Shown: in pieces, positions 1 through 64,000 of the stretch
How positions within the stretch are numbered: the first letter of the stretch is position 1
Layout of the letters: each line of letters opens with the position of its first letter
From: an uncultured Gemmatimonadaceae bacterium
GTDB taxonomy: Bacteria > Gemmatimonadota > Gemmatimonadetes > Gemmatimonadales > Gemmatimonadaceae
NCBI GenBank assembly: GCA_963740355.1
Contig: CAVUDW010000003.1
Location: forward strand, 2,368,001 to 2,432,000
Reading direction: 5' to 3'
DNA: 64,000 nt
Translations under genes and position numbers: made by a program
Notes under the pieces: model-generated
Database searches by the model: none
Told to the model about the DNA's origin: nothing
What the model saw: only the letters and a program-made list of their open reading frames with translations

Positions 1-936
1 TACGAGTACCTGTCACCGACCTGGAAGAAGAACGCCGCCACCATCACCGAGCCGGCGCCGTTCGCTCCTGCGGCAGCCGCCGGCAATACCTTCGACCTGC
101 CGGACATCGATCGCACGCCGAAATTTTTCATCGGTGGCAAGCAGGCGCGCCCGGACGGTGGCTACACGATCGCCGTGCGCGGCCCGAATGGGCACACCGT
201 CGGTGAAGTGGGCGACGGCAACCGCAAGGATCTCCGGAATGCCGTCAGCGCCGCACTGGCCGCCAAGGGGTGGGCCCGAGCGTCAGGACACAATCGTGCG
301 CAGATCCTCTACTATCTGGCGGAGAATCTCTCTGCCCGAAGTGCGGAGTTCGCCCGTCGCATCGATGGCATGATCGGCAGTGGCGGTGCCCTCGAAGTCG
401 ACCGCTCGATCGCACGCCTCTTCACCTACGCCGCCTGGGCGGACAAGTACGATGGAGCCGTGCATAGCGTGCCGATGCGCGGCGTGACCCTGGCCATGAA
501 CGAACCGATCGGCTGCATGGGACTCGTCTGCCCCGCTGAGCACCCGCTGCTCGGATTCGTCAGCCTCGTGGCACCTGCCATCGCGATGGGCAACACGACA
601 GTCGTCGTGCCCAGCGAGCTCTCTCCGCTGGCCGCCACCGACTTCTATCAGGTGCTGGAGACGTCGGATGTCCCTGCCGGCGTCGTCAACATCATCACGG
701 GATCACGCACCGCCCTCGCCAAGACACTCGCCGAACACGACGAAGTCGATGGGCTCTGGTACTTCGGCCCGCGCGAAGGTGCGACCGCCGTCGAGCGCTA
801 CTCGGCCGACAACATGAAGCGGACCTGGACCGAGTGGACGCGTCGGGACTGGACCACCACGGCCGAAGGCGAAGGGCGCGACTTCCTGCGCCACGCGACG
901 CAGATCAAGAACATCTGGATCCCGTACGGCGAGTAG
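1..936 (+). CDS. Aldehyde dehydrogenase, C-terminal part (ALDH16-like two-module type); 5' end lies outside the window
   Basis: Frame is open from base 1 (YEYLSPTW...DRTPKFFIGGKQARPD). ALDH NAD-binding motifs EPIG, APAIAMGNT, PAGVVNIITG; ends KNIWIPYGE without a second catalytic domain. Confidence 0.85.
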   Translation, partial: YEYLSPTWKKNAATITEPAPFAPAAAAGNTFDLPDIDRTPKFFIGGKQARPDGGYTIAVRGPNGHTVGEVGDGNRKDLRNAVSAALAAKGWARASGHNRAQILYYLAENLSARSAEFARRIDGMIGSGGALEVDRSIARLFTYAAWADKYDGAVHSVPMRGVTLAMNEPIGCMGLVCPAEHPLLGFVSLVAPAIAMGNTTVVVPSELSPLAATDFYQVLETSDVPAGVVNIITGSRTALAKTLAEHDEVDGLWYFGPREGATAVERYSADNMKRTWTEWTRRDWTTTAEGEGRDFLRHATQIKNIWIPYGE

Positions 937-975
937 CCCCGGCGAATCTGATCACGGCACTGACACCAGAAAATG

Positions 976-1011
976 ACGACGCCCGCGATCTGTGCAGATC
1001 GCGGGCGTCGT
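976..1011. terminator. Hairpin between convergent genes; probable bidirectional terminator
   Basis: ACGACGCCCGCGATCTG-tg-CAGATCGCGGGCGTCGT, perfect 17-bp arms. Confidence 0.7.
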
Positions 1012-1021
1012 GCTTCGGCAC

Positions 1022-1642
1022 TCAGGCCAACGGTGCCAACCCGCTTTCCACGCGACGGCGTTCCGCGACTTCAACGTGATGCTGGTTGTGGAGCAGCGTG
1101 AAAAGCATCATCTCGCGTACAGTCAGCTTGCCGAGCAGCGGATGTGGCAAGCGGTGGGTATCGAGCTGCGATTCGGTCCACTTCTCCATCGCCTGCGTCA
1201 GCCCACGCAGGGTCTCCGAGTGCGCATCCATGATCGCATCGCGACGCGCGGTGTCCCCGTTCGAACGCTCTGGTGACGGCGCGTAGCGGCCGGCGGTCCC
1301 ACCCGCCGCCAGGGCCTGCGCATACATCGACTCGATCTGCTCGTACGACCGCGAGGGCTCCTCGGCACTGCCGAACATCACCCGCAGCGCCAAACGCGGT
1401 ACACGCAGCACGGGCAGCAACGGCGTCATGGAGCGCGTCAGGTGGCGCACATGCTCTGCCGGAGACCAGTGGCTGCCGATCGGTGCGAAGAACTCTCTGG
1501 TGCTGACGCGTGACCAGTAGTCGACTGCCGACTCATGCGCCGACTCCAGTGCCTCGATGATCTCGCGACGATTCGTCAGCGCGCTGTGCACGCTCGGGGC
1601 ATTCAATACGGTGCTCATGACCATCCGGGGGTGACGCGACAA
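1022..1642 (-). CDS. DinB/YfiT-like family protein (start uncertain)
   Basis: WSPAEHVRHL, HPLLGKLTVRE and HNQHH His motifs typical of the DinB superfamily. Confidence 0.8.
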   Translation of the reverse strand: MSRHPRMVMSTVLNAPSVHSALTNRREIIEALESAHESAVDYWSRVSTREFFAPIGSHWSPAEHVRHLTRSMTPLLPVLRVPRLALRVMFGSAEEPSRSYEQIESMYAQALAAGGTAGRYAPSPERSNGDTARRDAIMDAHSETLRGLTQAMEKWTESQLDTHRLPHPLLGKLTVREMMLFTLLHNQHHVEVAERRRVESGLAPLA

Positions 1643-1824
1643 TCGCGGACTGCACGGGAAAGGTAGCCCCGAAGTGGCTCCCGCACGTCAGCGTTCCGCC
1701 GACATCTCGTGATCGCACTGACCGCCGCACGCGTTTGCGGTGACCGTCGGACCGACGAGATTGCTGCCGTTGGAAGCCCCGTGATTTCTCTCAGACCACC
1801 GCCTGTTTTCCGCAGCCCGCTTCC

Positions 1825-2772
1825 GTGTCCGACTCACCAGCCATCGAGCGTTTCCGCGCCTTCCGCAAATCGCTCGGCAGGACACCGCGCCTTCATAAAG
1901 CCATCATCAGCGCACGAGGCCTACAGTTTGCGGTCTTTTCGACTGAAGATCCGCAAATTGGTACGCTGCCGCTGATCTGCGTCAATGGCGGGCTGATTTT
2001 CGACCACAAGCTCCTCTGGCCGGCACTCTCGCCCCTCGCACGCCAACGGCAACTCATCTTCTATGACCAGCGCGGTCGAGGGGCGACGTCCATCCCGCCT
2101 GCCGCCCGGACGTCACGCGTCGAATTCGACGCCGGTGATCTGGCCGCACTTCCGGACGCGATCGGCGTCAGCCGCTACCACCTGCTGGGCCATTCCTGGG
2201 GCGGCGGTATTTCGATGTTGTCGACGCGGTATAAAAGCGCGGGCGTCGCATCGCTCACCCTCATCAACCCCGTCGGCCTGACGTCCAGCTGGCTGCCCGA
2301 GCTCACACCGACCGCCATCACGCGCCTGTCCGGCAACGCGCTCACTCGCCTGATCGCCGCCGACTCGGCAATCCAGCCGGGCATGCCGACTGCCGACGAC
2401 CCTGATGCGCTCAGCGAGTACGCCGCCGCGATCTATCCCGCCTGGTTCCACGAGCCGGACCTCGCCACGCTCCTCGCCCCACCTCGATCCAGCAGCGTCG
2501 CCGGCGCCGCCGTCTCGGCTCGACTCCGGAGGGAAGGCTACGACTGGCGAGATCTCGTCGGCCCCATCCCCATGCCCACGCTGCTGATTCACGGCCAGTC
2601 GGACCTGCTCCCCATCGCCCTCGCGCGCAGCACCACCGCCGCCCTTGGGGCCCTCGCTACCCTCCTCCCGGTTCCAGACGCGGGACACAATCCGTTCTGG
2701 GAACAGCCTTCGATCGTCTTCCCCGCAATCGAAGGGTTCCTCGCGGCTTCCGACCGCTCGACGCAGGCCTGA
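1825..2772 (+). CDS. Alpha/beta hydrolase (proline iminopeptidase-like)
   Basis: YDQRGRG, GHSWGG nucleophile elbow, HGQSD, AGHNPFWE. Confidence 0.85.
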   Translation: MSDSPAIERFRAFRKSLGRTPRLHKAIISARGLQFAVFSTEDPQIGTLPLICVNGGLIFDHKLLWPALSPLARQRQLIFYDQRGRGATSIPPAARTSRVEFDAGDLAALPDAIGVSRYHLLGHSWGGGISMLSTRYKSAGVASLTLINPVGLTSSWLPELTPTAITRLSGNALTRLIAADSAIQPGMPTADDPDALSEYAAAIYPAWFHEPDLATLLAPPRSSSVAGAAVSARLRREGYDWRDLVGPIPMPTLLIHGQSDLLPIALARSTTAALGALATLLPVPDAGHNPFWEQPSIVFPAIEGFLAASDRSTQA

Positions 2773-2800
2773 TCCGCACCGCTTCCGCCCTGACACACTG

Positions 2801-3649
2801 ATGCGCCCACCCTCGCTGCCACGCATCCTCGGGCTGGTCCTCGCCGGCCTCGCCGCGCTGGTCCTGCTCGAGACGGCCAGCGTCCGACGCCACGGCTACG
2901 ACCTCGCCGGCAGCCGCGCCGGCGCCGACAGCGTGCAGCAAAGCGCCGACGCCGCCCCCGCACTGGCCAGCGCTGCACGCACCGCCGCGCGCCTCAACAC
3001 CGAGGCCAGCGACTCGATCCGTCGCGCCGACGCGCGCGCGTTGATCGCATCGCGCAGCACGGGCACCTTCGTCCCCGACATCCTCCTGCTCTCCGACAGC
3101 ACGCTGCAACGCTGGCCGGATCGCCGCGCCACACCACTGCGCGTCTATATCAGTGAAGACGGCCCGAATGCCTCCGGCCACGTACGCGATGACTACCTGC
3201 AGGCCGTCCGCGAAGCGTTCACCATCTGGGAAGGCGTCGAGCTCCCGCTCCGCTTCGCCTTCGTGACCGATTCGGCGCTGGCCGACATCACCGTCTCATG
3301 GGTCACCGACTTCCGCGGCGATCCCGTGCTCGGACGCACCAAGGTGGTGCGCGACAGCCGGTATTGGATCATCCGCTCGGATGTGCAGTTGGCCACCATG
3401 CGGCGCGACGCTGCCGGACCACTGGAGCCCACTGTCGTGCGCGCACTCGCCATTCACGAGATCGGACATGGCATCGGCCTCGATCATGCGCGAGATACCA
3501 CGGTGATCATGGCGCCGAAAATTCGCGCCCGCGCCATCACCCTCGCCGACAAGGCCACTGCGCAGCTGCTCTACAGCGTCCCGCCTGGATCAGTCGTGAC
3601 GCAGAAGCGTGCGTCGCGGCCGCTGCCTCCGGCCATGCCGTCGCCGTGA
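2801..3649 (+). CDS. Matrixin (M10-like) zinc metalloprotease with N-terminal membrane anchor
   Basis: HEIGHGIGLDH (HExxHxxGxxH) plus Met-turn VIMAP; hydrophobic N-terminus from ATG 2801. Confidence 0.85.
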   Translation: MRPPSLPRILGLVLAGLAALVLLETASVRRHGYDLAGSRAGADSVQQSADAAPALASAARTAARLNTEASDSIRRADARALIASRSTGTFVPDILLLSDSTLQRWPDRRATPLRVYISEDGPNASGHVRDDYLQAVREAFTIWEGVELPLRFAFVTDSALADITVSWVTDFRGDPVLGRTKVVRDSRYWIIRSDVQLATMRRDAAGPLEPTVVRALAIHEIGHGIGLDHARDTTVIMAPKIRARAITLADKATAQLLYSVPPGSVVTQKRASRPLPPAMPSP

Positions 3650-3723
3650 GCTGACGGCGCCTCGCACCTGTCACCGACCGCGAGCGTCCCCATTGCGCAG
3701 CGTTGCAACAGCGCGCGGTCACG

Positions 3724-4932
3724 CTACCACTGCAGCGTGATCGCGCGCTCCTTCTTCTGGCGGTTCACCACCAGCGCCACACGCTTCATCCCGCGCGACA
3801 TCGCCTGCTGCACTGCGCGCTGCAGGTCACGCACCCCTTCGCAGTCTTCGTCGTTGACGCGGGTGATCACATCACCACCGCGTAGCCCTGAGGTTGCCGC
3901 CGGAGTTCCGGGTGCCACGCGCAACACCAGGATCCCTTCATCCACACCGGTCAGGTCTTCCAGGTCATCGGTGATCGTCGTCATCACGGCGCCAGCGATC
4001 GAGTAGTCAGTCGATGACCAGGACGACGTGCGACCGAAGACACCAGCCGGCGGTGTGATTGCGGCCGGTGCCGGCGGCATCGAAGCCTGGCCCGGTACGG
4101 CTGGTTGTGCGACTGGTGCACGCGCGCCGCGCGGCAGGGTGATGGCGAGGGTGCACTCCTCGCCCGGGCAGGCGAGTTTGCCCGACATCCCTTCCACATC
4201 GAAGCTGCGCACCTCGAACTGCCGCTCACCAACCACCACCGTCTGCGTGCGCTCGCGACCGTCGCGGCGGATGCGCATCGCGAGGCGTTCACCGGGCGTC
4301 ATGATCTCGCCCAGTGGCACTGCGCCTGGCAGCGACACCTTCCCGAACGCGAGGATCGTGTCGCCGGCCTGCAGCCCGCCCTGCGCGGCGGGACTTCCTG
4401 CCTCCACCGAGGCGATCACCGCCGGCGATGTGAACAGCGTGAACACCTTGCCGTCGCGCAGTTCTGTATTCTGCTCCCCCGACAGCGAGACACCGAGATA
4501 GCCGCGCGGAAACGAGCGGGTGCTGAACGTCAGGCGACGCTGCTGATCCGCCAACGCCCGCGCCACGTCGGCCATCGCCCGGGCGCTCGCGATCTGCACG
4601 CGAAGCTGCGCGCGCGAGGCTTCCGCCACGTTGCGCGCCTGCGCGCGGTCGGCCTCCGCCTGCACCCGCGCAATCTCGCGTGCCAGCTCGGCAATCTCCC
4701 GCGACGTCACCCGCACGATCGAGTCACGCACCTTCGAGTCCGATCGCGACGCGCGCTCCAGGTCTCGCTGCATCCGCGACAACGCGCGCGACTGCTGCTC
4801 GAGCGACTGCCGCATCCGTTCCGCCAGTTCGCGCGAACGTGCCTCGACATCGGTGCCCTCCTGGGCCCGCACCGCCCCAGCACTCACCAGCACAGCCATC
4901 GCCAGTGTGACAACACGTCCCATTCGCATCAA
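3724..4932 (-). CDS. Exported protein with coiled-coil N-region and two PDZ domains
   Basis: Signal peptide (AVRA/Q); GYLGV...GSPAAQGGLQAGDTI and GTPAATSGLRGGDVI PDZ motifs; no trypsin domain seen. Confidence 0.8.
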   Translation of the reverse strand: MMRMGRVVTLAMAVLVSAGAVRAQEGTDVEARSRELAERMRQSLEQQSRALSRMQRDLERASRSDSKVRDSIVRVTSREIAELAREIARVQAEADRAQARNVAEASRAQLRVQIASARAMADVARALADQQRRLTFSTRSFPRGYLGVSLSGEQNTELRDGKVFTLFTSPAVIASVEAGSPAAQGGLQAGDTILAFGKVSLPGAVPLGEIMTPGERLAMRIRRDGRERTQTVVVGERQFEVRSFDVEGMSGKLACPGEECTLAITLPRGARAPVAQPAVPGQASMPPAPAAITPPAGVFGRTSSWSSTDYSIAGAVMTTITDDLEDLTGVDEGILVLRVAPGTPAATSGLRGGDVITRVNDEDCEGVRDLQRAVQQAMSRGMKRVALVVNRQKKERAITLQW

Positions 4933-5771
4933 TACTCCAGCACCTGTTGCGACGCCGGCAGCACCGTGGTCAAGCGACGCAACGTCACTTCACGGGCGCC
5001 CAGCGTGGCGAGATAGTAGCGATTCATGACCGGATCATTCGGCGCTTCATACAGCGCGCGACGCGCCGTGGCCATGGCGGCGTCCAGCACTTCCAGCCGC
5101 TGCCGGTAATTCGTGGCCGCCGCCGCCGAGCCGCGGCCGAGTGGTGGGGCCAGGGCGCTGTCGTGCGCCGCAAGCCAGAGCAGCGCACCGCTGTACACCT
5201 CTTCGGCGGAATGCAGCGTCGCTCGCGCATCGTCCGGCGTGCGGAACTGCACCACCGGAATCATCTGCGCGTTCGGGGCCGCTGACTGCACCGCAGCCAC
5301 CGAGGGCGTCGGCTCCGGCAACAGCGCCGGGCCACGCGCCGTCATGCGCCCCCCCGCGACACCAACCGTCACCAGCACGGCGGCCGCCGCAGCCATGCCA
5401 GCCACCCGCTGCCAACCGCCGCGCCGGGCGCGGATATCCGTCACATCGCGCACGTCCACGTCACGCTGGTCACGCATCGTCGCGGCGACGCTGGGCGCAG
5501 ACTGAATCGGGCGAATCTCCGTCGGCGTCGCGACCATCGCACGCGGCGCATCCCTCAGCACCCCTTCCGCGCGCAGCGCGGCGGAGAGCTGCTGCCACGG
5601 CACCAGGGGCGTGATCGGCCGATCGCGTTCCGACGCTGCAGCGGCCACGATTCGGCGGACGGCGATGAAGTCTGCGCGGCAGCGCTGGCACCGTTCGAGG
5701 TGCTCACGCTCATCCTGCGTCGCTGGTTCATCGACCAGCGCGGCAATCCGTTCAGGCGACAGGTGCTGCAT
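4929..5771 (-). CDS. Zinc-binding anti-sigma factor (zf-HC2) with a TM helix
   Basis: MQHL...EHLERCQRC (HxxxCxxC); central hydrophobic helix; overlaps the ECF gene. Confidence 0.8.
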   Translation of the reverse strand: MQHLSPERIAALVDEPATQDEREHLERCQRCRADFIAVRRIVAAAASERDRPITPLVPWQQLSAALRAEGVLRDAPRAMVATPTEIRPIQSAPSVAATMRDQRDVDVRDVTDIRARRGGWQRVAGMAAAAAVLVTVGVAGGRMTARGPALLPEPTPSVAAVQSAAPNAQMIPVVQFRTPDDARATLHSAEEVYSGALLWLAAHDSALAPPLGRGSAAAATNYRQRLEVLDAAMATARRALYEAPNDPVMNRYYLATLGAREVTLRRLTTVLPASQQVLEY

Positions 5772-6330
5772 AGCCAGCTTCCATGGTCGGTGTAGACAGA
5801 TGATCCATCAACGGCGCCAGCAGGCGGCGCAATCGTGCGCGCGCCTTGAACAGCTGTGATTTCGAACCGCCGGTGGTGATGCCCAGCTGTTCCGCGATCT
5901 CCTCGTGCGTGAAACCTTCCACATCGTGAAGCACGAAGACCGTCCGAGCTCCGCGCGGCAACTTCTCCACCGCCTGCGTGATCGACTCGCGTACGAACGG
6001 TTGCTCCACATCGTCCTCCACCATCGCCGTCTCCTCCGTCAGTTCCTCGTGCACACCCATCAGTCGTCGCGCCCGGCGCAATGCATTCAGCGTCCGGTTG
6101 ACCGCGATGCGATGCGCCCAGGTCGAGAACTGCGCGTCGCCCCGGAACGTCGGCAAGGCCCGGAAGATCTGGATCCAGACTTCCTGTGCGATGTCCGCCG
6201 CCTCATCCAGGTCGTGCACCAGTCTCCGCACCACGGCATCGACCCGTGGCGCGTGCTCGGCCCAGAGCGCTCGCATCGCCAGTTCGTCCCCGGCGACTGC
6301 TCGCGCGATCAACTCCTCATCGGTAGTCAA
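5752..6330 (-). CDS. ECF RNA polymerase sigma factor
   Basis: DIAQEVW, FSTWAHRIAVN (region 2); LPRGARTVFVLHDVEGFTHEEIAEQLGI (region 4). Confidence 0.95.
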   Translation of the reverse strand: MTTDEELIARAVAGDELAMRALWAEHAPRVDAVVRRLVHDLDEAADIAQEVWIQIFRALPTFRGDAQFSTWAHRIAVNRTLNALRRARRLMGVHEELTEETAMVEDDVEQPFVRESITQAVEKLPRGARTVFVLHDVEGFTHEEIAEQLGITTGGSKSQLFKARARLRRLLAPLMDHLSTPTMEAGYAAPVA

Positions 6331-6608
6331 CGGCGTAGTACGGACGAACGGTGGGGCGGGCGACCGGCGCCGAGACGGGCGCGATGCTGTATTCGGTCAT
6401 GCGACACGGGGGTGGCGGTAATGGTTTACCGGCGGGGGCAGTCCGGCCGCCCCCGCATCCATGCGCCACACAACGGGGCCGGTCGCGCGCAGGATTCGGT
6501 GGCCTGGCGCTCGGAGCGCCGTTCGGCCGAATTGCGTGTACAGGGGTGCTGCCCCGTGTACGCGAAATTCATGGCGTTAAACCGTTGCCACATCTGGAGT
6601 TCGCCCCC

Positions 6609-6718
6609 GATCAAGGGGTCAGAGATCTTGATCGGCCATTTCGAGGCCTAACTCGTTGTCCAAAATACGTTTGGCGAAGATCAAGATCTCCGACCCCTTG
6701 ATCGTGACCCCCTTGATC
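6609..6718. repeat. REP/MITE-like inverted repeat: 25-bp arms at 6609-6633 and 6679-6703, plus a partial third copy at 6706-6718
   Basis: GATCAAGGGGTCAGAGATCTTGATC versus the reverse complement of GATCAAGATCTCCGACCCCTTGATC: one mismatch. Confidence 0.75.
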
Positions 6719-6868
6719 GTTCGCCGAGCAAGTTCTCTGCCCCTCGCTGTCCCCATTGAGCTGGCATCCTACCTCACGTGAGAGCACACAAACCTTTATG
6801 CTGGTTACACTTGGCCCTCACTTGACTCAGCTATTGGCCCGTCGTACCATGCGTTCACGGATCGCGGC

Positions 6869-6894
6869 GGAACGTTCCGCCCCCTGCGTCGTCT
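6869..6894 (+). promoter_or_regulatory. Candidate ECF-sigma promoter for the serine hydrolase gene
   Basis: GGAAC-N16-CGTCT, matching the general ECF AAC/CGT consensus. Confidence 0.5.
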
Positions 6895-7012
6895 CATAAG
6901 TGACTGACAGGTCGAACGGTCAGGCTCGTGCTTGAACGTGTCGATGCTCTTTGCTTGAAGCCCTTCGCTTGAAGCCCTCGCAAGTCCTGCCGCAGCGCAT
7001 TCCGGAGTCGCC

Positions 7013-8575
7013 GTGATCGTCAAGCTCGTCACCGCTCTTACGCTCAGCATCGCCGCCCTGCCAACGAATCCGGTTCGGATCGATGGTGAAGGGCTGCCGA
7101 AAGCGCGCCCGGAAGAGGTGGAGATGAGTGCGCTGCGTCTCGATGCCATCACGCGCGTCGTGCGTCGTGGCATTTCCGAGGGTGGCTTTCCTGGCGCCGC
7201 CGTGGTCGTCGGTCGTCGTGGGTCTGCGGTCTATTCGCAGGGTTTTGGCCGCCTGTCGTGGGGCCCGGATGCACCAAGCGTCTCCCCCGATCGTTCCGTG
7301 TACGACCTCGCCAGCCTCACCAAGGTCATCGGCACCACGACCGCGATCATGCTCCTCTACGATGAGGGCAAGATCAAGCTCGACGACAAGGTCATCACGT
7401 TCTTCCCCGAATTCGGTGGTGGCGAGAAGGACAACGTCACCATCCAGGATCTGCTGACGCACCGGAGTGGTTTGCCGGCGGGTCGCGATCTGTGGCGTCT
7501 CGCCTGGTCGCCTGCCGATGCGCAGCGCCTCGTGCTCGGCACGCCGCTCGAATACTCCCCCGGCACGCGCTACGTCTACTCCGATCTCGGCGCAGACATC
7601 CTCGGCTTCATCGCCGAGCGCGCCAGCGGACGCAAGCTCGACGAATTGCTGCAGGACAAGGTGTTCACGCCACTCGGCATGACCGAGACCTGGTATCGCG
7701 TGCCGGCCAACGTGCGCGAGCGCACGGCGCCGACCGCCACCATGTCGGTGCGTGGCTATTCGCTGCAGGGTGATGTGCACGACGAAAATGCCCATGCACT
7801 GGGCGGCGTTGCCGGACACGCAGGGTTGTTCAGCACGGCCGGCGATCTCTCGGTGTTCGCCACCATGATGCTCAACAAGGGTGTCTACCTCGGCAAGCGG
7901 ATCATCAGTGATTCGACGGTCGAGCGATTCACCGCGCACGCCCCAGGGTCGTCGCGCGCACTGGGCTGGGACACCTGCGCCGGTCACAATGGCGTCGGCT
8001 GCGGTCGCTACATGTCGGCCACGGCCTACGGACACACCGGCTTCACGGGCACCTCGATCTGGATCGACCCCGAGCGCGACATGTTCGTCGTCCTGCTCAC
8101 CAATCGTGTGTTTGAGTCGCGCGCGCGTCGCCCCGAACGTGTGATTTCCGATGTGCGCGCCGATCTCGCCGACGCCTCGGCGTGGGCCGTCACCGCGCCA
8201 GGGCAGGCCGTTGAAGTCGACGGCGATCCCGAATTCCGCGCTGACTACGCCACGGGCTGGAATCCGGCGCCGGAAGTGCGGTATCGCGCCGCCGCTGGCT
8301 GCGGCGTGAGCCGCGGCCGCGCCCTGGCCCGCAAGTCGGCCGGTCGCAGCAGCGCCAAGTCTCGTCGCGCCGCCTGCAGCTCGTCCCGGTCGAAGTCCGC
8401 CGGCCGTTCCGTGTCGGCCAAGCGCTCGTCCCGTTCCTCGGCCTCGGCGCGCACGAGCAGCCGTTCCCGTGCCTCGGCGCGTGCGTCGTCGGCTCGCAAG
8501 CGCACCGCCAGCGCTCGTGCCGGCCGAGCCACGGCAGCCAAGGCCAAGCCCGTCGCCAAGAAGAAGCGTCGCTGA
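7013..8575 (+). CDS. Exported serine hydrolase (beta-lactamase class C/AmiE-like fold) with a highly basic C-terminal tail
   Basis: Signal peptide; SLTK (SxxK), LLTHRSGL, YSD, GHTGFTG; last ~90 aa are S/R/K/A-rich. Confidence 0.9.
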   Translation: MIVKLVTALTLSIAALPTNPVRIDGEGLPKARPEEVEMSALRLDAITRVVRRGISEGGFPGAAVVVGRRGSAVYSQGFGRLSWGPDAPSVSPDRSVYDLASLTKVIGTTTAIMLLYDEGKIKLDDKVITFFPEFGGGEKDNVTIQDLLTHRSGLPAGRDLWRLAWSPADAQRLVLGTPLEYSPGTRYVYSDLGADILGFIAERASGRKLDELLQDKVFTPLGMTETWYRVPANVRERTAPTATMSVRGYSLQGDVHDENAHALGGVAGHAGLFSTAGDLSVFATMMLNKGVYLGKRIISDSTVERFTAHAPGSSRALGWDTCAGHNGVGCGRYMSATAYGHTGFTGTSIWIDPERDMFVVLLTNRVFESRARRPERVISDVRADLADASAWAVTAPGQAVEVDGDPEFRADYATGWNPAPEVRYRAAAGCGVSRGRALARKSAGRSSAKSRRAACSSSRSKSAGRSVSAKRSSRSSASARTSSRSRASARASSARKRTASARAGRATAAKAKPVAKKKRR

Positions 8576-8627
8576 CGGGTTCGCCGCGCGGCCCGCGGGG
8601 CTCCACGGCCTGAGTAGCTTTCGCATC

Positions 8628-9008
8628 ATGCAGATGTCATCCGAAGAACCCATCGACAGCCCCGACGCCACCGGTGCGTCTGACGTCGCCGATGAAGAGA
8701 CCACCGCCGGCGGTGTCACGCTCGATCAGGCACGCCTCGTCCTGCGGCGCGTCAAGGATCCGGAGCTCAACTTGAACATCGTCGATCTCGGACTGATCTA
8801 CGACATTCAGGTCGAAGGCGCCGACATCAACGTCGACATGTCGCTCACCTCACCCGGCTGTCCATCCGGCCCGGAAATCATGGGTGAAGCGGAGAAGCAA
8901 TTGCGCACGGTGCCGGGCGTTGGCGAAGTGAAGATCAACCTCATCTGGTCGCCACCATGGACGCCGGACCGCATCGAGCCGCGCGTCCGCACGTACCTCG
9001 GCTTCTGA
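8628..9008 (+). CDS. sufT: DUF59/SufT-like Fe-S assembly protein
   Basis: DPELNLNIVDLGLIY, TSPGCP, PPWTPD motifs. Confidence 0.85.
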   Translation: MQMSSEEPIDSPDATGASDVADEETTAGGVTLDQARLVLRRVKDPELNLNIVDLGLIYDIQVEGADINVDMSLTSPGCPSGPEIMGEAEKQLRTVPGVGEVKINLIWSPPWTPDRIEPRVRTYLGF

Positions 9009-9529
9009 ACGCGTCGCGCAGTGCACGCGCCTGCCTCGCACTGAGCGCAGTTGTTGCGGCCTGCGGCCCCGCTGAGCCGAAACCCGCACCACCGCCGGTC
9101 AGCGTGACACCGGCGGGCACACATTCCGGCCCTGCGCCGCTCCCAACCTGCCCGGGTACCGGGCACTGGGAGCCGTGCACCGTCTTCGATCGCCTCGAGC
9201 GCGCAGGCCTCGCACCACAACGCGGCGATACGGTGCGTTTCCCGTTTCTGCGCGTTGCCGGACAGACATGGCGGCTTGGCTCTGCCACCATTCATGTCTT
9301 CCGCTATCGCGACAGCACATCGCGACACGCGGATTTTGCGGCGCTCGACAGCCTCAACGCACGCCCCCGTGGTGACACGCTGACGCGCTGGCCGGGTACA
9401 CCCACCGTGCTCGTGAACGACAACCTGCTCGCGATCCTGCTCAGCGAAAATGGCGAGCAGGTCGAACGAGTGAGTCTTGCCCTGACCGCAGGTCCGCCGC
9501 CGAAGGCGGTACCTGCCGCACCGAAATGA
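8957..9529 (+). CDS. Hypothetical lipoprotein (true start probably near 9005)
   Basis: Lipobox VAAC followed by a Pro-rich linker; stop overlaps the next start (ATGA). Confidence 0.65.
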   Translation: MDAGPHRAARPHVPRLLNASRSARACLALSAVVAACGPAEPKPAPPPVSVTPAGTHSGPAPLPTCPGTGHWEPCTVFDRLERAGLAPQRGDTVRFPFLRVAGQTWRLGSATIHVFRYRDSTSRHADFAALDSLNARPRGDTLTRWPGTPTVLVNDNLLAILLSENGEQVERVSLALTAGPPPKAVPAAPK

Positions 9530-11229
9530 TCATGCGCGCATCGTTCCGCTTTCTGCTCCTCGGCCTCGTCGCCGCCGGCTGCACCCGTCCCACGCCAGCG
9601 CCGGTTCCGATTCCGGCAGTGCCGGCACCGCAGACGCCAGCGCCGCAGCCCGCAAAGCCTGGCGAGGTGATGGTCGATCCACGACGGGTCGACGCACCGA
9701 GTGAAACGCGCCCGGCCCTGCGAGGCGCCGTCTCGCTGCCGACGCCGCCGCTGGCCGCGCGTGAATTCCGCGCAGTCTGGGTCGCGACGGTCGACAACAT
9801 CGATTGGCCGTCACGTCGCGATCTCAGCACGGCCGACCAACAGCGCGAACTGATCGCGATTCTCGATCGCGTGAAAGAGCTGCACATGAACGCCGTGGTC
9901 TTCCAGGTGCGGCCGGCTGGCGATGCGATGTATCCCTCGGCGCTCGAGCCATGGTCCGTGTATCTCACCGGCGCGCAGGGCCTGGCTCCATCACCGTCGT
10001 GGGATCCGCTCGCTTTCGCCGTGCGCGAGGCACACGCCCGCGGGCTCGAGTTGCACGCCTGGTTCAACCCATATCGCGCACGCCATCCCAGCGACAAGTC
10101 GCCGCTGGTGGCGTCACACATGGCTGTCGCGCAGCCTGCGCTGGTGAAGCGGTACGGCTCGCACCTCTGGATGGACCCGGGTGAGCCGGCGGTGATCGCG
10201 AAGTCGATCGCGGTGGTGCTGGATGTCGTGAAGCGATACGACGTCGATGGTGTGCACATCGATGATTATTTCTACCCGTACAAGGAACGCGACAGCCGCG
10301 GGAACGTGATCCCGTTCCCTGACGAGCGCAGTTACGCTGCCTACACGTCGAAGGGTGGCACACTCGCGCTCGACGACTGGCGCCGCTTCAATGTCGACAC
10401 GTTCGTGCAACAGATGTACACGCGTGTGAAGGCCACCAAGCCATGGGTCAAGGTCGGCATCAGCCCATTCGGGATCTGGCGTCCAGGATTCCCCGCCGAC
10501 GTGCGCGGCTTCGACAGCTATGCCGAATTGTACGGCGATTCGCGCCGCTGGCTGCGTGAAGGCTGGCTCGACTACGCGACACCGCAATTGTACTGGCCGA
10601 TCGCGAAGGATGGACAGCCATATCCATCACTGCTGCGCTGGTGGGCCGCCGAAAATGTGAAGGGCCGGCACATGTGGCCGGGCAACTACACCAGCCGTGT
10701 CGGCACCGCCGCCACCTGGACTGCAGATGAACTCGTGAACCAGATCGCCGTCACGCGTCGCCAGGGCAATGCCACCGGCAATGTGCACTTCAGCATGGCG
10801 GCATTCATGCCACGCGGTTCGGCGGCGACGCGCGCCGAGCGTGACACGCTGGCATCGCGCCTGATCCGGGAGACGTATGCGATTCCGGCACTGGTGCCCG
10901 CATCGCCATGGCTCGAAGCTGCCGGCACGGTGCTCTCGGCGCCGATCGTGCGCGAGGATCGCGACGCGCGTACTGGTGCGACCTTCCTGCTTGCGACGCT
11001 TCCCGCCGGTCAGGTCGCACGCACGTGGGTCATCTCACGCTGGGATGGTACGATGTGGACGACCGATCTCCGACCCGCTGACGCGGCCCCGCTCACTGTT
11101 GCCATCGCCGCCAACGCCGCAGAAGGTGTCGGCTACTGGATCAGCTGGATCGATCGCGCCGGCGTCGAATCCCCGCGCACCGGCTGGCTCCGCACCAGCG
11201 ACGGCATCGCGCGCCTGATCGCGCAATAG
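9526..11229 (+). CDS. GHL10-family glycoside hydrolase lipoprotein (YddW/DigH-like)
   Basis: Lipobox AAGC; REFRAVWVATVDNIDWPS, FQVRP, LHAWFNPYR, DGVHIDDYFYPY. Confidence 0.9.
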   Translation: MIMRASFRFLLLGLVAAGCTRPTPAPVPIPAVPAPQTPAPQPAKPGEVMVDPRRVDAPSETRPALRGAVSLPTPPLAAREFRAVWVATVDNIDWPSRRDLSTADQQRELIAILDRVKELHMNAVVFQVRPAGDAMYPSALEPWSVYLTGAQGLAPSPSWDPLAFAVREAHARGLELHAWFNPYRARHPSDKSPLVASHMAVAQPALVKRYGSHLWMDPGEPAVIAKSIAVVLDVVKRYDVDGVHIDDYFYPYKERDSRGNVIPFPDERSYAAYTSKGGTLALDDWRRFNVDTFVQQMYTRVKATKPWVKVGISPFGIWRPGFPADVRGFDSYAELYGDSRRWLREGWLDYATPQLYWPIAKDGQPYPSLLRWWAAENVKGRHMWPGNYTSRVGTAATWTADELVNQIAVTRRQGNATGNVHFSMAAFMPRGSAATRAERDTLASRLIRETYAIPALVPASPWLEAAGTVLSAPIVREDRDARTGATFLLATLPAGQVARTWVISRWDGTMWTTDLRPADAAPLTVAIAANAAEGVGYWISWIDRAGVESPRTGWLRTSDGIARLIAQ

Positions 11230-11239
11230 TCCTCGAGAG

Positions 11240-11342
11240 CACAGCGAATCGCGGAGGCGCAGAGAACTGCAACTGCTGAACGCCTTTGACACAAAACTTG
11301 AATCGGACCAAAGCAACAGCCGCAAAACTGCGATTCGCTGTG
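11240..11342. repeat. Intergenic element with 13-bp terminal inverted repeats between convergent genes
   Basis: CACAGCGAATCGC (11240-11252) and GCGATTCGCTGTG (11330-11342); A-rich interior. Confidence 0.55.
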
Positions 11343-11354
11343 GCTCGAAAGCTC

Positions 11355-12590
11355 TCAGTCCCGATACGGCGAATCGCTCTCGGATGATGCAGGCGCTGAT
11401 GCCGCGACCGGCTGTGTCGCAACCTTGAGCGTGGTCGGTGCCCCAGTCACTTGCAGCGCGCGCAGGATCCCAGGGCCGAGCAGGTCGGCCTGCCAGCGGC
11501 GCAGATCGGGCGTCTCGTAGAGCTCCTCGATCGTCGTCGGCATCCGACGCGCGATCGTCTCGAGCTTCTCGCGCGAGCAGAGCACGCCAGGGTCCAGTTC
11601 GAGATTCGTCGCGACTTCGTCACGCACAGCACGCAGCCGTGCCGCGCGATCATCGAACTCGGGATCCTTCTCCCACCGCGGCGCCTTCGGGAACTTCGGC
11701 AGTGCCGCTTCGTCCAGCGCCATTGCGCGTGCGACGCAGGCCAGCACCACATCGCCGCGCTGGTCCAGCACACCGCGTGGCATGCCCTTGATCACGCCGA
11801 GCGCCTGACGCGTCGTCGGCTGGACGCGACAGATCTCGAGCAGCACGTCGTTGCTCACGACACGAAACGTCGAGCGATCCAGCTCCTTCGCCACACCATC
11901 GCGCCATGGCACGAGTTCGCGGAGCACCGCCAGTTCGCGGCGCTTCAGGTCGCGCGCACCCTTCACCTTCAGGAACAGCTGTGTTGGATCCTCGGCCGAC
12001 CACTGCGTCTGCTCGAGGCGTGCGAACTCTTCTGCCGCCCAGCCCAACCGTCCTTTCGCGTCCAGCTCGGCGTGCAGGATGTCGCGCAGCGCCAGCAGGT
12101 ACATCGTGTCCTGCGATGCGTACTGCAACATCCCTTCACTCAGCGGCCGCAGGCTCCAGTCGGCGCGCTGGAATTTCTTGTCGAGCGAAATCCCGAAGTG
12201 CAGTTCCAGCAACGCCGCGAGGCCAAACGCCTTGTAGCCAAGCAGTTGCGCCGCGATGCGGGTGTCGAAGATGTGCCGAGTGGCCCAGCCGTAGTCCTGA
12301 CGCAGCAGGCGCAGGTCGTAGTCGGCGTCGTGGAATACGATCTCGATATCGCGACTCTCGACCAGCGGCCGCAGCGACGCCAGGTCGCCCGACGCCAGTG
12401 GATCGACGATGGCCGTCGCTGTCCGCGTCGAGAGCTGCATCAGGTAGACGCGATCGACGAACCGGTGGAAGCTGGCCCCTTCCGTATCGAGCGCGATGCT
12501 CGGCGCGTTTGCGATCTCTTCGGCGAAGGCGGCCACCGCCGCAGCGGTATCGAGGTACTGCATCACATGGCTGGGCGGGCGTGGCGGCAT
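11355..12590 (-). CDS. rnd: Ribonuclease D (DEDD exonuclease plus HRDC)
   Basis: IALDTE, VFHDADYD, FDTRIAA, ADWSLRPL, YASQD; HRDC-like WRDGVAKELDR. Start set at ATG 12590. Confidence 0.9.
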   Translation of the reverse strand: MPPRPPSHVMQYLDTAAAVAAFAEEIANAPSIALDTEGASFHRFVDRVYLMQLSTRTATAIVDPLASGDLASLRPLVESRDIEIVFHDADYDLRLLRQDYGWATRHIFDTRIAAQLLGYKAFGLAALLELHFGISLDKKFQRADWSLRPLSEGMLQYASQDTMYLLALRDILHAELDAKGRLGWAAEEFARLEQTQWSAEDPTQLFLKVKGARDLKRRELAVLRELVPWRDGVAKELDRSTFRVVSNDVLLEICRVQPTTRQALGVIKGMPRGVLDQRGDVVLACVARAMALDEAALPKFPKAPRWEKDPEFDDRAARLRAVRDEVATNLELDPGVLCSREKLETIARRMPTTIEELYETPDLRRWQADLLGPGILRALQVTGAPTTLKVATQPVAASAPASSESDSPYRD

Positions 12591-12645
12591 GAGGGAAGCA
12601 TAACCGCCCCGAGGCTCCCGGGCTGACGCCGTGCCAGATTGAGGC

Positions 12646-13470
12646 ATGGAACAGACTCTCGCGCTCCCCCACGGCACGCTCGCCTGGGACGACGTCGGCC
12701 CGCGGCACGCCGCGATCACCGTCGTGCTCATCCACGGATTTCCACACGATCGGTGGCTCTGGTCGGCCCAGACCGCGGCGCACGCGACCGCATTCCCTGA
12801 TGTCCGCCTGTTGGTGCCCGACCTGCCGGGGTTCGGGCGATCGACCCCACTGCCCGAACCGGGCATGGACGCCTATGCGGACGCGATCGCGTCCATGCTC
12901 GATGCCGCGGGGGTGGAGCAGGCGGTGATCGGCGGGCTCTCGATGGGTGGGTACGTGGCGTTCGCGCTCTGGCGGCGCCACGCGGCCCGAGTCCGCGCAC
13001 TGCTGTTGCTCGACACCAAGGCCGCCGCCGACACCGAGCCGGCGCGGCTGAAGCGTCGTGAGTTGATGGCGTCGGTGGGCCAGGAAGGCGTCGGACCGGC
13101 GGTGCCGACGTTCCTCCAGCAGCAACTGGGCGTCACGACGCGCGCGACACAGCCGCAGCTCGTCGAGCAGGTCGAGGTGATGCTGCGCCGAGCACCGGCC
13201 AGTGGCGTCATTGGCGCCGCGCAGGCCATGCTGACGCGCATCGACTCCACATCGACGCTCGAGACCATCACCGTGCCCACGCTCGTCGTCGTCGGGGACG
13301 AGGATACCGTGACGCCGATGGCCGACAGCCTTGTCTTGTCATCCAGCGTGGCCGGCTCGCGCCTGGTCACCATTCCCGATGCCGGCCATCTCGCCCCGCT
13401 CGAACAACCCAGCGTCGTGAACGCCGCCATCGCCGAATTCCTCGACGTGGCGGTGCGGGGCGCAGTGTGA
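12646..13470 (+). CDS. Alpha/beta fold hydrolase
   Basis: LIHGFP, PDLPGFG, GLSMGG, GDED, AGHL. Confidence 0.9.
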   Translation: MEQTLALPHGTLAWDDVGPRHAAITVVLIHGFPHDRWLWSAQTAAHATAFPDVRLLVPDLPGFGRSTPLPEPGMDAYADAIASMLDAAGVEQAVIGGLSMGGYVAFALWRRHAARVRALLLLDTKAAADTEPARLKRRELMASVGQEGVGPAVPTFLQQQLGVTTRATQPQLVEQVEVMLRRAPASGVIGAAQAMLTRIDSTSTLETITVPTLVVVGDEDTVTPMADSLVLSSSVAGSRLVTIPDAGHLAPLEQPSVVNAAIAEFLDVAVRGAV

Positions 13471-13480
13471 TCAGCGCGCC

Positions 13481-13744
13481 TTAGCGCGTCGGACGGCCAG
13501 GCGGGTTCGGGCCCTTGAACACGTCGCGATTGATCTGCACGTACTTCTGCATCGCCGCCGGCACGTCTTCCTCGGGGAAGATCGCCGTCACGGGGCACTC
13601 GGGCTCACACGCGCCGCAATCGATGCATTCGTCGGGCTGGATGTACAGCTGATCCGGTCCCTCGTAGATGCAGTCCACGGGGCAGACGTCAACGCACGCC
13701 TTGTCCTTGGTATTGATGCAGGCTTCGGTGATCACGTACGGCAT
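13481..13744 (-). CDS. Dicluster (7Fe-type) ferredoxin
   Basis: MPYVITEACINTKDKACVDVCPVDCI...ECIDCGACEPECP. Confidence 0.95.
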   Translation of the reverse strand: MPYVITEACINTKDKACVDVCPVDCIYEGPDQLYIQPDECIDCGACEPECPVTAIFPEEDVPAAMQKYVQINRDVFKGPNPPGRPTR

Positions 13745-13911
13745 GTGTGCGATCCGACGATTGAAGGGCTTTGGACGGGAGCGCGCAGGTCGACCCCGCG
13801 CGCGTTGCCGGCGTGAGCCGGACAGAAGGGGATTTACGACTTTTTTTCGCTGACGCAACCGGGGATTCACCTGCCTGTCTCACCGAGGAGCCAGCGATCA
13901 AACCAGCGCGA

Positions 13912-14220
13912 TCAGCTCCGCCACGGCGGAACACCACTCTTGCGCTTCAAGTCGGGATTCCAGCGATAGAGCGTGCAGGTGCGACCGATGACCTGCACCA
14001 CCTCGGCACTGGTCGCCTCAGCCAGCCGATTGGCGGCCACCTTGGGCGTCTCGTCCGTGGTCTTGGCCAACTGAATCTTCACCAACTCCCGCGTGCGCAA
14101 CGCGTCGTCCACCGTTTCGATCACGGTCTCGGTCAACCCCTGGTGGCCGATGTGTACGGCGGCCACCAGATGGTGTGCTTCACCACGCAACGCTGCGCGG
14201 TCCTTGCTGGTCATGGTCAT
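13912..14220 (-). CDS. yhbY: YhbY/CRM RNA-binding protein
   Basis: RAALRGEAHHL, IGHQGLT, RELVKI, VQVIGRTCTLYR. Confidence 0.9.
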   Translation of the reverse strand: MTMTSKDRAALRGEAHHLVAAVHIGHQGLTETVIETVDDALRTRELVKIQLAKTTDETPKVAANRLAEATSAEVVQVIGRTCTLYRWNPDLKRKSGVPPWRS

Positions 14221-14870
14221 CGCAACGCTCCCGGCAGCTGGAGAAACGGCTTCGGATCGATCGGGATTCCATCCCAGAGACGATCACGATCGAGCAACCG
14301 CATGATCTGGAAATGCAGGTGTGGAGCATTCACCGGTGCATTCCCCGTCGTCCCAACGTAACCGAGCACGTCCCCCCGCTGCACACGCTGGTCGACATGC
14401 AGATCAGGCGCGTAGCCATCGAGATGCGCGTAGTAGTACACAAACCGCTCATCCGGATCGGTGGCGTAGATGGTGATGCCACCTAGCGTATTGCGTGACA
14501 GTCGCCGGATGACCCCCTCATCGGCGCTGATCACGAGGGTCCCGCGGGGCGCCATGATGTCGGCCGCATTGTGCCGGCGCCCGCCACTCCGACCGTCGTT
14601 GAAGGTCTTCAGCACATCGTCGGGATACTTGCCGAGCACGGGGACGGCGAGAATCCGACCGCGCAAACGATCGAGATCGTCGACGGTGACCGTGCCCTTC
14701 GCGGCATCGAAGTAGATCCCGTCAGCCGCCGGACCAGACTGCGACGGCGCCGGCCGACGCGCGACGGGCCGCGGCGATGGGTCGATCGACGAGTTGGCCG
14801 AGCCACTCCGACATGCTGAAGCCATCATGGCGACAGCAATACAACAATAGAACGGTCTGCTACGCGACAA
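14217..14870 (-). CDS. M23 family metallopeptidase, putative lipoprotein
   Basis: HNAAD (HxxxD), YYAHL, GTTGNA, PHLHF; lipobox ASAC. Confidence 0.9.
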   Translation of the reverse strand: MSRSRPFYCCIAVAMMASACRSGSANSSIDPSPRPVARRPAPSQSGPAADGIYFDAAKGTVTVDDLDRLRGRILAVPVLGKYPDDVLKTFNDGRSGGRRHNAADIMAPRGTLVISADEGVIRRLSRNTLGGITIYATDPDERFVYYYAHLDGYAPDLHVDQRVQRGDVLGYVGTTGNAPVNAPHLHFQIMRLLDRDRLWDGIPIDPKPFLQLPGALR

Positions 14871-15192
14871 CGTCTGCGCGCTTGGCGCTCGCTTCGGCCG
14901 AAAATCCGTCCGGATAACGCTTCCGCAGCTTGTCCACGTTGCGCTGGGCCACGTCGTCCAGCGACACTCCGATCGCCGTCGCCATCCCGGCCACGTACCA
15001 CATCACATCGCCGAGTTCCTTCACCACCTCGTCCGGGTCGAGTGGCTTCCCGTGGAAGAGGTGCTTCTTCAACATGTCCGCGGTTTCGCCCGCTTCGCCC
15101 GCGAGGCCGAGCGCCATGTTCGACAGCTGGTCGGCGTGGGTGCGGGTGCCGATCGTGCGGGCGGCGAGCTGCTGATACTCGTCGAGGGTCAT
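14860..15192 (-). CDS. MazG-like nucleotide pyrophosphohydrolase
   Basis: LGLAGEAGE, KELGDVMWY, NVDKLRKRYPDGF. Confidence 0.9.
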   Translation of the reverse strand: MTLDEYQQLAARTIGTRTHADQLSNMALGLAGEAGETADMLKKHLFHGKPLDPDEVVKELGDVMWYVAGMATAIGVSLDDVAQRNVDKLRKRYPDGFSAEASAKRADVVA

Positions 15193-15313
15193 GGGCGACG
15201 CGGGGCGGAGGGTGACGGTCAGGACGTGGCGAAAGCTACTGGTTCGTCAATTCCGCACGAGCCAGCGCGCCCCACCACTCCCTGCCCACACATCCGTCCC
15301 GCTCCCGCACGAT

Positions 15314-15787
15314 TCACGGCATCGCCGGTCGCGACGGCCGCCCGATCGCGACCGGTTCGGCCGGTGCGCGCTGCGGCACCTTGCCGATGGGCGAGGCGTC
15401 GATCGTTCGCCAGATCGTCCAGGCGAACACATACGCTCCGGACGCCGACAGCACACCACCGATCGCCAACAACCACACCGCGCCGGACAGGCCACTGCCT
15501 CGCGCGATGAACCCACCTGCCATCACCGCCAACCCCACGTTCGACAGCCACCAGTGCACGACCGGCAGGCGTTGGCTGGGCAGTGGCGCACCGCTGAAGC
15601 GCGGCACGACGTGGTAGGCCACACCGAAGATCATCATCGTCACGAAGCCAAGCACCACCGAGTGCGCATGCGCTGGCCGGTACACGGTCCACGCAGGATA
15701 GAGCGCCATCAGGATGCCACCGGTGGTGCCGATGACCAGCCAGGCGAGGCTCGATTTCAGGAACGCCTTGACGAAACCATCCATCAT
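15314..15787 (-). CDS. Small four-TM membrane protein with AHAH motif (heme-copper-oxidase-subunit-I-like fragment)
   Basis: Hydrophobic helices; PAHAHSVVLGFVTMMIFGVAYHVVPRF; ATGA coupling to the upstream gene. Confidence 0.7.
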   Translation of the reverse strand: MMDGFVKAFLKSSLAWLVIGTTGGILMALYPAWTVYRPAHAHSVVLGFVTMMIFGVAYHVVPRFSGAPLPSQRLPVVHWWLSNVGLAVMAGGFIARGSGLSGAVWLLAIGGVLSASGAYVFAWTIWRTIDASPIGKVPQRAPAEPVAIGRPSRPAMP

Positions 15788-16113
15788 CCCGGCCGCGTGG
15801 CGCCGTGCGATCCAAATTGCGCGTCGAGGGAAATCAGGACCGATTCCAGGTCGGCACCCGCCGATTTCGCCGCATCGCGGAGCGAAGCGCCCGCACCACA
15901 ACACGTATCGATGCCAAACGTGTGAAAGATCGAGACGGCGGCTGGATGCGCGCTGACCACCGCACGCACCGAGACGAGCGGATCGATCACTCCAGACCAG
16001 GTGGCATCACGTGTGTCGCTGGCGATGACATCGGTTCCGTCTGAACAGCTGCCGCCGCAACAAGTCGAGTCGGCGGTCGAGACAGCCTGTGGTTCTGTGA
16101 TCAACGAGCCCAT
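15784..16113 (-). CDS. Stand-alone ScdA_N (DUF542)-like domain protein
   Basis: HPAAVSIFHTFGIDTCCGAGASL, resembling the N-domain of RIC/YtfE; extra N-terminal TCCGGSC. Confidence 0.75.
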   Translation of the reverse strand: MGSLITEPQAVSTADSTCCGGSCSDGTDVIASDTRDATWSGVIDPLVSVRAVVSAHPAAVSIFHTFGIDTCCGAGASLRDAAKSAGADLESVLISLDAQFGSHGATRPG

Positions 16114-16341
16114 GACCGTATACCTCGAGTGCAGGGACGCGGGTCGAGACCGGAGCAGGTGCGCTGCGGCTCATCTCCCATCGTGGTATGTGAGTTTGCG
16201 GCCCAACCGCGGCGAAGGCTGTCGGCATTCGCCGTAGCTTTGCTTCATCTTTCCCCGACGATCACGGCTTCGTCGCTGCGCACTCGCCGCACAGGCCCAG
16301 TTCGCACCGGTTCGCGCTCACCTCGACTTCCCGAAAACCGC

Positions 16342-16728
16342 ATGCCAATCGTCACCATCGTCGTCGGCACCCTGCTCTCCCTGATCGGCATCCTCGGCTA
16401 CGTCTTCAGCGACACCCACAGCCTCACCGCACTCATTCCGTTGGCCTTCGGCTCGTTGCTCGAGGCGTGTGGCGCGCTGGCATTGAACCCGAAGATGAAG
16501 AAGCACGCCATGCACGGCGCGTCGGTGCTGGCGCTGCTTGGCATCCTCGGCTCGGCACCGGGCGCGGTGAAGTTTCTGCAGCTGATCACCGGCGGCGACG
16601 TCGCGCGACCGCTGGCAGCGAAGACACAGGCCGCGATGTTCGTGATCTGCCTCGTGTTTCTCGGCCTCTGCATTCAGAGCTTCCGCAATGCGCGGGCGGA
16701 GCGCATGGCCACGGGCAGCGCTGCCTGA
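16342..16728 (+). CDS. Small hypothetical membrane protein (about 4 TM)
   Basis: Hydrophobic ORF with SLTALIP and KHAMH motifs. Confidence 0.75.
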   Translation: MPIVTIVVGTLLSLIGILGYVFSDTHSLTALIPLAFGSLLEACGALALNPKMKKHAMHGASVLALLGILGSAPGAVKFLQLITGGDVARPLAAKTQAAMFVICLVFLGLCIQSFRNARAERMATGSAA

Positions 16729-16759
16729 GCCGCGGATCATTCCGCTCACTGGAGCACCC

Positions 16760-17329
16760 GTGAGGCGGGGCGTGCTTGCCGCACTGCTGCTGGCCGTGGT
16801 CGCCTGCGCGCGTCAGGATGGAGCGGCGACACCAAAGGCGGCCGACACGGTGGCTGCTGCTGCAATCGTCGAGCCTTCGCCAACCGACACAGCGGCGACG
16901 ATTCAGGCGTTCGAGGCCCGTGTCGCGCAGATCGAGCGAGACACCGCGGTGATGGATCAGGTCCAGAAGCCCATTTCGCTCGGCGCCGGCACTGATGCAC
17001 TGCTCTCGGCCTGGCGCGCCGGCCCGGTGTGGAAGCGGCTCCGCGTCGAAGCGAGCGGCACCGGCTTCCACAGCGTCGACGATTACTGGCTCAGCGATGG
17101 CGTCTTTCTTGGCGCACGCCTCGAAATGATTCGCGACGGCCGGAAGCCCTCGGTGGAACAGGTCTGGTTCCGGGATCAACGCCTGTATCGCTGGACCGAT
17201 GCGGCCGGCCGACACCCCAACCCTGCCGCACGCTCGACGCAATACGAAGTGACGATGCTGCGAGCACGGCTCGACACACTCCTGCGCCGACTCGACGCCG
17301 ATGACGCGGTGCGTCGCCCCCCGCGCTGA
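16760..17329 (+). CDS. Hypothetical lipoprotein
   Basis: GGAG RBS before GTG 16760; lipobox VVAC. Confidence 0.7.
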   Translation: MRRGVLAALLLAVVACARQDGAATPKAADTVAAAAIVEPSPTDTAATIQAFEARVAQIERDTAVMDQVQKPISLGAGTDALLSAWRAGPVWKRLRVEASGTGFHSVDDYWLSDGVFLGARLEMIRDGRKPSVEQVWFRDQRLYRWTDAAGRHPNPAARSTQYEVTMLRARLDTLLRRLDADDAVRRPPR

Positions 17330-17357
17330 CGCCACGCAGCAGGGCGACATAATGCAG

Positions 17358-19640
17358 TCAGCGCAGGATTGCGCCCCACAACAGTGGCTGGGTGTTCATG
17401 CTCTGCCCCCGATATTGCGGACGGAAGCCGAACAGGATCGCGTGACCGCGGCCGACCGTGACATCGACCATCGCCGCCTTGCCATTCAACTTCGAGCCGC
17501 CAAGCAACCAGCCGGAGAGGAGTGGGTCGCCAGTCGCTGGATACGACGCGACCGCCACCGCGCGTGTCGCGTCGGTGATCTCGAAGGTCGGGCTGTCCTC
17601 GAACCAGGCCGCTGGTACCGGTGCCGTCATGCGTGACACGATCGGGCTGGCACTGTTGAGCGTGATGGAGAGCAGTGAGCCCGGTGCGTAGAAGTCCGTG
17701 TTCTTCACACCAGTGAGCACGTTCTTCACCGGCAACTCGAGCGTCTCGATCGCATAGTCGCTGGCATCGTTGAACGTGATCAACGTGCCACCATCGTTCA
17801 CGAACGCCTTCAGGCTGGCAGCACCCGCATCACCGAGTCCACCGCGCAGCGAGTCAGGGTAGGGTGCACCAAGGCCACGCCGCAGCTGGTTGGCATTCTG
17901 GTCGGGCAGGATGATCACATCGAATCGCGCCTTCAGGTTGCCCGCCCGCATCTCGGCGTCGAGTACCGTGCGATACGGAATCTTGTTGACGTCGAACATC
18001 CAGCGCGTCCATCCCTCATCCATCGAGGCGTTGTAGCTGCGATAGATCGCGATCCGCTTCGGCGACTTCCCGCTCAAACCCTTCACGCTGAACGTGGGCT
18101 CCGGCATCGCCGCACTCAGTGCACCCATCGCCGGCGCCGCGCCGGTGACGGCATTCACCTGCACGCCGAACAACAGCGGCAGCGTGTGCGCCGTCACGTC
18201 GTACGGTCGCTTCGGCGGACCACCCGGATACTCGCTCAGGTTTGGATACTGCTGGCGCTCCAGCAGCGCCTTCGCATACGATCCGAACGGCTGCATCGTG
18301 GGCACGATGTAACTGCCAGCCGGCACCGACTCGTACACTTCGACCTGCCCGTGCTGCAGCGTCCAGATCAGGCGCTGCAATGCCTGAGGATCTTTCTGGT
18401 CGCGCGGAATCACGAACGCCGACGGCACCTCGGTGGTCGTCCACGGATGATCCGCAGCCATCGCACGATCCGCGATCGAGAGATAACTCTCCAGCCACTG
18501 CCGACGATCGCGCGCCACCGACGCCAGCATCGCCCATGTCGCGCTGGCCTGATAGGCCACGATGTCACCGTACGTCCAGCGACCGCCGGGCCAGCGCGCC
18601 GGATAGTTCCACGATGTCACTCGCGCGTCGTACCCACGCGCGGTGCCGAGTTGCGTGAACGGCATGTCGATCGGCGACGCGAGCCGCGCACTCGCGGTCT
18701 CGGTGAGGATGCGCACGCCGTGATGGTTGAGCGAATACTGCCGCGCCGGCGACCACTGATCGTACGACGCATTCGTCGCCACACCCGTCTTCCCTTCGGC
18801 AATCATGCGCCATCCCATGCTCATGCCCAGCGCATTGGTGCTGGCGGTCAGCACGGGATCGATGTTCGGCTCCACCGGATCCATGTACGGCGGAATGAAG
18901 ATGCGACCACCGTTCGCGCCCTGCTGGTGAATGTCGTTCACGATCGCAGGAGTCCACGGCGAGTACAGCGAGTCGAGCACCATCCGCTGCTCCACCTGCG
19001 TGAACGCATACCAGTCGCGGTTGTTGTCGTGCCCCGTGTAGTGATGGTAGATCTCCGGCGGTTGCGTCCCTTCCGCCGGTGTGCCGAGCGTGCTGCGATA
19101 CCAATCTCCAACGATGTCCACACCGTCAGGGTTCTGGCTCGGCACCAGCATGATGATCGTTTCCTTCAGGATCTCGCGGGATTCGGGCGTGTCACTGCGG
19201 ATCAATCGATCGGCGATCACCAGGGGTGATGAGAATCCGCCGACTTCCGTCGAGTGAATGCTCGATGTGATGAGGACGATGTTGCGCCCCTCGTTCAGCA
19301 GCTGCTCGCGATTGGCGCTGCCACGCTTTCGCGGATCGAGCAACTGCTGCTGCACCTGACGGAAGTGCTCGAGGTTGGCCAGGTTCGTCGAGTCACTGAT
19401 GAACGCCACTATGAACGGCCGGCCCAGCGTCGTCTTGCCAAGGGTGCGAACCTGCACATTGGGACTCGCCGCATCGAGTGCCGTGAAATAGTCGGTGACC
19501 TGCTTCCACGACGGGAGTTTCCGGTCGGTGCCGGGCTCGAAGCCAAGGATGCTGGCAGGGGTGGGCACGGCGGGGCGCTGTGCATGCACTGCGGCAGCAG
19601 CGGACAACGCCACCGCCACGGTGAAGAGACGACGCATCAC
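17358..19640 (-). CDS. M14 family zinc carboxypeptidase with a C-terminal GATase-like domain
   Basis: Signal peptide; IHSTE (HxxE), QNPDG, DNNRD, DIHQ; MDEGWTRW. Confidence 0.9.
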   Translation of the reverse strand: MMRRLFTVAVALSAAAAVHAQRPAVPTPASILGFEPGTDRKLPSWKQVTDYFTALDAASPNVQVRTLGKTTLGRPFIVAFISDSTNLANLEHFRQVQQQLLDPRKRGSANREQLLNEGRNIVLITSSIHSTEVGGFSSPLVIADRLIRSDTPESREILKETIIMLVPSQNPDGVDIVGDWYRSTLGTPAEGTQPPEIYHHYTGHDNNRDWYAFTQVEQRMVLDSLYSPWTPAIVNDIHQQGANGGRIFIPPYMDPVEPNIDPVLTASTNALGMSMGWRMIAEGKTGVATNASYDQWSPARQYSLNHHGVRILTETASARLASPIDMPFTQLGTARGYDARVTSWNYPARWPGGRWTYGDIVAYQASATWAMLASVARDRRQWLESYLSIADRAMAADHPWTTTEVPSAFVIPRDQKDPQALQRLIWTLQHGQVEVYESVPAGSYIVPTMQPFGSYAKALLERQQYPNLSEYPGGPPKRPYDVTAHTLPLLFGVQVNAVTGAAPAMGALSAAMPEPTFSVKGLSGKSPKRIAIYRSYNASMDEGWTRWMFDVNKIPYRTVLDAEMRAGNLKARFDVIILPDQNANQLRRGLGAPYPDSLRGGLGDAGAASLKAFVNDGGTLITFNDASDYAIETLELPVKNVLTGVKNTDFYAPGSLLSITLNSASPIVSRMTAPVPAAWFEDSPTFEITDATRAVAVASYPATGDPLLSGWLLGGSKLNGKAAMVDVTVGRGHAILFGFRPQYRGQSMNTQPLLWGAILR

Positions 19641-19728
19641 GGCAGACTCCGGATTGTGGGGGCGTAGTACATGTAGTTCGGCACGCGTGGCTGGCGCCGC
19701 TACGCGCCACGACCTGCCAGTGCTGGAG

Positions 19729-20712
19729 TCAGCGCGATTCGACCGTGAAGCCGCTCGCGAAGCGCGTGAAGCTGACCGAGTCCGTCATGCGGAGCGCAGC
19801 CCAGGTCTGCATCGACATCCGGAAACTGTGCACGACGATCTCATTTGTCCCGTCACCGTCGACGTCCAGCACCGAGACCAGTTCGTGCAGCGGGTATGAG
19901 AGATCGCGCAGCTTGCCGCTGCGGGTCTTTCCGTTGGCTCGCACCAGCACCACGCGCTCGATCGTCTCCGGCGTGATCTCCAGCGGGCGAATCGTGATCA
20001 TCGCCCGGAAGTCGCCAAAACAGCCGCGCAGGACACTCACCGCTTCCTTGGGCGCCGGCACGAAGCCAGCGATCGCAGCGGCAATCGCCGGCTCGTCCGC
20101 GGGGGGACAGGGTGTGGCCGATCCGGTACGCGGCGGAACGGGTGGTGCGCCACGCCATTCAGCCGGGATGGCGCGCTCGGTGCTATCGAGGGCAGCCAGG
20201 TCCAGGCGCGCGATGATGCGCCGCCCGCTCAGTCGAAGCGCGGTCACGCGCGCTTGGGCGGCGCCGGCGCGCGGGTGCACCGTGATTAGCATCCCTGGCT
20301 GAATCGGACTCCGCGCGGCCAGCATGCGGTCGAACGCGGCGCGGGCTGCATCGGTGGTGCCGACCCCGCCGTCGATGCGACCGATGTCGACCGACGGTGC
20401 GCTGTCGATCATGCGCACCATGAACCAGCGCTGTGTGCGGGGCGCAAATACCGCGCGTTCAGCGAGGCTCGCCGCGTCGGCATCGAGCGCCGTATTGGGC
20501 GCGGCCGGGAGCAAGGCGAGCATCATCGTCATGCTGTCCGGAGGCGTGGAACGGATCGAATCCGGCCGTTCATCCCCCGTGGTGTCGGGAGGGGTGGCGC
20601 TGTCTGCGGCCACAGCCACGGTGCGCGGCGGCTCAGCGTCGCGGGGCTTGCACCCCCCTGCCACGCCAAACGCCAATACCGCACCGACCCCGAGCAGCCG
20701 TCCCTGACGCAT
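19729..20712 (-). CDS. Hypothetical lipoprotein
   Basis: Lipobox AGGC; one FG-GAP-like DVDGDGTNEI motif; directly follows the FHA gene. Confidence 0.7.
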   Translation of the reverse strand: MRQGRLLGVGAVLAFGVAGGCKPRDAEPPRTVAVAADSATPPDTTGDERPDSIRSTPPDSMTMMLALLPAAPNTALDADAASLAERAVFAPRTQRWFMVRMIDSAPSVDIGRIDGGVGTTDAARAAFDRMLAARSPIQPGMLITVHPRAGAAQARVTALRLSGRRIIARLDLAALDSTERAIPAEWRGAPPVPPRTGSATPCPPADEPAIAAAIAGFVPAPKEAVSVLRGCFGDFRAMITIRPLEITPETIERVVLVRANGKTRSGKLRDLSYPLHELVSVLDVDGDGTNEIVVHSFRMSMQTWAALRMTDSVSFTRFASGFTVESR

Positions 20713-21534
20713 TCAGTCGAGGAACTTCAGGACCGACGCCACCAGCCCGTACCGCCAGGCCAGCACACCGGCCAGCACGAGCAGGATCAGCAGCGCGAGC
20801 CCCGTGATCGCCTTCTGCCAGAGCTTCCGCTGGCGGACCTCACGCTCCTCGCGACGCTCCACCACACCGAGCTTGCCGGTTGGGACGCGTCGAGTGTAGT
20901 GGTCGGTCCGCATCGCATGCGCCGTCTCGAGCGCCCGCCGCACCGGCGGATCCACCGTGAACCAGAGCACTGTGCGGCCAATGCCAATCGCATCGCCATC
21001 GCTCAGCCGCGTCGGCTTCTCGACCTTGGCGCCATTTAAAAGCATCAGGGCGCCGATTTCGGGCAGCAGGCGGAGGCTGTCGCCATCCCGCTCCAACCGC
21101 GCGTGCACCCGCGAAACTTCCGGTTCCTGAAGAAGCACGGTACAGCCCGCTTCGCGGCCGATCGTGGTCGCGTCCTGACCGAGGGCGTACACCCGATCCC
21201 GCCGCGCGTCACGGAGCCAACCAGAGCCCGTTCCGGTCACCGATGGCGGGGCCTCCGACTCGAACCGGAACTCGTGGGCACCCATGACGATCACGTCGCC
21301 GGGCTGGAGGCGATGAGGCTCCCCGGTCAGTAATTCGCCATTGACCAGAATCTCCGCCTCGGCACTGGCTCGACTGATCGTCGGTACGCCGTAGCTGCCG
21401 TCACTCATGACGAGCGCATGCAGCCGCAGCAGGTCGGGTTCGCGGATCCGCCACGTGGCTTCGACGCCGCTTCCGATGGACAGGACGCCCAAACCGAGCG
21501 GTCGAGTCTGGTCGCCGAAGATGAGATGGGCCAT
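20713..21534 (-). CDS. Tandem FHA-domain protein with a C-terminal TM helix
   Basis: FHA2 IGRE...VSRVHA...LNG...LSDGDAIGIG; degenerate FHA1 IGSG...LRLHA...VNG...LQPGDVIVMG; terminal hydrophobic helix. Confidence 0.85.
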   Translation of the reverse strand: MAHLIFGDQTRPLGLGVLSIGSGVEATWRIREPDLLRLHALVMSDGSYGVPTISRASAEAEILVNGELLTGEPHRLQPGDVIVMGAHEFRFESEAPPSVTGTGSGWLRDARRDRVYALGQDATTIGREAGCTVLLQEPEVSRVHARLERDGDSLRLLPEIGALMLLNGAKVEKPTRLSDGDAIGIGRTVLWFTVDPPVRRALETAHAMRTDHYTRRVPTGKLGVVERREEREVRQRKLWQKAITGLALLILLVLAGVLAWRYGLVASVLKFLD

Positions 21535-21655
21535 CTGAACGCTGAGAGGACTCCGAGGGTAGCTTGATCACCCGCACCCGTCGAATACGATTCTGGAGCG
21601 GAAAAGATAACCGGAGTGCGCGAGTAGCGCGGGTTCACCGTTCTTCGATACCCTG

Positions 21656-22963
21656 ATGAGTGACGAGACCCTGAGCTCAGCTGCCATGCCCTCGACGAGC
21701 CCGACGGAGGCCTACGCCTCCGACCTGGGCCGTTTGCAGCGCACCGCACCGCTTGGCCCAGCGGATGATGCGTGGCTCGTCCTTGCCCATTCCCTGACCC
21801 GCTTCGGCGCCCTCAGCGCGGCGGATTTGAATGAGATCGCGCCGGCATCAGCGGACCTCCTCGCAGTAAGCGCGATGGCGGCTGGGCTGGCTGCCCAGTC
21901 GAGCGTGCTGCGGGCGGCACGGGCCCTTCGAGCCCTGCCAGACGGGTACACCGAGCTGCCCAGTGGCTACGACGCCGTGACGGAGTTGGTGATTGCGACG
22001 CAGGCCGTGGCCGAAGAGCAGGAACTGGCTGGTGGATTCGGGCTGGCGTACGCAACCTTGCGCGCGTTGCGCCAGGCGTTTTCCTCGCGCGTCTCACCGC
22101 GCATCGACGGCAATGTCGTGGCGCAGATCGGCCGTGCCGCGCGCCAGCTGGGTGCCGTCGATGTCGCGCGCGAGATGTACGAGGACGCGATGCTCATCGG
22201 CTATGAATGCGAGGCGCTCGATGTGGTCGCCCGTGCATTGCTCGGCCTCGGTGTCATTGCACTCACACGCGGCAACTATCCCGCGGCGCGCGAACAGTTC
22301 GAGCGCGCGCTGCTGAACGCCGATCGAGCCAACGATCCCGAACTGATCCGCTCCGCGCATCACGGCCTGCTCAACTGTGGCTTTGCCTCGGGCGACCTCG
22401 ACTCGGCGATGGTGCACGGGTGGAATGTGCTGCGGCTCTGCATCGCCCCGGATTCGCGAGCGGAAGCGCTCATGAACATGGGCGAAATCTGCCGACTCAC
22501 CGGTGAGCATGACGCCGCCATGCGCGTCTACGCGGTCGCCATGGAATGGACCTCGCAGCGCCGTGTTCGCCTGCATGCGCTGAGTGCCGCGCTACAGTCC
22601 GCCGTCACGATCAATCGTCTGTCGGATGCGCGCCGGTATCTGGCCGAGCTCACCGAGCTCATGCCCACCGTGCCCGATCCCTATACGCAAGCGAACATCG
22701 GAGTCGAAGTCGCAGATTCGCTCCACCGCCTTGGCGAGTCGACTGCTGCCGCGGCGATGCTCGATTCAGCTCTCTCACTGGCAAGGGAACACGCGTTCCA
22801 CGAACTGGTTCATCGCGCGGAGCAAGCTGCAAGTGTGTGGCACGTCGCACCTGTGCCGGACCCACTCGAGCAGAAGCATTCGCGCCGGAAGCGCCCGTAC
22901 AGGTCCGAGCACTTCCGGATGGTCCTGCGGTCACTGAATGGCCTGACCGCTGCGTCGCTCTGA
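21656..22963 (+). CDS. Cytoplasmic tetratricopeptide-repeat protein without a recognisable HTH
   Basis: TPR-like units QIGRAARQLG..AREMY, GLGVIALTRGNYPAAREQF, ALMNMGEICRLTGEHDAA; no signal peptide. Confidence 0.85.
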   Translation: MSDETLSSAAMPSTSPTEAYASDLGRLQRTAPLGPADDAWLVLAHSLTRFGALSAADLNEIAPASADLLAVSAMAAGLAAQSSVLRAARALRALPDGYTELPSGYDAVTELVIATQAVAEEQELAGGFGLAYATLRALRQAFSSRVSPRIDGNVVAQIGRAARQLGAVDVAREMYEDAMLIGYECEALDVVARALLGLGVIALTRGNYPAAREQFERALLNADRANDPELIRSAHHGLLNCGFASGDLDSAMVHGWNVLRLCIAPDSRAEALMNMGEICRLTGEHDAAMRVYAVAMEWTSQRRVRLHALSAALQSAVTINRLSDARRYLAELTELMPTVPDPYTQANIGVEVADSLHRLGESTAAAAMLDSALSLAREHAFHELVHRAEQAASVWHVAPVPDPLEQKHSRRKRPYRSEHFRMVLRSLNGLTAASL

Positions 22964-22969
22964 CGCGGA

Positions 22970-23176
22970 CTAGTGCCAGGGGATCGTCGGCACTGCGCCG
23001 TTCTGCACGTCGAACCAGGGGATGGTCGGGACGCGCTTGGTCGTGTCGACATCGGCGCTCACCTGCTTCTCCGAATTCTCGACCAGCGGTGATGTCGGAT
23101 CAGCTGCGCAGGCCGAGAGGCCGGCGGCGAGGATCAGCAGAGCGGCGAGTGCGGTGCGGTGGCGGAGCGTCGTCAT
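22970..23176 (-). CDS. 68-aa lipoprotein-signal propeptide with two C-terminal VPTIPW copies
   Basis: AGGA RBS 7 nt before ATG 23176; MTTLRHRTALAALLILAAGLSAC lipobox; ends TKRVPTIPWFDVQNGAVPTIPWH-stop. Confidence 0.8.
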   Translation of the reverse strand: MTTLRHRTALAALLILAAGLSACAADPTSPLVENSEKQVSADVDTTKRVPTIPWFDVQNGAVPTIPWH

Positions 23177-23270
23177 GGCAGTGTCCTGAGTTGGGTGTAC
23201 ATCAAACCTGCCGATGCCGGCTCTGATCTCCGCACACGGTGCGGGCACCACCCTCACCGGATGGGAAACC

Positions 23271-24215
23271 GTGGGATTTCCGTTGGTCGACGACAGCAGG
23301 AACAACCAGAGCCGCCCTCTGCAACGGGTGGTCGCAGCCCTGGTACGCGATCGTCGCGACCTGGCGCGACTGCAGGAGGCACTGCGCCCGTCCGCAGGTG
23401 CGCCACCTGCCGGCGTGCTGCATGCATTCGAGCGCGTCGATCGACTCGATGCAGCGCTGCAGCGCACACACTTCGATGTGTTGGTCATCGAACCGACCGA
23501 TGCCGATGGTCATTCGACCGAGGAGATGATCCGGAGCATTCGCGCCCGTTTTCCGCGTCTCTCGGTGCTTGGCCACGTCGTGATGCGCCCCGGGATCTCG
23601 TCCTCGGTGCTTTCTTTCGCGCGCGCCGGTGTACACGAACTGATCGTCTCAGGTATCGACGACACTGCGATGGTGCTTCGCGTCGCGCTGCAACGCGCCT
23701 CGCAGCGCTGCCTGGCGGAGGAGGTGTACGCGGAGGTGAGCTCATCACTGCCGCGTGAAGCCGCCCGACTCGTGCGTTATTGCCTCGAGCATGCGAGCGA
23801 GTCGCCAACGATCGATGACATATCACGCGCACTAGGTGTGCATCGACGCACGCTCGTCAATCGCATGCAGAATGCGATGCTCCCACCACCGAGCGAACTC
23901 TGGGCCTGGTCTCGCGTGCTGCTGGCAGCGCGGTACCTCGAAATGCCAGGACGCTCGGTGGAGTGGGTGGCTCACACAGTCGGATACCCATCGGCGAACG
24001 CGCTGCGCAACGCACTCAAGCGCTACACTGGACTGGTGCCGAGTGAGTTGCGAGAGGACGACGGTTTCGCCCGTGCGACGCTCGCCTTCCGCGGTGCACT
24101 GCTGGCCACGTCGCGTCACGTGGGACCACTGATGATGCCGGTCGGTCAGCGAACGCGCCTGCAACGAAGTGGTGCTGCATCCGACCCGCTCGCGGGCGTC
24201 AGACAGGCGGTGTAG
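23271..24215 (+). CDS. AraC-family transcriptional regulator with a degenerate receiver-like N-domain (start uncertain, 23214-23328)
   Basis: IDDISRALGVHRRTL and SVEWVAHTVGYPSANALRNALKRYTGLVPSE (double HTH); N-terminal FDVLVIEP...AGVHELIV. Confidence 0.85.
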   Translation: MGFPLVDDSRNNQSRPLQRVVAALVRDRRDLARLQEALRPSAGAPPAGVLHAFERVDRLDAALQRTHFDVLVIEPTDADGHSTEEMIRSIRARFPRLSVLGHVVMRPGISSSVLSFARAGVHELIVSGIDDTAMVLRVALQRASQRCLAEEVYAEVSSSLPREAARLVRYCLEHASESPTIDDISRALGVHRRTLVNRMQNAMLPPPSELWAWSRVLLAARYLEMPGRSVEWVAHTVGYPSANALRNALKRYTGLVPSELREDDGFARATLAFRGALLATSRHVGPLMMPVGQRTRLQRSGAASDPLAGVRQAV

Positions 24216-24265
24216 CGTCGTCGGTGATCGACCGCCGGTAGTGGACGGCTGCTGTCGCTACCGGT

Positions 24266-24721
24266 TCAAGCGGTGGGCAGTGGCTGCAGGTCGGGCGGTA
24301 CATGCGATGCGCGGGCCTGCCGCGAGAACAGCAGCGTGTTCGAATAGTGCTGCATCGGCAGGTCGCGTCGTCCCCACTGCTCGAAGAAGCTGTTCGAGTC
24401 GTCGCGGAGCGACGGCGGTGCAGGATTGCGCGCCACATGGAGCGCCACAACCTGCATGTAGAAGGCGGTGATGGTTTCGTGGTAGCCGCTGTCGGGTGTG
24501 CTCTCGATGCCCGCCTTTGCATTGAAGCCAAGGATCGTGGCACGGGCGGTGTCGAGGGCCTCGCTCGCCGGCACCGCCCGCCCGATGGAGAGCGCGACCG
24601 TCAGATGTGCTCGATGATTCCAGGCCGATCGGGGCAAGGTGCCGTCGGCGACCGCGTCGAGGACCGCGCGCACATCAGCGTCGGTGGCGAACGGGGCCTC
24701 GGTGAGGGCGTGGTAGTCCAT
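24266..24721 (-). CDS. Conserved-looking hypothetical protein
   Basis: WNHRAHL, GYHETIT, HYS...PPDL motifs. Confidence 0.75.
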   Translation of the reverse strand: MDYHALTEAPFATDADVRAVLDAVADGTLPRSAWNHRAHLTVALSIGRAVPASEALDTARATILGFNAKAGIESTPDSGYHETITAFYMQVVALHVARNPAPPSLRDDSNSFFEQWGRRDLPMQHYSNTLLFSRQARASHVPPDLQPLPTA

Positions 24722-24767
24722 CCCCCAAAGCTGGGTGGGTCACGGCACTACCGCAGGGGGGTGCCGG

Positions 24768-25220
24768 TCAGGGGATCGGTCGCACACTGTCGACCGTGAT
24801 ATACCCACCGCCATCGTTCTCAGGAGTGCCGTACGTCAGTGTTCTCGGATAGCCGAGCTTGTCGTCATAAGTCACTTGAAGCCGTTCAGGCCGCTGGCGA
24901 ATCTCTTCCGCGACCTGCTTGAAGATGCTGTCCACCGGCTGACGCCACGTCAGCGGCTCGGATGCACCAGTGCCGACATCCACGATCGCCGTGACCTGTC
25001 CATTCCGGACGGTGACGCGCTTCGTTCCTGTGAATTCAGGCAAACAGAAGCACAAAACGGTGCTATTAAAGCTATAATTGACCAGCCTGGCGTCAGACCA
25101 CTTCTTCTGCGCGCTCTGCAGGTCGAGCCGCTGACCGAACGGAGACGTCGGATCGGAGGTGCAGGCCGCGGCAACGGCGACCGCCACCAGTCCAAGACTC
25201 GCCAGTCGATGTCTGCCCAT
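24768..25220 (-). CDS. Lipoprotein, DUF6174-like
   Basis: Lipobox AAAC; W...Y.F...CFC...V.V.NG; YDDKLGYP. Confidence 0.7.
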   Translation of the reverse strand: MGRHRLASLGLVAVAVAAACTSDPTSPFGQRLDLQSAQKKWSDARLVNYSFNSTVLCFCLPEFTGTKRVTVRNGQVTAIVDVGTGASEPLTWRQPVDSIFKQVAEEIRQRPERLQVTYDDKLGYPRTLTYGTPENDGGGYITVDSVRPIP

Positions 25221-25331
25221 CTCACGCTCGCATCAGGGTTCAGGGTGGCGTACCGCCGGCCGCCGAGACCGGTCACGCGCTGCCGATGCGGTTCCCTTTC
25301 GATCGCTCGGTGCCGCGTAACCGCCATGCCC

Positions 25332-25357
25332 ATTCGTCAACAGTTTTGTTGACGAAT
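25332..25357. promoter_or_regulatory. Probable SufR operator
   Basis: Perfect 11-4-11 palindrome ATTCGTCAACA-gttt-TGTTGACGAAT containing CAAC-N6-GTTG; overlaps the -35 box. Confidence 0.8.
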
Positions 25358-25376
25358 CCGCATACCCGACTAGTTT
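25349..25376 (+). promoter_or_regulatory. Sigma70-type promoter of the suf operon
   Basis: TTGACG-N16-TAGTTT, ending 7 nt before ATG 25384. Confidence 0.7.
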
Positions 25377-25383
25377 GCTCGCC

Positions 25384-26094
25384 ATGGAAGAAATGGGGAC
25401 CGCGCTCGTCGGCTATCGTGGGATTCAGGCCGAACTGCTGCTGGCGCTGAAAAAGCACCAGCCGCTGACGGCGCGCGAACTGGCCGCCCGTTTCGACCTC
25501 ACCCCGAACGCCATGCGTCGCCATCTCGAGACCCTCGAGGCGGCCGGCATCATCCGTCACTCGCGCGAAGTGCGCGGTGTTGGTGGGCCGGTGCATGCGT
25601 TCTCCCTCACCGGCAGTGGTGAGGCGCTCTTCCCGCGTCAGTACGCCACGGTGCTGCTGGAGACGCTCGAGTCCATCGCCACCGAACATGGTCGCGGTGG
25701 CGTGAGCGACTTCTTCCGGCGGAAGTGGACAGCCCTCGCGGCCGAGGCCGCACCCGCGCTGCGACAGCTTCCGCTCACCGAGCGAGTGCAGTTGCTGGCT
25801 GAGTTGTGGACGTCGCTTGGCTACATGGCCGAGGCGGATGTCGATGACGTCACCGGCCTGCCCGTGCTGCGCAAGCACAACTGTGCGATCCGCGCCGTGG
25901 CGGAGCAGTACCCGGAAATCTGCGCGACCGAGGCGGCCTTCATCGAAGACGTGATCGGTGTGCCGACGGAACGCCGCCAGCACATCCTGGCGGGATGCAA
26001 CACCTGTGAATACGTGGTCGGCGGCGCACAGATCGCGCGTCGATCGACCGAGCTGGCAACAAGCAACGCCGGTGACCGGCGTGGAGAAGCGTGA
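25384..26094 (+). CDS. sufR: SufR-type Fe-S cluster biosynthesis regulator
   Basis: N-terminal wHTH ([17 protein letters not shown]); C-terminal HNC...EIC...C ligands; first gene of the suf operon. Confidence 0.85.
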
Positions 26095-26098
26095 CGCG

Positions 26099-27532
26099 AT
26101 GAGCAGCGAAATCGAGGCCCTCGTTGGGCGAGAGTATCAGTATGGATTCGTCACCGATATCGACGCCGACACCATCCCGCCGGGATTGAGTGAGGATGTC
26201 GTACGGCTGATCTCGGCCAAGAAGGCGGAACCCGAGTGGCTGCTCGAGTGGCGCCTCAAGGCCTACCGTCGCTGGCTCACGATGACCGAGCCGACGTGGC
26301 CCAACGTCCACTATCCGGCCATCGACTATCAGGCCGTCCGCTACTACTCCGCGCCCAAGACGGCCAAGCCCCTTGGTTCGCTCGACGAAGTCGACCCCAA
26401 GCTGCTCGATACCTACAAGAAGCTTGGCATTCCACTGCATGAGCAGAAGATGCTCGCCGGCGTCGCCGTCGATGCGGTGTTCGACAGCGTCTCGGTTGGC
26501 ACCACCTACAAGGCCGAGCTGGCGAAGCACGGCATCGTCTTCTGCAGCTTCAGCGAGGCGGTGCACGAGCATCCGGAGCTGATCAAGAAGTATCTCGGCA
26601 GCGTGGTGCCGTACAGCGACAACTTCTTCGCGGCGCTCAACTCCGCGGTCTTCAGCGATGGCAGCTTCTGCTACATTCCGAAGGGCGTGAAGTGTCCGAT
26701 GGAGCTCAGCACCTACTTCCGCATTAACGCCGCCGATACCGGCCAGTTCGAGCGCACACTGATCGTGGCCGAAGAAGGGGCCAGCGTGAGCTACCTCGAA
26801 GGGTGCACCGCGCCCAAGCGCAGCACCAACCAGCTGCACGCCGCCGTGGTCGAGCTGATCGCGCTCGACGATGCGACGATCAAGTACAGCACGGTGCAGA
26901 ACTGGTATGCCGGTGACGAGAACGGCGTCGGCGGCATCTACAACTTCGTCACCAAGCGCGGCAAGGCGATGAAGAACGCCAAGATCTCGTGGACGCAGGT
27001 CGAAACCGGCTCGGCGATCACATGGAAGTACCCCAGCGTGATCCTGCAGGGTGACAACTCCATCGGCGAGTTCTACTCGGTGGCCGTCGTCAACAACATG
27101 CAGCAGGCCGACACCGGCACGAAGATGATCCACATCGGCCGCAACACGAAGTCGAACATCGTCAGCAAGGGCATCAGCGCCGGCCGCGGGCAGAACAGCT
27201 ACCGCGGCATGGTGAAGGTGCTGCCGAAGGCCGAAGGGGCGCGCAACTACACGCAGTGTGACAGCATGCTCATTGGCAATGCCTGCGGCGCGCACACCTT
27301 CCCGTACATCGAGATCAACAACAACACGGCGACGCTGGAGCATGAAGCGTCGACGACGAAGATCGGGGAAGACCAGATCTTCTACCTGAAGCAGCGCGGC
27401 ATGAGCGCGGAAAACGCGGTCAGCATGATCGTCGCCGGCTTCTGCAAGGAAGTGTTCAAGGAACTGCCGATGGAGTTCGCCCTCGAGGCGCAACAGCTGC
27501 TGGGCATCACACTCGAAGGCTCCGTCGGCTGA
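26099..27532 (+). CDS. sufB: Fe-S cluster assembly protein SufB
   Basis: [42 protein letters not shown]. Confidence 0.98.
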
Positions 27533-27581
27533 GCCGAACTGCCTGGACCCGATTTTTCACACACGCTGCGACGAGAACCAA

Positions 27582-28340
27582 ATGAGCATGCTCGAGATTT
27601 CGAACCTGACGGCTACGGCCGGCGACAAGGACATCCTGAAGGGGATCAACCTCACCGTGAACGCGGGCGAAGTGCACGCGATCATGGGCCCGAACGGCAG
27701 CGGCAAGAGCACACTGGCGCAGGTGCTGGCGGGTCATCCGTCGTATGAAGTCACCGGCGGTTCCGTGCTGTTCGAGGGCGAGGACCTGCTCGAACTCGAT
27801 CCAGAGGTGCGCGCCCACAAGGGTGTCTTCCTCGCCTTCCAGTACCCGATCGAGATTCCGGGCGTGAGCAACGCCTACTTCCTGCGCAGCGCCTACAACG
27901 CGATGCGCGTGGCGCGCGGCGGCGAGGAGATCGACCCGATGGAATTTCTCGACGTGATGGAAGAGAAGCTCAAGATCGTCGAGATGGATGACGCCATGCT
28001 CTCGCGCAGCGTGAACATGGGCTTCTCCGGCGGCGAGAAGAAGCGCAACGAAATCCTGCAGATGGCGGTGCTCGAGCCGAAGCTGGCGATCCTCGACGAA
28101 ACCGATTCCGGCCTCGACATCGACGCACTGCGCGTGGTGGCGGAAGGTGTGAACAAGCTCCGTCGTCCGGACAACGCCGCCATCGTGGTGACGCACTACC
28201 AGCGCCTGCTGAACTACATCGTGCCCGACTTCGTGCATGTGCTGGCCGGCGGCCGGATCATCCGCAGCGGCACCAAGGAGCTGGCACTGGAGCTGGAAGA
28301 GAAGGGCTACGATTGGCTCCTGCAGGAGGCATTGGCGTGA
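27582..28340 (+). CDS. sufC: Fe-S cluster assembly ATPase SufC
   Basis: GPNGSGKST, FSGGEKKRNE, LDETDSGLDIDAL. Confidence 0.98.
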   Translation: MSMLEISNLTATAGDKDILKGINLTVNAGEVHAIMGPNGSGKSTLAQVLAGHPSYEVTGGSVLFEGEDLLELDPEVRAHKGVFLAFQYPIEIPGVSNAYFLRSAYNAMRVARGGEEIDPMEFLDVMEEKLKIVEMDDAMLSRSVNMGFSGGEKKRNEILQMAVLEPKLAILDETDSGLDIDALRVVAEGVNKLRRPDNAAIVVTHYQRLLNYIVPDFVHVLAGGRIIRSGTKELALELEEKGYDWLLQEALA

Positions 28341-29659
28341 GCGTGACGCACTGGCAGGCGGCCTTCGCCGCCCGCGTCGGCACCGATGAACCGCAGTGGC
28401 TGGCTCCGATGCGTCGCACCGCGATGGCATCGTTCAGCGCACTTGGGTTCCCCACGCCGGCGCTCGAGGACTGGCACTACACCTCGTTGTCGTCGATCGC
28501 CGAGGTGCCGTACACCGTGCATGTCGCGGCATCGTCCACCACGGTGGCCGACCTCACGCCGTACATGATCAACGCCGACTGGCCGACCGTGGTGCTGCTC
28601 AATGGCCGGTATTCGCCGGCGTTGTCGTCACTCGATTCACTACCCGCCGGGTTGCTGGTGATGGACCTTGCGCAGGCATGGCGCGAACAGGCTGACCTGG
28701 TGCAGAAGCATCTTGGCACAGTCGCGGTCAGCGAACATGCCATGACCGCGCTCAACACGGGCCTCATGCGCGACGGGGTACTGGTCTACGTGCCGAAGGA
28801 CGTGGCGTCCGACACCCCGATCCACATCCTCCACGTCACCGATGCCGCCGGCGCGTCGTCGGCCAAGTTCCCGCGGACCCTGATCGTGGCCGAACGCCAC
28901 GCGAAGGCCACCGTGCTGGAGAGCTTCGTCGGCCTGGCAGACGTGGCGTACTTCACGAACCATGTGGCGGAAGTGGTGGTCGGTGAGAACGCGACCATCA
29001 CCCACAGCAAGATCCAGCGCGAGTCGGACCTCGCCACACATGTCAGCACCACCGAAGTCCATCAGGCCCGCGACAGTCACTACGTGAACTTCTCGATGGC
29101 GATGGGCTCGAAGCTGAGCCGCACCAACGTCTACACGGTGCTGGACGGCGAGAACTGTGGCGCCACGCTCAATGGCCTCTACCTCGGCAAGGGCTCGCAG
29201 CACACCGATCACCAGACGCGCATCGAGCACGCGCAGCCGAACTGCTTCAGCCGCGAGTTGTACAAGGGCGTGCTGGACGGCTCGTCGCACGCGGTGTTCA
29301 ACGGCAAGGTCTACGTGCATCCCATCGCACAGAAGACCGATGGCAAGCAGAGCAACCATACGTTGCTGCTCTCGCCTGAAGCGAAGATCGACACCAAGCC
29401 ACAGCTGGAGATTTTCGCCGACGATGTGAAGTGCACGCATGGCGCCACGGTGGGTCGCATGGACGAGGCGGGCCTCTTCTACATGAAGAGCCGCGGCGTG
29501 CCAGCCGAGACCGCGCGTCGCCTGCTCACCTATGCGTTCGCGGCCGATGTGCTGGAAACGATCGAGAACGAGACGGTGAAGCACGCCCTCGAGCAGCTGA
29601 CGCTGGAGCGCTACGCTGGCGTCAGTGCCGCACGACACACCGCAGGCCAGCAGAGCTGA
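28337..29659 (+). CDS. sufD: Fe-S cluster assembly protein SufD
   Basis: EDWHYT, FNGKVYV, KPQLEIFADDVKCTHGAT; GTGA overlap with sufC. Confidence 0.95.
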   Translation: MSVTHWQAAFAARVGTDEPQWLAPMRRTAMASFSALGFPTPALEDWHYTSLSSIAEVPYTVHVAASSTTVADLTPYMINADWPTVVLLNGRYSPALSSLDSLPAGLLVMDLAQAWREQADLVQKHLGTVAVSEHAMTALNTGLMRDGVLVYVPKDVASDTPIHILHVTDAAGASSAKFPRTLIVAERHAKATVLESFVGLADVAYFTNHVAEVVVGENATITHSKIQRESDLATHVSTTEVHQARDSHYVNFSMAMGSKLSRTNVYTVLDGENCGATLNGLYLGKGSQHTDHQTRIEHAQPNCFSRELYKGVLDGSSHAVFNGKVYVHPIAQKTDGKQSNHTLLLSPEAKIDTKPQLEIFADDVKCTHGATVGRMDEAGLFYMKSRGVPAETARRLLTYAFAADVLETIENETVKHALEQLTLERYAGVSAARHTAGQQS

Positions 29660-29661
29660 AC

Positions 29662-30105
29662 ATGTCGGACCTCGACGAGCTCTACCAGAGCATCATCCTC
29701 GATCACAATCGTCGGCCGCGCAACTACGGCGAGCCGGCGAGCTGCAGTCATCACGCGAGCGGGCGCAACCCGCTCTGCGGCGATGAAGTGACCGTCTGGT
29801 TGACCGTCGAGAACGATGTGATCACCGATGTGAAGTTCATTGGACAAGGCTGCGCCATTTCGAAGGCGTCCACGTCGCTCATGACCGACGCGGTCCGCGG
29901 CAAGACGACCGCCGACGCATTGGCGATGTTCGACAAGGTGCACGACCTGCTCACCGGCAAGTCGGACCCGATTGCGGAACGCAAGTCGCTGGGCCAGATC
30001 GCAGCCCTCGGTGGCGTGTCGCGGTTCCCGATTCGTGTGAAGTGTGCCTCGCTGGGCTGGCATGCGTTCCGCAATGCGTTGCTCAGTGTCGAAGCCGCAC
30101 CGTGA
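29662..30105 (+). CDS. sufU: SufU sulfur-transfer protein
   Basis: LYQSIILDH, NPLCGD, GCAIS, RVKCA. Confidence 0.92.
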   Translation: MSDLDELYQSIILDHNRRPRNYGEPASCSHHASGRNPLCGDEVTVWLTVENDVITDVKFIGQGCAISKASTSLMTDAVRGKTTADALAMFDKVHDLLTGKSDPIAERKSLGQIAALGGVSRFPIRVKCASLGWHAFRNALLSVEAAP

Positions 30106-30137
30106 GCACTGACGTGAGCACTGAAGTGAGCACTGCC
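30102..30137 (+). repeat. Three tandem 12-bp units GTGAGCACTG(ac/aa/cc)
   Basis: Units at 30102, 30114 and 30126; the first contains the sufU stop. Confidence 0.9.
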
Positions 30138-30166
30138 GCGCACGATTGCCCCGAGAGGAACTCCTG

Positions 30167-31393
30167 ATGACATCACTCGCGCCGCGCAGCGATTTTCCGC
30201 TCCTCGCTGACGCGCCAGCGCTGCACTACCTCGACTCTGCCGCCACGGCGCAGAAGCCGCAGGCGGTGCTCGACGCCGTGCAGCACTTCTACACCCACGA
30301 CAACGCCAATCCGCATCGCGGCGCCTACGCGCTCTCGGCACGCGCCACGGAGCGGTATCACGATGCGCGCACCACCATCGCCCGGTTCATCGGCGCCAGC
30401 GATGCGGACACGATGCTGTTCGTCCGCGGCACCACCGAGGCGATGAACCTCGTGGCCTACGGCTGGGGTGATCGGAATGTCGGGCCGGGCGACGCAGTGG
30501 TGGTCACGGCGATGGATCATCACGCCAGCTTCGTCACCTTTCAGCAGTTGGCCTTGCGGAGCGGCGCTGAATTCCGGATCGCCGAGCTGACGGCCGATGG
30601 CCAGATCGACCTCGCGCACCTCGCCACGCTACTCGATTCGCGCGTCAAGCTGGTTGCGTTCCCGCAGGTGTCGAATGCGCTCGGTACCATCAATCCCGTG
30701 GCGCAGATCGTTGCCATGGCCCACGCGGTCGGCGCCATCGTGGTCTGCGATGGTGCGCAGGCAGTGCCGCACCTGGGCGTGAACGTCGAACAACTGGGTG
30801 TCGACTTCTTTGCCTTCAGTGGGCACAAGCTCGGCGGACCGATGGGCATCGGCGTGTTGTGGGGCAAGCGCGCGCTGCTCGAAAGCATGTCGCCGTGGCA
30901 GTTTGGTGGTGACATGATCGAGGTGGTGGGTGATCAGCACACCACCTTCAACACCCTGCCCCATCGCTTCGAGGCCGGGACACCGAACGCCGCGGATGCG
31001 GTCGGACTGGCAGCGGCCTGCGACTATCTCACGTCACTTGGCATGGATGCCGTGCGGGCGCACGAAGTGTCGCTCACGACGCACCTGCTGGATGCGTTGC
31101 GTGGTCTCGATGGCATCCGTATTTTCGGCCCCGCCACGGCGGCTGAGCGAAGTGGCGTGGTGAGTTTTGCCTTCGATGATGTGCACGCCCATGACCTCGC
31201 CACCATTCTCGACGAACATGGTGTGTGCGTGCGTGCCGGACATCACTGCGCGCAGCCCCTGATGCGGCGCCTCGGCATCCCGGCCACTGCACGGGCGTCG
31301 GTGTGGGTGCACTCGACGCCTGACGATGTCACCGCCTTGGTCAGCGCGCTGCAGCACGCCAAGACGTTGTTCGCCGATGGCGCTCTCCGCTGA
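30167..31393 (+). CDS. sufS: Cysteine desulfurase SufS
   Basis: YLDSAATAQKP, DGAQ, FSGHK, FEAGTP, RAGHHCAQP. Confidence 0.97.
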   Translation: MTSLAPRSDFPLLADAPALHYLDSAATAQKPQAVLDAVQHFYTHDNANPHRGAYALSARATERYHDARTTIARFIGASDADTMLFVRGTTEAMNLVAYGWGDRNVGPGDAVVVTAMDHHASFVTFQQLALRSGAEFRIAELTADGQIDLAHLATLLDSRVKLVAFPQVSNALGTINPVAQIVAMAHAVGAIVVCDGAQAVPHLGVNVEQLGVDFFAFSGHKLGGPMGIGVLWGKRALLESMSPWQFGGDMIEVVGDQHTTFNTLPHRFEAGTPNAADAVGLAAACDYLTSLGMDAVRAHEVSLTTHLLDALRGLDGIRIFGPATAAERSGVVSFAFDDVHAHDLATILDEHGVCVRAGHHCAQPLMRRLGIPATARASVWVHSTPDDVTALVSALQHAKTLFADGALR

Positions 31394-31865
31394 TCCGCCG
31401 CCGGTCCCGGTGGTCGCTTCGGCGCCGCCCGACATCGGCGTGGCGTCGCTCTACCAGGAGATCATCCTCTCTCACTATCGCGCCCCGAAGCACAAGGGTG
31501 TGATCAGCGGGGCGACGGCCGCGGTCGAACATCGGAATCCGCTCTGCGGCGATGTCATGTCGGTCCAGCTCACCTTTGACGGCGACCGGATTACTGACGC
31601 CGCGTTTTCCGCCCGCGCCTGCTCCATCACACAGGCCACCGCGTCGATGCTGCTCGATCGCATCATCGGGGGAACTGTTGCACAGGCGCAGCAGGTCGTA
31701 TCGGACGTGGAGCAGCTCATCGAGACCGCGCAGCCACCGGTCGAGGCCCACGCGGCCGCACTCGGCGACCTTCGCGCTCTGGCGAGCGTCGGACGTTTCC
31801 CGGCACGAAAGGCCTGCGTCCGCCTCGTGACGGGTGCCGTGGCTGAGGCACTATCCTCGCAGTAG
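31377..31865 (+). CDS. Second SufU/IscU-like protein
   Basis: LYQEIILSHY, NPLCGD, ACSI, RKACV. Confidence 0.85.
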   Translation: MALSADPPPVPVVASAPPDIGVASLYQEIILSHYRAPKHKGVISGATAAVEHRNPLCGDVMSVQLTFDGDRITDAAFSARACSITQATASMLLDRIIGGTVAQAQQVVSDVEQLIETAQPPVEAHAAALGDLRALASVGRFPARKACVRLVTGAVAEALSSQ

Positions 31866-32064
31866 AGGGTTGTGTACACGTGGCGATTTTGTGACCGCTG
31901 TGATGGGTCACACGTGATACCAGACAAGCGCGAAGTCGGCGTGCTCCGAAACGTCAGTGTACCGGTGCGGCAAGACTTGCCTACCGATCAGTGACGTGTT
32001 TCTTCCAACGATCGGCGTGGCAGCCTTGCCGTTCCGATTTCTCTGTTCGCCTCTGACTCCATCT

Positions 32065-33954
32065 ATGCATAGCAGATTCTCGCAGCTCGTCCTCGCCGCC
32101 AGTGTGCTGGCGTTGACCGCGTGCGGTGGTAAGAAGGGCACGACCCAGCCGCCGGTGACCACGGCGAGCATCACCGTGACGGCCGGTTCCCCGACGCTTT
32201 CGGTGGCACAGGGCGCTGCGGGCACCTCCGCCATCACCGTCGGCCGCACCAGTTACAGCGGCGATGTGACGTTGACTGCTGAAAACCTGCCGACCGGCGT
32301 GACCGCGGCATTTACGCCAGCGACGCTCAGTGCTGGTGCCACGGCCAGCAGCCTGGCGCTGACGGTATCCGGCACCGCGGCCCTGACGAGCACGAACATC
32401 ACCGTGCGCGCGCGCGGCACTGGTGTGACTGACGCAACGGCGAGCGTTGCATTGACGGTCAGTGCCGTCGTGGGTGGCGGCGTGAGCATCGCGCTCAACC
32501 CGACCACCGCGTCGATCACCGCTGGCCAGACCGCACAGACGGCTGTCGCCATCACCAAGACCGGCGGCTTCGCCGGCGGCGTGAACATGACGGTCACGGG
32601 TGCCCCGACCGGCATGACCACCACGTTCTCCACCTCGAATCCAGTCACCGCAGCCACGGTGAATCTCTCCGTCGCCACGCTGACGTCCGTTACGCCGGGT
32701 CCGTACACGCTCACCGTGCGCGCAAACAGCGCAGGTCTGACTGAGGCGACCGCGACCTACGTCGTGACCGTTGGCGCACCGCCGAGCAACAGCGTGAACT
32801 GGCGCTTCTGCGACACCGACCTCTATCCGACCTGGTTCGCGTATCAGGACGGCGCGTCGGGCAGTTGGCAGCAGGTGACTGCGACCAGCCCGGGCTTGTA
32901 CAACTTCGCCTACGGCCAGCCGCAGATCGGTATCGCGACGGTGTCGACGATTCTCGGCAAGACCGTCACCTCGATCCGCTACTTCGGCTTGTCGGAAGTG
33001 ACGGCGGCCGCCGCGGCAGAATGCACCACCAACCCGGCGCAGGGCACGAAGTCATTGACCGGCACGATCACCGGCTTCGGCCAGGCGACGGAAGTTGGGC
33101 TGGTCTCGATGGGCAACGCGCTCTCGAGCTCCACCAACTCGTCACAGACCGGATTCACGATCAGCAACGTGCCGACTGGCGCTCTCGACCTGGTTGCGAT
33201 TCGCGCCGACATCGTGAGCAGCAGCACGCTGCGCGTGTTGTTGCAGCGCGGGATCAACCCGGCCAGCGGCACGTCACTCGGTGCGCTCGACCTGGCCGGT
33301 GGTGCCTCGTTCGCACCGGTTTCCAGCTCGATCACCGTCAACGCGCCGAACGACGGACCGATCCAGGCGCAGGCTCGCTTCACCACGGCAACCGGTTCTG
33401 GCGCCTCGTTCACGACCGCACAGCTCGCAACGGGTGTGGCCGGCACGTATCAGGGCATCCCAGTCGGATCGTTGCTCGCGACCGACCTGCAGCAGGTGCA
33501 GGCATCACAGCAGGTTGGCACCACGCTGAACCGGTTCATCACGCAGTACATCCGCGGCCCGGCTCCGGTGACGCTCAACATGCAGGCCGATCCGGGTGCA
33601 CCGACGTTGACGAGTGTTGCCAGCGCGCCGTACGCGCGGGCCACTATCTCCGGCGCAGTACCTGCGGCGTTCAATGGCATCGTGCGCTTCTCGCTCGAGC
33701 AGTCGGCGGGCCCGCGAATTTGGACGATCTCCGCAACCCCGGCAGGTCGCGGCGGTTCAGCGACGAGCTACAGCTTCACGATGCCTGACTTCACGGCAGC
33801 CGCCGGCTGGCAGAATACGTGGGGCCTGATCGGTGGCAACACCTCCGTCACCAGCTCGTTCTTCGGATCGACCGGCGCCGGCACCGATGGCGCACCAGTC
33901 ACTGGCGCCGTCTTCTTCACCAACAGTCGCCTCGGCAGCTTCACCTTCCCGTGA
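32065..33954 (+). CDS. Thr/Gly-rich surface lipoprotein with two Ig-like repeats
   Basis: Lipobox LTAC; repeated segments ...GDVTLTAENLPTGVTAAF and ...GGVNMTVTGAPTGMTTTF. Confidence 0.8.
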   Translation: MHSRFSQLVLAASVLALTACGGKKGTTQPPVTTASITVTAGSPTLSVAQGAAGTSAITVGRTSYSGDVTLTAENLPTGVTAAFTPATLSAGATASSLALTVSGTAALTSTNITVRARGTGVTDATASVALTVSAVVGGGVSIALNPTTASITAGQTAQTAVAITKTGGFAGGVNMTVTGAPTGMTTTFSTSNPVTAATVNLSVATLTSVTPGPYTLTVRANSAGLTEATATYVVTVGAPPSNSVNWRFCDTDLYPTWFAYQDGASGSWQQVTATSPGLYNFAYGQPQIGIATVSTILGKTVTSIRYFGLSEVTAAAAAECTTNPAQGTKSLTGTITGFGQATEVGLVSMGNALSSSTNSSQTGFTISNVPTGALDLVAIRADIVSSSTLRVLLQRGINPASGTSLGALDLAGGASFAPVSSSITVNAPNDGPIQAQARFTTATGSGASFTTAQLATGVAGTYQGIPVGSLLATDLQQVQASQQVGTTLNRFITQYIRGPAPVTLNMQADPGAPTLTSVASAPYARATISGAVPAAFNGIVRFSLEQSAGPRIWTISATPAGRGGSATSYSFTMPDFTAAAGWQNTWGLIGGNTSVTSSFFGSTGAGTDGAPVTGAVFFTNSRLGSFTFP

Positions 33955-33982
33955 TGCGCTGAGCAGGGCTGGGCACGACGTA

Positions 33983-34030
33983 AAACGACGGACGGGCATC
34001 TCGATCAATCGAGATGCCCGTCCGTCGTTT
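33983..34030. terminator. Perfect 23-bp inverted repeat; probable bidirectional terminator
   Basis: AAACGACGGACGGGCATCTCGAT-ca-ATCGAGATGCCCGTCCGTCGTTT between convergent genes. Confidence 0.75.
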
Positions 34031-34159
34031 CGCGCCTGCGTGTTTGTCATCCCGCTCACTCATCGCTCGCGTCCCCCAGCGCGCTGGCACCGACGTCTGC
34101 CGTCACGCTGGTCATCGTGCAAACCCGTGCATCCTCAGCGAGACGCGGTCATCATCCGC

Positions 34160-36250
34160 TCACGGCACCGGCGCCGGCCGCGGAATCCCCAACTCTTCCA
34201 TCGGCGGCAGCGTCTTGTTGCGTCGGAATTGCATCATCGCACCGCGAATCTGATCGCTGCGCTGAATCCAGAGCTGCGCCGCCGCATCGTACCGGTTGGT
34301 CAGGTTGCCGAGGTAGGTGGGACGATTCTCGTTGCCCCACGCATGTTCGTAGACCTCGCGACCGAGCACGTACCCTTCCTTCAGGTCACCGATCCGACCG
34401 TTGAGTGGCGACGCGATGTCGTTCAGGTCATTACTCGTTTGCGGATTGATCGGCGTGCTGGCACGCGCATACATCTGCGCGATCTCCTCGGCGAACTGGA
34501 ACTTCATGCCGATGAAGTCGAGGCGGCGCGCTCCGACTTCCATCGCTTCGAGGGCCGCCTGCTCACGCAGGTCCGGCTGCAGTGCCCTCGCCTGTGCGAT
34601 CAGCACCAGTGCCGACTCGGCCTGGATACGCAACGCCTTCAGGCCCGGCCGAATCTTGTTCGACACGATCTGGCCCTCTGCCGACCACGGATCGAGCCAA
34701 TACAACTCACTGCGGCCGTCACTCTGGTTGGTCTGCACCAGTGCGGCATGGGCAGCGCTCAGCTTCTTCTGTGCTTCATCGATCTTGCCGGTGCTGTCGC
34801 CATGGAACACACGACCATACGCGCGCTCGAATTCGGGAATGCTGGACTCCCCAGCCTGCCACCCGGCGGCGGCACCGAACAACACGCCGTACCAGAGCTG
34901 CTCGAAGAGGGCATCGCCGTCGTCATCCCAGTTCGTGTTCAGCACACCGGTCGCACCCATCTTCTGGCCATCGCGCACGAACGCTTGGATGTTGCGCAGG
35001 GCGACGGCGTTGTAGGGATAGACGCGGTTCCAGTTGTTCACGCCAGGCGCCACCCACGTCTCCATGCCGGCGTCCGCAAACGGCTTCAGGCAACGCTCGA
35101 AACCATTGAATGACCAATAGTCCCAGCACACCGCCACCATCTCCTTCGGCAGGATGCCCACCAGCTGCGGCGATTCCATTGCGATGTCGGCCCAGAACAT
35201 CAGTCGCTTGCCATTCGGCTTCAGCGCGGTGTTGATGTCCTTCACGAACTGCAGATAGACCTTCCCCAGCCCCTCGGCGCGCACGCGGTCGCGCGTCTGA
35301 CCGCGGCCCAGTTCCACCGTCTCGTCAGCGCCGATGTGCACGAAACGTGAAGTGAACAGGGAGTCGATCTCGGCGAACCAGGACTTGATCAGCTCCATCG
35401 AACCGGGGTTGTTCGGCGACAACACATGGCCGTGCGGCGTCTCGGCCAGTGGCGCGTAGATCTCGTACTTCAGCACATGATGCAGATGGCCGAACGCCTC
35501 CTGCTCCGGGATCACGTCGATGTGGTACTTCGCGGCGTAGGCAATCAGCTCGCGGACATCCTCGCGTGTCATGGCACCACGCGGCGGCGCGATCAGTGGA
35601 TTGGCGGAGTAGGCGAGCGAGTGTTCGTAATACGGGGAATAGGTGTTGAGCTTGAAGGCTGCGAAGCGGCGGATCTGGGCCTTCTGGTAGGCCAGCGTCG
35701 GGACCGGGCCGCGCGACAGGTCGTCATGGAAGCCGCGGTATTTCATCGCTGGCCAATCGCGGATCGTGGCGGCCTGCAACACGGCAGCGGTGCCGGTTCC
35801 GGTGATCAGCTGCTTCAGCGTTTGCACACCGTAAAAGACGCCGCGCGAATTGGCCGCGATGACATGCGCTGCGCTGGAATCCGCGAGCAGCAGGTATCCC
35901 TCGGCCGACATCGCCGAATCGAAGGTCATCTTGTGGTCGCGCATCACCTGCTGCGCGCGCGCGGTGCCCAGTCGAATCAGCTCGACGCGGAATCGTCCGG
36001 CACCGCCTGTGGTGTCGACGCGGATCCGGCGTTCGGCCATCGACTCGGCGAGGTCGCGAGCCGTGAACGCATCGTCGGCGCCCGCAGTGTGCAGCACCGA
36101 GATCCCGGCCGGCAGCGCCACACGCGTGCCACGCACCACTTCTCGGGGGAGCGGGATGAGGGGAATCGGCGCCGTCTGCGCGGCGAGAGGGGCTGCGACT
36201 GAGGCGCAGAACAGAAGGGAGGCGAGTAAGCGCATGCCGAAATGTGCCAC
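34160..36250 (-). CDS. GH20 beta-N-acetylhexosaminidase
   Basis: Signal peptide; EGYLL, DWPAMKYRG, DDLSRG, FGHL, HIGADE. Confidence 0.9.
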   Translation of the reverse strand: MAHFGMRLLASLLFCASVAAPLAAQTAPIPLIPLPREVVRGTRVALPAGISVLHTAGADDAFTARDLAESMAERRIRVDTTGGAGRFRVELIRLGTARAQQVMRDHKMTFDSAMSAEGYLLLADSSAAHVIAANSRGVFYGVQTLKQLITGTGTAAVLQAATIRDWPAMKYRGFHDDLSRGPVPTLAYQKAQIRRFAAFKLNTYSPYYEHSLAYSANPLIAPPRGAMTREDVRELIAYAAKYHIDVIPEQEAFGHLHHVLKYEIYAPLAETPHGHVLSPNNPGSMELIKSWFAEIDSLFTSRFVHIGADETVELGRGQTRDRVRAEGLGKVYLQFVKDINTALKPNGKRLMFWADIAMESPQLVGILPKEMVAVCWDYWSFNGFERCLKPFADAGMETWVAPGVNNWNRVYPYNAVALRNIQAFVRDGQKMGATGVLNTNWDDDGDALFEQLWYGVLFGAAAGWQAGESSIPEFERAYGRVFHGDSTGKIDEAQKKLSAAHAALVQTNQSDGRSELYWLDPWSAEGQIVSNKIRPGLKALRIQAESALVLIAQARALQPDLREQAALEAMEVGARRLDFIGMKFQFAEEIAQMYARASTPINPQTSNDLNDIASPLNGRIGDLKEGYVLGREVYEHAWGNENRPTYLGNLTNRYDAAAQLWIQRSDQIRGAMMQFRRNKTLPPMEELGIPRPAPVP

Positions 36251-36347
36251 GACGCGCCCGACAAGTGATGCCTCTCCGCGGTCGGCGCCACCTCGCGCGG
36301 CGTCGGGCCGCCGGGATCGCGTGCCTACAGGCGACTACCTTGTCCGA

Positions 36348-36944
36348 ATGGTCCTCGACATTCCAGCCGGCGAGTTCGCCGCATACCTGTTCGACCTCGA
36401 TGGGACGCTGATCGATTCCATGCCGGTGCACCTGCGTGCATGGGCCATCGCGATGGAACGCGCCGGCCTGCGCGTGCCCTTCGATGCGGAATATTTCTAC
36501 TCGCTGGGCGGCGTGCCTACGCTCGAGTCAGCGGTGATCTTCAGCGAACATTACGGCGTGCCGATCGAGCCGCATCGCTTCGTCGAGGAGAAGGAGCAGC
36601 TCTATCTCGACCTGCTCAGCGAGGTACGGTTGATCGAGCCCGTGGCCGCGTTTGCGCGACGAGTGGCCGAAACCCATCCGGTGGCCATCGTCACCGGCGG
36701 CGGGCCCGAGATTGCCTATCCGGCACTCGATGCGACCGGCCTGCGCGCACTCTTTCCGGTGGTGATCACGCCGGAGGATGTGGCGCCAGGTCGCGGCAAA
36801 CCGGCGCCAGACATGTTCCTGCTGGCCGCAGCACGACTCGGAGCTCCGCCGACGGACTGCCTGGTCTTCGAGGATGCCGTACCCGGCATCGAGGCCGCGA
36901 AGGCCGCCGGGATGCAGGTCGTGCGCGTGCCACGCACGCAATAG
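36348..36944 (+). CDS. HAD-family phosphatase (YqaB/beta-PGM-like)
   Basis: FDLDGTLIDSM, GKPAPD, VFEDA. Confidence 0.9.
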   Translation: MVLDIPAGEFAAYLFDLDGTLIDSMPVHLRAWAIAMERAGLRVPFDAEYFYSLGGVPTLESAVIFSEHYGVPIEPHRFVEEKEQLYLDLLSEVRLIEPVAAFARRVAETHPVAIVTGGGPEIAYPALDATGLRALFPVVITPEDVAPGRGKPAPDMFLLAAARLGAPPTDCLVFEDAVPGIEAAKAAGMQVVRVPRTQ

Positions 36945-36959
36945 AACGGCCCTGCGGCT

Positions 36960-37817
36960 CTACAGCGCTGCGGCGCCGTTCCGCACGCTGGCGATGTAGT
37001 CGGCACGCAGCATCATCGTCATCGCACCGGGAGATCCACTCCCGATCGCGACGCCATCCACACCCACGATCGGCATCACGAATGCCGTCGCGGCAGTGAC
37101 GAACAGTTCATCGGCCGCGAGCAATTCGTCGGTCGTGACACTCCGTTCGACGATTGGGATGTTGTGCTTCGCCGCCAGTGCGAACACCCGCTCGCGGGTG
37201 ATGCCCGGCAGCACTTCGGTGCCGAGCGGATGCGTGATCAGCACGCCGTCCTTCACCATGAATACCGTGGCAGCGCCACCCTCCGTGAGGTGGCCATCCT
37301 GCACCATCAGCGCCTCGAATGCGTTCGCCGCACGTGCGGCCTGCTTCGCGAGTACCTGCGGCAAGAGCGCGATGCTCTTGATGTCGCGCCGGGCCCAACG
37401 CTGGTCGGGCACGAGGATGGCGGTGGCCCCAGCCAGCGCACGCGGGTGTTCGATCACGGCCAGCGGGCGGGCATAGGCGACGATGGTCGGCTTGGCCGTG
37501 ACAGGAAACGCGAAGTCGCGTTCCGCTGGGCCGCGGGTGACCTGCATGTAGACCAACCCTTCCGTGACGTCGTTGCGCGCCGCGAGTTCGACCAGCATGG
37601 CGTGCAGCTCAGCGCGCGCGAGTGGCGCGTCGAGCTGGATCTCGCGTAGCGAGCGATCGAGCCGATCGAGGTGCGGGCCGTCGTCCACGAACCGGCCATC
37701 GACGAGGGCGATCACTTCATAGACGCCGTCGGCAAAGAGAAAGCCGCGGTCGAAGATGGAGACGGTGGCCTCTGCCTCGGGGACGAAGGCGCCGTTGACG
37801 AAGGCGATACGAGTCAT
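36960..37817 (-). CDS. dat: D-amino-acid aminotransferase (PLP class IV)
   Basis: DRGFLFADGVYE, QVTRG..RDF.FP, RW.RRDIKS, LPGITR. Confidence 0.88.
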   Translation of the reverse strand: MTRIAFVNGAFVPEAEATVSIFDRGFLFADGVYEVIALVDGRFVDDGPHLDRLDRSLREIQLDAPLARAELHAMLVELAARNDVTEGLVYMQVTRGPAERDFAFPVTAKPTIVAYARPLAVIEHPRALAGATAILVPDQRWARRDIKSIALLPQVLAKQAARAANAFEALMVQDGHLTEGGAATVFMVKDGVLITHPLGTEVLPGITRERVFALAAKHNIPIVERSVTTDELLAADELFVTAATAFVMPIVGVDGVAIGSGSPGAMTMMLRADYIASVRNGAAAL

Positions 37818-37864
37818 GGGGCAAAGTTACAACCGACGCTGGCTGTCCCGCGTAGTTTGCCACG

Positions 37865-38398
37865 ATGACTTGGTCCTGGTCCGCGCTCTGGGCTGCCGTC
37901 GAGCGCTTTGCCCATGCGCGCGGCGCGGTACCAGCCACCTTTCTCTGGAATTTCGGCCAGGGATCCGTGGTGCCGGGCCCAGCCGAGCTGCTGCTCGTGC
38001 CGCTCGCCATCGCCGATCCACCGCGCGCGTGGCGCCTCGCCATCGCCGCCATGGCGGGATCGATCCTCGGAGGGTGTGTGGCATTCTGGCTCGGTGTCGC
38101 CGCCTTCGCGACCGTCGGCAAGCCGTTACTCGCCCTGCTCGGCGTCAGCGATGCCACCCTTGCCCGTGCGATCGAACTGATGGCACGACATGGCTGGTTG
38201 TTCATCGTCGGCAGCACGTTGACGCCGATCAGCGCCAAGGCCGTGTCCATCGGCGCCGGCGCGGTAGGGATGGCATTCCCACTCTTCGCACTGGCACTGG
38301 CCGCTGGCCGGATAACACGGTTCAGCATCGATGTCCTGCTGCTGCGTGTCAGCGCGGGCGCCGTGCAACGGTTCCGGCGTCGGATGTTCGACCGCTGA
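37865..38398 (+). CDS. YqaA/DedA-like membrane protein
   Basis: SVVPGPAELLLVP, GSILGG, TPISAK, GRITRF. Confidence 0.75.
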   Translation: MTWSWSALWAAVERFAHARGAVPATFLWNFGQGSVVPGPAELLLVPLAIADPPRAWRLAIAAMAGSILGGCVAFWLGVAAFATVGKPLLALLGVSDATLARAIELMARHGWLFIVGSTLTPISAKAVSIGAGAVGMAFPLFALALAAGRITRFSIDVLLLRVSAGAVQRFRRRMFDR

Positions 38399-38413
38399 AC
38401 TCAGTGCCCGTCG

Positions 38414-39031
38414 TCAGCCGGTGACACGCACCTGGCCGCGCTCGACACGCAGCTGGACACTTCCTGCGAGTGTCGCTTCCGTGGCGTCGTGTGTCACGAG
38501 CAGCGTGGTGGTGTCATGCGACGCAGCCCACGAAAGCACCGACTCGCGAATGTGACTGCGCAATGCGCTGTCCATTGCCGCGAACGGCTCGTCGAGCAAC
38601 AGGGTGCGGGGCGACCGAGCCATCGCTCGCGCCAGTGCCACCAGTTGCCGCTCGCCACCACTGAGCGTCGCCACAGGTTTCTCGAGCAACGGGCCCAGTT
38701 CCAGCATCGCGATCAGCGGCAGCACCACGGCAGGTTCCGTCGCACCGTACGACACGTTGTCGGCAACGGAGAGATGCGGAAACAGCCACGCCTGTTGATA
38801 GACCAGCCCGACGTTTCGTCGTTCCGGTGGCTCTCGCGTCACATCGACATCACCGAGGACCACCGTGCCGCTACTGCTGCGCCGCACACCGGCGATCGTC
38901 TCGACCAGCGTGGTCTTGCCCGCACCCGTGGGACCAGTCACGATGCCGACGCCGCCGCGTGGGATCACGAACGTGGCCCGATCGAGTGCAAAACCTGGCA
39001 CACGCACCGTGAGGTCGGTGACGGTGATCAC
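38414..39031 (-). CDS. Molybdate/tungstate ABC transporter ATPase (short, no TOBE domain seen)
   Basis: GPTGAGKT, LSGGERQ, LLDEPF, VTHD; GTGA overlap with the permease. Confidence 0.85.
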   Translation of the reverse strand: MITVTDLTVRVPGFALDRATFVIPRGGVGIVTGPTGAGKTTLVETIAGVRRSSSGTVVLGDVDVTREPPERRNVGLVYQQAWLFPHLSVADNVSYGATEPAVVLPLIAMLELGPLLEKPVATLSGGERQLVALARAMARSPRTLLLDEPFAAMDSALRSHIRESVLSWAASHDTTTLLVTHDATEATLAGSVQLRVERGQVRVTG

Positions 39032-39816
39032 GCCGACTCCGCCCGCCGCATCGAGCGGACGATGAACAGGATCAGTAGCGCCACGCAGACGAGGACCGCC
39101 GCCACCGGCAGTGCTTCGCGCAGTCCGTACGTGAGGTACCGATCGTAGGCCAGCACACTCGCCACACGTGGATGGTATGCGACCAGCACGATCGCGCCGA
39201 ACTCGCTCGTGGCGCGCGCCCACATCGTGGTCCCGGCGTTGACGATACCGTTGCGCGCCAGTGGCAGCGTGACACGACGCACCGCGCGCCATCGATCATC
39301 ACCCAGCGTGCGTGCCACCGACTCCAGTCGCACATCCACGCGCGCAATCGACTCGCGGGCGCCAAGGATGAAGAGCGGCGCACTCACGACGAGCATGGCC
39401 ACCACGATGCCCAGTGGAGAATTCACGATGGCCAGTCCAATGGGCGCCAGCGCCTTGCCCACGACACTCTCTCGTCCCATCGAGAGCAGGATGGCCATGC
39501 CGATCACTGGATGCGGAATGACCAGCGGCAGCTCCAGCACCGCTTCCACCACGCTGCGCCCCCGAAAGGGCACACGTGCGAGAAGCCAGGCGAGCGGCAG
39601 CCCACCAATGACTGCGAAGAGTGTGGCAGCGGTTGCACTCACCACCGTCAGCAGGATCGCGCCGAGCACGTCGCGGTCGGCGAACGCTGCCGCGATGGCA
39701 CCCAAACCCGCGCCAGCCACCAACGTGCCCACGGGAAGGACCAGCGCGAGGATCACCACCGAACCGAGGAACGTCGCCCCGGCTGTCAGCAACATCCGGG
39801 ACGGCAACCGTCTCAC
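39028..39816 (-). CDS. Molybdate/tungstate ABC permease (ModB/WtpB-like)
   Basis: LPLVIPHPVIG, LESVARTLG, WARATSEFGA. Confidence 0.88.
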   Translation of the reverse strand: MRRLPSRMLLTAGATFLGSVVILALVLPVGTLVAGAGLGAIAAAFADRDVLGAILLTVVSATAATLFAVIGGLPLAWLLARVPFRGRSVVEAVLELPLVIPHPVIGMAILLSMGRESVVGKALAPIGLAIVNSPLGIVVAMLVVSAPLFILGARESIARVDVRLESVARTLGDDRWRAVRRVTLPLARNGIVNAGTTMWARATSEFGAIVLVAYHPRVASVLAYDRYLTYGLREALPVAAVLVCVALLILFIVRSMRRAESA

Positions 39817-40757
39817 TGCACGATGTTGAGTTTCATGCCAAGCGTCACGACCCGCGGTGTGTCGATCACATCGAGACCGATGCGTCGCATGATGCGACGA
39901 CTCGTGGAGTCGAGGAGCCGTTCGCGAAGCACCGTGGCGCCAACGGCGTCAGCCCCGTTGGTGACGACCGCGATCGAGTAGCGAATCGGGGTGCCGGCCA
40001 CTGGAAGCACCTGTCCTGGCTGGCTGCCGCTGATCTGCACCGCGGCACGACGGAAGTAGAGCGAATCCGCTTCGTTGCCGAGGTCGATGTGATCTCCGAT
40101 CCGCACGTACTTGATCTTGAGCGAGCGAGCCAGTGATTCATAGCACCACGCCGCATCGGCGTCACCGCTTTCGAGCAGCGCGGCCAGGTCGGATTCGTTG
40201 CCGCGCAGCAGCGACGTCGGTGATGCCGCTTCCAGCTTCATCGCGAGTCCCGGACGTTGCAGTTCGGTTTCTGCGAGTCGCCACACGATCTGCGTGCGAT
40301 AACCAAGCGGTGCGCGGGCCGGATCCGTACGCGCCACACGCAGCTTGCCGCCGGCCACAATTTCCGACCAGTTCGCACTCGTCACACTGTCCGCGAGTTT
40401 CGAGCGCGGCGACAGAGCCAGCACGATGCGATTGCGCGCGAAGGTGGTACTGGTCGTGACATACGCAGGGATCAACAATCGCTCCAGTTCATCGGCGTCG
40501 GCGGTCACCAGCAGATCCGGGGTGCGACCAAGCGACATCACCGCGCGAATCATCTCGCGCGATCCCATCACCTCCAGCTCCACCCGCGGGCCACCGGTGG
40601 CGGCGATCGAATCGAGCGCAGCCCGGAGCGGTCGCGCCAGGCTCCCGGCGGCAAACACCGTCAGCGTGGGCCGGCTGACGTCGGCGGATGACCCGCACGC
40701 AACCACACCGACCGCCGAAAAAAGCGCCAGCAGAGGAAGAAATTTGAATCTTCTCAT
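39813..40757 (-). CDS. Molybdate/tungstate-binding lipoprotein (WtpA-like)
   Basis: Lipobox VVAC; VFAAGSL, GSR, TDPARAPLGYR, PIRYSI. Confidence 0.82.
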   Translation of the reverse strand: MRRFKFLPLLALFSAVGVVACGSSADVSRPTLTVFAAGSLARPLRAALDSIAATGGPRVELEVMGSREMIRAVMSLGRTPDLLVTADADELERLLIPAYVTTSTTFARNRIVLALSPRSKLADSVTSANWSEIVAGGKLRVARTDPARAPLGYRTQIVWRLAETELQRPGLAMKLEAASPTSLLRGNESDLAALLESGDADAAWCYESLARSLKIKYVRIGDHIDLGNEADSLYFRRAAVQISGSQPGQVLPVAGTPIRYSIAVVTNGADAVGATVLRERLLDSTSRRIMRRIGLDVIDTPRVVTLGMKLNIVQ

Positions 40758-41340
40758 ATTAAGAAGATACATCCGTTTTGACGCTAGGGAGAGACACGGC
40801 GCGGTCATCGACAAGACTCCCCGAAACCATCGGTACAACGCCATCGCGCGAATCGCGCGGGCATCCGGATGTGCGGGGAGGCATTGCGACATCAAGCTGG
40901 TGGGAGGCGGCATTCAGCAAACCAGATGGCTGCCGCACTACGTGGTGCACCGACCGGTGCACTGAATGCATGGTAGTCAATTCAGCGTCGAGTGCGAGAT
41001 GTGTTGAATCGGGGATGCCACTGGAATCGGCAGCCGGCCCGAAGAGTCGAGTTCGCTCGAAGGGAGCGGAACGGTCCTTGGACTCGATCCTCAATAGACG
41101 GACAGCGGGAGCAGAATGGACATTGCACACCCACGGCGCTGATGCTTTCTGTTGAGACCGGTATGCGCCCCTGCGAAACGGCACCGTCCCTTCGTTACAC
41201 TGGCGAGCCGACTCAAACACACCGCCGCGCACGCCGGTGGCCGGCTCCTTCGGCAAAAATCGAAACAGCCTCGACACGACAGCGTAGATTCCAGACGCGA
41301 CTATGCCTCTGCTGTCGTGCCTGTCTCCCCACACGCCACC

Positions 41341-42306
41341 ATGTCCGAACTCGCCATCGATATCCGGGGCGTCACCAAGCGATATGCCGAGCATGTCGCC
41401 GTCAGTGACCTCTCACTCCAGGTGCCACGCGGAGCCGTCTACGGCCTCCTTGGGCCGAACGGCGCCGGGAAGACCAGTACGATCCGGATGATCCTCGACA
41501 TCATCGCCCCCGATCAGGGGTCGATCACGCTCTTCGGGAAGAAGCACACCGACGCCGGCGTGCTCGATCGCGTCGGATATCTCCCGGAAGAGCGCGGGCT
41601 CTACAAGAAGATGAAAGTCCGCGACGTGTTGAAGTTCCTCGCGGAGCTCAAGGGCGTCTCCGGCGCCGATGCCGAGGTGCGCATCGGCTTGTGGATGGAG
41701 CGCATGTCGCTCAAGACCGCAGACAAGGACTGGAGCGACAAGAAGGTGGATGAACTGAGCCGCGGAATGCAGCAGAAGGTGCAGTTCATCGGCACCCTGC
41801 TCCACGACCCGGAACTGGTCATCCTCGACGAACCATTCAGCGGCCTCGATCCGATCAACGCGCAGGCGCTGAAGGACACGGTCGTGGAACTGAAGGCCCG
41901 CGGGAAGACCGTCATCTTCAGTACGCACATCATGGAGAACGCCGAGAAGCTGTGCGACTCGGTATGCATCATCGCCAACGGCAAGAAGGTGCTCGATGGT
42001 GCCGTGTCGGATGTGAAGGCTGCACATGCTGGTCGCACCGTCGCCGTCGCATTCGACGGTGCACCCACCACCGCTGTCGAGGCGGTGCTGCGTGATCCGA
42101 CGCTGGTCGCCAGCCGCGACGACCAGAACCGCTTTCTCGAACTCGAGCTGGCGCCGGATGCGTCGAGCGGCACTCTCCTCAAGCGACTGATCGAAGCGGG
42201 TGCGTCCCTGCAGCGATTCGAACGCGTGCAGCCGTCGCTGCATCGCATCTTCCTCGATAAGGTCGGGGCCACCGGTGTTGAAGCGGGGATGAGCGGACAT
42301 GGGTAA
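41341..42306 (+). CDS. ABC-2 type exporter ATPase (NatA-like)
   Basis: GPNGAGKT, GYLPEERGLY, LSRGMQQK, LDEPFSGLDP. Confidence 0.92.
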   Translation: MSELAIDIRGVTKRYAEHVAVSDLSLQVPRGAVYGLLGPNGAGKTSTIRMILDIIAPDQGSITLFGKKHTDAGVLDRVGYLPEERGLYKKMKVRDVLKFLAELKGVSGADAEVRIGLWMERMSLKTADKDWSDKKVDELSRGMQQKVQFIGTLLHDPELVILDEPFSGLDPINAQALKDTVVELKARGKTVIFSTHIMENAEKLCDSVCIIANGKKVLDGAVSDVKAAHAGRTVAVAFDGAPTTAVEAVLRDPTLVASRDDQNRFLELELAPDASSGTLLKRLIEAGASLQRFERVQPSLHRIFLDKVGATGVEAGMSGHG

Positions 42307-43615
42307 GCTGAATGCGATCATCCGTCGCGAATACCTCGAGCGCGTCCGCACCAAGTGGTTCGTCATCGCCACGCTGCTGGGCCCGATCCTCTTCCTGTTG
42401 CTGACCGCGTTGCCGGCATTCCTCACAGCCGGCAGCAAGGCCACAGCAGAATCGGCCAACATCACGATCATCGACGCGACGGGGGCGAACCTCGGCCCCC
42501 GCGTGATCCTCGCACTGGCCGATACCTCGGGCGTGAAGCCCACCGTCGAGATCACATCGCCACTCGAAACGGCAGCTGCCGAGTCGCTTGCCACGCGCGC
42601 GGTGCTGTCGAACCAGCGCATCGGCTACCTCGTGCTCGATTCACGCACCATGCTTGGCTTCAAGGCACGGTATGTGGGTCGCAACAGCACCACCGTGCGC
42701 GAGATGTCACGCCTTGGTCGTGCCGTCGACAAGGCCGTCCTCGGTCTCCGTCTCGAACGCGCCGGACTCGACGCCGGACGCATCGACTCGTTGATGCGCG
42801 TGAACGTGGAGCTGGACAAGACACAACTGAGCGACAAGGGTCGCGAGCGGACCGGCACCGGCAACAGCGTGGTGGGCCTGATGGTGGCGTTCCTGCTCTA
42901 TACGGTGCTCATCATCTACGGCCAGACCGTGCTCCGCAGCGTGATCGAGGAGAAGGCCACACGCGTCGCGGAAGTCGTGATCAGCAGCGTCCGGCCGGAG
43001 ATCCTGCTCGCGGGCAAGATCATCGGCATCGGCGGCGTCGCCATCACACAATTCGGCGTCTGGATTCTCGGCTCCTTCTGGGTTGGATCGACTGTCGTCC
43101 CGGCCATCATGAAGAGCAAGACGCTGGGGATGTCGCCCGCCGCGGCGGATAGCCTCACGCGCTCGAGTGATGTCTTCACCAGCCTGCCCGCATTCTCGGC
43201 AACGCTGGTGGTCGCGCCACTGCTGTTCTTCATCCTGGGGTATGTCTTCTATGCCTGCCTCTACGCTGCCGTCGGCAGCACCGTGAACAGCGAGTCGGAA
43301 GCGCAGCAGGCCGCCACGCCAGTGGTGATGCTGCTGGTGCTCAGCGCCGCCTGCCTGCAACCGGTGGCGTTTGCTCCCCAGAGCACGATCGCGGTGGTGA
43401 TGTCACTGCTGCCGGTGTCTGCCCCCATCGTGATGCCGATGCGATTGACGCTGGTGCAGGTGCCCAACTGGCAGATCTTCGCCAGCCTGCTCGGCATGAC
43501 AGTCTCGTGCGCCGCGGCGATCTGGTTCTCGGCACGGATCTATCGCGTGGGCCTGCTGATGTACGGTAAGCGCCCGACGATTCGCGAACTGTTCAAGTGG
43601 TTGCGCTACTCCTGA
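42299..43615 (+). CDS. ABC-2 type exporter permease (NatB-like)
   Basis: REYLERVRTK, VIEEKATRVAEV, GKIIG, IYRVGLLMYGK. Confidence 0.9.
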   Translation: MGKLNAIIRREYLERVRTKWFVIATLLGPILFLLLTALPAFLTAGSKATAESANITIIDATGANLGPRVILALADTSGVKPTVEITSPLETAAAESLATRAVLSNQRIGYLVLDSRTMLGFKARYVGRNSTTVREMSRLGRAVDKAVLGLRLERAGLDAGRIDSLMRVNVELDKTQLSDKGRERTGTGNSVVGLMVAFLLYTVLIIYGQTVLRSVIEEKATRVAEVVISSVRPEILLAGKIIGIGGVAITQFGVWILGSFWVGSTVVPAIMKSKTLGMSPAAADSLTRSSDVFTSLPAFSATLVVAPLLFFILGYVFYACLYAAVGSTVNSESEAQQAATPVVMLLVLSAACLQPVAFAPQSTIAVVMSLLPVSAPIVMPMRLTLVQVPNWQIFASLLGMTVSCAAAIWFSARIYRVGLLMYGKRPTIRELFKWLRYS

Positions 43616-43637
43616 GATCGGGACGCACCGAATCAAC

Positions 43638-43676
43638 AAAAACCGCGCACGGGCCAAGGCCTGTGCGCGGTTTTTT
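43638..43676. terminator. Bidirectional rho-independent terminator
   Basis: AAAAACCGCGCACGGGCC-aa-GGCCTGTGCGCGGTTTTTT. Confidence 0.85.
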
Positions 43677-43753
43677 CTTGCGTGCCGATCGATCAGGAGA
43701 TCACGACTGCCGATCGGCTCATCATCGGCAGCGCAAACCCCACCACCGCAGTG

Positions 43754-44170
43754 TTACGCGCAATACTTGTCGAATGCGCCAACGAGGTCGTTCGAGATCT
43801 CGTCCGCCGAGCGGCCTTCGATCTGGTGACGCTCGAGCATGAACACCACCTTGCCGTCCTTCATCAACGCGATGCTCGGGCTGCTGGGGCGGTAGCCGGT
43901 GAAGTAACCGCGGGCCTGCTGCGTCGGCTCGGGATCCTGGCCGGCAAACACCGTCACGCTCTTCGCTGGGCGGACCGCATGCTCCAGCGCCGTCTTCACG
44001 GCCGGTCGCGCATTGCGCGCCGCGCAGCCGCACATGCTGTTGACCACCACCAGCGTGGTGCCATCAGCGTTCTTCAGCGCCGCATCGACTTCGGCCGCGC
44101 TCTTCAGTTCCTGCACGCCAAGCTGCGTCAGCTCAGCACGCATCGGGGCAATGAAACGTTCGTCGTACAT
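43754..44170 (-). CDS. BrxA/BrxB-family bacilliredoxin (DUF1094)
   Basis: VVNSMCGCAARNARP, VFAGQD, PSSPSIAL, RHQIEGR. Confidence 0.92.
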   Translation of the reverse strand: MYDERFIAPMRAELTQLGVQELKSAAEVDAALKNADGTTLVVVNSMCGCAARNARPAVKTALEHAVRPAKSVTVFAGQDPEPTQQARGYFTGYRPSSPSIALMKDGKVVFMLERHQIEGRSADEISNDLVGAFDKYCA

Positions 44171-44232
44171 AGTCCTGCTCCTGCCAGAAGGTGATTCAGC
44201 TTGCGACGTGCACCAGGGTCACGGCGGACACC

Positions 44233-44628
44233 CTAGAACAACACATCGTCAGCCACATTCGTGTCGCGAACCAACGCCAGGATGGCTGCCTGCGGCACCA
44301 CCAGGTAGCGCTCGTTCTCGAAGGTGATTTCCACACTCGCCTTGCGAAAGAACAAGGCATAGTCGCCCGTGCGCGCCTGCATCGGGACATGCTTCGTGCC
44401 CGACGCACTGCTCTGGGCGTTCTTCCACGGCTCGTCGCTGTCCTGCGACGCGAGATCGGGCATGGGAAGCCCCGGTCCGGTGGCGACGATCCGGCCACCC
44501 TGCACCGCCTGGTTGTCGACGGCGGTCGGCGGCAGGTACAAGCCGACCGACGAGCGCTCCTCTCCTTCCTCGATGGAGACGAGCACCCGGTCACCGACGA
44601 CGATCAGCTCTTTCTTGTTCTTCCGCAT
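44233..44628 (-). CDS. GroES-like co-chaperonin with no adjacent groEL
   Basis: GDRVLV, GLYLP, GRIVATGPG, TGDYALF. Confidence 0.85.
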   Translation of the reverse strand: MRKNKKELIVVGDRVLVSIEEGEERSSVGLYLPPTAVDNQAVQGGRIVATGPGLPMPDLASQDSDEPWKNAQSSASGTKHVPMQARTGDYALFFRKASVEITFENERYLVVPQAAILALVRDTNVADDVLF

Positions 44629-44725
44629 GACGTTCCCGACGAATTCCGTCCGGCAGCGTTTCTGCCGGACACTGCATGGAAGTTATCACCGGACGGGAGC
44701 TGAGCGCCCGCCCAGAGCCCGAGCC

Positions 44726-46177
44726 CTACCGACGCCCACCCTTCGCGCCCGTCGGACGGACGAGGTGATACTTCACCTGTCGCTGATACCCCCACCGCAC
44801 AACACCGGCGCCATCGAGGATCACATCCTCCTCCTGGCCCACCCGAACCGGCTGGCTCCCCCATTCGGCCACCGGGGTCGTCGCCTGCAGCTCGATCGAG
44901 TACCAGGTACTGGGCTGCATGGCGTGATCGCCGCGGCCTGGCACGCCGTCCTGGTAGTCCCACAGGCCGATCAGCGGGCCCGCGCCATGCCCATGCATCC
45001 CGATCGGGTGCGAGTAGATGGTGCCATTGATGCTGTCGCGCGTCATCCGCTGCCGTGATGCCTGCAGCACCTCATTCCCGGTCCGGCCAGCCTTGATCTC
45101 GGAAAAGACGATGTCCTGCAACCGGTTTGCATTGCCCAGCGCACGCTGCAATCCGGCGGGCACGTCGGTCTCGCCATCCTTCAGGACGTAACCCATGTGC
45201 TGCGTGTCGGTGTTGAGGCGCAGCGCCGTGATGCCGAAGTCGCAATGCAGCACGTCACCCTTCTGGATGATGGGGTCTTCGCCCATCGCGGCATCGGTGC
45301 CACCCTTGCGCTGCACATCCACCGACGGCTGAAACCAGGTGGTCAGGCCGTACTCCGCGACACGTTGACGCATCCACCAGACCACATCACTGGTACGCGT
45401 CACACCGGGCGTGATGACTTTCGATGAGAAGGCTTCCTCGATGATGTCCCACGTGAGGCGGTTCATGCGATTGAACGTCGCCTCTTCCTCGGCCTGACGG
45501 ATCGCGATCAGGTCCACTGCGAGGCGCCCGGCCGTGGTGATCTGCGCCTTCCATTCCCCGTCGGGCTTCAGCACTTCGCGCGACAGCATGCCGGTGTATT
45601 CGCCGAGCGTGAGGCCGTCAGCGAAGGCGAACGTCGTGTCGATGTCGAGCGCGATGCGCTTCGGCTTGCGATCGCGAATGACCTTCGTCAGCACATCCCA
45701 CTGCGCCGATCCCCACAGCTCGGCCGTCGTGCTGCCGGAGCTCACATTGGTGGCGGCAAGCTGCGAGCGCACCGCAGTGTAGAGCCCACCCTGCGACGTG
45801 CCGCCGAGCGCGAGGCGCTCGATCCCCTTGTCGCCACCACGATCGTAGAACACGTAGATCGTGCGCCGGCGTGCGGAAAAGGTGGTCGGCGACACGATGG
45901 AGGAGAACACAGGATCTTCGTTGTACTCACGCATCGGCACGATCCACATGTCGACGCTATCCCGTCGCATCAGGCCGGGCAGCGTGCGCTCGAGTCGCAG
46001 TCGCAGCCACTCCTGTTGCGCCGCAGCCCATTCACGCTGCGTGCCGAGTGGATGGCGCGGGTCGGCTTTTGCGAGGTGCGGTGCCGCCTGCGCCTGCACG
46101 GACGGTGCGAGCACCACGGGAAGACTGAGCGCCAGCAGCGATGCCGCCAGCGAAAGGCAATGCGCGACACGGCGCAT
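44726..46177 (-). CDS. M24 family (Xaa-Pro) metallopeptidase, exported
   Basis: Signal peptide; HCDFG, TDTQ, HPIGMHGH, SIE, EED. Confidence 0.88.
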   Translation of the reverse strand: MRRVAHCLSLAASLLALSLPVVLAPSVQAQAAPHLAKADPRHPLGTQREWAAAQQEWLRLRLERTLPGLMRRDSVDMWIVPMREYNEDPVFSSIVSPTTFSARRRTIYVFYDRGGDKGIERLALGGTSQGGLYTAVRSQLAATNVSSGSTTAELWGSAQWDVLTKVIRDRKPKRIALDIDTTFAFADGLTLGEYTGMLSREVLKPDGEWKAQITTAGRLAVDLIAIRQAEEEATFNRMNRLTWDIIEEAFSSKVITPGVTRTSDVVWWMRQRVAEYGLTTWFQPSVDVQRKGGTDAAMGEDPIIQKGDVLHCDFGITALRLNTDTQHMGYVLKDGETDVPAGLQRALGNANRLQDIVFSEIKAGRTGNEVLQASRQRMTRDSINGTIYSHPIGMHGHGAGPLIGLWDYQDGVPGRGDHAMQPSTWYSIELQATTPVAEWGSQPVRVGQEEDVILDGAGVVRWGYQRQVKYHLVRPTGAKGGRR

Positions 46178-46265
46178 GTGAAAGGCTCCGGATGCAGGTG
46201 ACGGGGATTGTTGAGCCAGCGACGGCCAGACCAGCGAAGTTACCGCGCGAAGCTATCGCGCGAAG

Positions 46266-46820
46266 CTATTGGTCGTCCTTCGGATCGTCGATGATGACGT
46301 CGCCGGCGGCCGAGATCGAGCGTCGGATGCCCTGCACCACGAGCGCGAGAATGCCCGCATAGATCGAGAGCACGAGCAGGTGTGTGCTGAGGACCGTGGC
46401 CGCGATGCTGGCCAGGTCGGACCACTCCGCCTGTGCGCTGCCGTACGGCTCACGCCGCACCGCAATCAACAGGGCCGATGTCGCGACTTCGGCCAGCCCC
46501 TCGACCACCGCAAAGGCCGGGATGCGCCACACCCACCGCTTCAGCGGGTAGTTGCCGATGTGCAGCGTTGCCATGCCGAAGAACACCAGCACACCCAGTG
46601 CGACGACCGACCCGAAGAACAGCGGCGCGTCAGTGGGACCCGTTCCGAGGAACAGGGCACGCAGCAGTCGCCACGCAATCCCGGTGACGACCGCCATCGA
46701 CACGAGCGACCGGCTGAACTTCCGCACGGCACTCGCTTCGTAGGCGTCCCATGCGCCGGTGTGGGTTGGTGCGAATCGAACCATGGAGGGAAGTTGGCGG
46801 TCCGAGGCGTCGGAAGGCAA
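46266..46820 (-). CDS. Hypothetical membrane protein
   Basis: Four hydrophobic segments; HIGNYP motif. Confidence 0.65.
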   Translation of the reverse strand: MPSDASDRQLPSMVRFAPTHTGAWDAYEASAVRKFSRSLVSMAVVTGIAWRLLRALFLGTGPTDAPLFFGSVVALGVLVFFGMATLHIGNYPLKRWVWRIPAFAVVEGLAEVATSALLIAVRREPYGSAQAEWSDLASIAATVLSTHLLVLSIYAGILALVVQGIRRSISAAGDVIIDDPKDDQ

Positions 46821-46887
46821 GCCGATCTGCGCTGTTCGTCACACTGCGCCCTGCATTTTCCCTCACCGCACGTACATCCGCTCCCGG

Positions 46888-47925
46888 TCAGCGATGTGCG
46901 ATCGAGGGCTGCCTCGCGAGTCGATCGGCAATGAAATGGAGCCCTTCCGGCATGTGATTCTGGAAGTAGGTCCACGAGTGCTTGCCCTCCCATTCGGCGT
47001 ACAGCAGCGGGATGTGATGGGCAGCCATCTCTTCACGGAAGATGCGATTCTGTTCGATGCGCTCGTCCTCGAGCGCGATGTCGGCATACAACATCGGGAT
47101 CGGCTCACCGCGCGCCTTCAATCCGATCAGCAGCCTGGCCGGATCGCGTGCATTCCAGTTCGCGAGATCGAGACCGAACATCGGGTACATCACACTCCAT
47201 TCATTTTCACCAACGGCCGCGCGGATCTCCTTCATCGTGCGACCGCTGCGCCAGGTCACCCGGCCAGTCGAGGCGATGGTGGTGCTGTCTGGCGTGGGAC
47301 CCAGTGTCAGCACGCCGGAATGACTGGTGGCGATGGCGAAGGTGCCGGGAAACCGCGCCGCGATCGTGAACGCACCGTACGCTCCCATGCTCAGCCCGCC
47401 GATCGCACGCGATTCCATCTGCGGCAGCGTGCGGTACGTCGAGTCCACCTGCTGCAACACATCGTGCACGACATACGCGTCGTAATCGGGCTTCGGTACG
47501 CAGAATTCGGCGGGCGGCTCGGTGCGATGCGGCGTGACGCGACAGGCAGCGGTATCGCTGGGCGAGGCCCATGACGTCCACCAGCCATCGTCACCGTCGG
47601 GCATCGCGACGATCATCTCCGGCATGCCGGTGGCGATCAGCGAATCCATGGCGTACGCCAGACGCCCCAGCTTCACCCAGTCGGTCTCGTCGCCCCACCG
47701 ACCATGCAGGTAGACCGTCAGCGGATAGCGTCGATTGGCCGCCTGCGCCGTGCCGTACGACGGCGGCAGATACACGACCATCCGCTTCTGCACGCCCAAC
47801 GTCGGTGCCCAGAACGAGTCCCGCCGTACCGCGCCGTGCGGCAGGTGCACCTCCACCGTACTCGCGGGGAGCACGGTGGCCGCAATGAAGAGGCAGGTGA
47901 GGAAGGTGGCTCTGAGCATGGTCAC
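46888..47925 (-). CDS. Exported esterase (FrmB/antigen-85-like alpha/beta hydrolase), paralog 2
   Basis: VYLPPSY, YLHG, MPDG, GGLSMG, GKHSW. Confidence 0.88.
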   Translation of the reverse strand: MTMLRATFLTCLFIAATVLPASTVEVHLPHGAVRRDSFWAPTLGVQKRMVVYLPPSYGTAQAANRRYPLTVYLHGRWGDETDWVKLGRLAYAMDSLIATGMPEMIVAMPDGDDGWWTSWASPSDTAACRVTPHRTEPPAEFCVPKPDYDAYVVHDVLQQVDSTYRTLPQMESRAIGGLSMGAYGAFTIAARFPGTFAIATSHSGVLTLGPTPDSTTIASTGRVTWRSGRTMKEIRAAVGENEWSVMYPMFGLDLANWNARDPARLLIGLKARGEPIPMLYADIALEDERIEQNRIFREEMAAHHIPLLYAEWEGKHSWTYFQNHMPEGLHFIADRLARQPSIAHR

Positions 47926-48017
47926 TGGAGACGATCCTGCCCGCCCCGGGTGACGCCTCCACCCGCCCCTCGCGCTTCAGGCTCGCCGTGGCGGTCGCCC
48001 GGCCCCGCCCAGCAAGC

Positions 48018-49052
48018 CTACGGAACGAGGCGCTCGGCGATGAAGCGGAGGCTCTCGGGCAGGTGAGCGCGCCAGTACGGCCAATCGTGACGCCCGGGCC
48101 ACTCGGCATACAGCAGCGGCACCTGCAATGCGGCCATGTTGTCGCGGAAGGAGCGATTCTCCGCCAGCAGGCCATCCTCCGTGCCGACATCGACGAACAG
48201 CGACGGCACCACATCGCCCCGACGGAGCATCAGCTCGATCAGGTGCGTCGGGTCGCGACTGATCCACGAGACCGAGTCACTGCCGAACGCCGGCTCGATG
48301 ATCGACCAGCGACCGCCCGACACCGCGCGCAGCTCCGCGCGGGTGCGTGCATCACGCACCGTCATGGCACCGCCAGTGGCGATCGCCGTGCTGTCCACCA
48401 GCAACGCCGGCCGCAGCACTCCGCTGTGGCTTGCCGCCACCGAGAATGTCTGCGGCGAGCGTGCGGCGATGGAGATCGCACCGTAGCCACCCATGCTCAG
48501 GCCGGCGATGCCGCGTGATTCGCGCCGCGGAATGGTGCGATAGAGCGAGTCGGTGTGCGCCAGGACATCGTGCACCACGTAGTCATCGTACTTCGGCCAC
48601 GGCACACAGTACGCGTCAGCATTCTCCTGCCGCGGTGTGCGCCGACAGGCCGCGATGTCATTCAATGCATGCCAGGTCGTCCACCAGCCATCGTCGCCAT
48701 CTGGCATCACGACGATCATTTCCGGCATGCCGGTCGCCACCAGCGAATCCATGGTCGCGTCGAGATGTCCTTGCACCGTCCAATCCGTTTCGGCACCCCA
48801 TGCCCCATGGAGATACACGGCGACCGGATACTGGCGACGCGGCGCCACGGTGTCGGCGTAACTCGGCGGCAGGTACACCACCAGCTGCTTCTTCACCCCC
48901 AGCGCCTGCGACCAGATCGTGTCGGTGCGCACGGTGCCGCGCCGAACCGGGGCTCGCGAGGTTCCACCAGGCGACACATCCTGCGCGCGCACGGTCGCGA
49001 CACCGACCAGCAGCAACACGAGAATGCGGAGAGATTGCGTCAGCGTCGGCAT
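48018..49052 (-). CDS. Exported esterase, paralog 1
   Basis: VYLPPSY, YLHG, MPDG, AGLSMGG, GRHDW; start at ATG 49052. Confidence 0.88.
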   Translation of the reverse strand: MPTLTQSLRILVLLLVGVATVRAQDVSPGGTSRAPVRRGTVRTDTIWSQALGVKKQLVVYLPPSYADTVAPRRQYPVAVYLHGAWGAETDWTVQGHLDATMDSLVATGMPEMIVVMPDGDDGWWTTWHALNDIAACRRTPRQENADAYCVPWPKYDDYVVHDVLAHTDSLYRTIPRRESRGIAGLSMGGYGAISIAARSPQTFSVAASHSGVLRPALLVDSTAIATGGAMTVRDARTRAELRAVSGGRWSIIEPAFGSDSVSWISRDPTHLIELMLRRGDVVPSLFVDVGTEDGLLAENRSFRDNMAALQVPLLYAEWPGRHDWPYWRAHLPESLRFIAERLVP

Positions 49053-49090
49053 GCGTTCGAGAGCGGGTGATTCAGTGGGCAGCGGATCGA

Positions 49091-50431
49091 TCAGCGCGGG
49101 GATTCGCGACGGAGCCAGACGTAGAGCGGTGTGCCGGCCATGAGCGCGAGAAATCCCCACATGGCAGACTCCGGCCCGACACCGTACATCGTCCACAACA
49201 CGAACAGGAAGCCGACGCTCGCCTCGAAGGTCACGCGGCCGACGGACGATGCATCGTAGTGCTCGGGATGCCGACGGGCGAGCAAGAGCTCGGCCGCGCA
49301 CGCGTAGAGGTGCGGCAGCAACGTGGTGAGGATCGCCAGCAGGGCCACGAACTTGAAGACGTTCAGCAGCGACTGCGAGAAATACAGGAGCAGCAGCGCA
49401 CTCGGAACGAGTGTCCCGACAATCATCGCCACATGCGGCGTCGCATACCGCGGATGCAACCGGCCCAGCGGCGCGAAGAACAATCCATCCTGCGCCGCCG
49501 TCACCGGGATTCGTCCGGCCATCAGCACCCAGCCGTTGAGTGTCGCGAGGTTCGATCCCAGTGCGGCGATTCCAACCACGACGGCCACTGTGGGTCCGAG
49601 GGTCCGCTCCATCGCCAGTGCAATGGGCCGGGGGCTGAGTGCGAGTTCGGCAGTTGGCACGGTGCCGATCACCATCAGCGCCGTGACCAGAAAGACGAGG
49701 GTCGCAAGCCAGTAGCCGATCATCGTGCCGCGTCCGACGGTGACACCGCCGTCGCGCACTTCATCGGCGGGCACCGTGGCCGACTCGACACCGGAGTACG
49801 CCCACACCACCAGAGCGCAGGCCGGCGCCAGCGCGCCATAACCCATCGGAGCAAACGGGGAAAAATTGGCGGTCGAGAGCTGCGGCAGCGCGACCATCGA
49901 CCCGAGCAGCAAGGGCACCACGGTCACGATCATCAGCACGATCTGCAGCTTCGCGCTGTGACCGACACCGACGGTGTTGAGCAGGCAGAGCCCCCACAAC
50001 AGTGCTTGCGCGAGGACGAATTGCTGCAACGGCGACGCGCGCAACGCATCGCTGAATCCCGTCGCGTACCCGACGACGGCGGTTACGATCGCGGCATTCC
50101 CGATCGTGGCGCTGAGCCAATAGCTCCACACCGTCTGGAAGGCCGCGAAGTCGCCGAATGCGTGGCGCACATAGACGTACGGTCCGCCGGTCTTCGGCCA
50201 TCGCGCGCCCAACCGCGAGTAGGTGCGCGCAATGAAGAAGTAGCCGACCGCGGTGATGCCCCACGCGGCAATCGCCAGCGGACCGGCCACGGCAGCCATC
50301 GTCGCCGGCAAGGTCCAGATCGACGTCCCCACCATGTTGCCGACCGCCAGCGCCACCACACCAAGCAGTGTGAGGCGGCGCAGCGGGGCAACGTCGGCGG
50401 TCAGCGGAAGACGTGGCCGATGCGCGACCAC
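49091..50431 (-). CDS. APC-family amino acid permease (start uncertain)
   Basis: GNMVGTSIWTLP, GGPYVY, WAYSGVES; multiple TM helices. Confidence 0.9.
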   Translation of the reverse strand: MVAHRPRLPLTADVAPLRRLTLLGVVALAVGNMVGTSIWTLPATMAAVAGPLAIAAWGITAVGYFFIARTYSRLGARWPKTGGPYVYVRHAFGDFAAFQTVWSYWLSATIGNAAIVTAVVGYATGFSDALRASPLQQFVLAQALLWGLCLLNTVGVGHSAKLQIVLMIVTVVPLLLGSMVALPQLSTANFSPFAPMGYGALAPACALVVWAYSGVESATVPADEVRDGGVTVGRGTMIGYWLATLVFLVTALMVIGTVPTAELALSPRPIALAMERTLGPTVAVVVGIAALGSNLATLNGWVLMAGRIPVTAAQDGLFFAPLGRLHPRYATPHVAMIVGTLVPSALLLLYFSQSLLNVFKFVALLAILTTLLPHLYACAAELLLARRHPEHYDASSVGRVTFEASVGFLFVLWTMYGVGPESAMWGFLALMAGTPLYVWLRRESPR

Positions 50432-51201
50432 CGGATGTCGGTGATGAACGGCATCGCGCGATCCGAATCGTTCGCGTTGTAGCTGTAGTAGACGAAGATC
50501 GGGCGGCCGCGAAGGTTGCCGCGCGGCACGATGCCCCAGTACCGGCTGTCCTTCGACTCGTAGCGATTGTCACCAAGCATGAAGAGATGCCCGGGCGGAA
50601 TCAGCAACGGCCCCCAGTTGTCATGCGTCGGCACGGGTGGCGGATCGCCGAAACGCGAACCCTTCAGCTCGACCTTGTGCTGCCACTCGAAAAGCGGGTT
50701 GGTCTCGTCCGCGCCCATCTTCGAGGTGCTTTCATCGGCGCGCTGCGGGTAGGCGGTGCCATTCACATGCACCACGCCGTCACGCATGTAGACCGTGTCA
50801 CCCGGCGTACCCCAGAGGCGCTTCACCAGCGTCGGCTGCGGATCGTTGCCGATCGCCGCCTCATCGGCCTGGTACGGCGACTTGAAGACCACGATCTCGC
50901 GGCGCTTCGGCTCCGCGTACCCCGGCAGCGTGACGTCGGTGAACGGGACGTTGGGGCCGTAGACGAGGTTGTTCACGAACAACCAATCGCCGACCATCAT
51001 CTCCGGCTGCATGCTCGGTGATGGAATCCGGTACGCCTGGAAGAAAAAGATCCGGACGACGAAGAAGATCAGGATCGGCACGATCCATCCCTTCAGGCCA
51101 TCGATGACGGATGACTTGGCACCGGTTCCACTCTTGCCACGCGCGGCCGCGACCACGTTGGGCACGGGCGGGGGGGAACTCGATTTTTGATCGGCGGCCA
51201 C
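50401..51201 (-). CDS. lepB: Signal peptidase I
   Basis: IPSPSMQP (catalytic Ser), LVKRL (Lys), GDNRYESKDSRYWG. Confidence 0.95.
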   Translation of the reverse strand: MAADQKSSSPPPVPNVVAAARGKSGTGAKSSVIDGLKGWIVPILIFFVVRIFFFQAYRIPSPSMQPEMMVGDWLFVNNLVYGPNVPFTDVTLPGYAEPKRREIVVFKSPYQADEAAIGNDPQPTLVKRLWGTPGDTVYMRDGVVHVNGTAYPQRADESTSKMGADETNPLFEWQHKVELKGSRFGDPPPVPTHDNWGPLLIPPGHLFMLGDNRYESKDSRYWGIVPRGNLRGRPIFVYYSYNANDSDRAMPFITDIRWSRIGHVFR

Positions 51202-51331
51202 AGGACTTGGGTGCAGCGGTGACAGGCAGTGATGCCGTAGGGACCGGACGCAATCGAGGGCCTGCCCCAGGAGGACACGCCCTCGATCCGGTCCAGCAAA
51301 AGATAACCCGCCCGGAGGCGGGAGATCCGGT

Positions 51332-51679
51332 TCAGCTCAGGTGCTTGGACACCAGCGCCGTCATCTCGAACATCGTGACGGTCTTCTTGCCACCGAACAC
51401 GGCCTTGAGCTTGTCGTCGGCCAGGATGTTCCGCTTGTTCTTCGGGTCCTGCAGGTCGTGCTTCTTGATGTAGGCCCAGATGGCGCTCGTGACTTCCGTG
51501 CGCGGGCGGGCATCGCCGCCGATCACGGCTGCGAGTTCAGGGCTGATCTTCATCGCCTTGTTGAACGCCGAAGCGCTCTTCTTGGCGGCCGGCGCCTTCG
51601 CGGCAGCCTTCTTTGCAGGGGCCTTGGCAGCGGCCTTCTTGGCCGGTGCCTTCGCGGCTGCCTTTTTTGCAGGGGGCAT
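51332..51679 (-). CDS. SWIB/DM2-domain protein with a histone-H1-like PAKKAAAKA repeat N-terminus
   Basis: GAGGA RBS; SPELAAVIG...RTEVTSAIWAYIKKHDLQDPKNKRNI. Confidence 0.9.
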   Translation of the reverse strand: MPPAKKAAAKAPAKKAAAKAPAKKAAAKAPAAKKSASAFNKAMKISPELAAVIGGDARPRTEVTSAIWAYIKKHDLQDPKNKRNILADDKLKAVFGGKKTVTMFEMTALVSKHLS

Positions 51680-51859
51680 CGCAGATCCTCGAGGATGAGG
51701 GAGAGGCGAGCGACGCTCGCCGTGTCCGTAGAGCGAGACTCGCGCGCTCATCGTGGCATCCGCCGGCGACCGCCGTTCGAAATGACCATGACGCGCGGGA
51801 AGGTACACCCAGTGTCTGCCCGCGCAACAGGAGCCGTCAGCCCTCGCGCACGCGACGTC

Positions 51860-52756
51860 TCACGCGTCGACGTCGAAGGAGCGCAGCAATGCCACCATCC
51901 GCTGATCATCAGGATCGGCCGCCGGGTCATCCTCCGCCATCAGCTCGATGGCCTGTGGCGTCTCCAGCAGGAGCGGGATATCCCGGGTCCGCGGGTCGGC
52001 CAGCAACCAGCGAAAGGCGTCGGCTCCGATCGCACCCTCGCCGATCAGCATGTGTCGGTCCTTGTTCGAGCCGAGGGCGCCGAGGCTGTCGTTCAGGTGC
52101 AGGAAGGTGGGCGGTTCCCCACAGGCCGCCTCGAATTCATCCAGCACCGCGACACATGCCGCCTGCGACGCACTGATATCGTATCCAGACGCAAATAAAT
52201 GGCAGGTGTCGAGGCCGTAGCCCGCACGCGCGCGCACCGACGCCGGCAGTGCCGCGAGTATGCCCGCCACTTCGTCCACCGTGCGGCCGATCGTGTTGCC
52301 GGCGCCGGCGCTGTTCTCCACCAGCAGCTTCGTCGTGCCCTCCACACTCTCCAGTGCGCGCGTCATGGCCGTCGCCACGCGCGCGATCCCCGACGCGCGA
52401 TCCTTGTCGGTGGCCGCCCCTGGATGGAAGCAGACGCCGCGCACTTCGAGCAACGTGCTGCGCTCCAGTTCCTTCGTCAGCGCGGCCGCCGCACGTTCCC
52501 ACTTCTCGACCTCGGGAGTGGCGCAATTGAGCACGTAGCCGGCGTGCACGATCACCGACGACCGTGCGATGCCGGCCTCCTCCAGTGCGGCGTGAAAGGC
52601 CTTGATCCGTTCCGGCTTCACCCCGACTTTCTCGTTATAGAACTTGGGAACTGCGCTGAAGATCTGCAGTGCCGTCGCCCCCGCGTTGCCCGCGCGGCGC
52701 GCCGCCATCGGGATCCCGCCAGCGTCAATCGTGTGTGCACCAATCAGTCGAGGCAT
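51860..52756 (-). CDS. nfo: Endonuclease IV
   Basis: IGAH, VHAGY, FHPG, ENSAG, LDTCH, HLNDS, DRH, LETP. Confidence 0.95.
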   Translation of the reverse strand: MPRLIGAHTIDAGGIPMAARRAGNAGATALQIFSAVPKFYNEKVGVKPERIKAFHAALEEAGIARSSVIVHAGYVLNCATPEVEKWERAAAALTKELERSTLLEVRGVCFHPGAATDKDRASGIARVATAMTRALESVEGTTKLLVENSAGAGNTIGRTVDEVAGILAALPASVRARAGYGLDTCHLFASGYDISASQAACVAVLDEFEAACGEPPTFLHLNDSLGALGSNKDRHMLIGEGAIGADAFRWLLADPRTRDIPLLLETPQAIELMAEDDPAADPDDQRMVALLRSFDVDA

Positions 52757-52841
52757 GGGTCCTGTCGTGTGAAGTTCCGTGCAACGTGCGAACTGATGTA
52801 CCGTCCGCCATTCGGTGTGTGCACCAGCTTCTACCGGAGCG

Positions 52842-53669
52842 TCACCGCGTCACGATCTGCGCGCGCCGCAACAGGTACGCACTGCCCGACTGCGAGGCTT
52901 CTTTCCATCCCACCCAGAGCTGCCCACCCGAGAGGCGGATGATCTGCGGCGCTGACGCTTGCTGCGAGCTGGTGCTGACCGGAATGAGTCGCGCCGTCTG
53001 CTCGAAGAGGTGACCCGAGGTGAGCGACAGGCTCATCGCGATGCGTCCCACTTCACTGTTCGGATCTTCGTACGCGATTGCGACGGTGTCACCGCGACTC
53101 GCCACCGCGACGCGCACCGGCTCTTCGCCGTACACGATCGCAATCGGCACCTCGAAGCGCTGCAATCGCGGATCCATCAGGTGCGAATAAAAAAGCCCGG
53201 GGCCTTCCGGCGCGACCATCCAGTAGCCGACGTGCACGTAGCCGTTGGCGCTGTCGACCGTCAGCGCCGGTGTCGGTCGCGCGCAGCCCAGCAGCGCCCG
53301 GTCCACCGAATCGACCGTGATGCGCTGCAGCAGCGCCCCGGTCGAATCGTGTGCCGCGGCCATCAACACGGCGCTGCTGTCGGGCCGGATTCGCCACCAG
53401 GCGGACCACTTCGCCCCGCGCACCACCGGTGACTCGACGGTCGATCCCGGACAAGCGCCGACGGTGCTCTCGGGGGCCGGCGCGGCCACGCCGGCCGGCA
53501 ACACGACCACCTCGGGCGTCGCGCCAGGTGCCCAGCGCGCGGTGTAGCCGGTCGTGGAATCGGTGACCGACGCGATCATCGCGGGCGCCTGCCACTCCAC
53601 CGGCGGTGCGTCCCACGAACAGCCGGCCAGCAGGGAGACGGCAATCAAGCACTTTGGAGCAACGGGCAT
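52842..53669 (-). CDS. Hypothetical lipoprotein
   Basis: Lipobox LAGC; beta-rich sequence. Confidence 0.7.
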   Translation of the reverse strand: MPVAPKCLIAVSLLAGCSWDAPPVEWQAPAMIASVTDSTTGYTARWAPGATPEVVVLPAGVAAPAPESTVGACPGSTVESPVVRGAKWSAWWRIRPDSSAVLMAAAHDSTGALLQRITVDSVDRALLGCARPTPALTVDSANGYVHVGYWMVAPEGPGLFYSHLMDPRLQRFEVPIAIVYGEEPVRVAVASRGDTVAIAYEDPNSEVGRIAMSLSLTSGHLFEQTARLIPVSTSSQQASAPQIIRLSGGQLWVGWKEASQSGSAYLLRRAQIVTR

Positions 53670-53838
53670 TCCGTAATCTACGCAAGTCGGTCGCGGCCCT
53701 CGGCGGGAATGGCAGTCCGGCTGCGGTCACGAGCATCGCCGTGGCGGCCATTACGTTTGCAGCACGGGCCGTGCGTACGCTGCGGGGCCCGGCCATTTCC
53801 ACCCGCTCCGCCACTTTGCTCCGCCACTCTGCTCAGCC

Positions 53839-55497
53839 ATGACGCCACCTCTCGTCGCGCCCGTTGGAGCCTCGCAGTTCGCCGGCTCCCGTCGAATTCC
53901 TGCCCCGATCAACGAACCGGTTCGGAACTACGCCCCGAATTCGCCGGAACGGACCGAACTGCAGGCCCGTCTCACGAGCATGTCCACGGAACGGGCCGAA
54001 ATCCCGGTGGTGATCGGCGGCAAGCGGATCTTCACGGGCAACAAGGGCACGCAGGTGATGCCACACATGCATCGCCATGTCGTGGCCGACTTCCACAAGG
54101 CGGGCCCGGCGGAGGTCGCCGCGGCGGTCGAGGCCTGTGCCGCAGCCCGAAAGGAATGGTCCGCCTGGAGCTGGGAAGATCGCGCCGGCGTCTTTCTCAA
54201 GGCGGCTGAACTGCTGACGACGACGCGACGGGCGTCCGTCAACGCGGCCACGATGCTTGGCCAGTCGAAGACGGTGCACCAGGCCGAAATCGATGCGGCC
54301 TGCGAGCTGATCGACTTCTGGCGCTTCAACGCCGCCTTCGCGCAGGAGATCTACGCCGAACAGCCGGTAAGCACGAGCGCCACCTGGAACCAGTCCGACT
54401 ACCGCCCGCTGGAAGGGTTCATCTACGCCGTCTCGCCGTTCAACTTCACGGCCATCGGCGGCAACCTCTCCGGTGCGCCTGCCATGATGGGCAACACCGT
54501 CATCTGGAAGCCAGCCAGCACCGCGATGCTGTCGGCCTGGAATGTCTTCCAGATTCTCGAAGAGGCAGGCCTGCCGCCGGGTGTGATCAACTTCGTGCCC
54601 GGTGATCCGGCGCCGATCTCGAACGCCCTGCTCACCCATCGCGACCTCGCCGGTGTGCACTTCACCGGCAGCACGGGTGTGTTCAACGGCATGTGGGAGA
54701 CGGTCGGCCGCAACATGGGGAGCTATCGCAGCTATCCGCGCATCGTCGGTGAAACGGGCGGCAAGGACTTCATCGTCGCCCATCCCTCGGCAGACCCGAT
54801 CGCGCTCGCGGTGGCCATCGTCCGCGGGGCCTTCGAGTACCAGGGCCAGAAGTGTTCGGCCGCCAGCCGCGTCTATGTCCCGAAGTCGCTCTGGCCCACG
54901 GTGCGTGAGCATGTGGCGCAGATGACGAGTGAGATCAAGGTCGGCGATGTGCGTGACTTCACGAACTTCATGGGTGCCGTGATCGACAAGCGCGCCTTCG
55001 ACAAGCACACCGAGTACCTGGCGCTGGCGAAGAAGGAGTGCGAAGTGATCACCGGCGGCACCGCGAACGACGAGATCGGCTACTTCGTGCAGCCGACCCT
55101 CGTGCGGACCGATGACCCGTCGCACCGCATGCTGAACGAGGAGATCTTCGGCCCGATCATCACGGCCTATGTCTATGACGACGACAAGTGGCTCGACACG
55201 CTGCACCTCGTGGATGCGACCAGCCCGTACGCCCTGACCGGTGCCGTGTGGGCACGCGAGAAGCAGGCGGTGCTGGACGCGATGTCGGTGCTGCGCAACG
55301 CCGCTGGCAACTTCTACATCAACGACAAGCCGACCGGTGCCGTGGTCGGACAACAGCCGTTCGGTGGCGCACGCGCCTCGGGCACGAATGACAAGGCGGG
55401 CTCGAAGATGAACCTGATGCGTTGGGTCAGCGCCCGTTCGATCAAGGAAACCTTCGTACCGCCGACGGAGTGGCGCTATCCGTTCCTCGCGGAATGA
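53839..55497 (+). CDS. pruA: L-glutamate gamma-semialdehyde (P5C) dehydrogenase
   Basis: EIDAACELIDFWRFN, SPFNFTAI, ETGGK, YQGQKCSA, QQPFGGARASGTNDK. Confidence 0.95.
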   Translation: MTPPLVAPVGASQFAGSRRIPAPINEPVRNYAPNSPERTELQARLTSMSTERAEIPVVIGGKRIFTGNKGTQVMPHMHRHVVADFHKAGPAEVAAAVEACAAARKEWSAWSWEDRAGVFLKAAELLTTTRRASVNAATMLGQSKTVHQAEIDAACELIDFWRFNAAFAQEIYAEQPVSTSATWNQSDYRPLEGFIYAVSPFNFTAIGGNLSGAPAMMGNTVIWKPASTAMLSAWNVFQILEEAGLPPGVINFVPGDPAPISNALLTHRDLAGVHFTGSTGVFNGMWETVGRNMGSYRSYPRIVGETGGKDFIVAHPSADPIALAVAIVRGAFEYQGQKCSAASRVYVPKSLWPTVREHVAQMTSEIKVGDVRDFTNFMGAVIDKRAFDKHTEYLALAKKECEVITGGTANDEIGYFVQPTLVRTDDPSHRMLNEEIFGPIITAYVYDDDKWLDTLHLVDATSPYALTGAVWAREKQAVLDAMSVLRNAAGNFYINDKPTGAVVGQQPFGGARASGTNDKAGSKMNLMRWVSARSIKETFVPPTEWRYPFLAE

Positions 55498-56444
55498 GCG
55501 ACACGCTGGTGAGCAGTGCGTCGGGCGGTGATCCGCTCTTCGTGCACTATTTCACACTCGATGTCTTCACCGACCAGCGGTTCGGCGGCAATCCGCTGGC
55601 GGTGATCCTCGATGCGCGTGGTCTGAGCAGCGAGCAGATGCTGCAGGTCACGCGCGAGTTCAATTACTCGGAATCGACCTTCGTGCTGCCAGCCGAGACG
55701 GCTGAGACCACGAAGCGTGTGCGCATCTTCACGCCCGGCGGCGAAGTGCCGTTCGCCGGGCATCCCACCGTCGGGACGGCGATCGCCCTCGTCTTCTCGG
55801 GCGACGCCCCGAGCGACGGCGACACGGTGCACGTCGTCCTCGGCGAAAACGTGGGGCCCGTGCCTGTCACCGTGCGGTTGCGTGACGGTGTGCCGGAGTG
55901 GGCGCAGCTGTCGGTGGCGATGATGCCGGTGGAGAAGCCCCCGATCGATCGTGCGCTGGCGGCCGACCTGGTCGGCCTCTCGGTGGACGACGTGGTGGCC
56001 GGCGATCAGTACCTGCCGGCGGTCACGTCCTGTGGATTGCCGTTCCTCATCATCCCGCTGGCGTCACGTGATGCTGTCGCGCGCGCACGGATCAGCGAGC
56101 CGGTGTTCGCCCGCACGATGCGCGGCACCGACTGCGCGATGGTGATGGTCTTTGCATCAGTCGATGACGTCCCGGGCGTGGATGTGCATTGCCGCGTCTT
56201 CTGCCCCGACGACGGCGTCCCCGAAGATCCCGCCACCGGCAGCGCCAACGCCGCCCTCGGCGGCTACCTCGCCGCGCGCACGCCGCGCACCGGCACTCTC
56301 CGCTGGGTGTCGCAACAAGGCATCGAGATGGGCCGGCCGAGCAAGCTCGAGATCGAGGTCGACAAGTCGTCCACCACCATCACCGCCGTCCGCGTCGGCG
56401 GCCACGCCGTCCTCATGTCCGAAGGCCGGCTCCGCATTTCCTGA
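55494..56444 (+). CDS. PhzF-family isomerase
   Basis: DVFTDQRFGGNPLAV, EVPFAGHPT, EDPATGSA, QGIEMGRPS. Confidence 0.92.
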   Translation: MSDTLVSSASGGDPLFVHYFTLDVFTDQRFGGNPLAVILDARGLSSEQMLQVTREFNYSESTFVLPAETAETTKRVRIFTPGGEVPFAGHPTVGTAIALVFSGDAPSDGDTVHVVLGENVGPVPVTVRLRDGVPEWAQLSVAMMPVEKPPIDRALAADLVGLSVDDVVAGDQYLPAVTSCGLPFLIIPLASRDAVARARISEPVFARTMRGTDCAMVMVFASVDDVPGVDVHCRVFCPDDGVPEDPATGSANAALGGYLAARTPRTGTLRWVSQQGIEMGRPSKLEIEVDKSSTTITAVRVGGHAVLMSEGRLRIS

Positions 56445-56468
56445 TCACACATCGGCGCTTCAACTGCT

Positions 56469-57347
56469 TCAGCCGCGCAGGTTTCGCAGGTAGCGCTCGG
56501 GATCAGCGAGGAACTCGCGCGTGAGGCGCACGTGGTCGGTGTCGGTCCAGGCGACTTCGCTGATCGGTGACTCATCGAAGGAGTAGATCCGCGCGCCGGG
56601 GAACGCGAGCAGCATCGGCGAGTGTGTCGCGATGATGAACTGCGCACCGTCGGCCACGAGGTCGAACATCATCGCCAGCAGGGCGAGCTGTCGCTGCGGT
56701 GAGAGCGCGGCTTCGGGTTCGTCCATCAGGTAGAGGCCTTTCGGGACGAGCCGTTGCTGGAAGAAGTTGAGGAACGCTTCACCATGTGACCTGGCGTCCG
56801 GGTCGGCACCGTAGCGTCGTTCCATCTCGCCCATGCTCGCCTTCAGCGGGCCCATTGCAAGGCCCTTGGCATGCGCGGAACGGTCGGCGTATTCCTCTTC
56901 CATGCGCTGCAACGTCTGCTCGAACTCGAGGCGCTCGCGCTTGAGCAGGTTCTGGAAGCCGAAGAAGTCCTCGGCGCGCAGGAAGAAGCCGCGGTTGTTG
57001 CGCGTACGCCAGGTGAGCTTCAAGGCGCGAGACAGCCAGAGTTGTTCGGCCAGCGTCGGATCGTCCTGCGCGCGATTCGCCGCACCGGCGGACGGCAGCG
57101 AGGCCGCGATGGCGATCGCCTCCAGCAGCGTCGATTTCCCGGACCCGTTCTCACCCACGAAGCAGGTGACCGGGGCATCGAAGTCGAGCGTCGTCATCGA
57201 CGCGATCGTCGGCACCGAGAAGGGAAAGCGCTCCGCGCTGGCCCAGCGTGGCAACGCATAACTCACGCGCAGCAACTGCGGATCACCGTCACGCCAGTCC
57301 GACTTCGGCGTTTCCGTCGTGCGACGACGTGGTGCCCGCGGCGGCAC
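56469..57347 (-). CDS. Predicted stand-alone ABC-type ATPase (COG3910-like)
   Basis: GENGSGKST, GFFLRAE, SHGE, MDEPEAALSP, ATHSP. Confidence 0.85.
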   Translation of the reverse strand: MPPRAPRRRTTETPKSDWRDGDPQLLRVSYALPRWASAERFPFSVPTIASMTTLDFDAPVTCFVGENGSGKSTLLEAIAIAASLPSAGAANRAQDDPTLAEQLWLSRALKLTWRTRNNRGFFLRAEDFFGFQNLLKRERLEFEQTLQRMEEEYADRSAHAKGLAMGPLKASMGEMERRYGADPDARSHGEAFLNFFQQRLVPKGLYLMDEPEAALSPQRQLALLAMMFDLVADGAQFIIATHSPMLLAFPGARIYSFDESPISEVAWTDTDHVRLTREFLADPERYLRNLRG

Positions 57348-57351
57348 CGGC

Positions 57352-57720
57352 TTACCTGCCCCCAGTGGCCTGCGTCATCCGATTCTGCGCGTCCACGAAC
57401 ACCTTGCGCGGTTCGAAATTCTCCGGCAGCTCACCCTCCTCGAACACGCCGAACGCCATGATGATCACCAGGTCGCCCACCTGTGCCATGCGCGCCGCAG
57501 CTCCATTGAGCTTGATCTCGCCGCTCCCACGCGCCCCTTCGATCGCATACGTCTCGAAGCGCGCGCCGTTGTTCACGTTCACCACCGCGACCTTCTCGTA
57601 CACCCTGAGATCCGCCGCGTCGAGCAGGTCGCGATCGATCGTCAGCGACCCCTCGTAGTGCAGGTCTGCGTCGGTCACCGTCGCGCGGTGAATCTTGGCC
57701 CTGATCATGATGCGCTGCAT
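57352..57720 (-). CDS. panD: Aspartate 1-decarboxylase
   Basis: [16 protein letters not shown] self-cleavage site, RFETYAI, LNGAAAR. Confidence 0.97.
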
Positions 57721-57778
57721 GCGCACAATCTACCCGAGTCGAGGCCCCGAAACGGAAGCCTCGACTCGACGGACCACA

Positions 57779-60430
57779 TTAAAATCTTGCTCCCAGCGAC
57801 AGATCCACGCGCGTCCCCTTCCGCGGATAAATCCCGCGGCTGACATCCACACGGAACAGTCCTTCCACGAACGACGACCCGAAGCCGTAGCCAGCGATCG
57901 GCCGCCCCGGCGTGGTGAAATTGCTCCGATCGCCGGCCCAACCGAGGTCGAGGAATGCCGTCTGCTTCGACGCCGACGAGCCGTAGCCGATCTCGGATCG
58001 TGACAGCCAATAGGTGTTGCCGATCCGGGTGCCGGCCAGCTGACCGCGCACGGTGCGCAAGCCACCCATGTAGAACTGGCGCTGCAGCGGCACGCTGTCG
58101 GTGGCGGTGCCGACACTCGCCGTCTGGCCGAAGGAGAACTTGCCGAACAGCGGACGCGACACCGTGATGTCGGCCAACCCGCGTGCATAATTGAACGAAC
58201 CACCCGCCGCCTCGGCACGCACATCGGTGACCAGGTTCCAGCCGCTGGGGTCGATGCCGTAGCTCGCATGCCATTCGCCCGAGCCGCCAGCCACCTGCCC
58301 TTCCTCGGCGACGATGTTGGCCGGCATGAAGCGATTGTCGCTGAAGGCATTCGCGACGTTGAAATTCCACCGCTTGCGCGCCGCATCATGCCGTTCACCG
58401 AATGCGCGCCACTTGATCAACCCGGTCGAGGTCGGCCGCGTCCATGTCACCTCGGCGCCCGCATTGCGATAGTAGAAACCTTCATCACGCCCATACAGCA
58501 GCGTCGCCAGCGATGAACCGACGCTCAGCGGATCGCCGAAGTCGTTGGTGTAACTGAGTCGCCGGAAGACGGCGCCCTGAATGGTCGTTCGGCCATTGCT
58601 TCGCGCCAGGCGTACTTCGGCATTCGGTTGCCAGTCAGCCACTCCTATTCGCGCGTTCCCCGACGCCGTGTAGCCTGCACCCAGCGGCCACGTCACTTCC
58701 GTGCCGAGTGAAAAGCCTTCGACACGATTGTAGCGCTGCTGATTGATCGAGTAGTCGAACTGGAGCGGCTGTGGTCCGAACGCCGGCTGCAGCGACAACC
58801 CCAACGAACTGGCCAGCGCCGAGGCATCGCGCTGCGAGAACACTTCCTCGTTCGGGTCGTACGGCGACTTCGGCAGCTCCTTCGACGACGCCAGCACGGT
58901 GGAATCGCACGGGATTTTCACGGCATACTGCAGCGCGCCTTCGTAGCGGGTCTCGACTCGCGTGTAGTACCCGCCCGAGGCCGCACATTCTGCGTCGCGG
59001 ACCTTGCGGCGCGCCACACGAGTCGACGCACGATAGAGCGAATCACCGAAGCGGCGCTCCCGACGCGCATCACGGGACGAGTCGGTTTCTGCCGGCACCG
59101 TCCGTCCCGCCGCGCGCAGCAACGAGTCGCGCACCACATGCCGCTCGGCCACGATCACCTTCCAGACCGAGTCGCGCAACACACCGTACAGCGAATCGCC
59201 GATCAGCTTGGTGCGTGCGGCCGTCGCCGATGTGTCAGCGATCAGTGGCGGCTCATACCCGCGGGAGCGCAGCAGTGAGTCCACGATCTGGCGACGCCGC
59301 ACGCGCGGCACGCGATTGTCGAAATCATCGTCGGTCACCACGTCCTCACACTGCGGGGCACACACCTGCATGCTGGCGCTGGTGCGACGCGCGCTGGCCA
59401 GTGTCGGCATCGGCGGCAGCGGCGCGGTGCCATCCACATCGTCGTACTTGTAGCTCTCCTCGATCCGGATCGGGATGTGCATGAACATCGCCTGCGTGTT
59501 GCCCTCCGCACGATTGACGCGCGGCAACCAGAATTTTCCTTCGTACAGCGCGTACTCCACCGTCACGAGATTGATGTCGAATCGCAGCGGATTGACCAAC
59601 CCGCGGACCCAACCCGGCGGCGCGTCCTCCTTCGCATCCTTGACCTTTTTGGCTCGCGCCGCGGTCGTATCACGCTCCGCGTCTTCGATGTCCTTCTTCA
59701 CATCGGCCAGCGCCTCGTTCCAGATTTCAAGCGGCGCCGACAACCGGTAAGCAGCGCGCACCAGTGATCCGCTGCGCGAGTCGAACCAGAAGCTGCCCAC
59801 GAAACTGCGCCACTCCGGCTTGCGTGCGATCACCTTCAGCTCGCGCAGCGTCAGCCCTTCGCCACTCGGCAGTCGAATCCGGATCGAGTCGCCGATCTGG
59901 TAGCGATAGTACGCTTCGCTGCCACGGGCGAGCGGATGGATGAAGCCCTCGCTTTCATCCACGTCGCGACGCACGGTCGCCATGTCGGTACTCGGCATCC
60001 AGAGCTGTTCGCGCCCCGGGAAATAGGGCACCGGGATGAGCGAGGCTGCGACGCCGTTGACGTTCACGTTCTTCGACATCGGCACCGTGGTGCGTGACGC
60101 CAGCGGCTCGATCCACATCCCCTGGCTGCGACGCCACTTCACGTTCGACACGTTTTCGGTGCGGAACAGCAGCTTGTTTCGCAGCAACGCCGACGTGCCC
60201 ATGCTCACCGTGATGCGAGCCTGCGTCTTCGCGTCGTAACCGCGCAACGCCGAGTCCTGCGCGATCCGGGCGCGACGCGCGAGCATGAAGAGGTTGCGTG
60301 TGGCCGTGTCTGGGAAGGCGCTCGACTGGAGCTCCGAAGTCACCGGACGGCGGCGCACCGGATCAGGCTGGGCAGGCGCCGCGGGGGGCGTCGGCTGCTG
60401 CAGGAGAAGGAACAGCGCGGGGATCAGCAT
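57779..60430 (-). CDS. Large exported protein with a C-terminal outer-membrane beta-barrel
   Basis: RYNRVEG barrel start; GGLRTVRG (Omp85 L6-like motif); terminal LGARF. Confidence 0.75.
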   Translation of the reverse strand: MLIPALFLLLQQPTPPAAPAQPDPVRRRPVTSELQSSAFPDTATRNLFMLARRARIAQDSALRGYDAKTQARITVSMGTSALLRNKLLFRTENVSNVKWRRSQGMWIEPLASRTTVPMSKNVNVNGVAASLIPVPYFPGREQLWMPSTDMATVRRDVDESEGFIHPLARGSEAYYRYQIGDSIRIRLPSGEGLTLRELKVIARKPEWRSFVGSFWFDSRSGSLVRAAYRLSAPLEIWNEALADVKKDIEDAERDTTAARAKKVKDAKEDAPPGWVRGLVNPLRFDINLVTVEYALYEGKFWLPRVNRAEGNTQAMFMHIPIRIEESYKYDDVDGTAPLPPMPTLASARRTSASMQVCAPQCEDVVTDDDFDNRVPRVRRRQIVDSLLRSRGYEPPLIADTSATAARTKLIGDSLYGVLRDSVWKVIVAERHVVRDSLLRAAGRTVPAETDSSRDARRERRFGDSLYRASTRVARRKVRDAECAASGGYYTRVETRYEGALQYAVKIPCDSTVLASSKELPKSPYDPNEEVFSQRDASALASSLGLSLQPAFGPQPLQFDYSINQQRYNRVEGFSLGTEVTWPLGAGYTASGNARIGVADWQPNAEVRLARSNGRTTIQGAVFRRLSYTNDFGDPLSVGSSLATLLYGRDEGFYYRNAGAEVTWTRPTSTGLIKWRAFGERHDAARKRWNFNVANAFSDNRFMPANIVAEEGQVAGGSGEWHASYGIDPSGWNLVTDVRAEAAGGSFNYARGLADITVSRPLFGKFSFGQTASVGTATDSVPLQRQFYMGGLRTVRGQLAGTRIGNTYWLSRSEIGYGSSASKQTAFLDLGWAGDRSNFTTPGRPIAGYGFGSSFVEGLFRVDVSRGIYPRKGTRVDLSLGARF

Positions 60431-60467
60431 AGGCTCAGCGGGAGTGAACGTCGGCGACGAGTGGCCT

Positions 60468-60493
60468 TACGGTCCGGCACCCAGTCGGGTTCC
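60468..60493 (-). promoter_or_regulatory. Candidate ECF-sigma promoter
   Basis: Minus strand GGAAC-N17-CGTA, ending 37 nt before the ATG at 60430. Confidence 0.45.
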
Positions 60494-60648
60494 ACTTGGT
60501 GACCAACCTCCGGATGACGAACCGCCAGGCCAGCCGGCCGACCAATCTCGCCGACAAACAGGCGGTGGCGTGAAGGGGTCGTCGTCGTGGGCCGATACTC
60601 GGGAACGAGCCGCACGCCACCGCACGCAGCCCTTTGCCCTGCCGCAGT

Positions 60649-61617
60649 ATGCATGAGTCTTCGCTTCCCGGCGCCGCCGATCGCCTCTCGCCGAACGACC
60701 CGTCCGGGCTGCAGCGCCGCCTGACGGCCATCCTTCAGGCGTCACCAGCCCCCACAATCTGCGTCGCCCGCAGCCGCGAGGACGGTGGTGACCTGATGGT
60801 TGCCGGCGGTTCGCTGCTCGAACTGGTGAAGCACCGGGTGAATGCATTGCAGCGCGCCGGGATGCGCCGCGGCGACGCCATCGCCAGCGACGCCGTGGGT
60901 GTGAGTCGCGTGGTCGACGCCCTCGCCGCCATCATCGGCGGCTTCGTCTACTGGCCGTGCAGCGATCATCGCCGGATCGCGGAAGGGCCGCTGGTCACGG
61001 ATTCGGGTGCCGCACTGGTCTGGCGTCCGAACCCGCTGGTCGGCGTCGGCCTCTCGCCGGGCCTCCCGCATGAACCCCCGGCGGCGCTTCCGATGCGCCT
61101 CTCGGTACAGCTTCGGGACGTGATGCAGCCTGCCGGGCCTCAGGTCCGGGTCCTGGTCGACGGCGGCAGCGAGAACCCGCCCTTCGCAATCAACGCCCAG
61201 ACCATCGGCAGGCTCGGCAGCACCCTGCGGCGCAAACTCGGCATCAAGCGGCAGAGTGTGCGCTACTGCGCTGCCCCGGCGCAGTCCTCCACCGGCGTAC
61301 TGCTCGACCTCCTCCCGGGCATCGCGGCCCGCCAGGTGATGGTGGTGCCGAGCGAGCTGAATCCGTCGTCGACCACGATCGTGCGCGCGATTTCGCGCTA
61401 CCACCCGGACTCACTGACGCTGACGCTCGACCAGGCGAAGGCACTGGCCGAGACGCCGATCGACGGCGCCACCCTGCACGCGCTCCGCCAGACGCAGCTG
61501 CTCATCGCCGACACCCGCCCCATCCCCCTCGCCCTCCGCACGCACCTCAAGGAGTGGGTCGCCCGCCTCGACATCGCCTACATCCTCCCCGAATCCGGCG
61601 ACGCGTACCTGATCTAG
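60649..61617 (+). CDS. Degenerate AMP-binding (ANL)-like protein
   Basis: LQRAGMRRGDAIA and LAAIIGGFVYWP resemble the ANL N-terminus; no TSGTTG loop. Confidence 0.55.
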   Translation: MHESSLPGAADRLSPNDPSGLQRRLTAILQASPAPTICVARSREDGGDLMVAGGSLLELVKHRVNALQRAGMRRGDAIASDAVGVSRVVDALAAIIGGFVYWPCSDHRRIAEGPLVTDSGAALVWRPNPLVGVGLSPGLPHEPPAALPMRLSVQLRDVMQPAGPQVRVLVDGGSENPPFAINAQTIGRLGSTLRRKLGIKRQSVRYCAAPAQSSTGVLLDLLPGIAARQVMVVPSELNPSSTTIVRAISRYHPDSLTLTLDQAKALAETPIDGATLHALRQTQLLIADTRPIPLALRTHLKEWVARLDIAYILPESGDAYLI

Positions 61618-61643
61618 CGGCAATCTCGCGACGAGCATCGGGA

Positions 61644-63941
61644 TCAGAACTCCCAGTTGATCCCGATGCTTGGCAACACGCCGATGCTCTCGTTCGGCTT
61701 CGGCGCGCGCAGTCGCGCGTCCCATGCGATCTGCGAAATGTTCTTTCGCGCCGTCGCGTTCTGCACATCGAGGTAGGTCACCAGCTGCGAGCGGCGGAAC
61801 ACGAAGCGGCGATCGATACGCAGATCGAGCGCAAAGAACGTCGGCAGTCGCTCGCCTTCGTTGTATCGCGCGAAATCGAGGCGCCCGTCAGTCGTGAACG
61901 GCGTCGTGGGTAGTCCCGCAGCGGTGCGCACGCGGCCACTGAACTCCCAGCGTGGATTCGGGCGCCAGCCAAGCAGGCCGTTGAACACCAGCGGCGAATC
62001 GAACGCACCGATCGCGCTGGCACCACTGAGGCTGCGGAAACGCGTGCGGTTGTAGCTCGCACTGATCAGGCCATACACCGGTATGTCGCTCAATCGCTTC
62101 TGCAGCAGCACTTCGGCACCGCGCACCGTACCCGTGGCCCGCGGCTGCAACGGCTCGAGCCCGTACGGAATGTCATTCGATACATCGTCGAATCCACTTG
62201 GCTGCAATACCGCACTCGGTCGATATACGCGGCCCGGGTAGTCGACATACGACTTCACGTATCCCTCGACCTGCAGCTTGAGGTCGGCGCGCAGCAATCG
62301 TTGCCAGCCAGCCACCACCTGATCGGCTCGCAGTGGTTTGAGCGTGCGCGGATTCGACGCATCACCAACCAGCCAGATTGGCTGCGGTGCCTGGTAATAC
62401 TGGCCACCCGCGAGCGTGAATGTGTTGGCGTCATCCGGGCTCCACGCCAGCGATGCACGCGGCGCCAGCCGCACCGCATTGCGCAGGAACTGGTACCAGT
62501 CCCCTCGCGCTCCAAGGGTCAGGCGAAGCTGGTCGCTCAGCTGCAGGCTCGTTTGTACATAAGCCGCCTGCTTGTAGGTCGCGAACGTCGTGTCCACTCG
62601 CAGCGGCTGGGGCACGCCGTTCTGGTCCAGCCGCGACCCGCCTGGCAATGTGATGTCGTATTGCAGCTCGCCGGCGTACTTGCCGATCAGGCCTGCCGTC
62701 AGCTCGGCACGCGGCGACAGCTGCAGCGTGAGGTCGGTGCGCAATGACGTTTCACCCTCTGTCGACTGCGCTCCGAAGATTCGCTGCGGCGGGTTGGTGC
62801 TGTCACTCTGTGAGGCGTCGAACCGACTCCACGTCCGGCCCAGCGTCGTCGTCACCACACCATTCGACAACAGACGCTTCCACGTGATCCCCGCGATGTA
62901 CTGATCCTGCGAGGAGCCCAGCACCGTCGAGTTGTCGAAGCGGTTGTCAGCAGTCTCGTTCTTGAGCCGAATGCGGTCACGCGCGCCCACCAGCAGGAAG
63001 GACACTTCGTCGCGTGCCGATGGCCGTTGCACCGCCTTCACTGTGACATCCGTGTAGGACGGGATGAAGGGAAACCCCACCGCATTGAAGACGAAGTCGA
63101 GATAGCTGCGGCGCACGCTCACCAAGAGTGAACCATCGTTGGGCAGCGGCCCCTCGGCAATTGCGCCAAACCCTGTGGCAGAGAGGTTGAGAGTCGTGGC
63201 GCGGCGTGCACGGTTTCCTTCGCGCAACGCAATGGTGGTGACACTCGAGGTGCGATCGCCGTATCGAACCCCGAAGCCGCCTGCACTCAGTGCCGCGTCC
63301 CGCACGAATTCGATCGGAATCAGCGACACTGGCCCACCGGTTGATCCTTGCGTGCCGAAGTGGTTCACGTTCGGCACCTCGATGTTGTCTACCACGAAGA
63401 GATTCTCGAACGGGGCGCCACCACGCACGACCAGGTCGTTGCGGCCGGCCGTCGTCACGCCGACGCCAGGCAATACCGAGACCGCCCGAATCACATCCTC
63501 CTGCACCCCAGGCGTGCGACGAATCTCCTCGGCGGTGAATCGCTGCGTACTGACCGGTGTCTCGCGCGCGGGCTCGAAGTAGCTCGGCTGCACGTCCACC
63601 GTCGCCAGCTGCACGACGCGCGGCTGCAGGTCGATCACCAGCGTGGTGGGCTTGCCGGCGCTGACGACGACGTCACCACGCGTGATCGGCGCGAACCCGA
63701 TGGCGCGCACCTCGAGTCGCACGACACCCACCGGCGCACGCAGTCGAAACCGCCCATCATCGCCGCTGACGACCACCAGGTCTGTGCCCACCACACGCAG
63801 TGTGGCGCCCGCTACCGGCTGCTCCGTGGACGCTGAACGAACGCGTCCATCGATGAGACCACTGGCCGACGTGACCTGCGCCGAAGCAGCGGCGCTGCAG
63901 AGGCACAGCAATACTGCGACCTGCACTGCGCGAGCGCGCAT
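61644..63941 (-). CDS. TonB-dependent receptor with an N-terminal carboxypeptidase-regulatory-like domain
   Basis: Signal peptide; plug LPGV...VRGG..ENLFVVD; GGFGVRYGD; terminal INWEF. Confidence 0.92.
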   Translation of the reverse strand: MRARAVQVAVLLCLCSAAASAQVTSASGLIDGRVRSASTEQPVAGATLRVVGTDLVVVSGDDGRFRLRAPVGVVRLEVRAIGFAPITRGDVVVSAGKPTTLVIDLQPRVVQLATVDVQPSYFEPARETPVSTQRFTAEEIRRTPGVQEDVIRAVSVLPGVGVTTAGRNDLVVRGGAPFENLFVVDNIEVPNVNHFGTQGSTGGPVSLIPIEFVRDAALSAGGFGVRYGDRTSSVTTIALREGNRARRATTLNLSATGFGAIAEGPLPNDGSLLVSVRRSYLDFVFNAVGFPFIPSYTDVTVKAVQRPSARDEVSFLLVGARDRIRLKNETADNRFDNSTVLGSSQDQYIAGITWKRLLSNGVVTTTLGRTWSRFDASQSDSTNPPQRIFGAQSTEGETSLRTDLTLQLSPRAELTAGLIGKYAGELQYDITLPGGSRLDQNGVPQPLRVDTTFATYKQAAYVQTSLQLSDQLRLTLGARGDWYQFLRNAVRLAPRASLAWSPDDANTFTLAGGQYYQAPQPIWLVGDASNPRTLKPLRADQVVAGWQRLLRADLKLQVEGYVKSYVDYPGRVYRPSAVLQPSGFDDVSNDIPYGLEPLQPRATGTVRGAEVLLQKRLSDIPVYGLISASYNRTRFRSLSGASAIGAFDSPLVFNGLLGWRPNPRWEFSGRVRTAAGLPTTPFTTDGRLDFARYNEGERLPTFFALDLRIDRRFVFRRSQLVTYLDVQNATARKNISQIAWDARLRAPKPNESIGVLPSIGINWEF

Positions 63942-64000
63942 GAATCCTCGGGGGTCTGGTGCACGACGAATGCCGCCGAGAACGCGGCGTGGCTGATCAA

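Follow-up and report, generated by a model that had tools for sequence, protein, structure and literature searches.

The 64,000-nucleotide stretch of DNA analysed here (the window), from an uncultured Gemmatimonadaceae bacterium, carries a TPR gene, a gene for a small lipobox peptide and an AraC-type regulator gene, three genes that are syntenic far beyond the genus. The reading that we favour, at a probability of roughly 0.4, is that the window holds one copy of a phylum-wide TPR/peptide/regulator signalling cassette, in which the TPR protein would bind the tail of the peptide as its ligand within an autoinduction loop. The cassette seems to be a peptide signalling module that has not been described before. 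Searches on RRNPP systems in Gemmatimonadota and broader searches returned no description of it in the titles and abstract openings of the matches listed, and the literature found on RRNPP systems in diderms concerns, by title and abstract opening, plasmid mobility alone.

The TPR gene (21656..22963, + strand) is an ORF of 435 aa, whose predicted cytoplasmic product consists of N-terminal helices followed by a TPR superhelix. The protein matches Pfam TPR_2 at 43 bits (cut-off 27) and TPR_12 at 43.5 bits (cut-off 30.1), shows no N-terminal signal sequence when judged by eye and no HTH domain in a Pfam search, and is modelled as all-helical with a pLDDT of 94.8. Judged by sequence and model, it is of the cytoplasmic receptor type that is built on a TPR superhelix. 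Pfam and NCBIfam give generic TPR models alone, and class-level homologues carry an N-terminal extension without a Pfam match. When a profile of 12 TPR proteins was compared with PDB sequences, no homology to Rap, Rgg, NprR, PlcR, PrgX or AimR was found among the best 60 of 99 matches (E<=1), which were LGN, Pins, consensus TPR, OGT, KLC and similar proteins. The fold is likewise closest to LGN/Pins; NprR/Rap come second, with scores near those of generic TPR proteins, and the Rap-like alignments include RapH, whose structure was determined with Spo0F bound.

Convergent with the TPR gene lies the propeptide gene (22970..23176, − strand), and the stop codons of the two genes are separated by 6 bp (22964-22969), exactly as the original prediction described them. 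The gene starts with the ATG at 23176, has AGGA 9-12 nt upstream of it and encodes 68 aa. The signal peptide, read from the sequence as residues 1-23 (23108..23176, −), combines a hydrophobic core with Arg residues and the lipobox L-S-A-C, and Cys23 is the predicted lipidated N-terminus. These features of a lipoprotein precursor (charged n-region, hydrophobic core, lipobox) are common to 87 locus peptides, and the peptide is a predicted substrate of signal peptidase II. Sequence and genus alignment place a first VPTIPW unit, preceded by K-R, at residues 49-54 (23015..23032, −) and a second, followed by the C-terminal His, at residues 62-67 (22976..22993, −). A17, A18, L20 and C23 are among the invariant columns of the alignment, P50, T51, P53 and W54 are unchanged in 23 of 23 sequences, and the repeat occurs in two to five copies among the genus relatives. 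Homologues of the proposed repeat-bearing peptide lie at the same position in all 11 same-genus loci, and a database search yielded 22 homologues out of 23 candidates. Across 33 instances, PT[ILV]PW is encoded with four Pro and three Thr codons. Together, the homologues in loci and database and the synonymous codon use argue that this small ORF did not arise by chance, and the synonymous codons of the repeat units indicate that selection acts on the peptide itself. The peptide belongs to no Pfam or NCBIfam family at cut-off; NCBIfam models run on 11 peptides gave sub-threshold matches alone, all on lipoprotein signal regions. A search of its own genome found no second copy of the peptide, the other matches having E values of at least 0.07.

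The regulator gene (23214..24215, +; longest ORF 333 aa) diverges from the peptide gene and encodes a receiver-like N-terminal domain joined to an AraC-type HTH. The HTH (residues 204-281; 23823-24056, +) matches HTH_18 at 50.7 bits (cut-off 33.6) and HTH_AraC at 28.8 bits (cut-off 26.6), and the PDB matches AdpA, VirS and Rns agree with this assignment. The N-terminal half is modelled as a (beta-alpha)5 fold, with strands at residues 38-43, 67-71, 89-92, 117-123 and 142-146 and a receiver-like domain covering about residues 38-150 (23325-23663, +), and Foldseek matches it to FixJ, StyR, RcsB and the DrrB receiver (TM 0.80, rmsd 2.6). Phosphorylatable receivers carry an acidic pair after beta1, Asp after beta3, Thr or Ser after beta4 and Lys after beta5. 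The regulator of the window has Glu at the acceptor position, Val at the beta4 position and no Lys after beta5. Of 77 members of its family, 65 have Asp as the acceptor, 11 have Glu and one has Ala; the beta1 loop is mostly Pro-Asp and the beta5 Lys is absent. From sequence and model, the domain appears to lack the canonical set of phosphorylation residues and to be a degenerate receiver, in line with the pseudo-receiver reading given earlier. A receiver without the acidic pair and the Lys makes control by a protein partner plausible.

The length of the divergent gap between peptide and regulator genes depends on the start codon chosen: it is 94 bp from the in-frame GTG at 23271, which fits the gap of about 95 bp first reported, and 37 bp from the ATG at 23214 that opens the longest ORF, which does not. 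In an alignment of 11 genus loci, an apparently non-coding block of this control region (23225..23285, no strand assigned) is conserved at every base and all codon positions, with no codon periodicity. Such codon-independent conservation favours a later regulator start together with a regulatory block, and the true start is probably the GTG at 23271 or the TTG at 23283. The block contains the inverted repeat CCGCAC-N3-GTGCGG (23230-23244) and may be regarded as a putative operator. A sigma-70 promoter scan returned 0 sites, the sigma-70 consensus being one that may not fit the promoters of this phylum, and a scan between the convergent genes found no terminator-like site.

Members of the TPR family are present in 208 of the 401 Gemmatimonadota genomes, with 1,295 library representatives at E<=1e-30 and up to 5 matches per genome, or 12 in one genome. 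With one unified filter and a wide search window, 79 of 80 loci proved to have a small lipobox ORF where the TPR gene stops, encoded on the other strand, and the controls yielded 0 of 80 and 2 of 690; the regulator is next in order in 77 of 80, and the cassette is also present at 10 of 17 class- or phylum-level loci. The original prediction had expected recurrent lipobox ORFs with variable or repeated C-termini beside linked AraC-type genes, which is what these counts display; it had also named a lack of synteny in relatives as grounds for abandoning the proposal, and the synteny extends beyond the genus. None of nine regulator-family loci devoid of a TPR gene has a lipobox ORF, which indicates that the peptide tracks the TPR gene and not the regulator family, and a solo TPR paralogue (L091) stands without peptide and without regulator. 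The nearest loci belong to Gemmatimonadaceae and the nearest Atlas clusters to Gemmatimonadota, not to Bacillota, the host group of RRNPP systems. The cassette resembles RRNPP systems in its cytoplasmic TPR protein with an adjacent propeptide gene (79/80), and departs from them in sequence and in having no Bacillota host; by its sequences it is not an RRNPP member.

Directly behind the regulator, 28 of 40 loci (and 6 of the 8 that were Pfam-annotated) have a stand-alone canonical Response_reg gene, whereas the remaining 12 and the window lack it, yet keep TPR, peptide and regulator. This receiver is a member of the cassette that is not visible from the window, and it opens a phosphorelay alternative. 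Other neighbours are an FHA protein, unknowns and DUF6174 in the window, and receiver, MerR-like, LemA, M48, GspH and HD-GYP genes in eight distant loci; the M48/LemA pair, which is linked to the cassette in one family, is a candidate for a protease role. In the window and these eight loci, no modifying enzyme, peptidase-transporter or radical SAM gene adjoins the cassette, in agreement with the earlier remark that modifying enzymes are not adjacent. No import, processing, immunity, export, partner or kinase gene is conserved among the eight, one of which has a HisKA ORF.

Across the family, the peptides are built alike: the lipobox signal peptide leads into a conserved short linker (x-x-P-T-x-P) and then a hypervariable tail, and sister cassettes have different tails. 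Repeats found elsewhere comprise a heptapeptide present three times (L104), a hexapeptide present twice (L107) and a nonapeptide present twice (L120), so that tandem tail repeats seem, from these sequences, to arise independently in unrelated lineages. Among the 87 peptides, tail cysteines number zero in 41 and two in 46, never one or more than two. The Cys pairs, present in roughly half of the tails, suggest a disulfide bond, which is suited to extracytoplasmic action and awkward with a cytoplasmic receptor; a disulfide loop is typical of ligands read outside and would be reduced in the cytoplasm, which counts against the tail as a TPR ligand. Between close pairs, divergence is faster in the TPR protein (mean distance 0.563) than in the regulator (0.414). 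The partial correlation with the tail, computed on kin that are not independent, is r = 0.339 for TPR and 0.199 for the regulator over all pairs, and r = 0.331 and 0.476, respectively, in close pairs. In a partial Mantel test, both partners beat all 999 permutations, but their order reverses in close pairs, and TPR is not singled out.

Under the favoured reading, the regulator would act at the conserved control region that lies between the two genes and drive both the peptide gene and its own. The peptide would be exported by Sec, lipidated, cleaved by signal peptidase II and, where it has two Cys, oxidised. The resulting lipopeptide may be displayed, or cut behind the linker to free the tail, which in the genus of the window would consist of two to five xPT[IL]PW units. 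In the most speculative part of this scheme, the tail, whole or as a fragment, would return and bind the cytoplasmic TPR protein as its ligand. By analogy with HTH-less Rap proteins, the TPR protein would then act on the regulator's receiver-like domain and, in loci that have one, on the stand-alone receiver as well. A cassette-specific autoinduction loop would close in this way, and paralogous cassettes with different tails would form separate channels. The outer membrane and the lipid anchor are obstacles for a diffusible, re-imported signal, and the frequency of the canonical stand-alone receiver (28/40) suggests a kinase input, which goes against the favoured reading. The genome from which the window comes has four genes for SBP_bac_5 (OppA-family) binding proteins, a matter of import capacity only, and a prediction of the complex between TPR and the mature peptide (residues 24-68) gave a score of 0.01 and a mark of 0.32, which speak neither for nor against binding. 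The broader proposal, of a Gemmatimonadota pheromone family independent of Bacillota RRNPP, with re-import across two membranes of a lipobox-exported peptide that is often disulfide-looped or repeated in tandem, a Rap-like TPR receptor controlling the degenerate-receiver AraC regulator, and many orthogonal pherotypes (up to a dozen paralogous TPR genes per genome), is a tentative one that we hold to be somewhat unlikely.

The lipopeptide might instead be a regulated surface or periplasmic product, involved in recognition, adhesion, antagonism or envelope modulation and never a TPR ligand, in which case TPR and regulator would be a dedicated cytoplasmic control pair and the variability of the tail would be a sign of diversifying selection, the molecule being exposed. 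This would suit the membrane anchor implied by the lipobox, the folded extracytoplasmic loop implied by the paired Cys, the divergent promoter common to peptide and regulator, and a cassette in which no import or processing gene is conserved. However, the paralogous peptides each keep their own TPR and regulator, which is more typical of signal-receptor specificity, and the tandem repeats of short units fit the release of several peptides better than a folded effector; nor are immunity, export or partner genes conserved alongside. We consider such a product unlikely, while giving it more weight than any of the rivals that follow. The disulfide-looped tails would also suit an extracytoplasmic receptor, and it is conceivable, if improbable, that an unlinked histidine kinase reads the peptide in the periplasm or at the surface and phosphorylates the stand-alone receiver, TPR then acting on receiver or regulator, as Rap does on Spo0F, without binding the peptide. 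The Response_reg gene behind most regulators and the Rap-like fold alignment that includes RapH are consistent with this scheme. Against it, the three other genes are kept in the window and in the 12 loci from which the receiver is missing, no kinase gene is conserved (a HisKA ORF in 1/8 loci), and it is the TPR gene that the peptide tracks.

Import becomes unnecessary if TPR binds the unprocessed prepeptide or a remnant of the signal peptide, since prepeptide and TPR share one compartment, and TPR could then be a chaperone, a gatekeeper or a read-out of export. By analogy, the nearest precedent would be the sex pheromones of enterococci, which derive from the signal peptides of lipoproteins, and the C-terminal part of TPR weakly matches a SycD/LcrH chaperone model; this match, at 24.8 bits, is far under the cut-off of 104.8, and it is the exported tail, not the signal peptide, that is variable and selected (Cys parity, repeats), which makes binding on the cytoplasmic side very unlikely. 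Fainter still are the chances of a RiPP precursor, whose repeats or loops would be cores modified by enzymes encoded elsewhere, with TPR as a recognition or scaffold protein. Short repeated cores and Trp-, Pro- or Cys-rich tails do resemble multi-core precursors, but none of the enzymes sought in the window and the eight distant loci adjoins the cassette, and a lipobox leader would be unusual for a RiPP. Readings as a RiPP, an envelope-stress lipoprotein or a bacteriocin all rank low, since the cassette has no linked gene for modification, immunity or export in the loci annotated.

Signalling by genetically encoded peptides through cytoplasmic TPR receptors is regarded as particular to Bacillota and their phages. 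If the signalling reading is true, the cassette would be the first peptide pheromone system reported from a diderm phylum to rely on a cytoplasmic TPR receptor and, found in about half of the sampled genomes, would give an abundant, poorly understood soil phylum its first candidate cell-to-cell language. For comparison, Pseudomonadota and Actinomycetota typically signal by enzyme-made small molecules, according to a survey of RRNPP systems (PMC10075063). The signalling reading bears on import-based sensing in diderms, on the release of lipidated peptides and on the diversification of specificity; if the peptide is an output, the cassette would still represent a family, not described before, of small lipopeptides that are hypervariable and have regulators dedicated to them. 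These hypotheses are cheap to test, as the predicted parts are small and easily synthesised or expressed.

With Rap-Phr of Bacillus, the cassette shares an HTH-less cytoplasmic TPR protein encoded beside a propeptide that is exported by Sec and varies in its C-terminal part, several paralogous cassettes per genome, tandem repeats and, as proposed here, a receiver-domain target. It differs in having no detected sequence homology, a diderm Gemmatimonadota host instead of Bacillota, a convergent peptide gene that often overlaps the TPR stop, tails that often have a Cys pair, and a cassette-encoded partner, the degenerate-receiver AraC regulator. Tandemly duplicated pheromones are known among Phr propeptides (PMC11343458), and lipobox export is a minority route of RRNPPA propeptides, taken by 211 of 2,734 (PMC9765709). 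NprR-NprX, PlcR-PapR and AimR-AimP likewise pair a TPR superhelix with an adjacent propeptide, with autoregulation expected, but their HTH is fused to the receptor, whereas a separate AraC-type protein would bind DNA here. Agr, ComCDE and ComX-ComP perform peptide quorum sensing via two-component kinases; as in the cassette, an exported, processed and sometimes cyclic peptide falls into hypervariable specificity groups and a receiver protein is involved, while the cassette has no kinase, processing or export gene and its cyclisation would be a disulfide. In the enterococcal pheromone/PrgX system, a lipoprotein precursor gene also supplies the peptide for a cytoplasmic RRNPP receptor, but the signal there is a signal-peptide fragment of an unrelated lipoprotein, whereas here the mature tail is conserved, selected and variable. 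The matched entries of eukaryotic LGN/GPSM2 and Pins are, by title, LGN complexes with NuMA, Frmpd4 and Inscuteable; these proteins come from an unrelated kingdom and biology, and their likeness to the TPR protein is that of a TPR superhelix of similar length only.

The three genes of the cassette lie in the window as the original prediction had described them, according to both the ORF listing and a reading of the DNA. The gene at 21656-22963 (+ strand) encodes a 435-aa protein with several TPR Pfam matches above the cut-offs and no other Pfam domain. It converges on a small gene at 22970-23176 (- strand; ATG at 23176, with AGGA 5′ of it), the two stop codons being separated by 6 bp. The 68-residue product starts with a signal peptide whose lipobox reads L-S-A-C. 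After it come a short segment, D-P-T-S-P-L, then a variable central part, K-R and two VPTIPW units. The regulator ORF (23214-24215, +) carries an AraC-type HTH (residues 204-281, Pfam). None of the three genes receives an NCBIfam name above the cut-off. Their neighbours in the window encode an FHA-domain protein, a 327-aa lipobox protein, a 151-aa protein without family and a DUF6174 lipoprotein; as initially noticed, no modifying enzyme is found among them.

The small ORF has the conservation and codon pattern of a real gene. With the window TPR protein as query, an orthologue (58-71% identity) is found in 17 of 19 further genomes in the genus, and each of the 11 same-genus loci fetched has, at the TPR stop, a lipobox ORF with 2-5 xPT[ILV]PW units. 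Among 5.8 billion proteins searched, 23 candidates emerged, 22 of which are homologues of the peptide; they are called 'hypothetical protein' where named, the majority being nameless. Aligned with one another, they show little or no variation in the signal peptide, Cys23, the P-T-x-P linker and every P-T-x-P-W unit, and the residue preceding P-T (V, A, I, T, R or G) varies between proteins and is usually constant across the units of one protein. Because synonymous codons vary across the repeats (four for proline and three for threonine over 33 units from 11 loci), selection acts on the peptide and its tail.

Judged from sequence, the cassette is real and widespread. The neighbour genes are also kept beside distant TPR homologues (16-24% identity) elsewhere in the order, in other genera and families: all 8 distant loci inspected have a lipobox ORF of 43-52 aa that converges on the TPR gene, and a divergent HTH_18 regulator. 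A profile of 12 TPR proteins (E≤1e-10) detects the family in 208 of 401 sampled phylum genomes, with 80/93 genomes in the window's family, 95/166 in the sister family and fewer at class and phylum level; the 401 include one unpublished genome, G185, counted as one here and in the regulator tally. Matches per genome reach 5 in the 401-genome table and 12 in one exhaustively searched genome. Close loci carry Gemmatimonadaceae titles, the nearest Atlas clusters are all from Gemmatimonadota, and the TPR family comprises 1,295 representatives at E≤1e-30 in a library of 1.84 billion.

Gene linkage was counted over 80 distinct loci, comprising the window locus, 10 genus loci, the 29 best profile-search loci and 40 hand-picked from the listed matches; the sample is not random, and some genomes contribute second and third cassettes through the hand-picked loci. 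Two loci were left out: L013, in which a contig end cuts the TPR gene though the peptide is present, and L036, which is the window itself. One unified filter was run on the strand complementary to the TPR gene, over the stretch between 150 bp ahead of the TPR stop and 450 bp past it. A hit needed a start codon, an n-region Lys or Arg, a hydrophobic core free of charged residues, a lipobox Cys at position 15-40 and a total of ≤130 aa. A lipobox peptide is found in this position in 79 of the 80 loci, against 0/80 on the TPR strand of the same stretch and 2 of 690 random stretches of the same loci, which bears out the expectation that small lipobox ORFs with variable or repeated tails recur beside TPR homologues. 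The sole miss, L091, is a solo TPR paralogue that is also without regulator. The expected AraC-type gene is likewise linked: a local profile places the regulator on the TPR strand just past the peptide in 77/80 loci (76 under a stricter position rule), the misses being one contig end, L054 and L091. At class and phylum level, the peptide is present at 10 of 17 loci; the other seven have weaker TPR matches and may represent other TPR families.

Among 87 collected peptides, the median signal is 22 residues long and the median mature part 23 (range 17-79). The gap between TPR and peptide stops runs from -4 (overlapping stops) to 176 bp in the table of these peptides, and one locus overlaps by 37 bp. 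The lipobox Cys is followed by an x-x-[PAVMST]-T-[AGS]-P motif in 68/87 peptides and by a close variant in most others; the remaining tail is unalignable between lineages. Tail cysteines number zero in 41 peptides and exactly two in 46, never one or more than two, with a spacing of 6-11 residues in 45 tails and 17 in one. Such parity would be expected if the exported peptide formed a disulfide. A G-[SA]-[GSDN] motif lies near the end of 38 tails, and independent tandem repeats occur in unrelated lineages (a heptapeptide three times in locus L104, a hexapeptide twice in L107 and a nonapeptide twice in L120). Since the P-T-x-P-W unit resembles the general P-T-x-P linker, the repeats of the window's genus may be amplified linker copies.

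The TPR protein is modelled (pLDDT 94.8, pTM 0.91) as 21 helices, with N-terminal helices to about residue 92 and then a regular superhelix. Foldseek matches this model to LGN/Pins TPR domains first (E ~2e-6), to MalT domain III at rank 28 and to Rap proteins at ranks 30-49. The predicted fold is of the peptide-binding TPR superhelix kind, and its length and layout are compatible with Rap. The regulator model (pLDDT 79.7) consists of a (beta-alpha)5 domain (residues 38-150), a long helix and the AraC HTH, and matches FixJ, StyR, RcsB and the DrrB receiver. Of 77 regulator-family members, 65 have Asp at the acceptor position, 11 (those of the window and its genus) have Glu and one has Ala, with Pro always next; the post-beta1 loop is mostly Pro-Asp, not an acidic pair, Thr follows beta4 in 51, and Lys follows beta5 in none. 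The pseudo-receiver proposed for the regulator is upheld by the model and by these key residues; its N-terminal domain is a degenerate receiver, most degenerate in the window.

The regulator family is broader than the TPR family (288/401 genomes, E≤1e-20). No lipobox ORF lies upstream of regulator-family genes at nine loci not beside a TPR gene, from the window's genome and four genomes without TPR match, so the peptide gene goes with the TPR gene. A co-divergence test, in which the TPR protein diverges faster than the regulator, did not separate the two as the tail's partner.

Between the peptide ATG and the coding part of the regulator, the block 23225-23285 is conserved at every position across 11 genus loci and contains an inverted repeat, CCGCAC-N3-GTGCGG (23230-23244). 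Because variation turns codon-like only after this block, the regulator probably starts at GTG 23271 or TTG 23283, from which the divergent gap of about 95 bp originally noted follows. The block is a candidate operator or promoter. A GGAAA...TTTCC pair also lies near the inverted repeat, at 23262-23280. The convergent TPR and peptide genes have no terminator-like site between them, and their transcripts therefore probably overlap.

The reading that we rank first, with a probability of about 0.4, is a Rap/Phr-like loop. The peptide would be exported and lipidated, its paired cysteines would be oxidised, and it would be processed behind the linker; more speculatively, the tail would return to the cytoplasm and bind the TPR protein. 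The latter would physically interact with the regulator and the receiver, and autoregulation would run from the shared control region. This loop is favoured because the minimal conserved unit consists of TPR protein, peptide and regulator, because each paralogous peptide has its own TPR protein and regulator, and because short tandem units and lipobox export have pheromone-propeptide precedents. Indeed, tandemly repeated short units are described as a known trait of such propeptides in a passage of PMC11343458, and lipobox export as a minority route (211/2,734 propeptides) in a passage of PMC9765709.

Against the loop count the presence of two membranes, the lipid anchor, the disulfide implied by the cysteine pairs and the stand-alone receiver found in many loci, and because of these features two other readings stay alive. 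The lipopeptide could be an output only, a product that is never a ligand of the TPR protein, which we hold to be less likely than the loop. Alternatively, an unlinked histidine kinase could read the peptide outside and phosphorylate the stand-alone receiver, whose gene lies directly behind the regulator in 28 of 40 loci with 3-kb flanks (Pfam-confirmed in 6/8 loci) and is found neither in the window nor in its genus; this is the least probable of the three. The mechanism of the cassette is cheap to test.

Among known systems, the cassette works most like Rap-Phr, and it falls outside it by sequence homology and by taxon. What stands of the Rap/Phr-like interpretation is the syntenic cassette with its export signal and variable tail; kinship of the receptor with the RRNPP family is conjectural. 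No RRNPP receptor is among the PDB sequence matches listed for the TPR protein. Peptide signals are assigned to Bacillota in the introduction of an RRNPP survey (PMC10075063). The cassette should be classed as an analogue of independent origin. NlpI of E. coli, a lipoprotein termed 'RRNPP-like' in a passage of PMC7430634, is a different matter. No description of the cassette was found in 8.1 million PMC papers and 0.36 million preprints (for broader searches, among the titles and abstract starts listed), and as far as this literature extends the cassette is undescribed. No paper there mentions RRNPP together with Gemmatimonadota, and the one that mentions it together with diderms deals with plasmid mobility, to judge by its title and the start of its abstract.

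The surroundings of the cassette differ between lineages. The window's FHA-domain protein (273 aa; FHA at 72.5 bits) has a membrane helix at its C-terminus, and its gene adjoins that of the 327-aa lipobox protein, which has no Pfam family; this pair (19729-21534, -) diverges from the TPR gene. Genus locus L010 likewise has the FHA gene 5′ of the TPR gene, but in other families it does not adjoin the cassette. Several other neighbours look like ordinary housekeeping genes: one for a secreted 760-aa protein that carries a Peptidase_M14 domain (17361-19640, -), that of the DUF6174 lipoprotein (24768-25220, -), and a group at 25375-28340 in which an ArsR/MarR-like HTH gene overlaps the SufB (SUFBD_core) start and an ABC ATPase, SufC-like by position, comes next. 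At L021 (2516-3340, -, and 63-2421, +), in a genome of the same family, the cassette regulator has a second AraC-type gene beside it and EAL and GGDEF-receiver genes after that, a hint that the cassette of this lineage may be tied to cyclic-di-GMP control. Five sister-family loci (L022, L025, L026, L027 and L028) have a stand-alone receiver behind the regulator (none detected in L026) and a MerR-like gene, with LemA (4/5) and an M48 peptidase (2/5) downstream, the latter a possible candidate for the processing protease; on the other side, 5′ of the TPR gene, are a GspH-like/N-methyl-motif pseudopilin (4/5) and a receiver-HD-GYP protein (3/5). The class-level TPR homologues of L104, L107, L108 and L109 (open frames of 590-626 aa) share a conserved N-terminal extension of about 180 aa without Pfam match. 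The class-level genome G136 has 12 TPR-family matches, and three of its five fetched loci (L111, L114, L117, L119 and L120) have a lipobox ORF that converges on the TPR gene and encodes a long tail with a Gly-Ser-Gly motif at its end; one of these peptides contains a nonapeptide repeated twice.

Follow-up and report, generated by a model that had tools for sequence, protein, structure and literature searches.

A lipoprotein-type propeptide gene with repeated VPTIPW units in a conserved TPR/AraC cassette of Gemmatimonadota: a candidate Rap-Phr-like signalling system

Results

Layout of the locus

The window analysed here is a 64,000-nucleotide stretch of DNA from an uncultured Gemmatimonadaceae bacterium. 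Within it, a small reverse-strand gene for a propeptide lies between the gene for a TPR protein and that for a regulator with a receiver-like domain and an AraC-type helix–turn–helix (Table 1). It is convergent to the former, with the two stop codons 6 bp apart, and divergent from the latter.

Table 1. Features of the cassette, in window coordinates.
Feature	Position	Strand	Basis or remark
Cytoplasmic TPR protein, 435 aa; candidate peptide receptor	21656..22963	+	Pfam TPR families, AF2 model, fold matches
Propeptide gene, 68 aa + stop: signal peptide, lipobox Cys23, linker, two VPTIPW units	22970..23176	-	Sequence read
Unit 2, VPTIPW, then H68 + stop	22976..22993	-	
Unit 1, VPTIPW, then F55	23015..23032	-	
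K47-R48 immediately ahead of unit 1; possible processing site	23033..23038	-	Sequence read
D-P-T-S-P box, residues 3–7 past the predicted lipidated Cys	23087..23101	-	
Lipoprotein-type signal peptide, residues 1–22, and lipobox L-S-A-C	23108..23176	-	Cys23 = 23108–23110; sequence read
AGGA ribosome-binding site, spaced 7 nt from the ATG	23184..23187	-	AGGACA invariant in 15/15 aligned orthologous loci
Near-invariant 41-nt block upstream of the propeptide gene; candidate operator of the divergent promoter region	23230..23270	.	
Pseudo-receiver (CheY-like) and AraC-type HTH regulator	23328..24215	+	ORF opens at 23214; likely start GTG 23328

The first-pass annotation had described an overlooked 68-residue propeptide with a lipoprotein-type signal and two identical VPTIPW cores. 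Re-reading of the ORF gave the same translation, from a start at 23176 to a stop codon at 22970–22972. The two cores specify the same peptide and differ only at two synonymous third positions (GTC/GTG and ACC/ACG). As had been noted, a KR pair directly precedes the first copy, just His68 and the stop codon follow the second, and an AGGA ribosome-binding site lies upstream of the ATG. The frame does lie inside a 172-aa ORF call (22970–23488). The term ‘overlooked’ is apt for the ORF track used at that stage, but not elsewhere, where other pipelines have annotated the orthologues as ‘hypothetical protein’.

A lipoprotein signal was sought as a charged n-region and a hydrophobic h-region followed by [LVI][ASTVI][GAS]-C, with the cysteine at approximately residue 15–35. 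Inspection by eye and with a regular expression located R5 and R7, an h-region from A9 to L20 and the lipobox L-S-A-C23, and the route via signal peptidase II that had been proposed is in keeping with this reading. The host encodes signal peptidase II, with two LspA (PF01252) matches above cut-off in a genome search. Profile searches assigned the propeptide to no Pfam or NCBIfam family. Translation of the 5.45-Mb genome in six frames yields only three PTIPW strings, two of them within the propeptide gene.

Conservation of the propeptide and selection on its units

Orthologues of the propeptide, free of internal stops, are present in 17 of 19 same-genus genomes; this count, like all phyletic counts given here, comes from related genomes and overstates independence. 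A further 65 protein clusters were recovered from public metagenomes. The source names of these metagenomic clusters are Gemmatimonadaceae or Gemmatimonadota, and most of the nearest Atlas clusters, too, are Gemmatimonadota. In 16/16 aligned orthologues Cys23 and L20 do not vary, and the ribosome-binding site, M1, R5, R7 and C23 are all invariant among the aligned orthologues.

The number of units per gene ranges from one to six, and in the orthologues the repeated cores are parted by variable spacers, with the constraint centred on the C-terminal units. When the six-codon cores were compared across 57 within-gene unit pairs, 114 synonymous and four non-synonymous codon differences were counted, as opposed to 25 synonymous and 29 non-synonymous differences in the same comparison of equal-length spacers. 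This pattern shows purifying selection on each (x)PT[IL]PW unit. The earlier proposals of a multi-copy precursor and of selection on the peptide and not on the DNA are borne out by these data. The propeptide ORF is a real gene, far beyond what chance would produce.

A three-gene cassette with lineage-specific peptides

The TPR and propeptide genes are adjacent in 17/17 same-genus genomes that have them. In G003 and G014, the two genus members without the propeptide, the propeptide, TPR and AraC genes are all absent together, and the flanking FHA and suf genes abut. Outside the genus, distant TPR homologues were found at 27 loci in 26 Gemmatimonadota genomes, with an adjacent AraC homologue in 27/27. 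Moreover, exactly one lipobox ORF is convergent to the TPR gene at each of these 27 loci, its stop lying between -37 and +84 nt from the TPR stop; by chance the same detector finds a lipobox ORF in 269 of 3000 random 710-nt segments, or 9% per locus. The propeptide, TPR and AraC genes are inherited and lost together.

The distant propeptides, tabulated with a generic lipobox pattern, keep the architecture while their C-terminal peptides differ and are often in tandem. These C-termini are lineage-specific; examples are DYVNPLG, VDFVNPN, NVVNPNT and HTIGSGN heptads and single ends of the ..IPWN, ..LPWN or ..RPWG type. In several distant family members there are Cys pairs and no repeats, features that could point to a folded or modified product and as such speak against signalling. 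The lipobox is present in 28/28 cassette types. Genome G321 carries two cassettes with different peptides, the TPR proteins of which fall in different clades. The TPR tree was made by a quick method and is descriptive only; kinship alone makes peptide types cluster on such a tree, and the clustering is not taken as evidence of co-evolution.

Reading of the cassette table, with the window included, places a [PI]-[TML]-[AGS]-x box within about six residues of the lipobox Cys in approximately 26 of the 28 families, and a K or R stands 0–2 residues ahead of the C-terminal motif in most families of the orthologue and cassette tables. The possibility that the D-P-T-S-P box is a general trait of the lipoproteins of this genome was rejected: among 275 lipobox candidates genome-wide, x(1-5)-T-[AS]-P follows the Cys in seven, and a second pattern was found in 11.

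In the window the cassette is surrounded by suf genes and by genes for an FHA protein, an M14 peptidase and a DUF6174 protein. The M14 carboxypeptidase, FHA and 327-aa genes, considered as processing partners, were rejected as cassette members; they are syntenic in the genus but absent from five distant loci with several kb of flank. FHA and M14 are, moreover, kept in G014, a genome without the cassette. Common to the window and the five distant loci are the TPR and AraC genes only, and no conserved protease, transporter or modifying enzyme was found near the propeptide gene in this set. Elsewhere in the genome there are four Opp/Dpp-type binding proteins (SBP_bac_5).

The TPR protein

The AF2 model of the TPR protein (pLDDT 89.9) is all-helical, with approximately nine helical hairpins. 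Neither the sequence nor Pfam gave any sign of a signal peptide, membrane segment or enzyme domain. In fold searches RapI (Z 21.3 across 312 residues), RapH (Z 18.4) and a phage Rap with bound peptide (Z 18.1) are among the best bacterial matches, and NprR (16.8), AimR (14.9) and PlcR (14.7) also match; NprR–peptide complexes and other TPR solenoids are among the matches too. The eukaryotic Pins/LGN proteins (Z 24) outscore Rap, and helical-repeat matches of this kind are not specific. At the sequence level, Pfam, NCBIfam and PDB comparisons gave generic TPR matches only, with no kinship to the RRNPP subfamilies Rap, Rgg, NprR, PlcR, PrgX or AimR. The lack of a sequence relation to these families and the non-specific nature of the fold matches both count against signalling. 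A predicted complex of the TPR protein with propeptide residues 24–68 scored 0.01 in a run made without controls, and speaks neither for nor against binding. Taken from the model, the repeats would form a solenoid of the peptide-binding type, and the protein is a candidate for the receptor role.

The pseudo-receiver/AraC regulator

The regulator ends in an AraC-type double HTH (HTH_18, PF12833, E 2.2e-13). Its AF2 model (pLDDT 89.7) comprises a (beta-alpha)5 domain and, after it, a helical one, and Foldseek matched these to the receivers of FixJ, StyR, HupR and NtrX and to AraC DNA-binding domains (TM 0.77–0.88 on target). At the acceptor position, which follows strand 3, the window protein has E, and 24 homologues have E, D, A, S, T or P. 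These 24 share no invariant residue anywhere in the receiver part, and a conserved phospho-acceptor Asp, acidic pair and Lys are not found. The domain was assigned as a pseudo-receiver because the acceptor varies and no receiver residue is invariant. Since the receiver fold is kept but the acceptor and the other receiver residues vary, input to the regulator through protein contact is plausible, as judged from the sequences and the model. No kinase gene was seen next to the regulator among its neighbours in the window.

The ORF start at 23214 is probably wrong, as the first 38 codons from this position overlap a block that does not vary at any of the three codon positions. It is further disfavoured by a 1-nt indel beside the block in 2/15 loci and by the distant homologues, which begin at the equivalent of 23328.

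The conserved upstream block

The 41-nt block contains two 13-nt direct half-sites 20 bp apart (23255–23267 and 23235–23247) and a 6-3-6 palindrome (23230–23244). It is invariant at every codon position between variable flanks, the 1-nt indel noted above lying just beside it. Tandem repeats at an offset of 19–23 bp reach individual significance (p<0.05) at 9/28 loci and do not at that of the window (p about 0.7), which counts against a feedback operator.

No Rfam RNA family was found in 22800–23500. Scans of 22700–23500 returned no promoter-like sigma-70 site and two weak terminator-like sites within the AraC leader; both kinds of scan are uninformative for this phylum. Two sequencing runs contain part of the stretch, and their contigs, which give neither strand nor RNA origin, are a hint at most of expression. 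In one of them, a metatranscriptome, a single 151-nt contig at depth 2 spans 23124–23274, that is, the 5' end of the propeptide gene and the conserved block, and a second contig covers 23319–23467.

Discussion

A propeptide gene in a putative signalling cassette

The explanation preferred here, with a rough probability of 0.55, is that the gene encodes the small, lipoprotein-type propeptide of a signalling cassette resembling Rap-Phr, the other two members being the TPR protein and the pseudo-receiver/AraC regulator. The backing that a conserved three-gene module with lineage-specific C-terminal peptides gives to the pheromone reading is strong but indirect.

In such a cassette Sec would export the precursor, which would be lipidated at Cys23 and processed by signal peptidase II. 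The pro-form, possibly membrane- or vesicle-tethered, might then be cut, perhaps after K47-R48 and between the units, to release several copies of a PTIPW-containing hexa- to octapeptide. Uptake could proceed through one of the Opp-type systems of the genome, and the peptide would bind in the concave groove of the cytoplasmic TPR protein. The latter may alter the activity of the phosphorylation-independent receiver/AraC regulator, as Rap does with response regulators, and the regulator may in turn act on the conserved direct repeats between the propeptide gene and its own gene, giving feedback. A released peptide, estimated at ~800 Da, would face two passages through the outer membrane, and the cassette has no linked transporter, which is a point against signalling.

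Other explanations

Several other explanations start from the same gene. It could encode a regulated envelope lipoprotein that stays anchored in the inner or outer membrane and is an output of the system and not its signal, with TPR and AraC proteins setting its expression in response to another cue. The proline/tryptophan units would then be short linear motifs that form a surface brush, serve as an adhesin-like ligand or dock a periplasmic partner. The universal lipobox (28/28 cassette types) and the candidate operator upstream of the gene are readily understood in this way; the conserved P-T-[AGS]-P box by the Cys could serve sorting or docking, and pressure from phages or predators could account for fast divergence of exposed peptides. 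However, with a mature part of 20–70 residues, for the most part low-complexity linker, the product would be a very small structural protein, and the constraint is limited to the short C-terminal units while the spacers drift. Moreover, strict one-to-one pairing with a cytoplasmic TPR protein of the peptide-binding type, with two distinct pairs in one genome, is the pattern of a receptor and its ligand and is unexpected for a mere target. A regulated envelope lipoprotein is considered unlikely. Rather less probable is a cell-autonomous reporter, in which periplasmic proteases cut the precursor and the re-imported fragments tell the TPR protein about envelope proteolysis or stress and not about cell density. 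It shares the export, TPR and regulator evidence with the signalling cassette, and is helped by a lipid tether that keeps the precursor periplasmic and by the lack of a cassette-linked outer-membrane export system. Cleavage rate alone can hardly explain lineage-specific peptides and two types in one genome, however, and multi-copy amplification is a better fit to a diffusible signal.

Conserved cores between drifting spacers are also typical of multi-core RiPP precursors, and precursors of this class with Sec signals are known, for example the bufferins. In that case the cores would be modified, for instance at Trp or at the C-terminal Asn or His, by enzymes encoded elsewhere, and the product could be an antibiotic, could bind metal or could be a signal in modified form; the Cys pairs of some distant members would also be accommodated. 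Against this, only TPR and AraC genes are common to the window and the five distant loci, with no modifying enzyme, protease or transporter conserved alongside, and the chemistry of the cores differs wholly between lineages (PW, VNPN, GSGN and NNN types), a poor fit to one dedicated enzyme. A RiPP precursor is on balance slightly less probable than the cell-autonomous reporter. That the frame arose by chance, antisense to regulatory DNA in the TPR–AraC interval, has a negligible probability and is in practice refuted by the comparative data: a frame inside a 172-aa open frame is typical of GC-rich DNA, and the product has no Pfam or NCBIfam family, but the start, ribosome-binding site, lipobox and repeat units are conserved, the synonymous excess is strong, and lipobox ORFs occur at 27/27 distant loci against a background of 9%.

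Relation to known systems

The preferred signalling cassette most resembles the Rap-Phr systems of Bacillus and its plasmids and phages. In both, a small exported propeptide gene lies beside a gene for a cytoplasmic all-TPR protein without a DNA-binding domain, a response-regulator-type protein is the likely target and the functional peptide, in the cassette a predicted one, sits at the propeptide's C-terminus; the specificity differs by lineage, and several cassettes per genome are possible. The differences are that sequence homology is not detected, that the host belongs to a two-membrane phylum and not to the Firmicutes, that the propeptide gene lies between the TPR and regulator genes and is convergent with the former, and that a lipobox is found in every cassette propeptide. 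The cassette also encodes its own partner regulator, with pseudo-receiver and AraC HTH, and phosphatase activity is not part of the reading put forward here. In PlcR-PapR, NprR-NprX and AimR-AimP, too, a TPR receptor for a peptide controls transcription and the propeptide gene is adjacent; there, however, the HTH is fused to the receptor, whereas here DNA binding resides on a separate AraC-family protein, and the fold matches are weaker.

Parallels from further afield are partial. The enterococcal sex pheromones cCF10 and cAD1 derive from lipoprotein precursors as short peptides that are re-imported and read in the cytoplasm by PrgX-type receptors; in these the pheromone lies within the signal peptide of an ordinary lipoprotein, whereas in the cassette a dedicated mini-lipoprotein carries the conserved units in its mature C-terminal part. 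Yeast alpha-factor, a fungal tandem precursor, carries several identical copies per secreted precursor with a dibasic site ahead of the first copy, but matures in the eukaryotic secretory pathway with Kex2; here KR precedes the first copy only, and the receptor type is unrelated. A C-terminal aromatic motif of a small envelope protein is a signal in its own right when MucE or outer-membrane-protein C-termini activate DegS/AlgW. The receptor in that case is a periplasmic PDZ protease, whereas the conserved partners of the cassette are cytoplasmic.

Multi-copy propeptides do occur in the Firmicute RRNPPA family, being reported for NprR, PlcR and AimR, and SPII processing is predicted for 211 of the 2,734 RRNPPA propeptides; internal repeats and SPII-type signals are each found in a minority of the family's propeptides as set out in PMC9765709. 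The same source describes the family from Firmicutes and their phages and plasmids, and treats imported-peptide signalling via cytoplasmic TPR receptors as a trait of Firmicutes, phages and plasmids (PMC9765709). The cassette, in contrast to a distribution over Firmicutes and their mobile elements, belongs to Gemmatimonadota. Two-membrane bacteria are thought to depend on small-molecule signals. A literature search found no published account of this cassette.

Implications

A wider proposal, put forward tentatively and at somewhat less than even odds, is that the Gemmatimonadota have a peptide quorum-sensing family of their own, in which a logic like that of Rap-Phr has arisen outside the Firmicutes. 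A lipid-tethered multi-copy propeptide would yield lineage-specific hexa- to octapeptides that cross a two-membrane envelope and are re-imported, and a dedicated TPR receptor would control a phosphorylation-independent receiver/AraC regulator. If so, peptide–TPR communication would extend to two-membrane bacteria, by way of an abundant but poorly studied soil phylum, and the question would be raised of how short peptides leave and re-enter cells with two membranes. The many peptide types, two in one genome included, would be pherotypes by which exchanges among soil relatives stay private. For cultured Gemmatimonadaceae the proposal would supply a signal–receptor pair open to direct test, with synthetic heptapeptides, a single TPR protein, a single regulator and the 41-nt candidate operator. 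A precursor that is lipid-anchored and carries its copies in tandem would itself be an unusual means to dose or localise a signal.

The peptide gene is conserved and under selection

The 68-residue reading frame agrees in sequence with its description in the first-pass annotation, whose positions for the two VPTIPW cores were right. The synonymous differences reported between the cores (GTC/GTG and ACC/ACG) and the AGGA ribosome-binding site, 7 nt 5' of the ATG, are likewise present, and the frame is indeed buried in a 172-aa call (22970-23488 in the ORF listing). The window corresponds to G000:C3:2368001-2432000 of a 5.45 Mb genome with 65% G+C, in which the peptide gene is single-copy.

Features of the peptide gene and its surroundings (window coordinates)
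Feature	Position	Strand	Remarks
M14 carboxypeptidase-like protein (760 aa), 327-aa protein of no family, FHA protein	17358-21534	-	conserved co-directional trio adjoining the cassette
TPR protein, 435 aa	21656-22963	+	convergent with peptide gene, stops 6 bp apart
Propeptide, 68 aa	22970-23176	-	signal-like N-terminal segment to L-S-A-C23, polar linker, K47-R48, VPTIPW-F, six-residue spacer, VPTIPW-H, stop
VPTIPW cores	23015-23032; 22976-22993	-	
ORF with AraC-type HTH, 333 aa	23214-24215	+	divergent from peptide gene
Conserved block, 41 nt	23230-23270		between peptide start (23176) and likely AraC start
6-3-6 palindrome	23230-23244		inside the conserved block
13-nt half-sites	23255-23267; 23235-23247		20 bp apart, 8 of 13 identical
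DUF6174 lipoprotein	24768-25220	-	two genes away from the peptide gene

When 61 related genomes were searched in six-frame translation, stop-free, full-length peptide matches were found in 17 of the 19 genomes of the same genus (E 4e-24 to 1e-13). No convincing match was found in the 41 genomes of other genera, where the best hit (E 9e-4) covered the signal-peptide part only; these 41 include one unpublished genome (G026), counted only here and in the tally of TPR-protein presence. The ORF is present in 18/18 loci read, AGGACA and the ATG are unchanged in 15/15 aligned loci, and an alignment of 16 sequences shows no variation at M1, R5, R7, L20, C23 and the first P-T-x-P-W. A profile search of 5.8 billion proteins returned 65 clusters (42-115 aa), all unnamed or annotated 'hypothetical protein', with Gemmatimonadaceae or Gemmatimonadota as source label in two.

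Among 66 sequences, 37 proteins carry two units, 13 three, seven four, five five and four a single one; one genus genome has six. The core is PTIPW (96 occurrences), PTLPW (62), PTVPW (6) or PTQPW, PTTPW and PAIPW (2 each), and neighbouring units recur with a period of 11-13 residues in 86/104 pairs. Within genes, 57 unit pairs (342 codon comparisons) gave 224 identical codons, 114 synonymous and four non-synonymous differences, whereas in spacers of equal length 25 differences were synonymous and 29 non-synonymous. This contrast is clear, although the unit pairs cannot be counted as independent. Selection on the peptide, previously proposed from two copies alike in protein and differing in codons, is thereby borne out. 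Copies in one gene are alike in protein yet differ in codon use, and on these codon comparisons every hexapeptide copy is maintained by selection on the peptide and not by recent duplication.

Peptide, TPR and AraC-type genes behave as one accessory unit

On one side the three genes are flanked by the FHA, 327-aa and M14 peptidase genes, and on the other by genes for a 151-aa protein, the DUF6174 lipoprotein and an HTH protein, and by the suf operon. The entire stretch is syntenic in 8/8 genus genomes examined, so synteny alone says little. However, the TPR protein is present in the same 17/19 genus genomes as the peptide and adjoins its gene in every one. The TPR and AraC genes are likewise missing from both genomes without the peptide gene, G003 (∼90% complete) and G014 (∼96% complete); both keep the FHA gene, which abuts the HTH/suf genes in G003 and DUF6174 in G014. 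The three jointly absent genes therefore behave as one accessory unit, and the peptide gene is very probably genuine and linked in function to the two genes beside it. The M14/327-aa/FHA trio is 59-92% identical across the genus, yet independent of this cassette; its FHA protein has a C-terminal membrane segment.

The cassette recurs across Gemmatimonadota

Five other genera each have a distant TPR homologue (25-33% identity) followed by an AraC homologue, with a small lipobox ORF on the opposite strand between them. In a profile search the TPR family was detected in 25/301 Gemmatimonadota genomes: besides the source genome of the window, in 19/69 genomes of family f1, 2/6 of f4 and 3/47 of f7, and in none of 125 f2 genomes nor in the sampled genomes of other families. 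An AraC homologue adjoins the TPR gene in 22/22 new loci, each of which also has a single small lipobox ORF running convergently towards that TPR gene. Counting the first five loci as well, 27/27 loci in 26 genomes outside the genus have the cassette layout, with the lipobox ORF stop -37 to +84 nt from the TPR stop; the same detector called 269 of 3000 random 710-nt segments (9%) of the window's source genome. In two f4 loci (L054 and L057) the AraC gene lies upstream, not downstream, of the TPR gene, yet the small gene keeps its convergent orientation relative to the TPR gene. The propeptides of both loci are acidic and have ..NNN at the end. One 7.5 Mb genome (G321) has two complete cassettes with different peptides, ..CCVQPWY (L041) and ..TQPWWLC (L059), and TPR proteins that fall into different clades of a quick tree.

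Propeptides diverge beyond a Cys-proximal box

The mature parts of the cassette propeptides span 20-70 residues. As read by eye from the loci table, a P-T-[AGS]-P-like box follows the Cys in ∼26/28 families; it is rare genome-wide, occurring in 7/275 lipobox candidates of the window's source genome. Beyond the box the sequences diverge completely among families, and the cassette peptides are lineage-specific. Tandem heptad endings are of the DYVNPLG (x5), VDFVNPN/H (x2-3), VNFVNPN (x4), NVVNPNT (x3) and HTIGSGN (x3) types, another ending comprises two ATEVVPWF units, and single endings include ..DSIPWN, ..DTLPWN, ..DVRPWG and ..DVKPWG. A few tails are without repeats, some with Cys pairs. By eye, a K or R usually stands just ahead of the terminal motif.

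The DUF6174 lipoprotein has T-S-D-P-T-S-P-F after its lipobox Cys, nearly the same as A-A-D-P-T-S-P-L in the propeptide. This common box may serve both proteins as a signal for sorting or processing.

The TPR protein resembles peptide-binding solenoids

Neither a signal peptide nor a hydrophobic segment was seen in the TPR protein sequence, and Pfam and NCBIfam gave no domains besides TPR families. Its confident AlphaFold2 model (pLDDT 89.9) consists solely of helices, a short N-terminal helical part and then about nine hairpins. The top Foldseek match was the peptide-binding TPR domain of LGN/Pins (E 4e-7, TM 0.55-0.59 on the query), with MalT domain III and the pLS20 Rap protein lower in the ranking. 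A second, independent fold search matched Pins (Z 24.4), LGN (24.2), SprE (21.5), RapI (21.3; 312 residues aligned, model 31-401), MalT domain III (18.8), RapH-Spo0F (18.4), Rap pLS20 (18.2), phage Rap with peptide (18.1), NprR-NprX (16.8), AimR (14.9) and PlcR-PapR (14.7); for helical repeats, such Z-scores signify common architecture, not homology. Sequence searches matched no proteins other than generic or designed TPR proteins. The family comprises 383 clusters at 50% identity (E<=1e-30), nearly all of 400-450 aa, and the nearest Atlas clusters are mostly from Gemmatimonadota where the phylum is known.

The AraC-type protein is a pseudo-receiver regulator

The confident model of the AraC-type protein (pLDDT 89.7) shows a (beta-alpha)5 domain and, after it, a helical domain for DNA binding. 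It matches the full-length response regulators FixJ, StyR and RcsB, AraC DNA-binding domains, and the isolated receiver domains of HupR and NtrX (TM ∼0.8 on target). At the acceptor position after strand 3 the window protein has Glu, whereas 24 homologues vary there among E, D, A, S, T and P; no receiver residue is invariant among these, and no kinase gene adjoins the regulator in the window neighbourhood; the domain is therefore a pseudo-receiver. This suggests that the regulator is controlled by protein contact.

The 41-nt block is nearly invariant in 15 genus loci, with variable flanks. Codons 1-38 of the 333-aa ORF (23214-23327) are probably non-coding, since they overlap this block, which does not vary at any codon position, 2/15 loci have a 1-nt indel immediately beside it, and distant AraC homologues begin at the site matching the GTG at 23328. 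AraC-family proteins usually bind direct repeats two helical turns apart. Similar tandem half-sites, offset by 19-23 bp and 45-100 nt upstream of the peptide start, reached p<0.05 in 9/28 loci, each assessed individually against shuffles (∼1.4 expected by chance); the window's own half-sites are not among the nine (p ∼0.7). We infer that the adjacent regulator binds the block.

A hint of expression at most comes from two 151-nt contigs (depth 2) of a freshwater metatranscriptome, which match 23124-23274 and 23319-23467, covering the peptide gene 5' end with the conserved block, and the AraC gene start. One is 95-99% identical to the window and the other 90-95%.

A model for cassette function

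A conserved, selected, lipobox-bearing multi-copy mini-protein gene is thus paired obligatorily with a cytoplasmic TPR solenoid and a pseudo-receiver/AraC regulator. The initial interpretation, a multi-core pheromone precursor exported by the lipoprotein route, holds in part and gains considerably from gene context: the selected multi-copy precursor stands, while export and signalling remain proposals. The propeptide would be exported and lipidated, PTIPW-containing peptides would be freed by proteolysis, and these would be taken up and bound by the TPR protein; binding would relieve or impose control on the regulator, with feedback via the 41-nt block. The source genome encodes signal peptidase II (two matches) and four Opp/Dpp-type binding proteins. 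This mechanism, with the same logic as Rap-Phr signalling, is given a probability of about 0.55.

That the product is a regulated structural lipoprotein, which would share the lipobox and the adjacent regulator, is unlikely, and a cell-autonomous envelope reporter built from the same three genes is distinctly improbable. A modified peptide with unlinked enzymes seems slightly more improbable again; when the window region was compared all-against-all with the five distant loci that have several kb of flank, the only genes shared were those for the TPR and AraC-type proteins, with no linked enzymes in common.

In Firmicute RRNPPA systems, internally repeated propeptides are recorded in the AimR, NprR, PlcR and Rap subfamilies, and of the 2,734 propeptides for which a route was predicted, 211 are SPII substrates (PMC9765709). 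Membership of the cassette in RRNPP is supported neither by sequence nor by taxonomy, and the proposed likeness is one of working principle, not of family membership. No description of the cassette was found in the full-text literature searched (core motifs, RRNPP beyond Gram-positives, Gemmatimonadetes peptide signalling, Gram-negative/diderm peptide pheromones). The Rap-Phr-like reading would give a two-membrane phylum a peptide/TPR-receptor signalling system in which the multi-copy propeptide is of lipoprotein type and receptor and regulator are split.

Contig C2 of the source genome carries further small ORFs (66-99 aa) that combine a lipobox with low-complexity or tandem repeats, near 1133011 (-), 379902 (+) and 671503 (+), as far as examined not beside a TPR/AraC pair. 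An example of their repeats is four copies of the 11-residue M-A-D-S-A-K-G-A-M-G-A.
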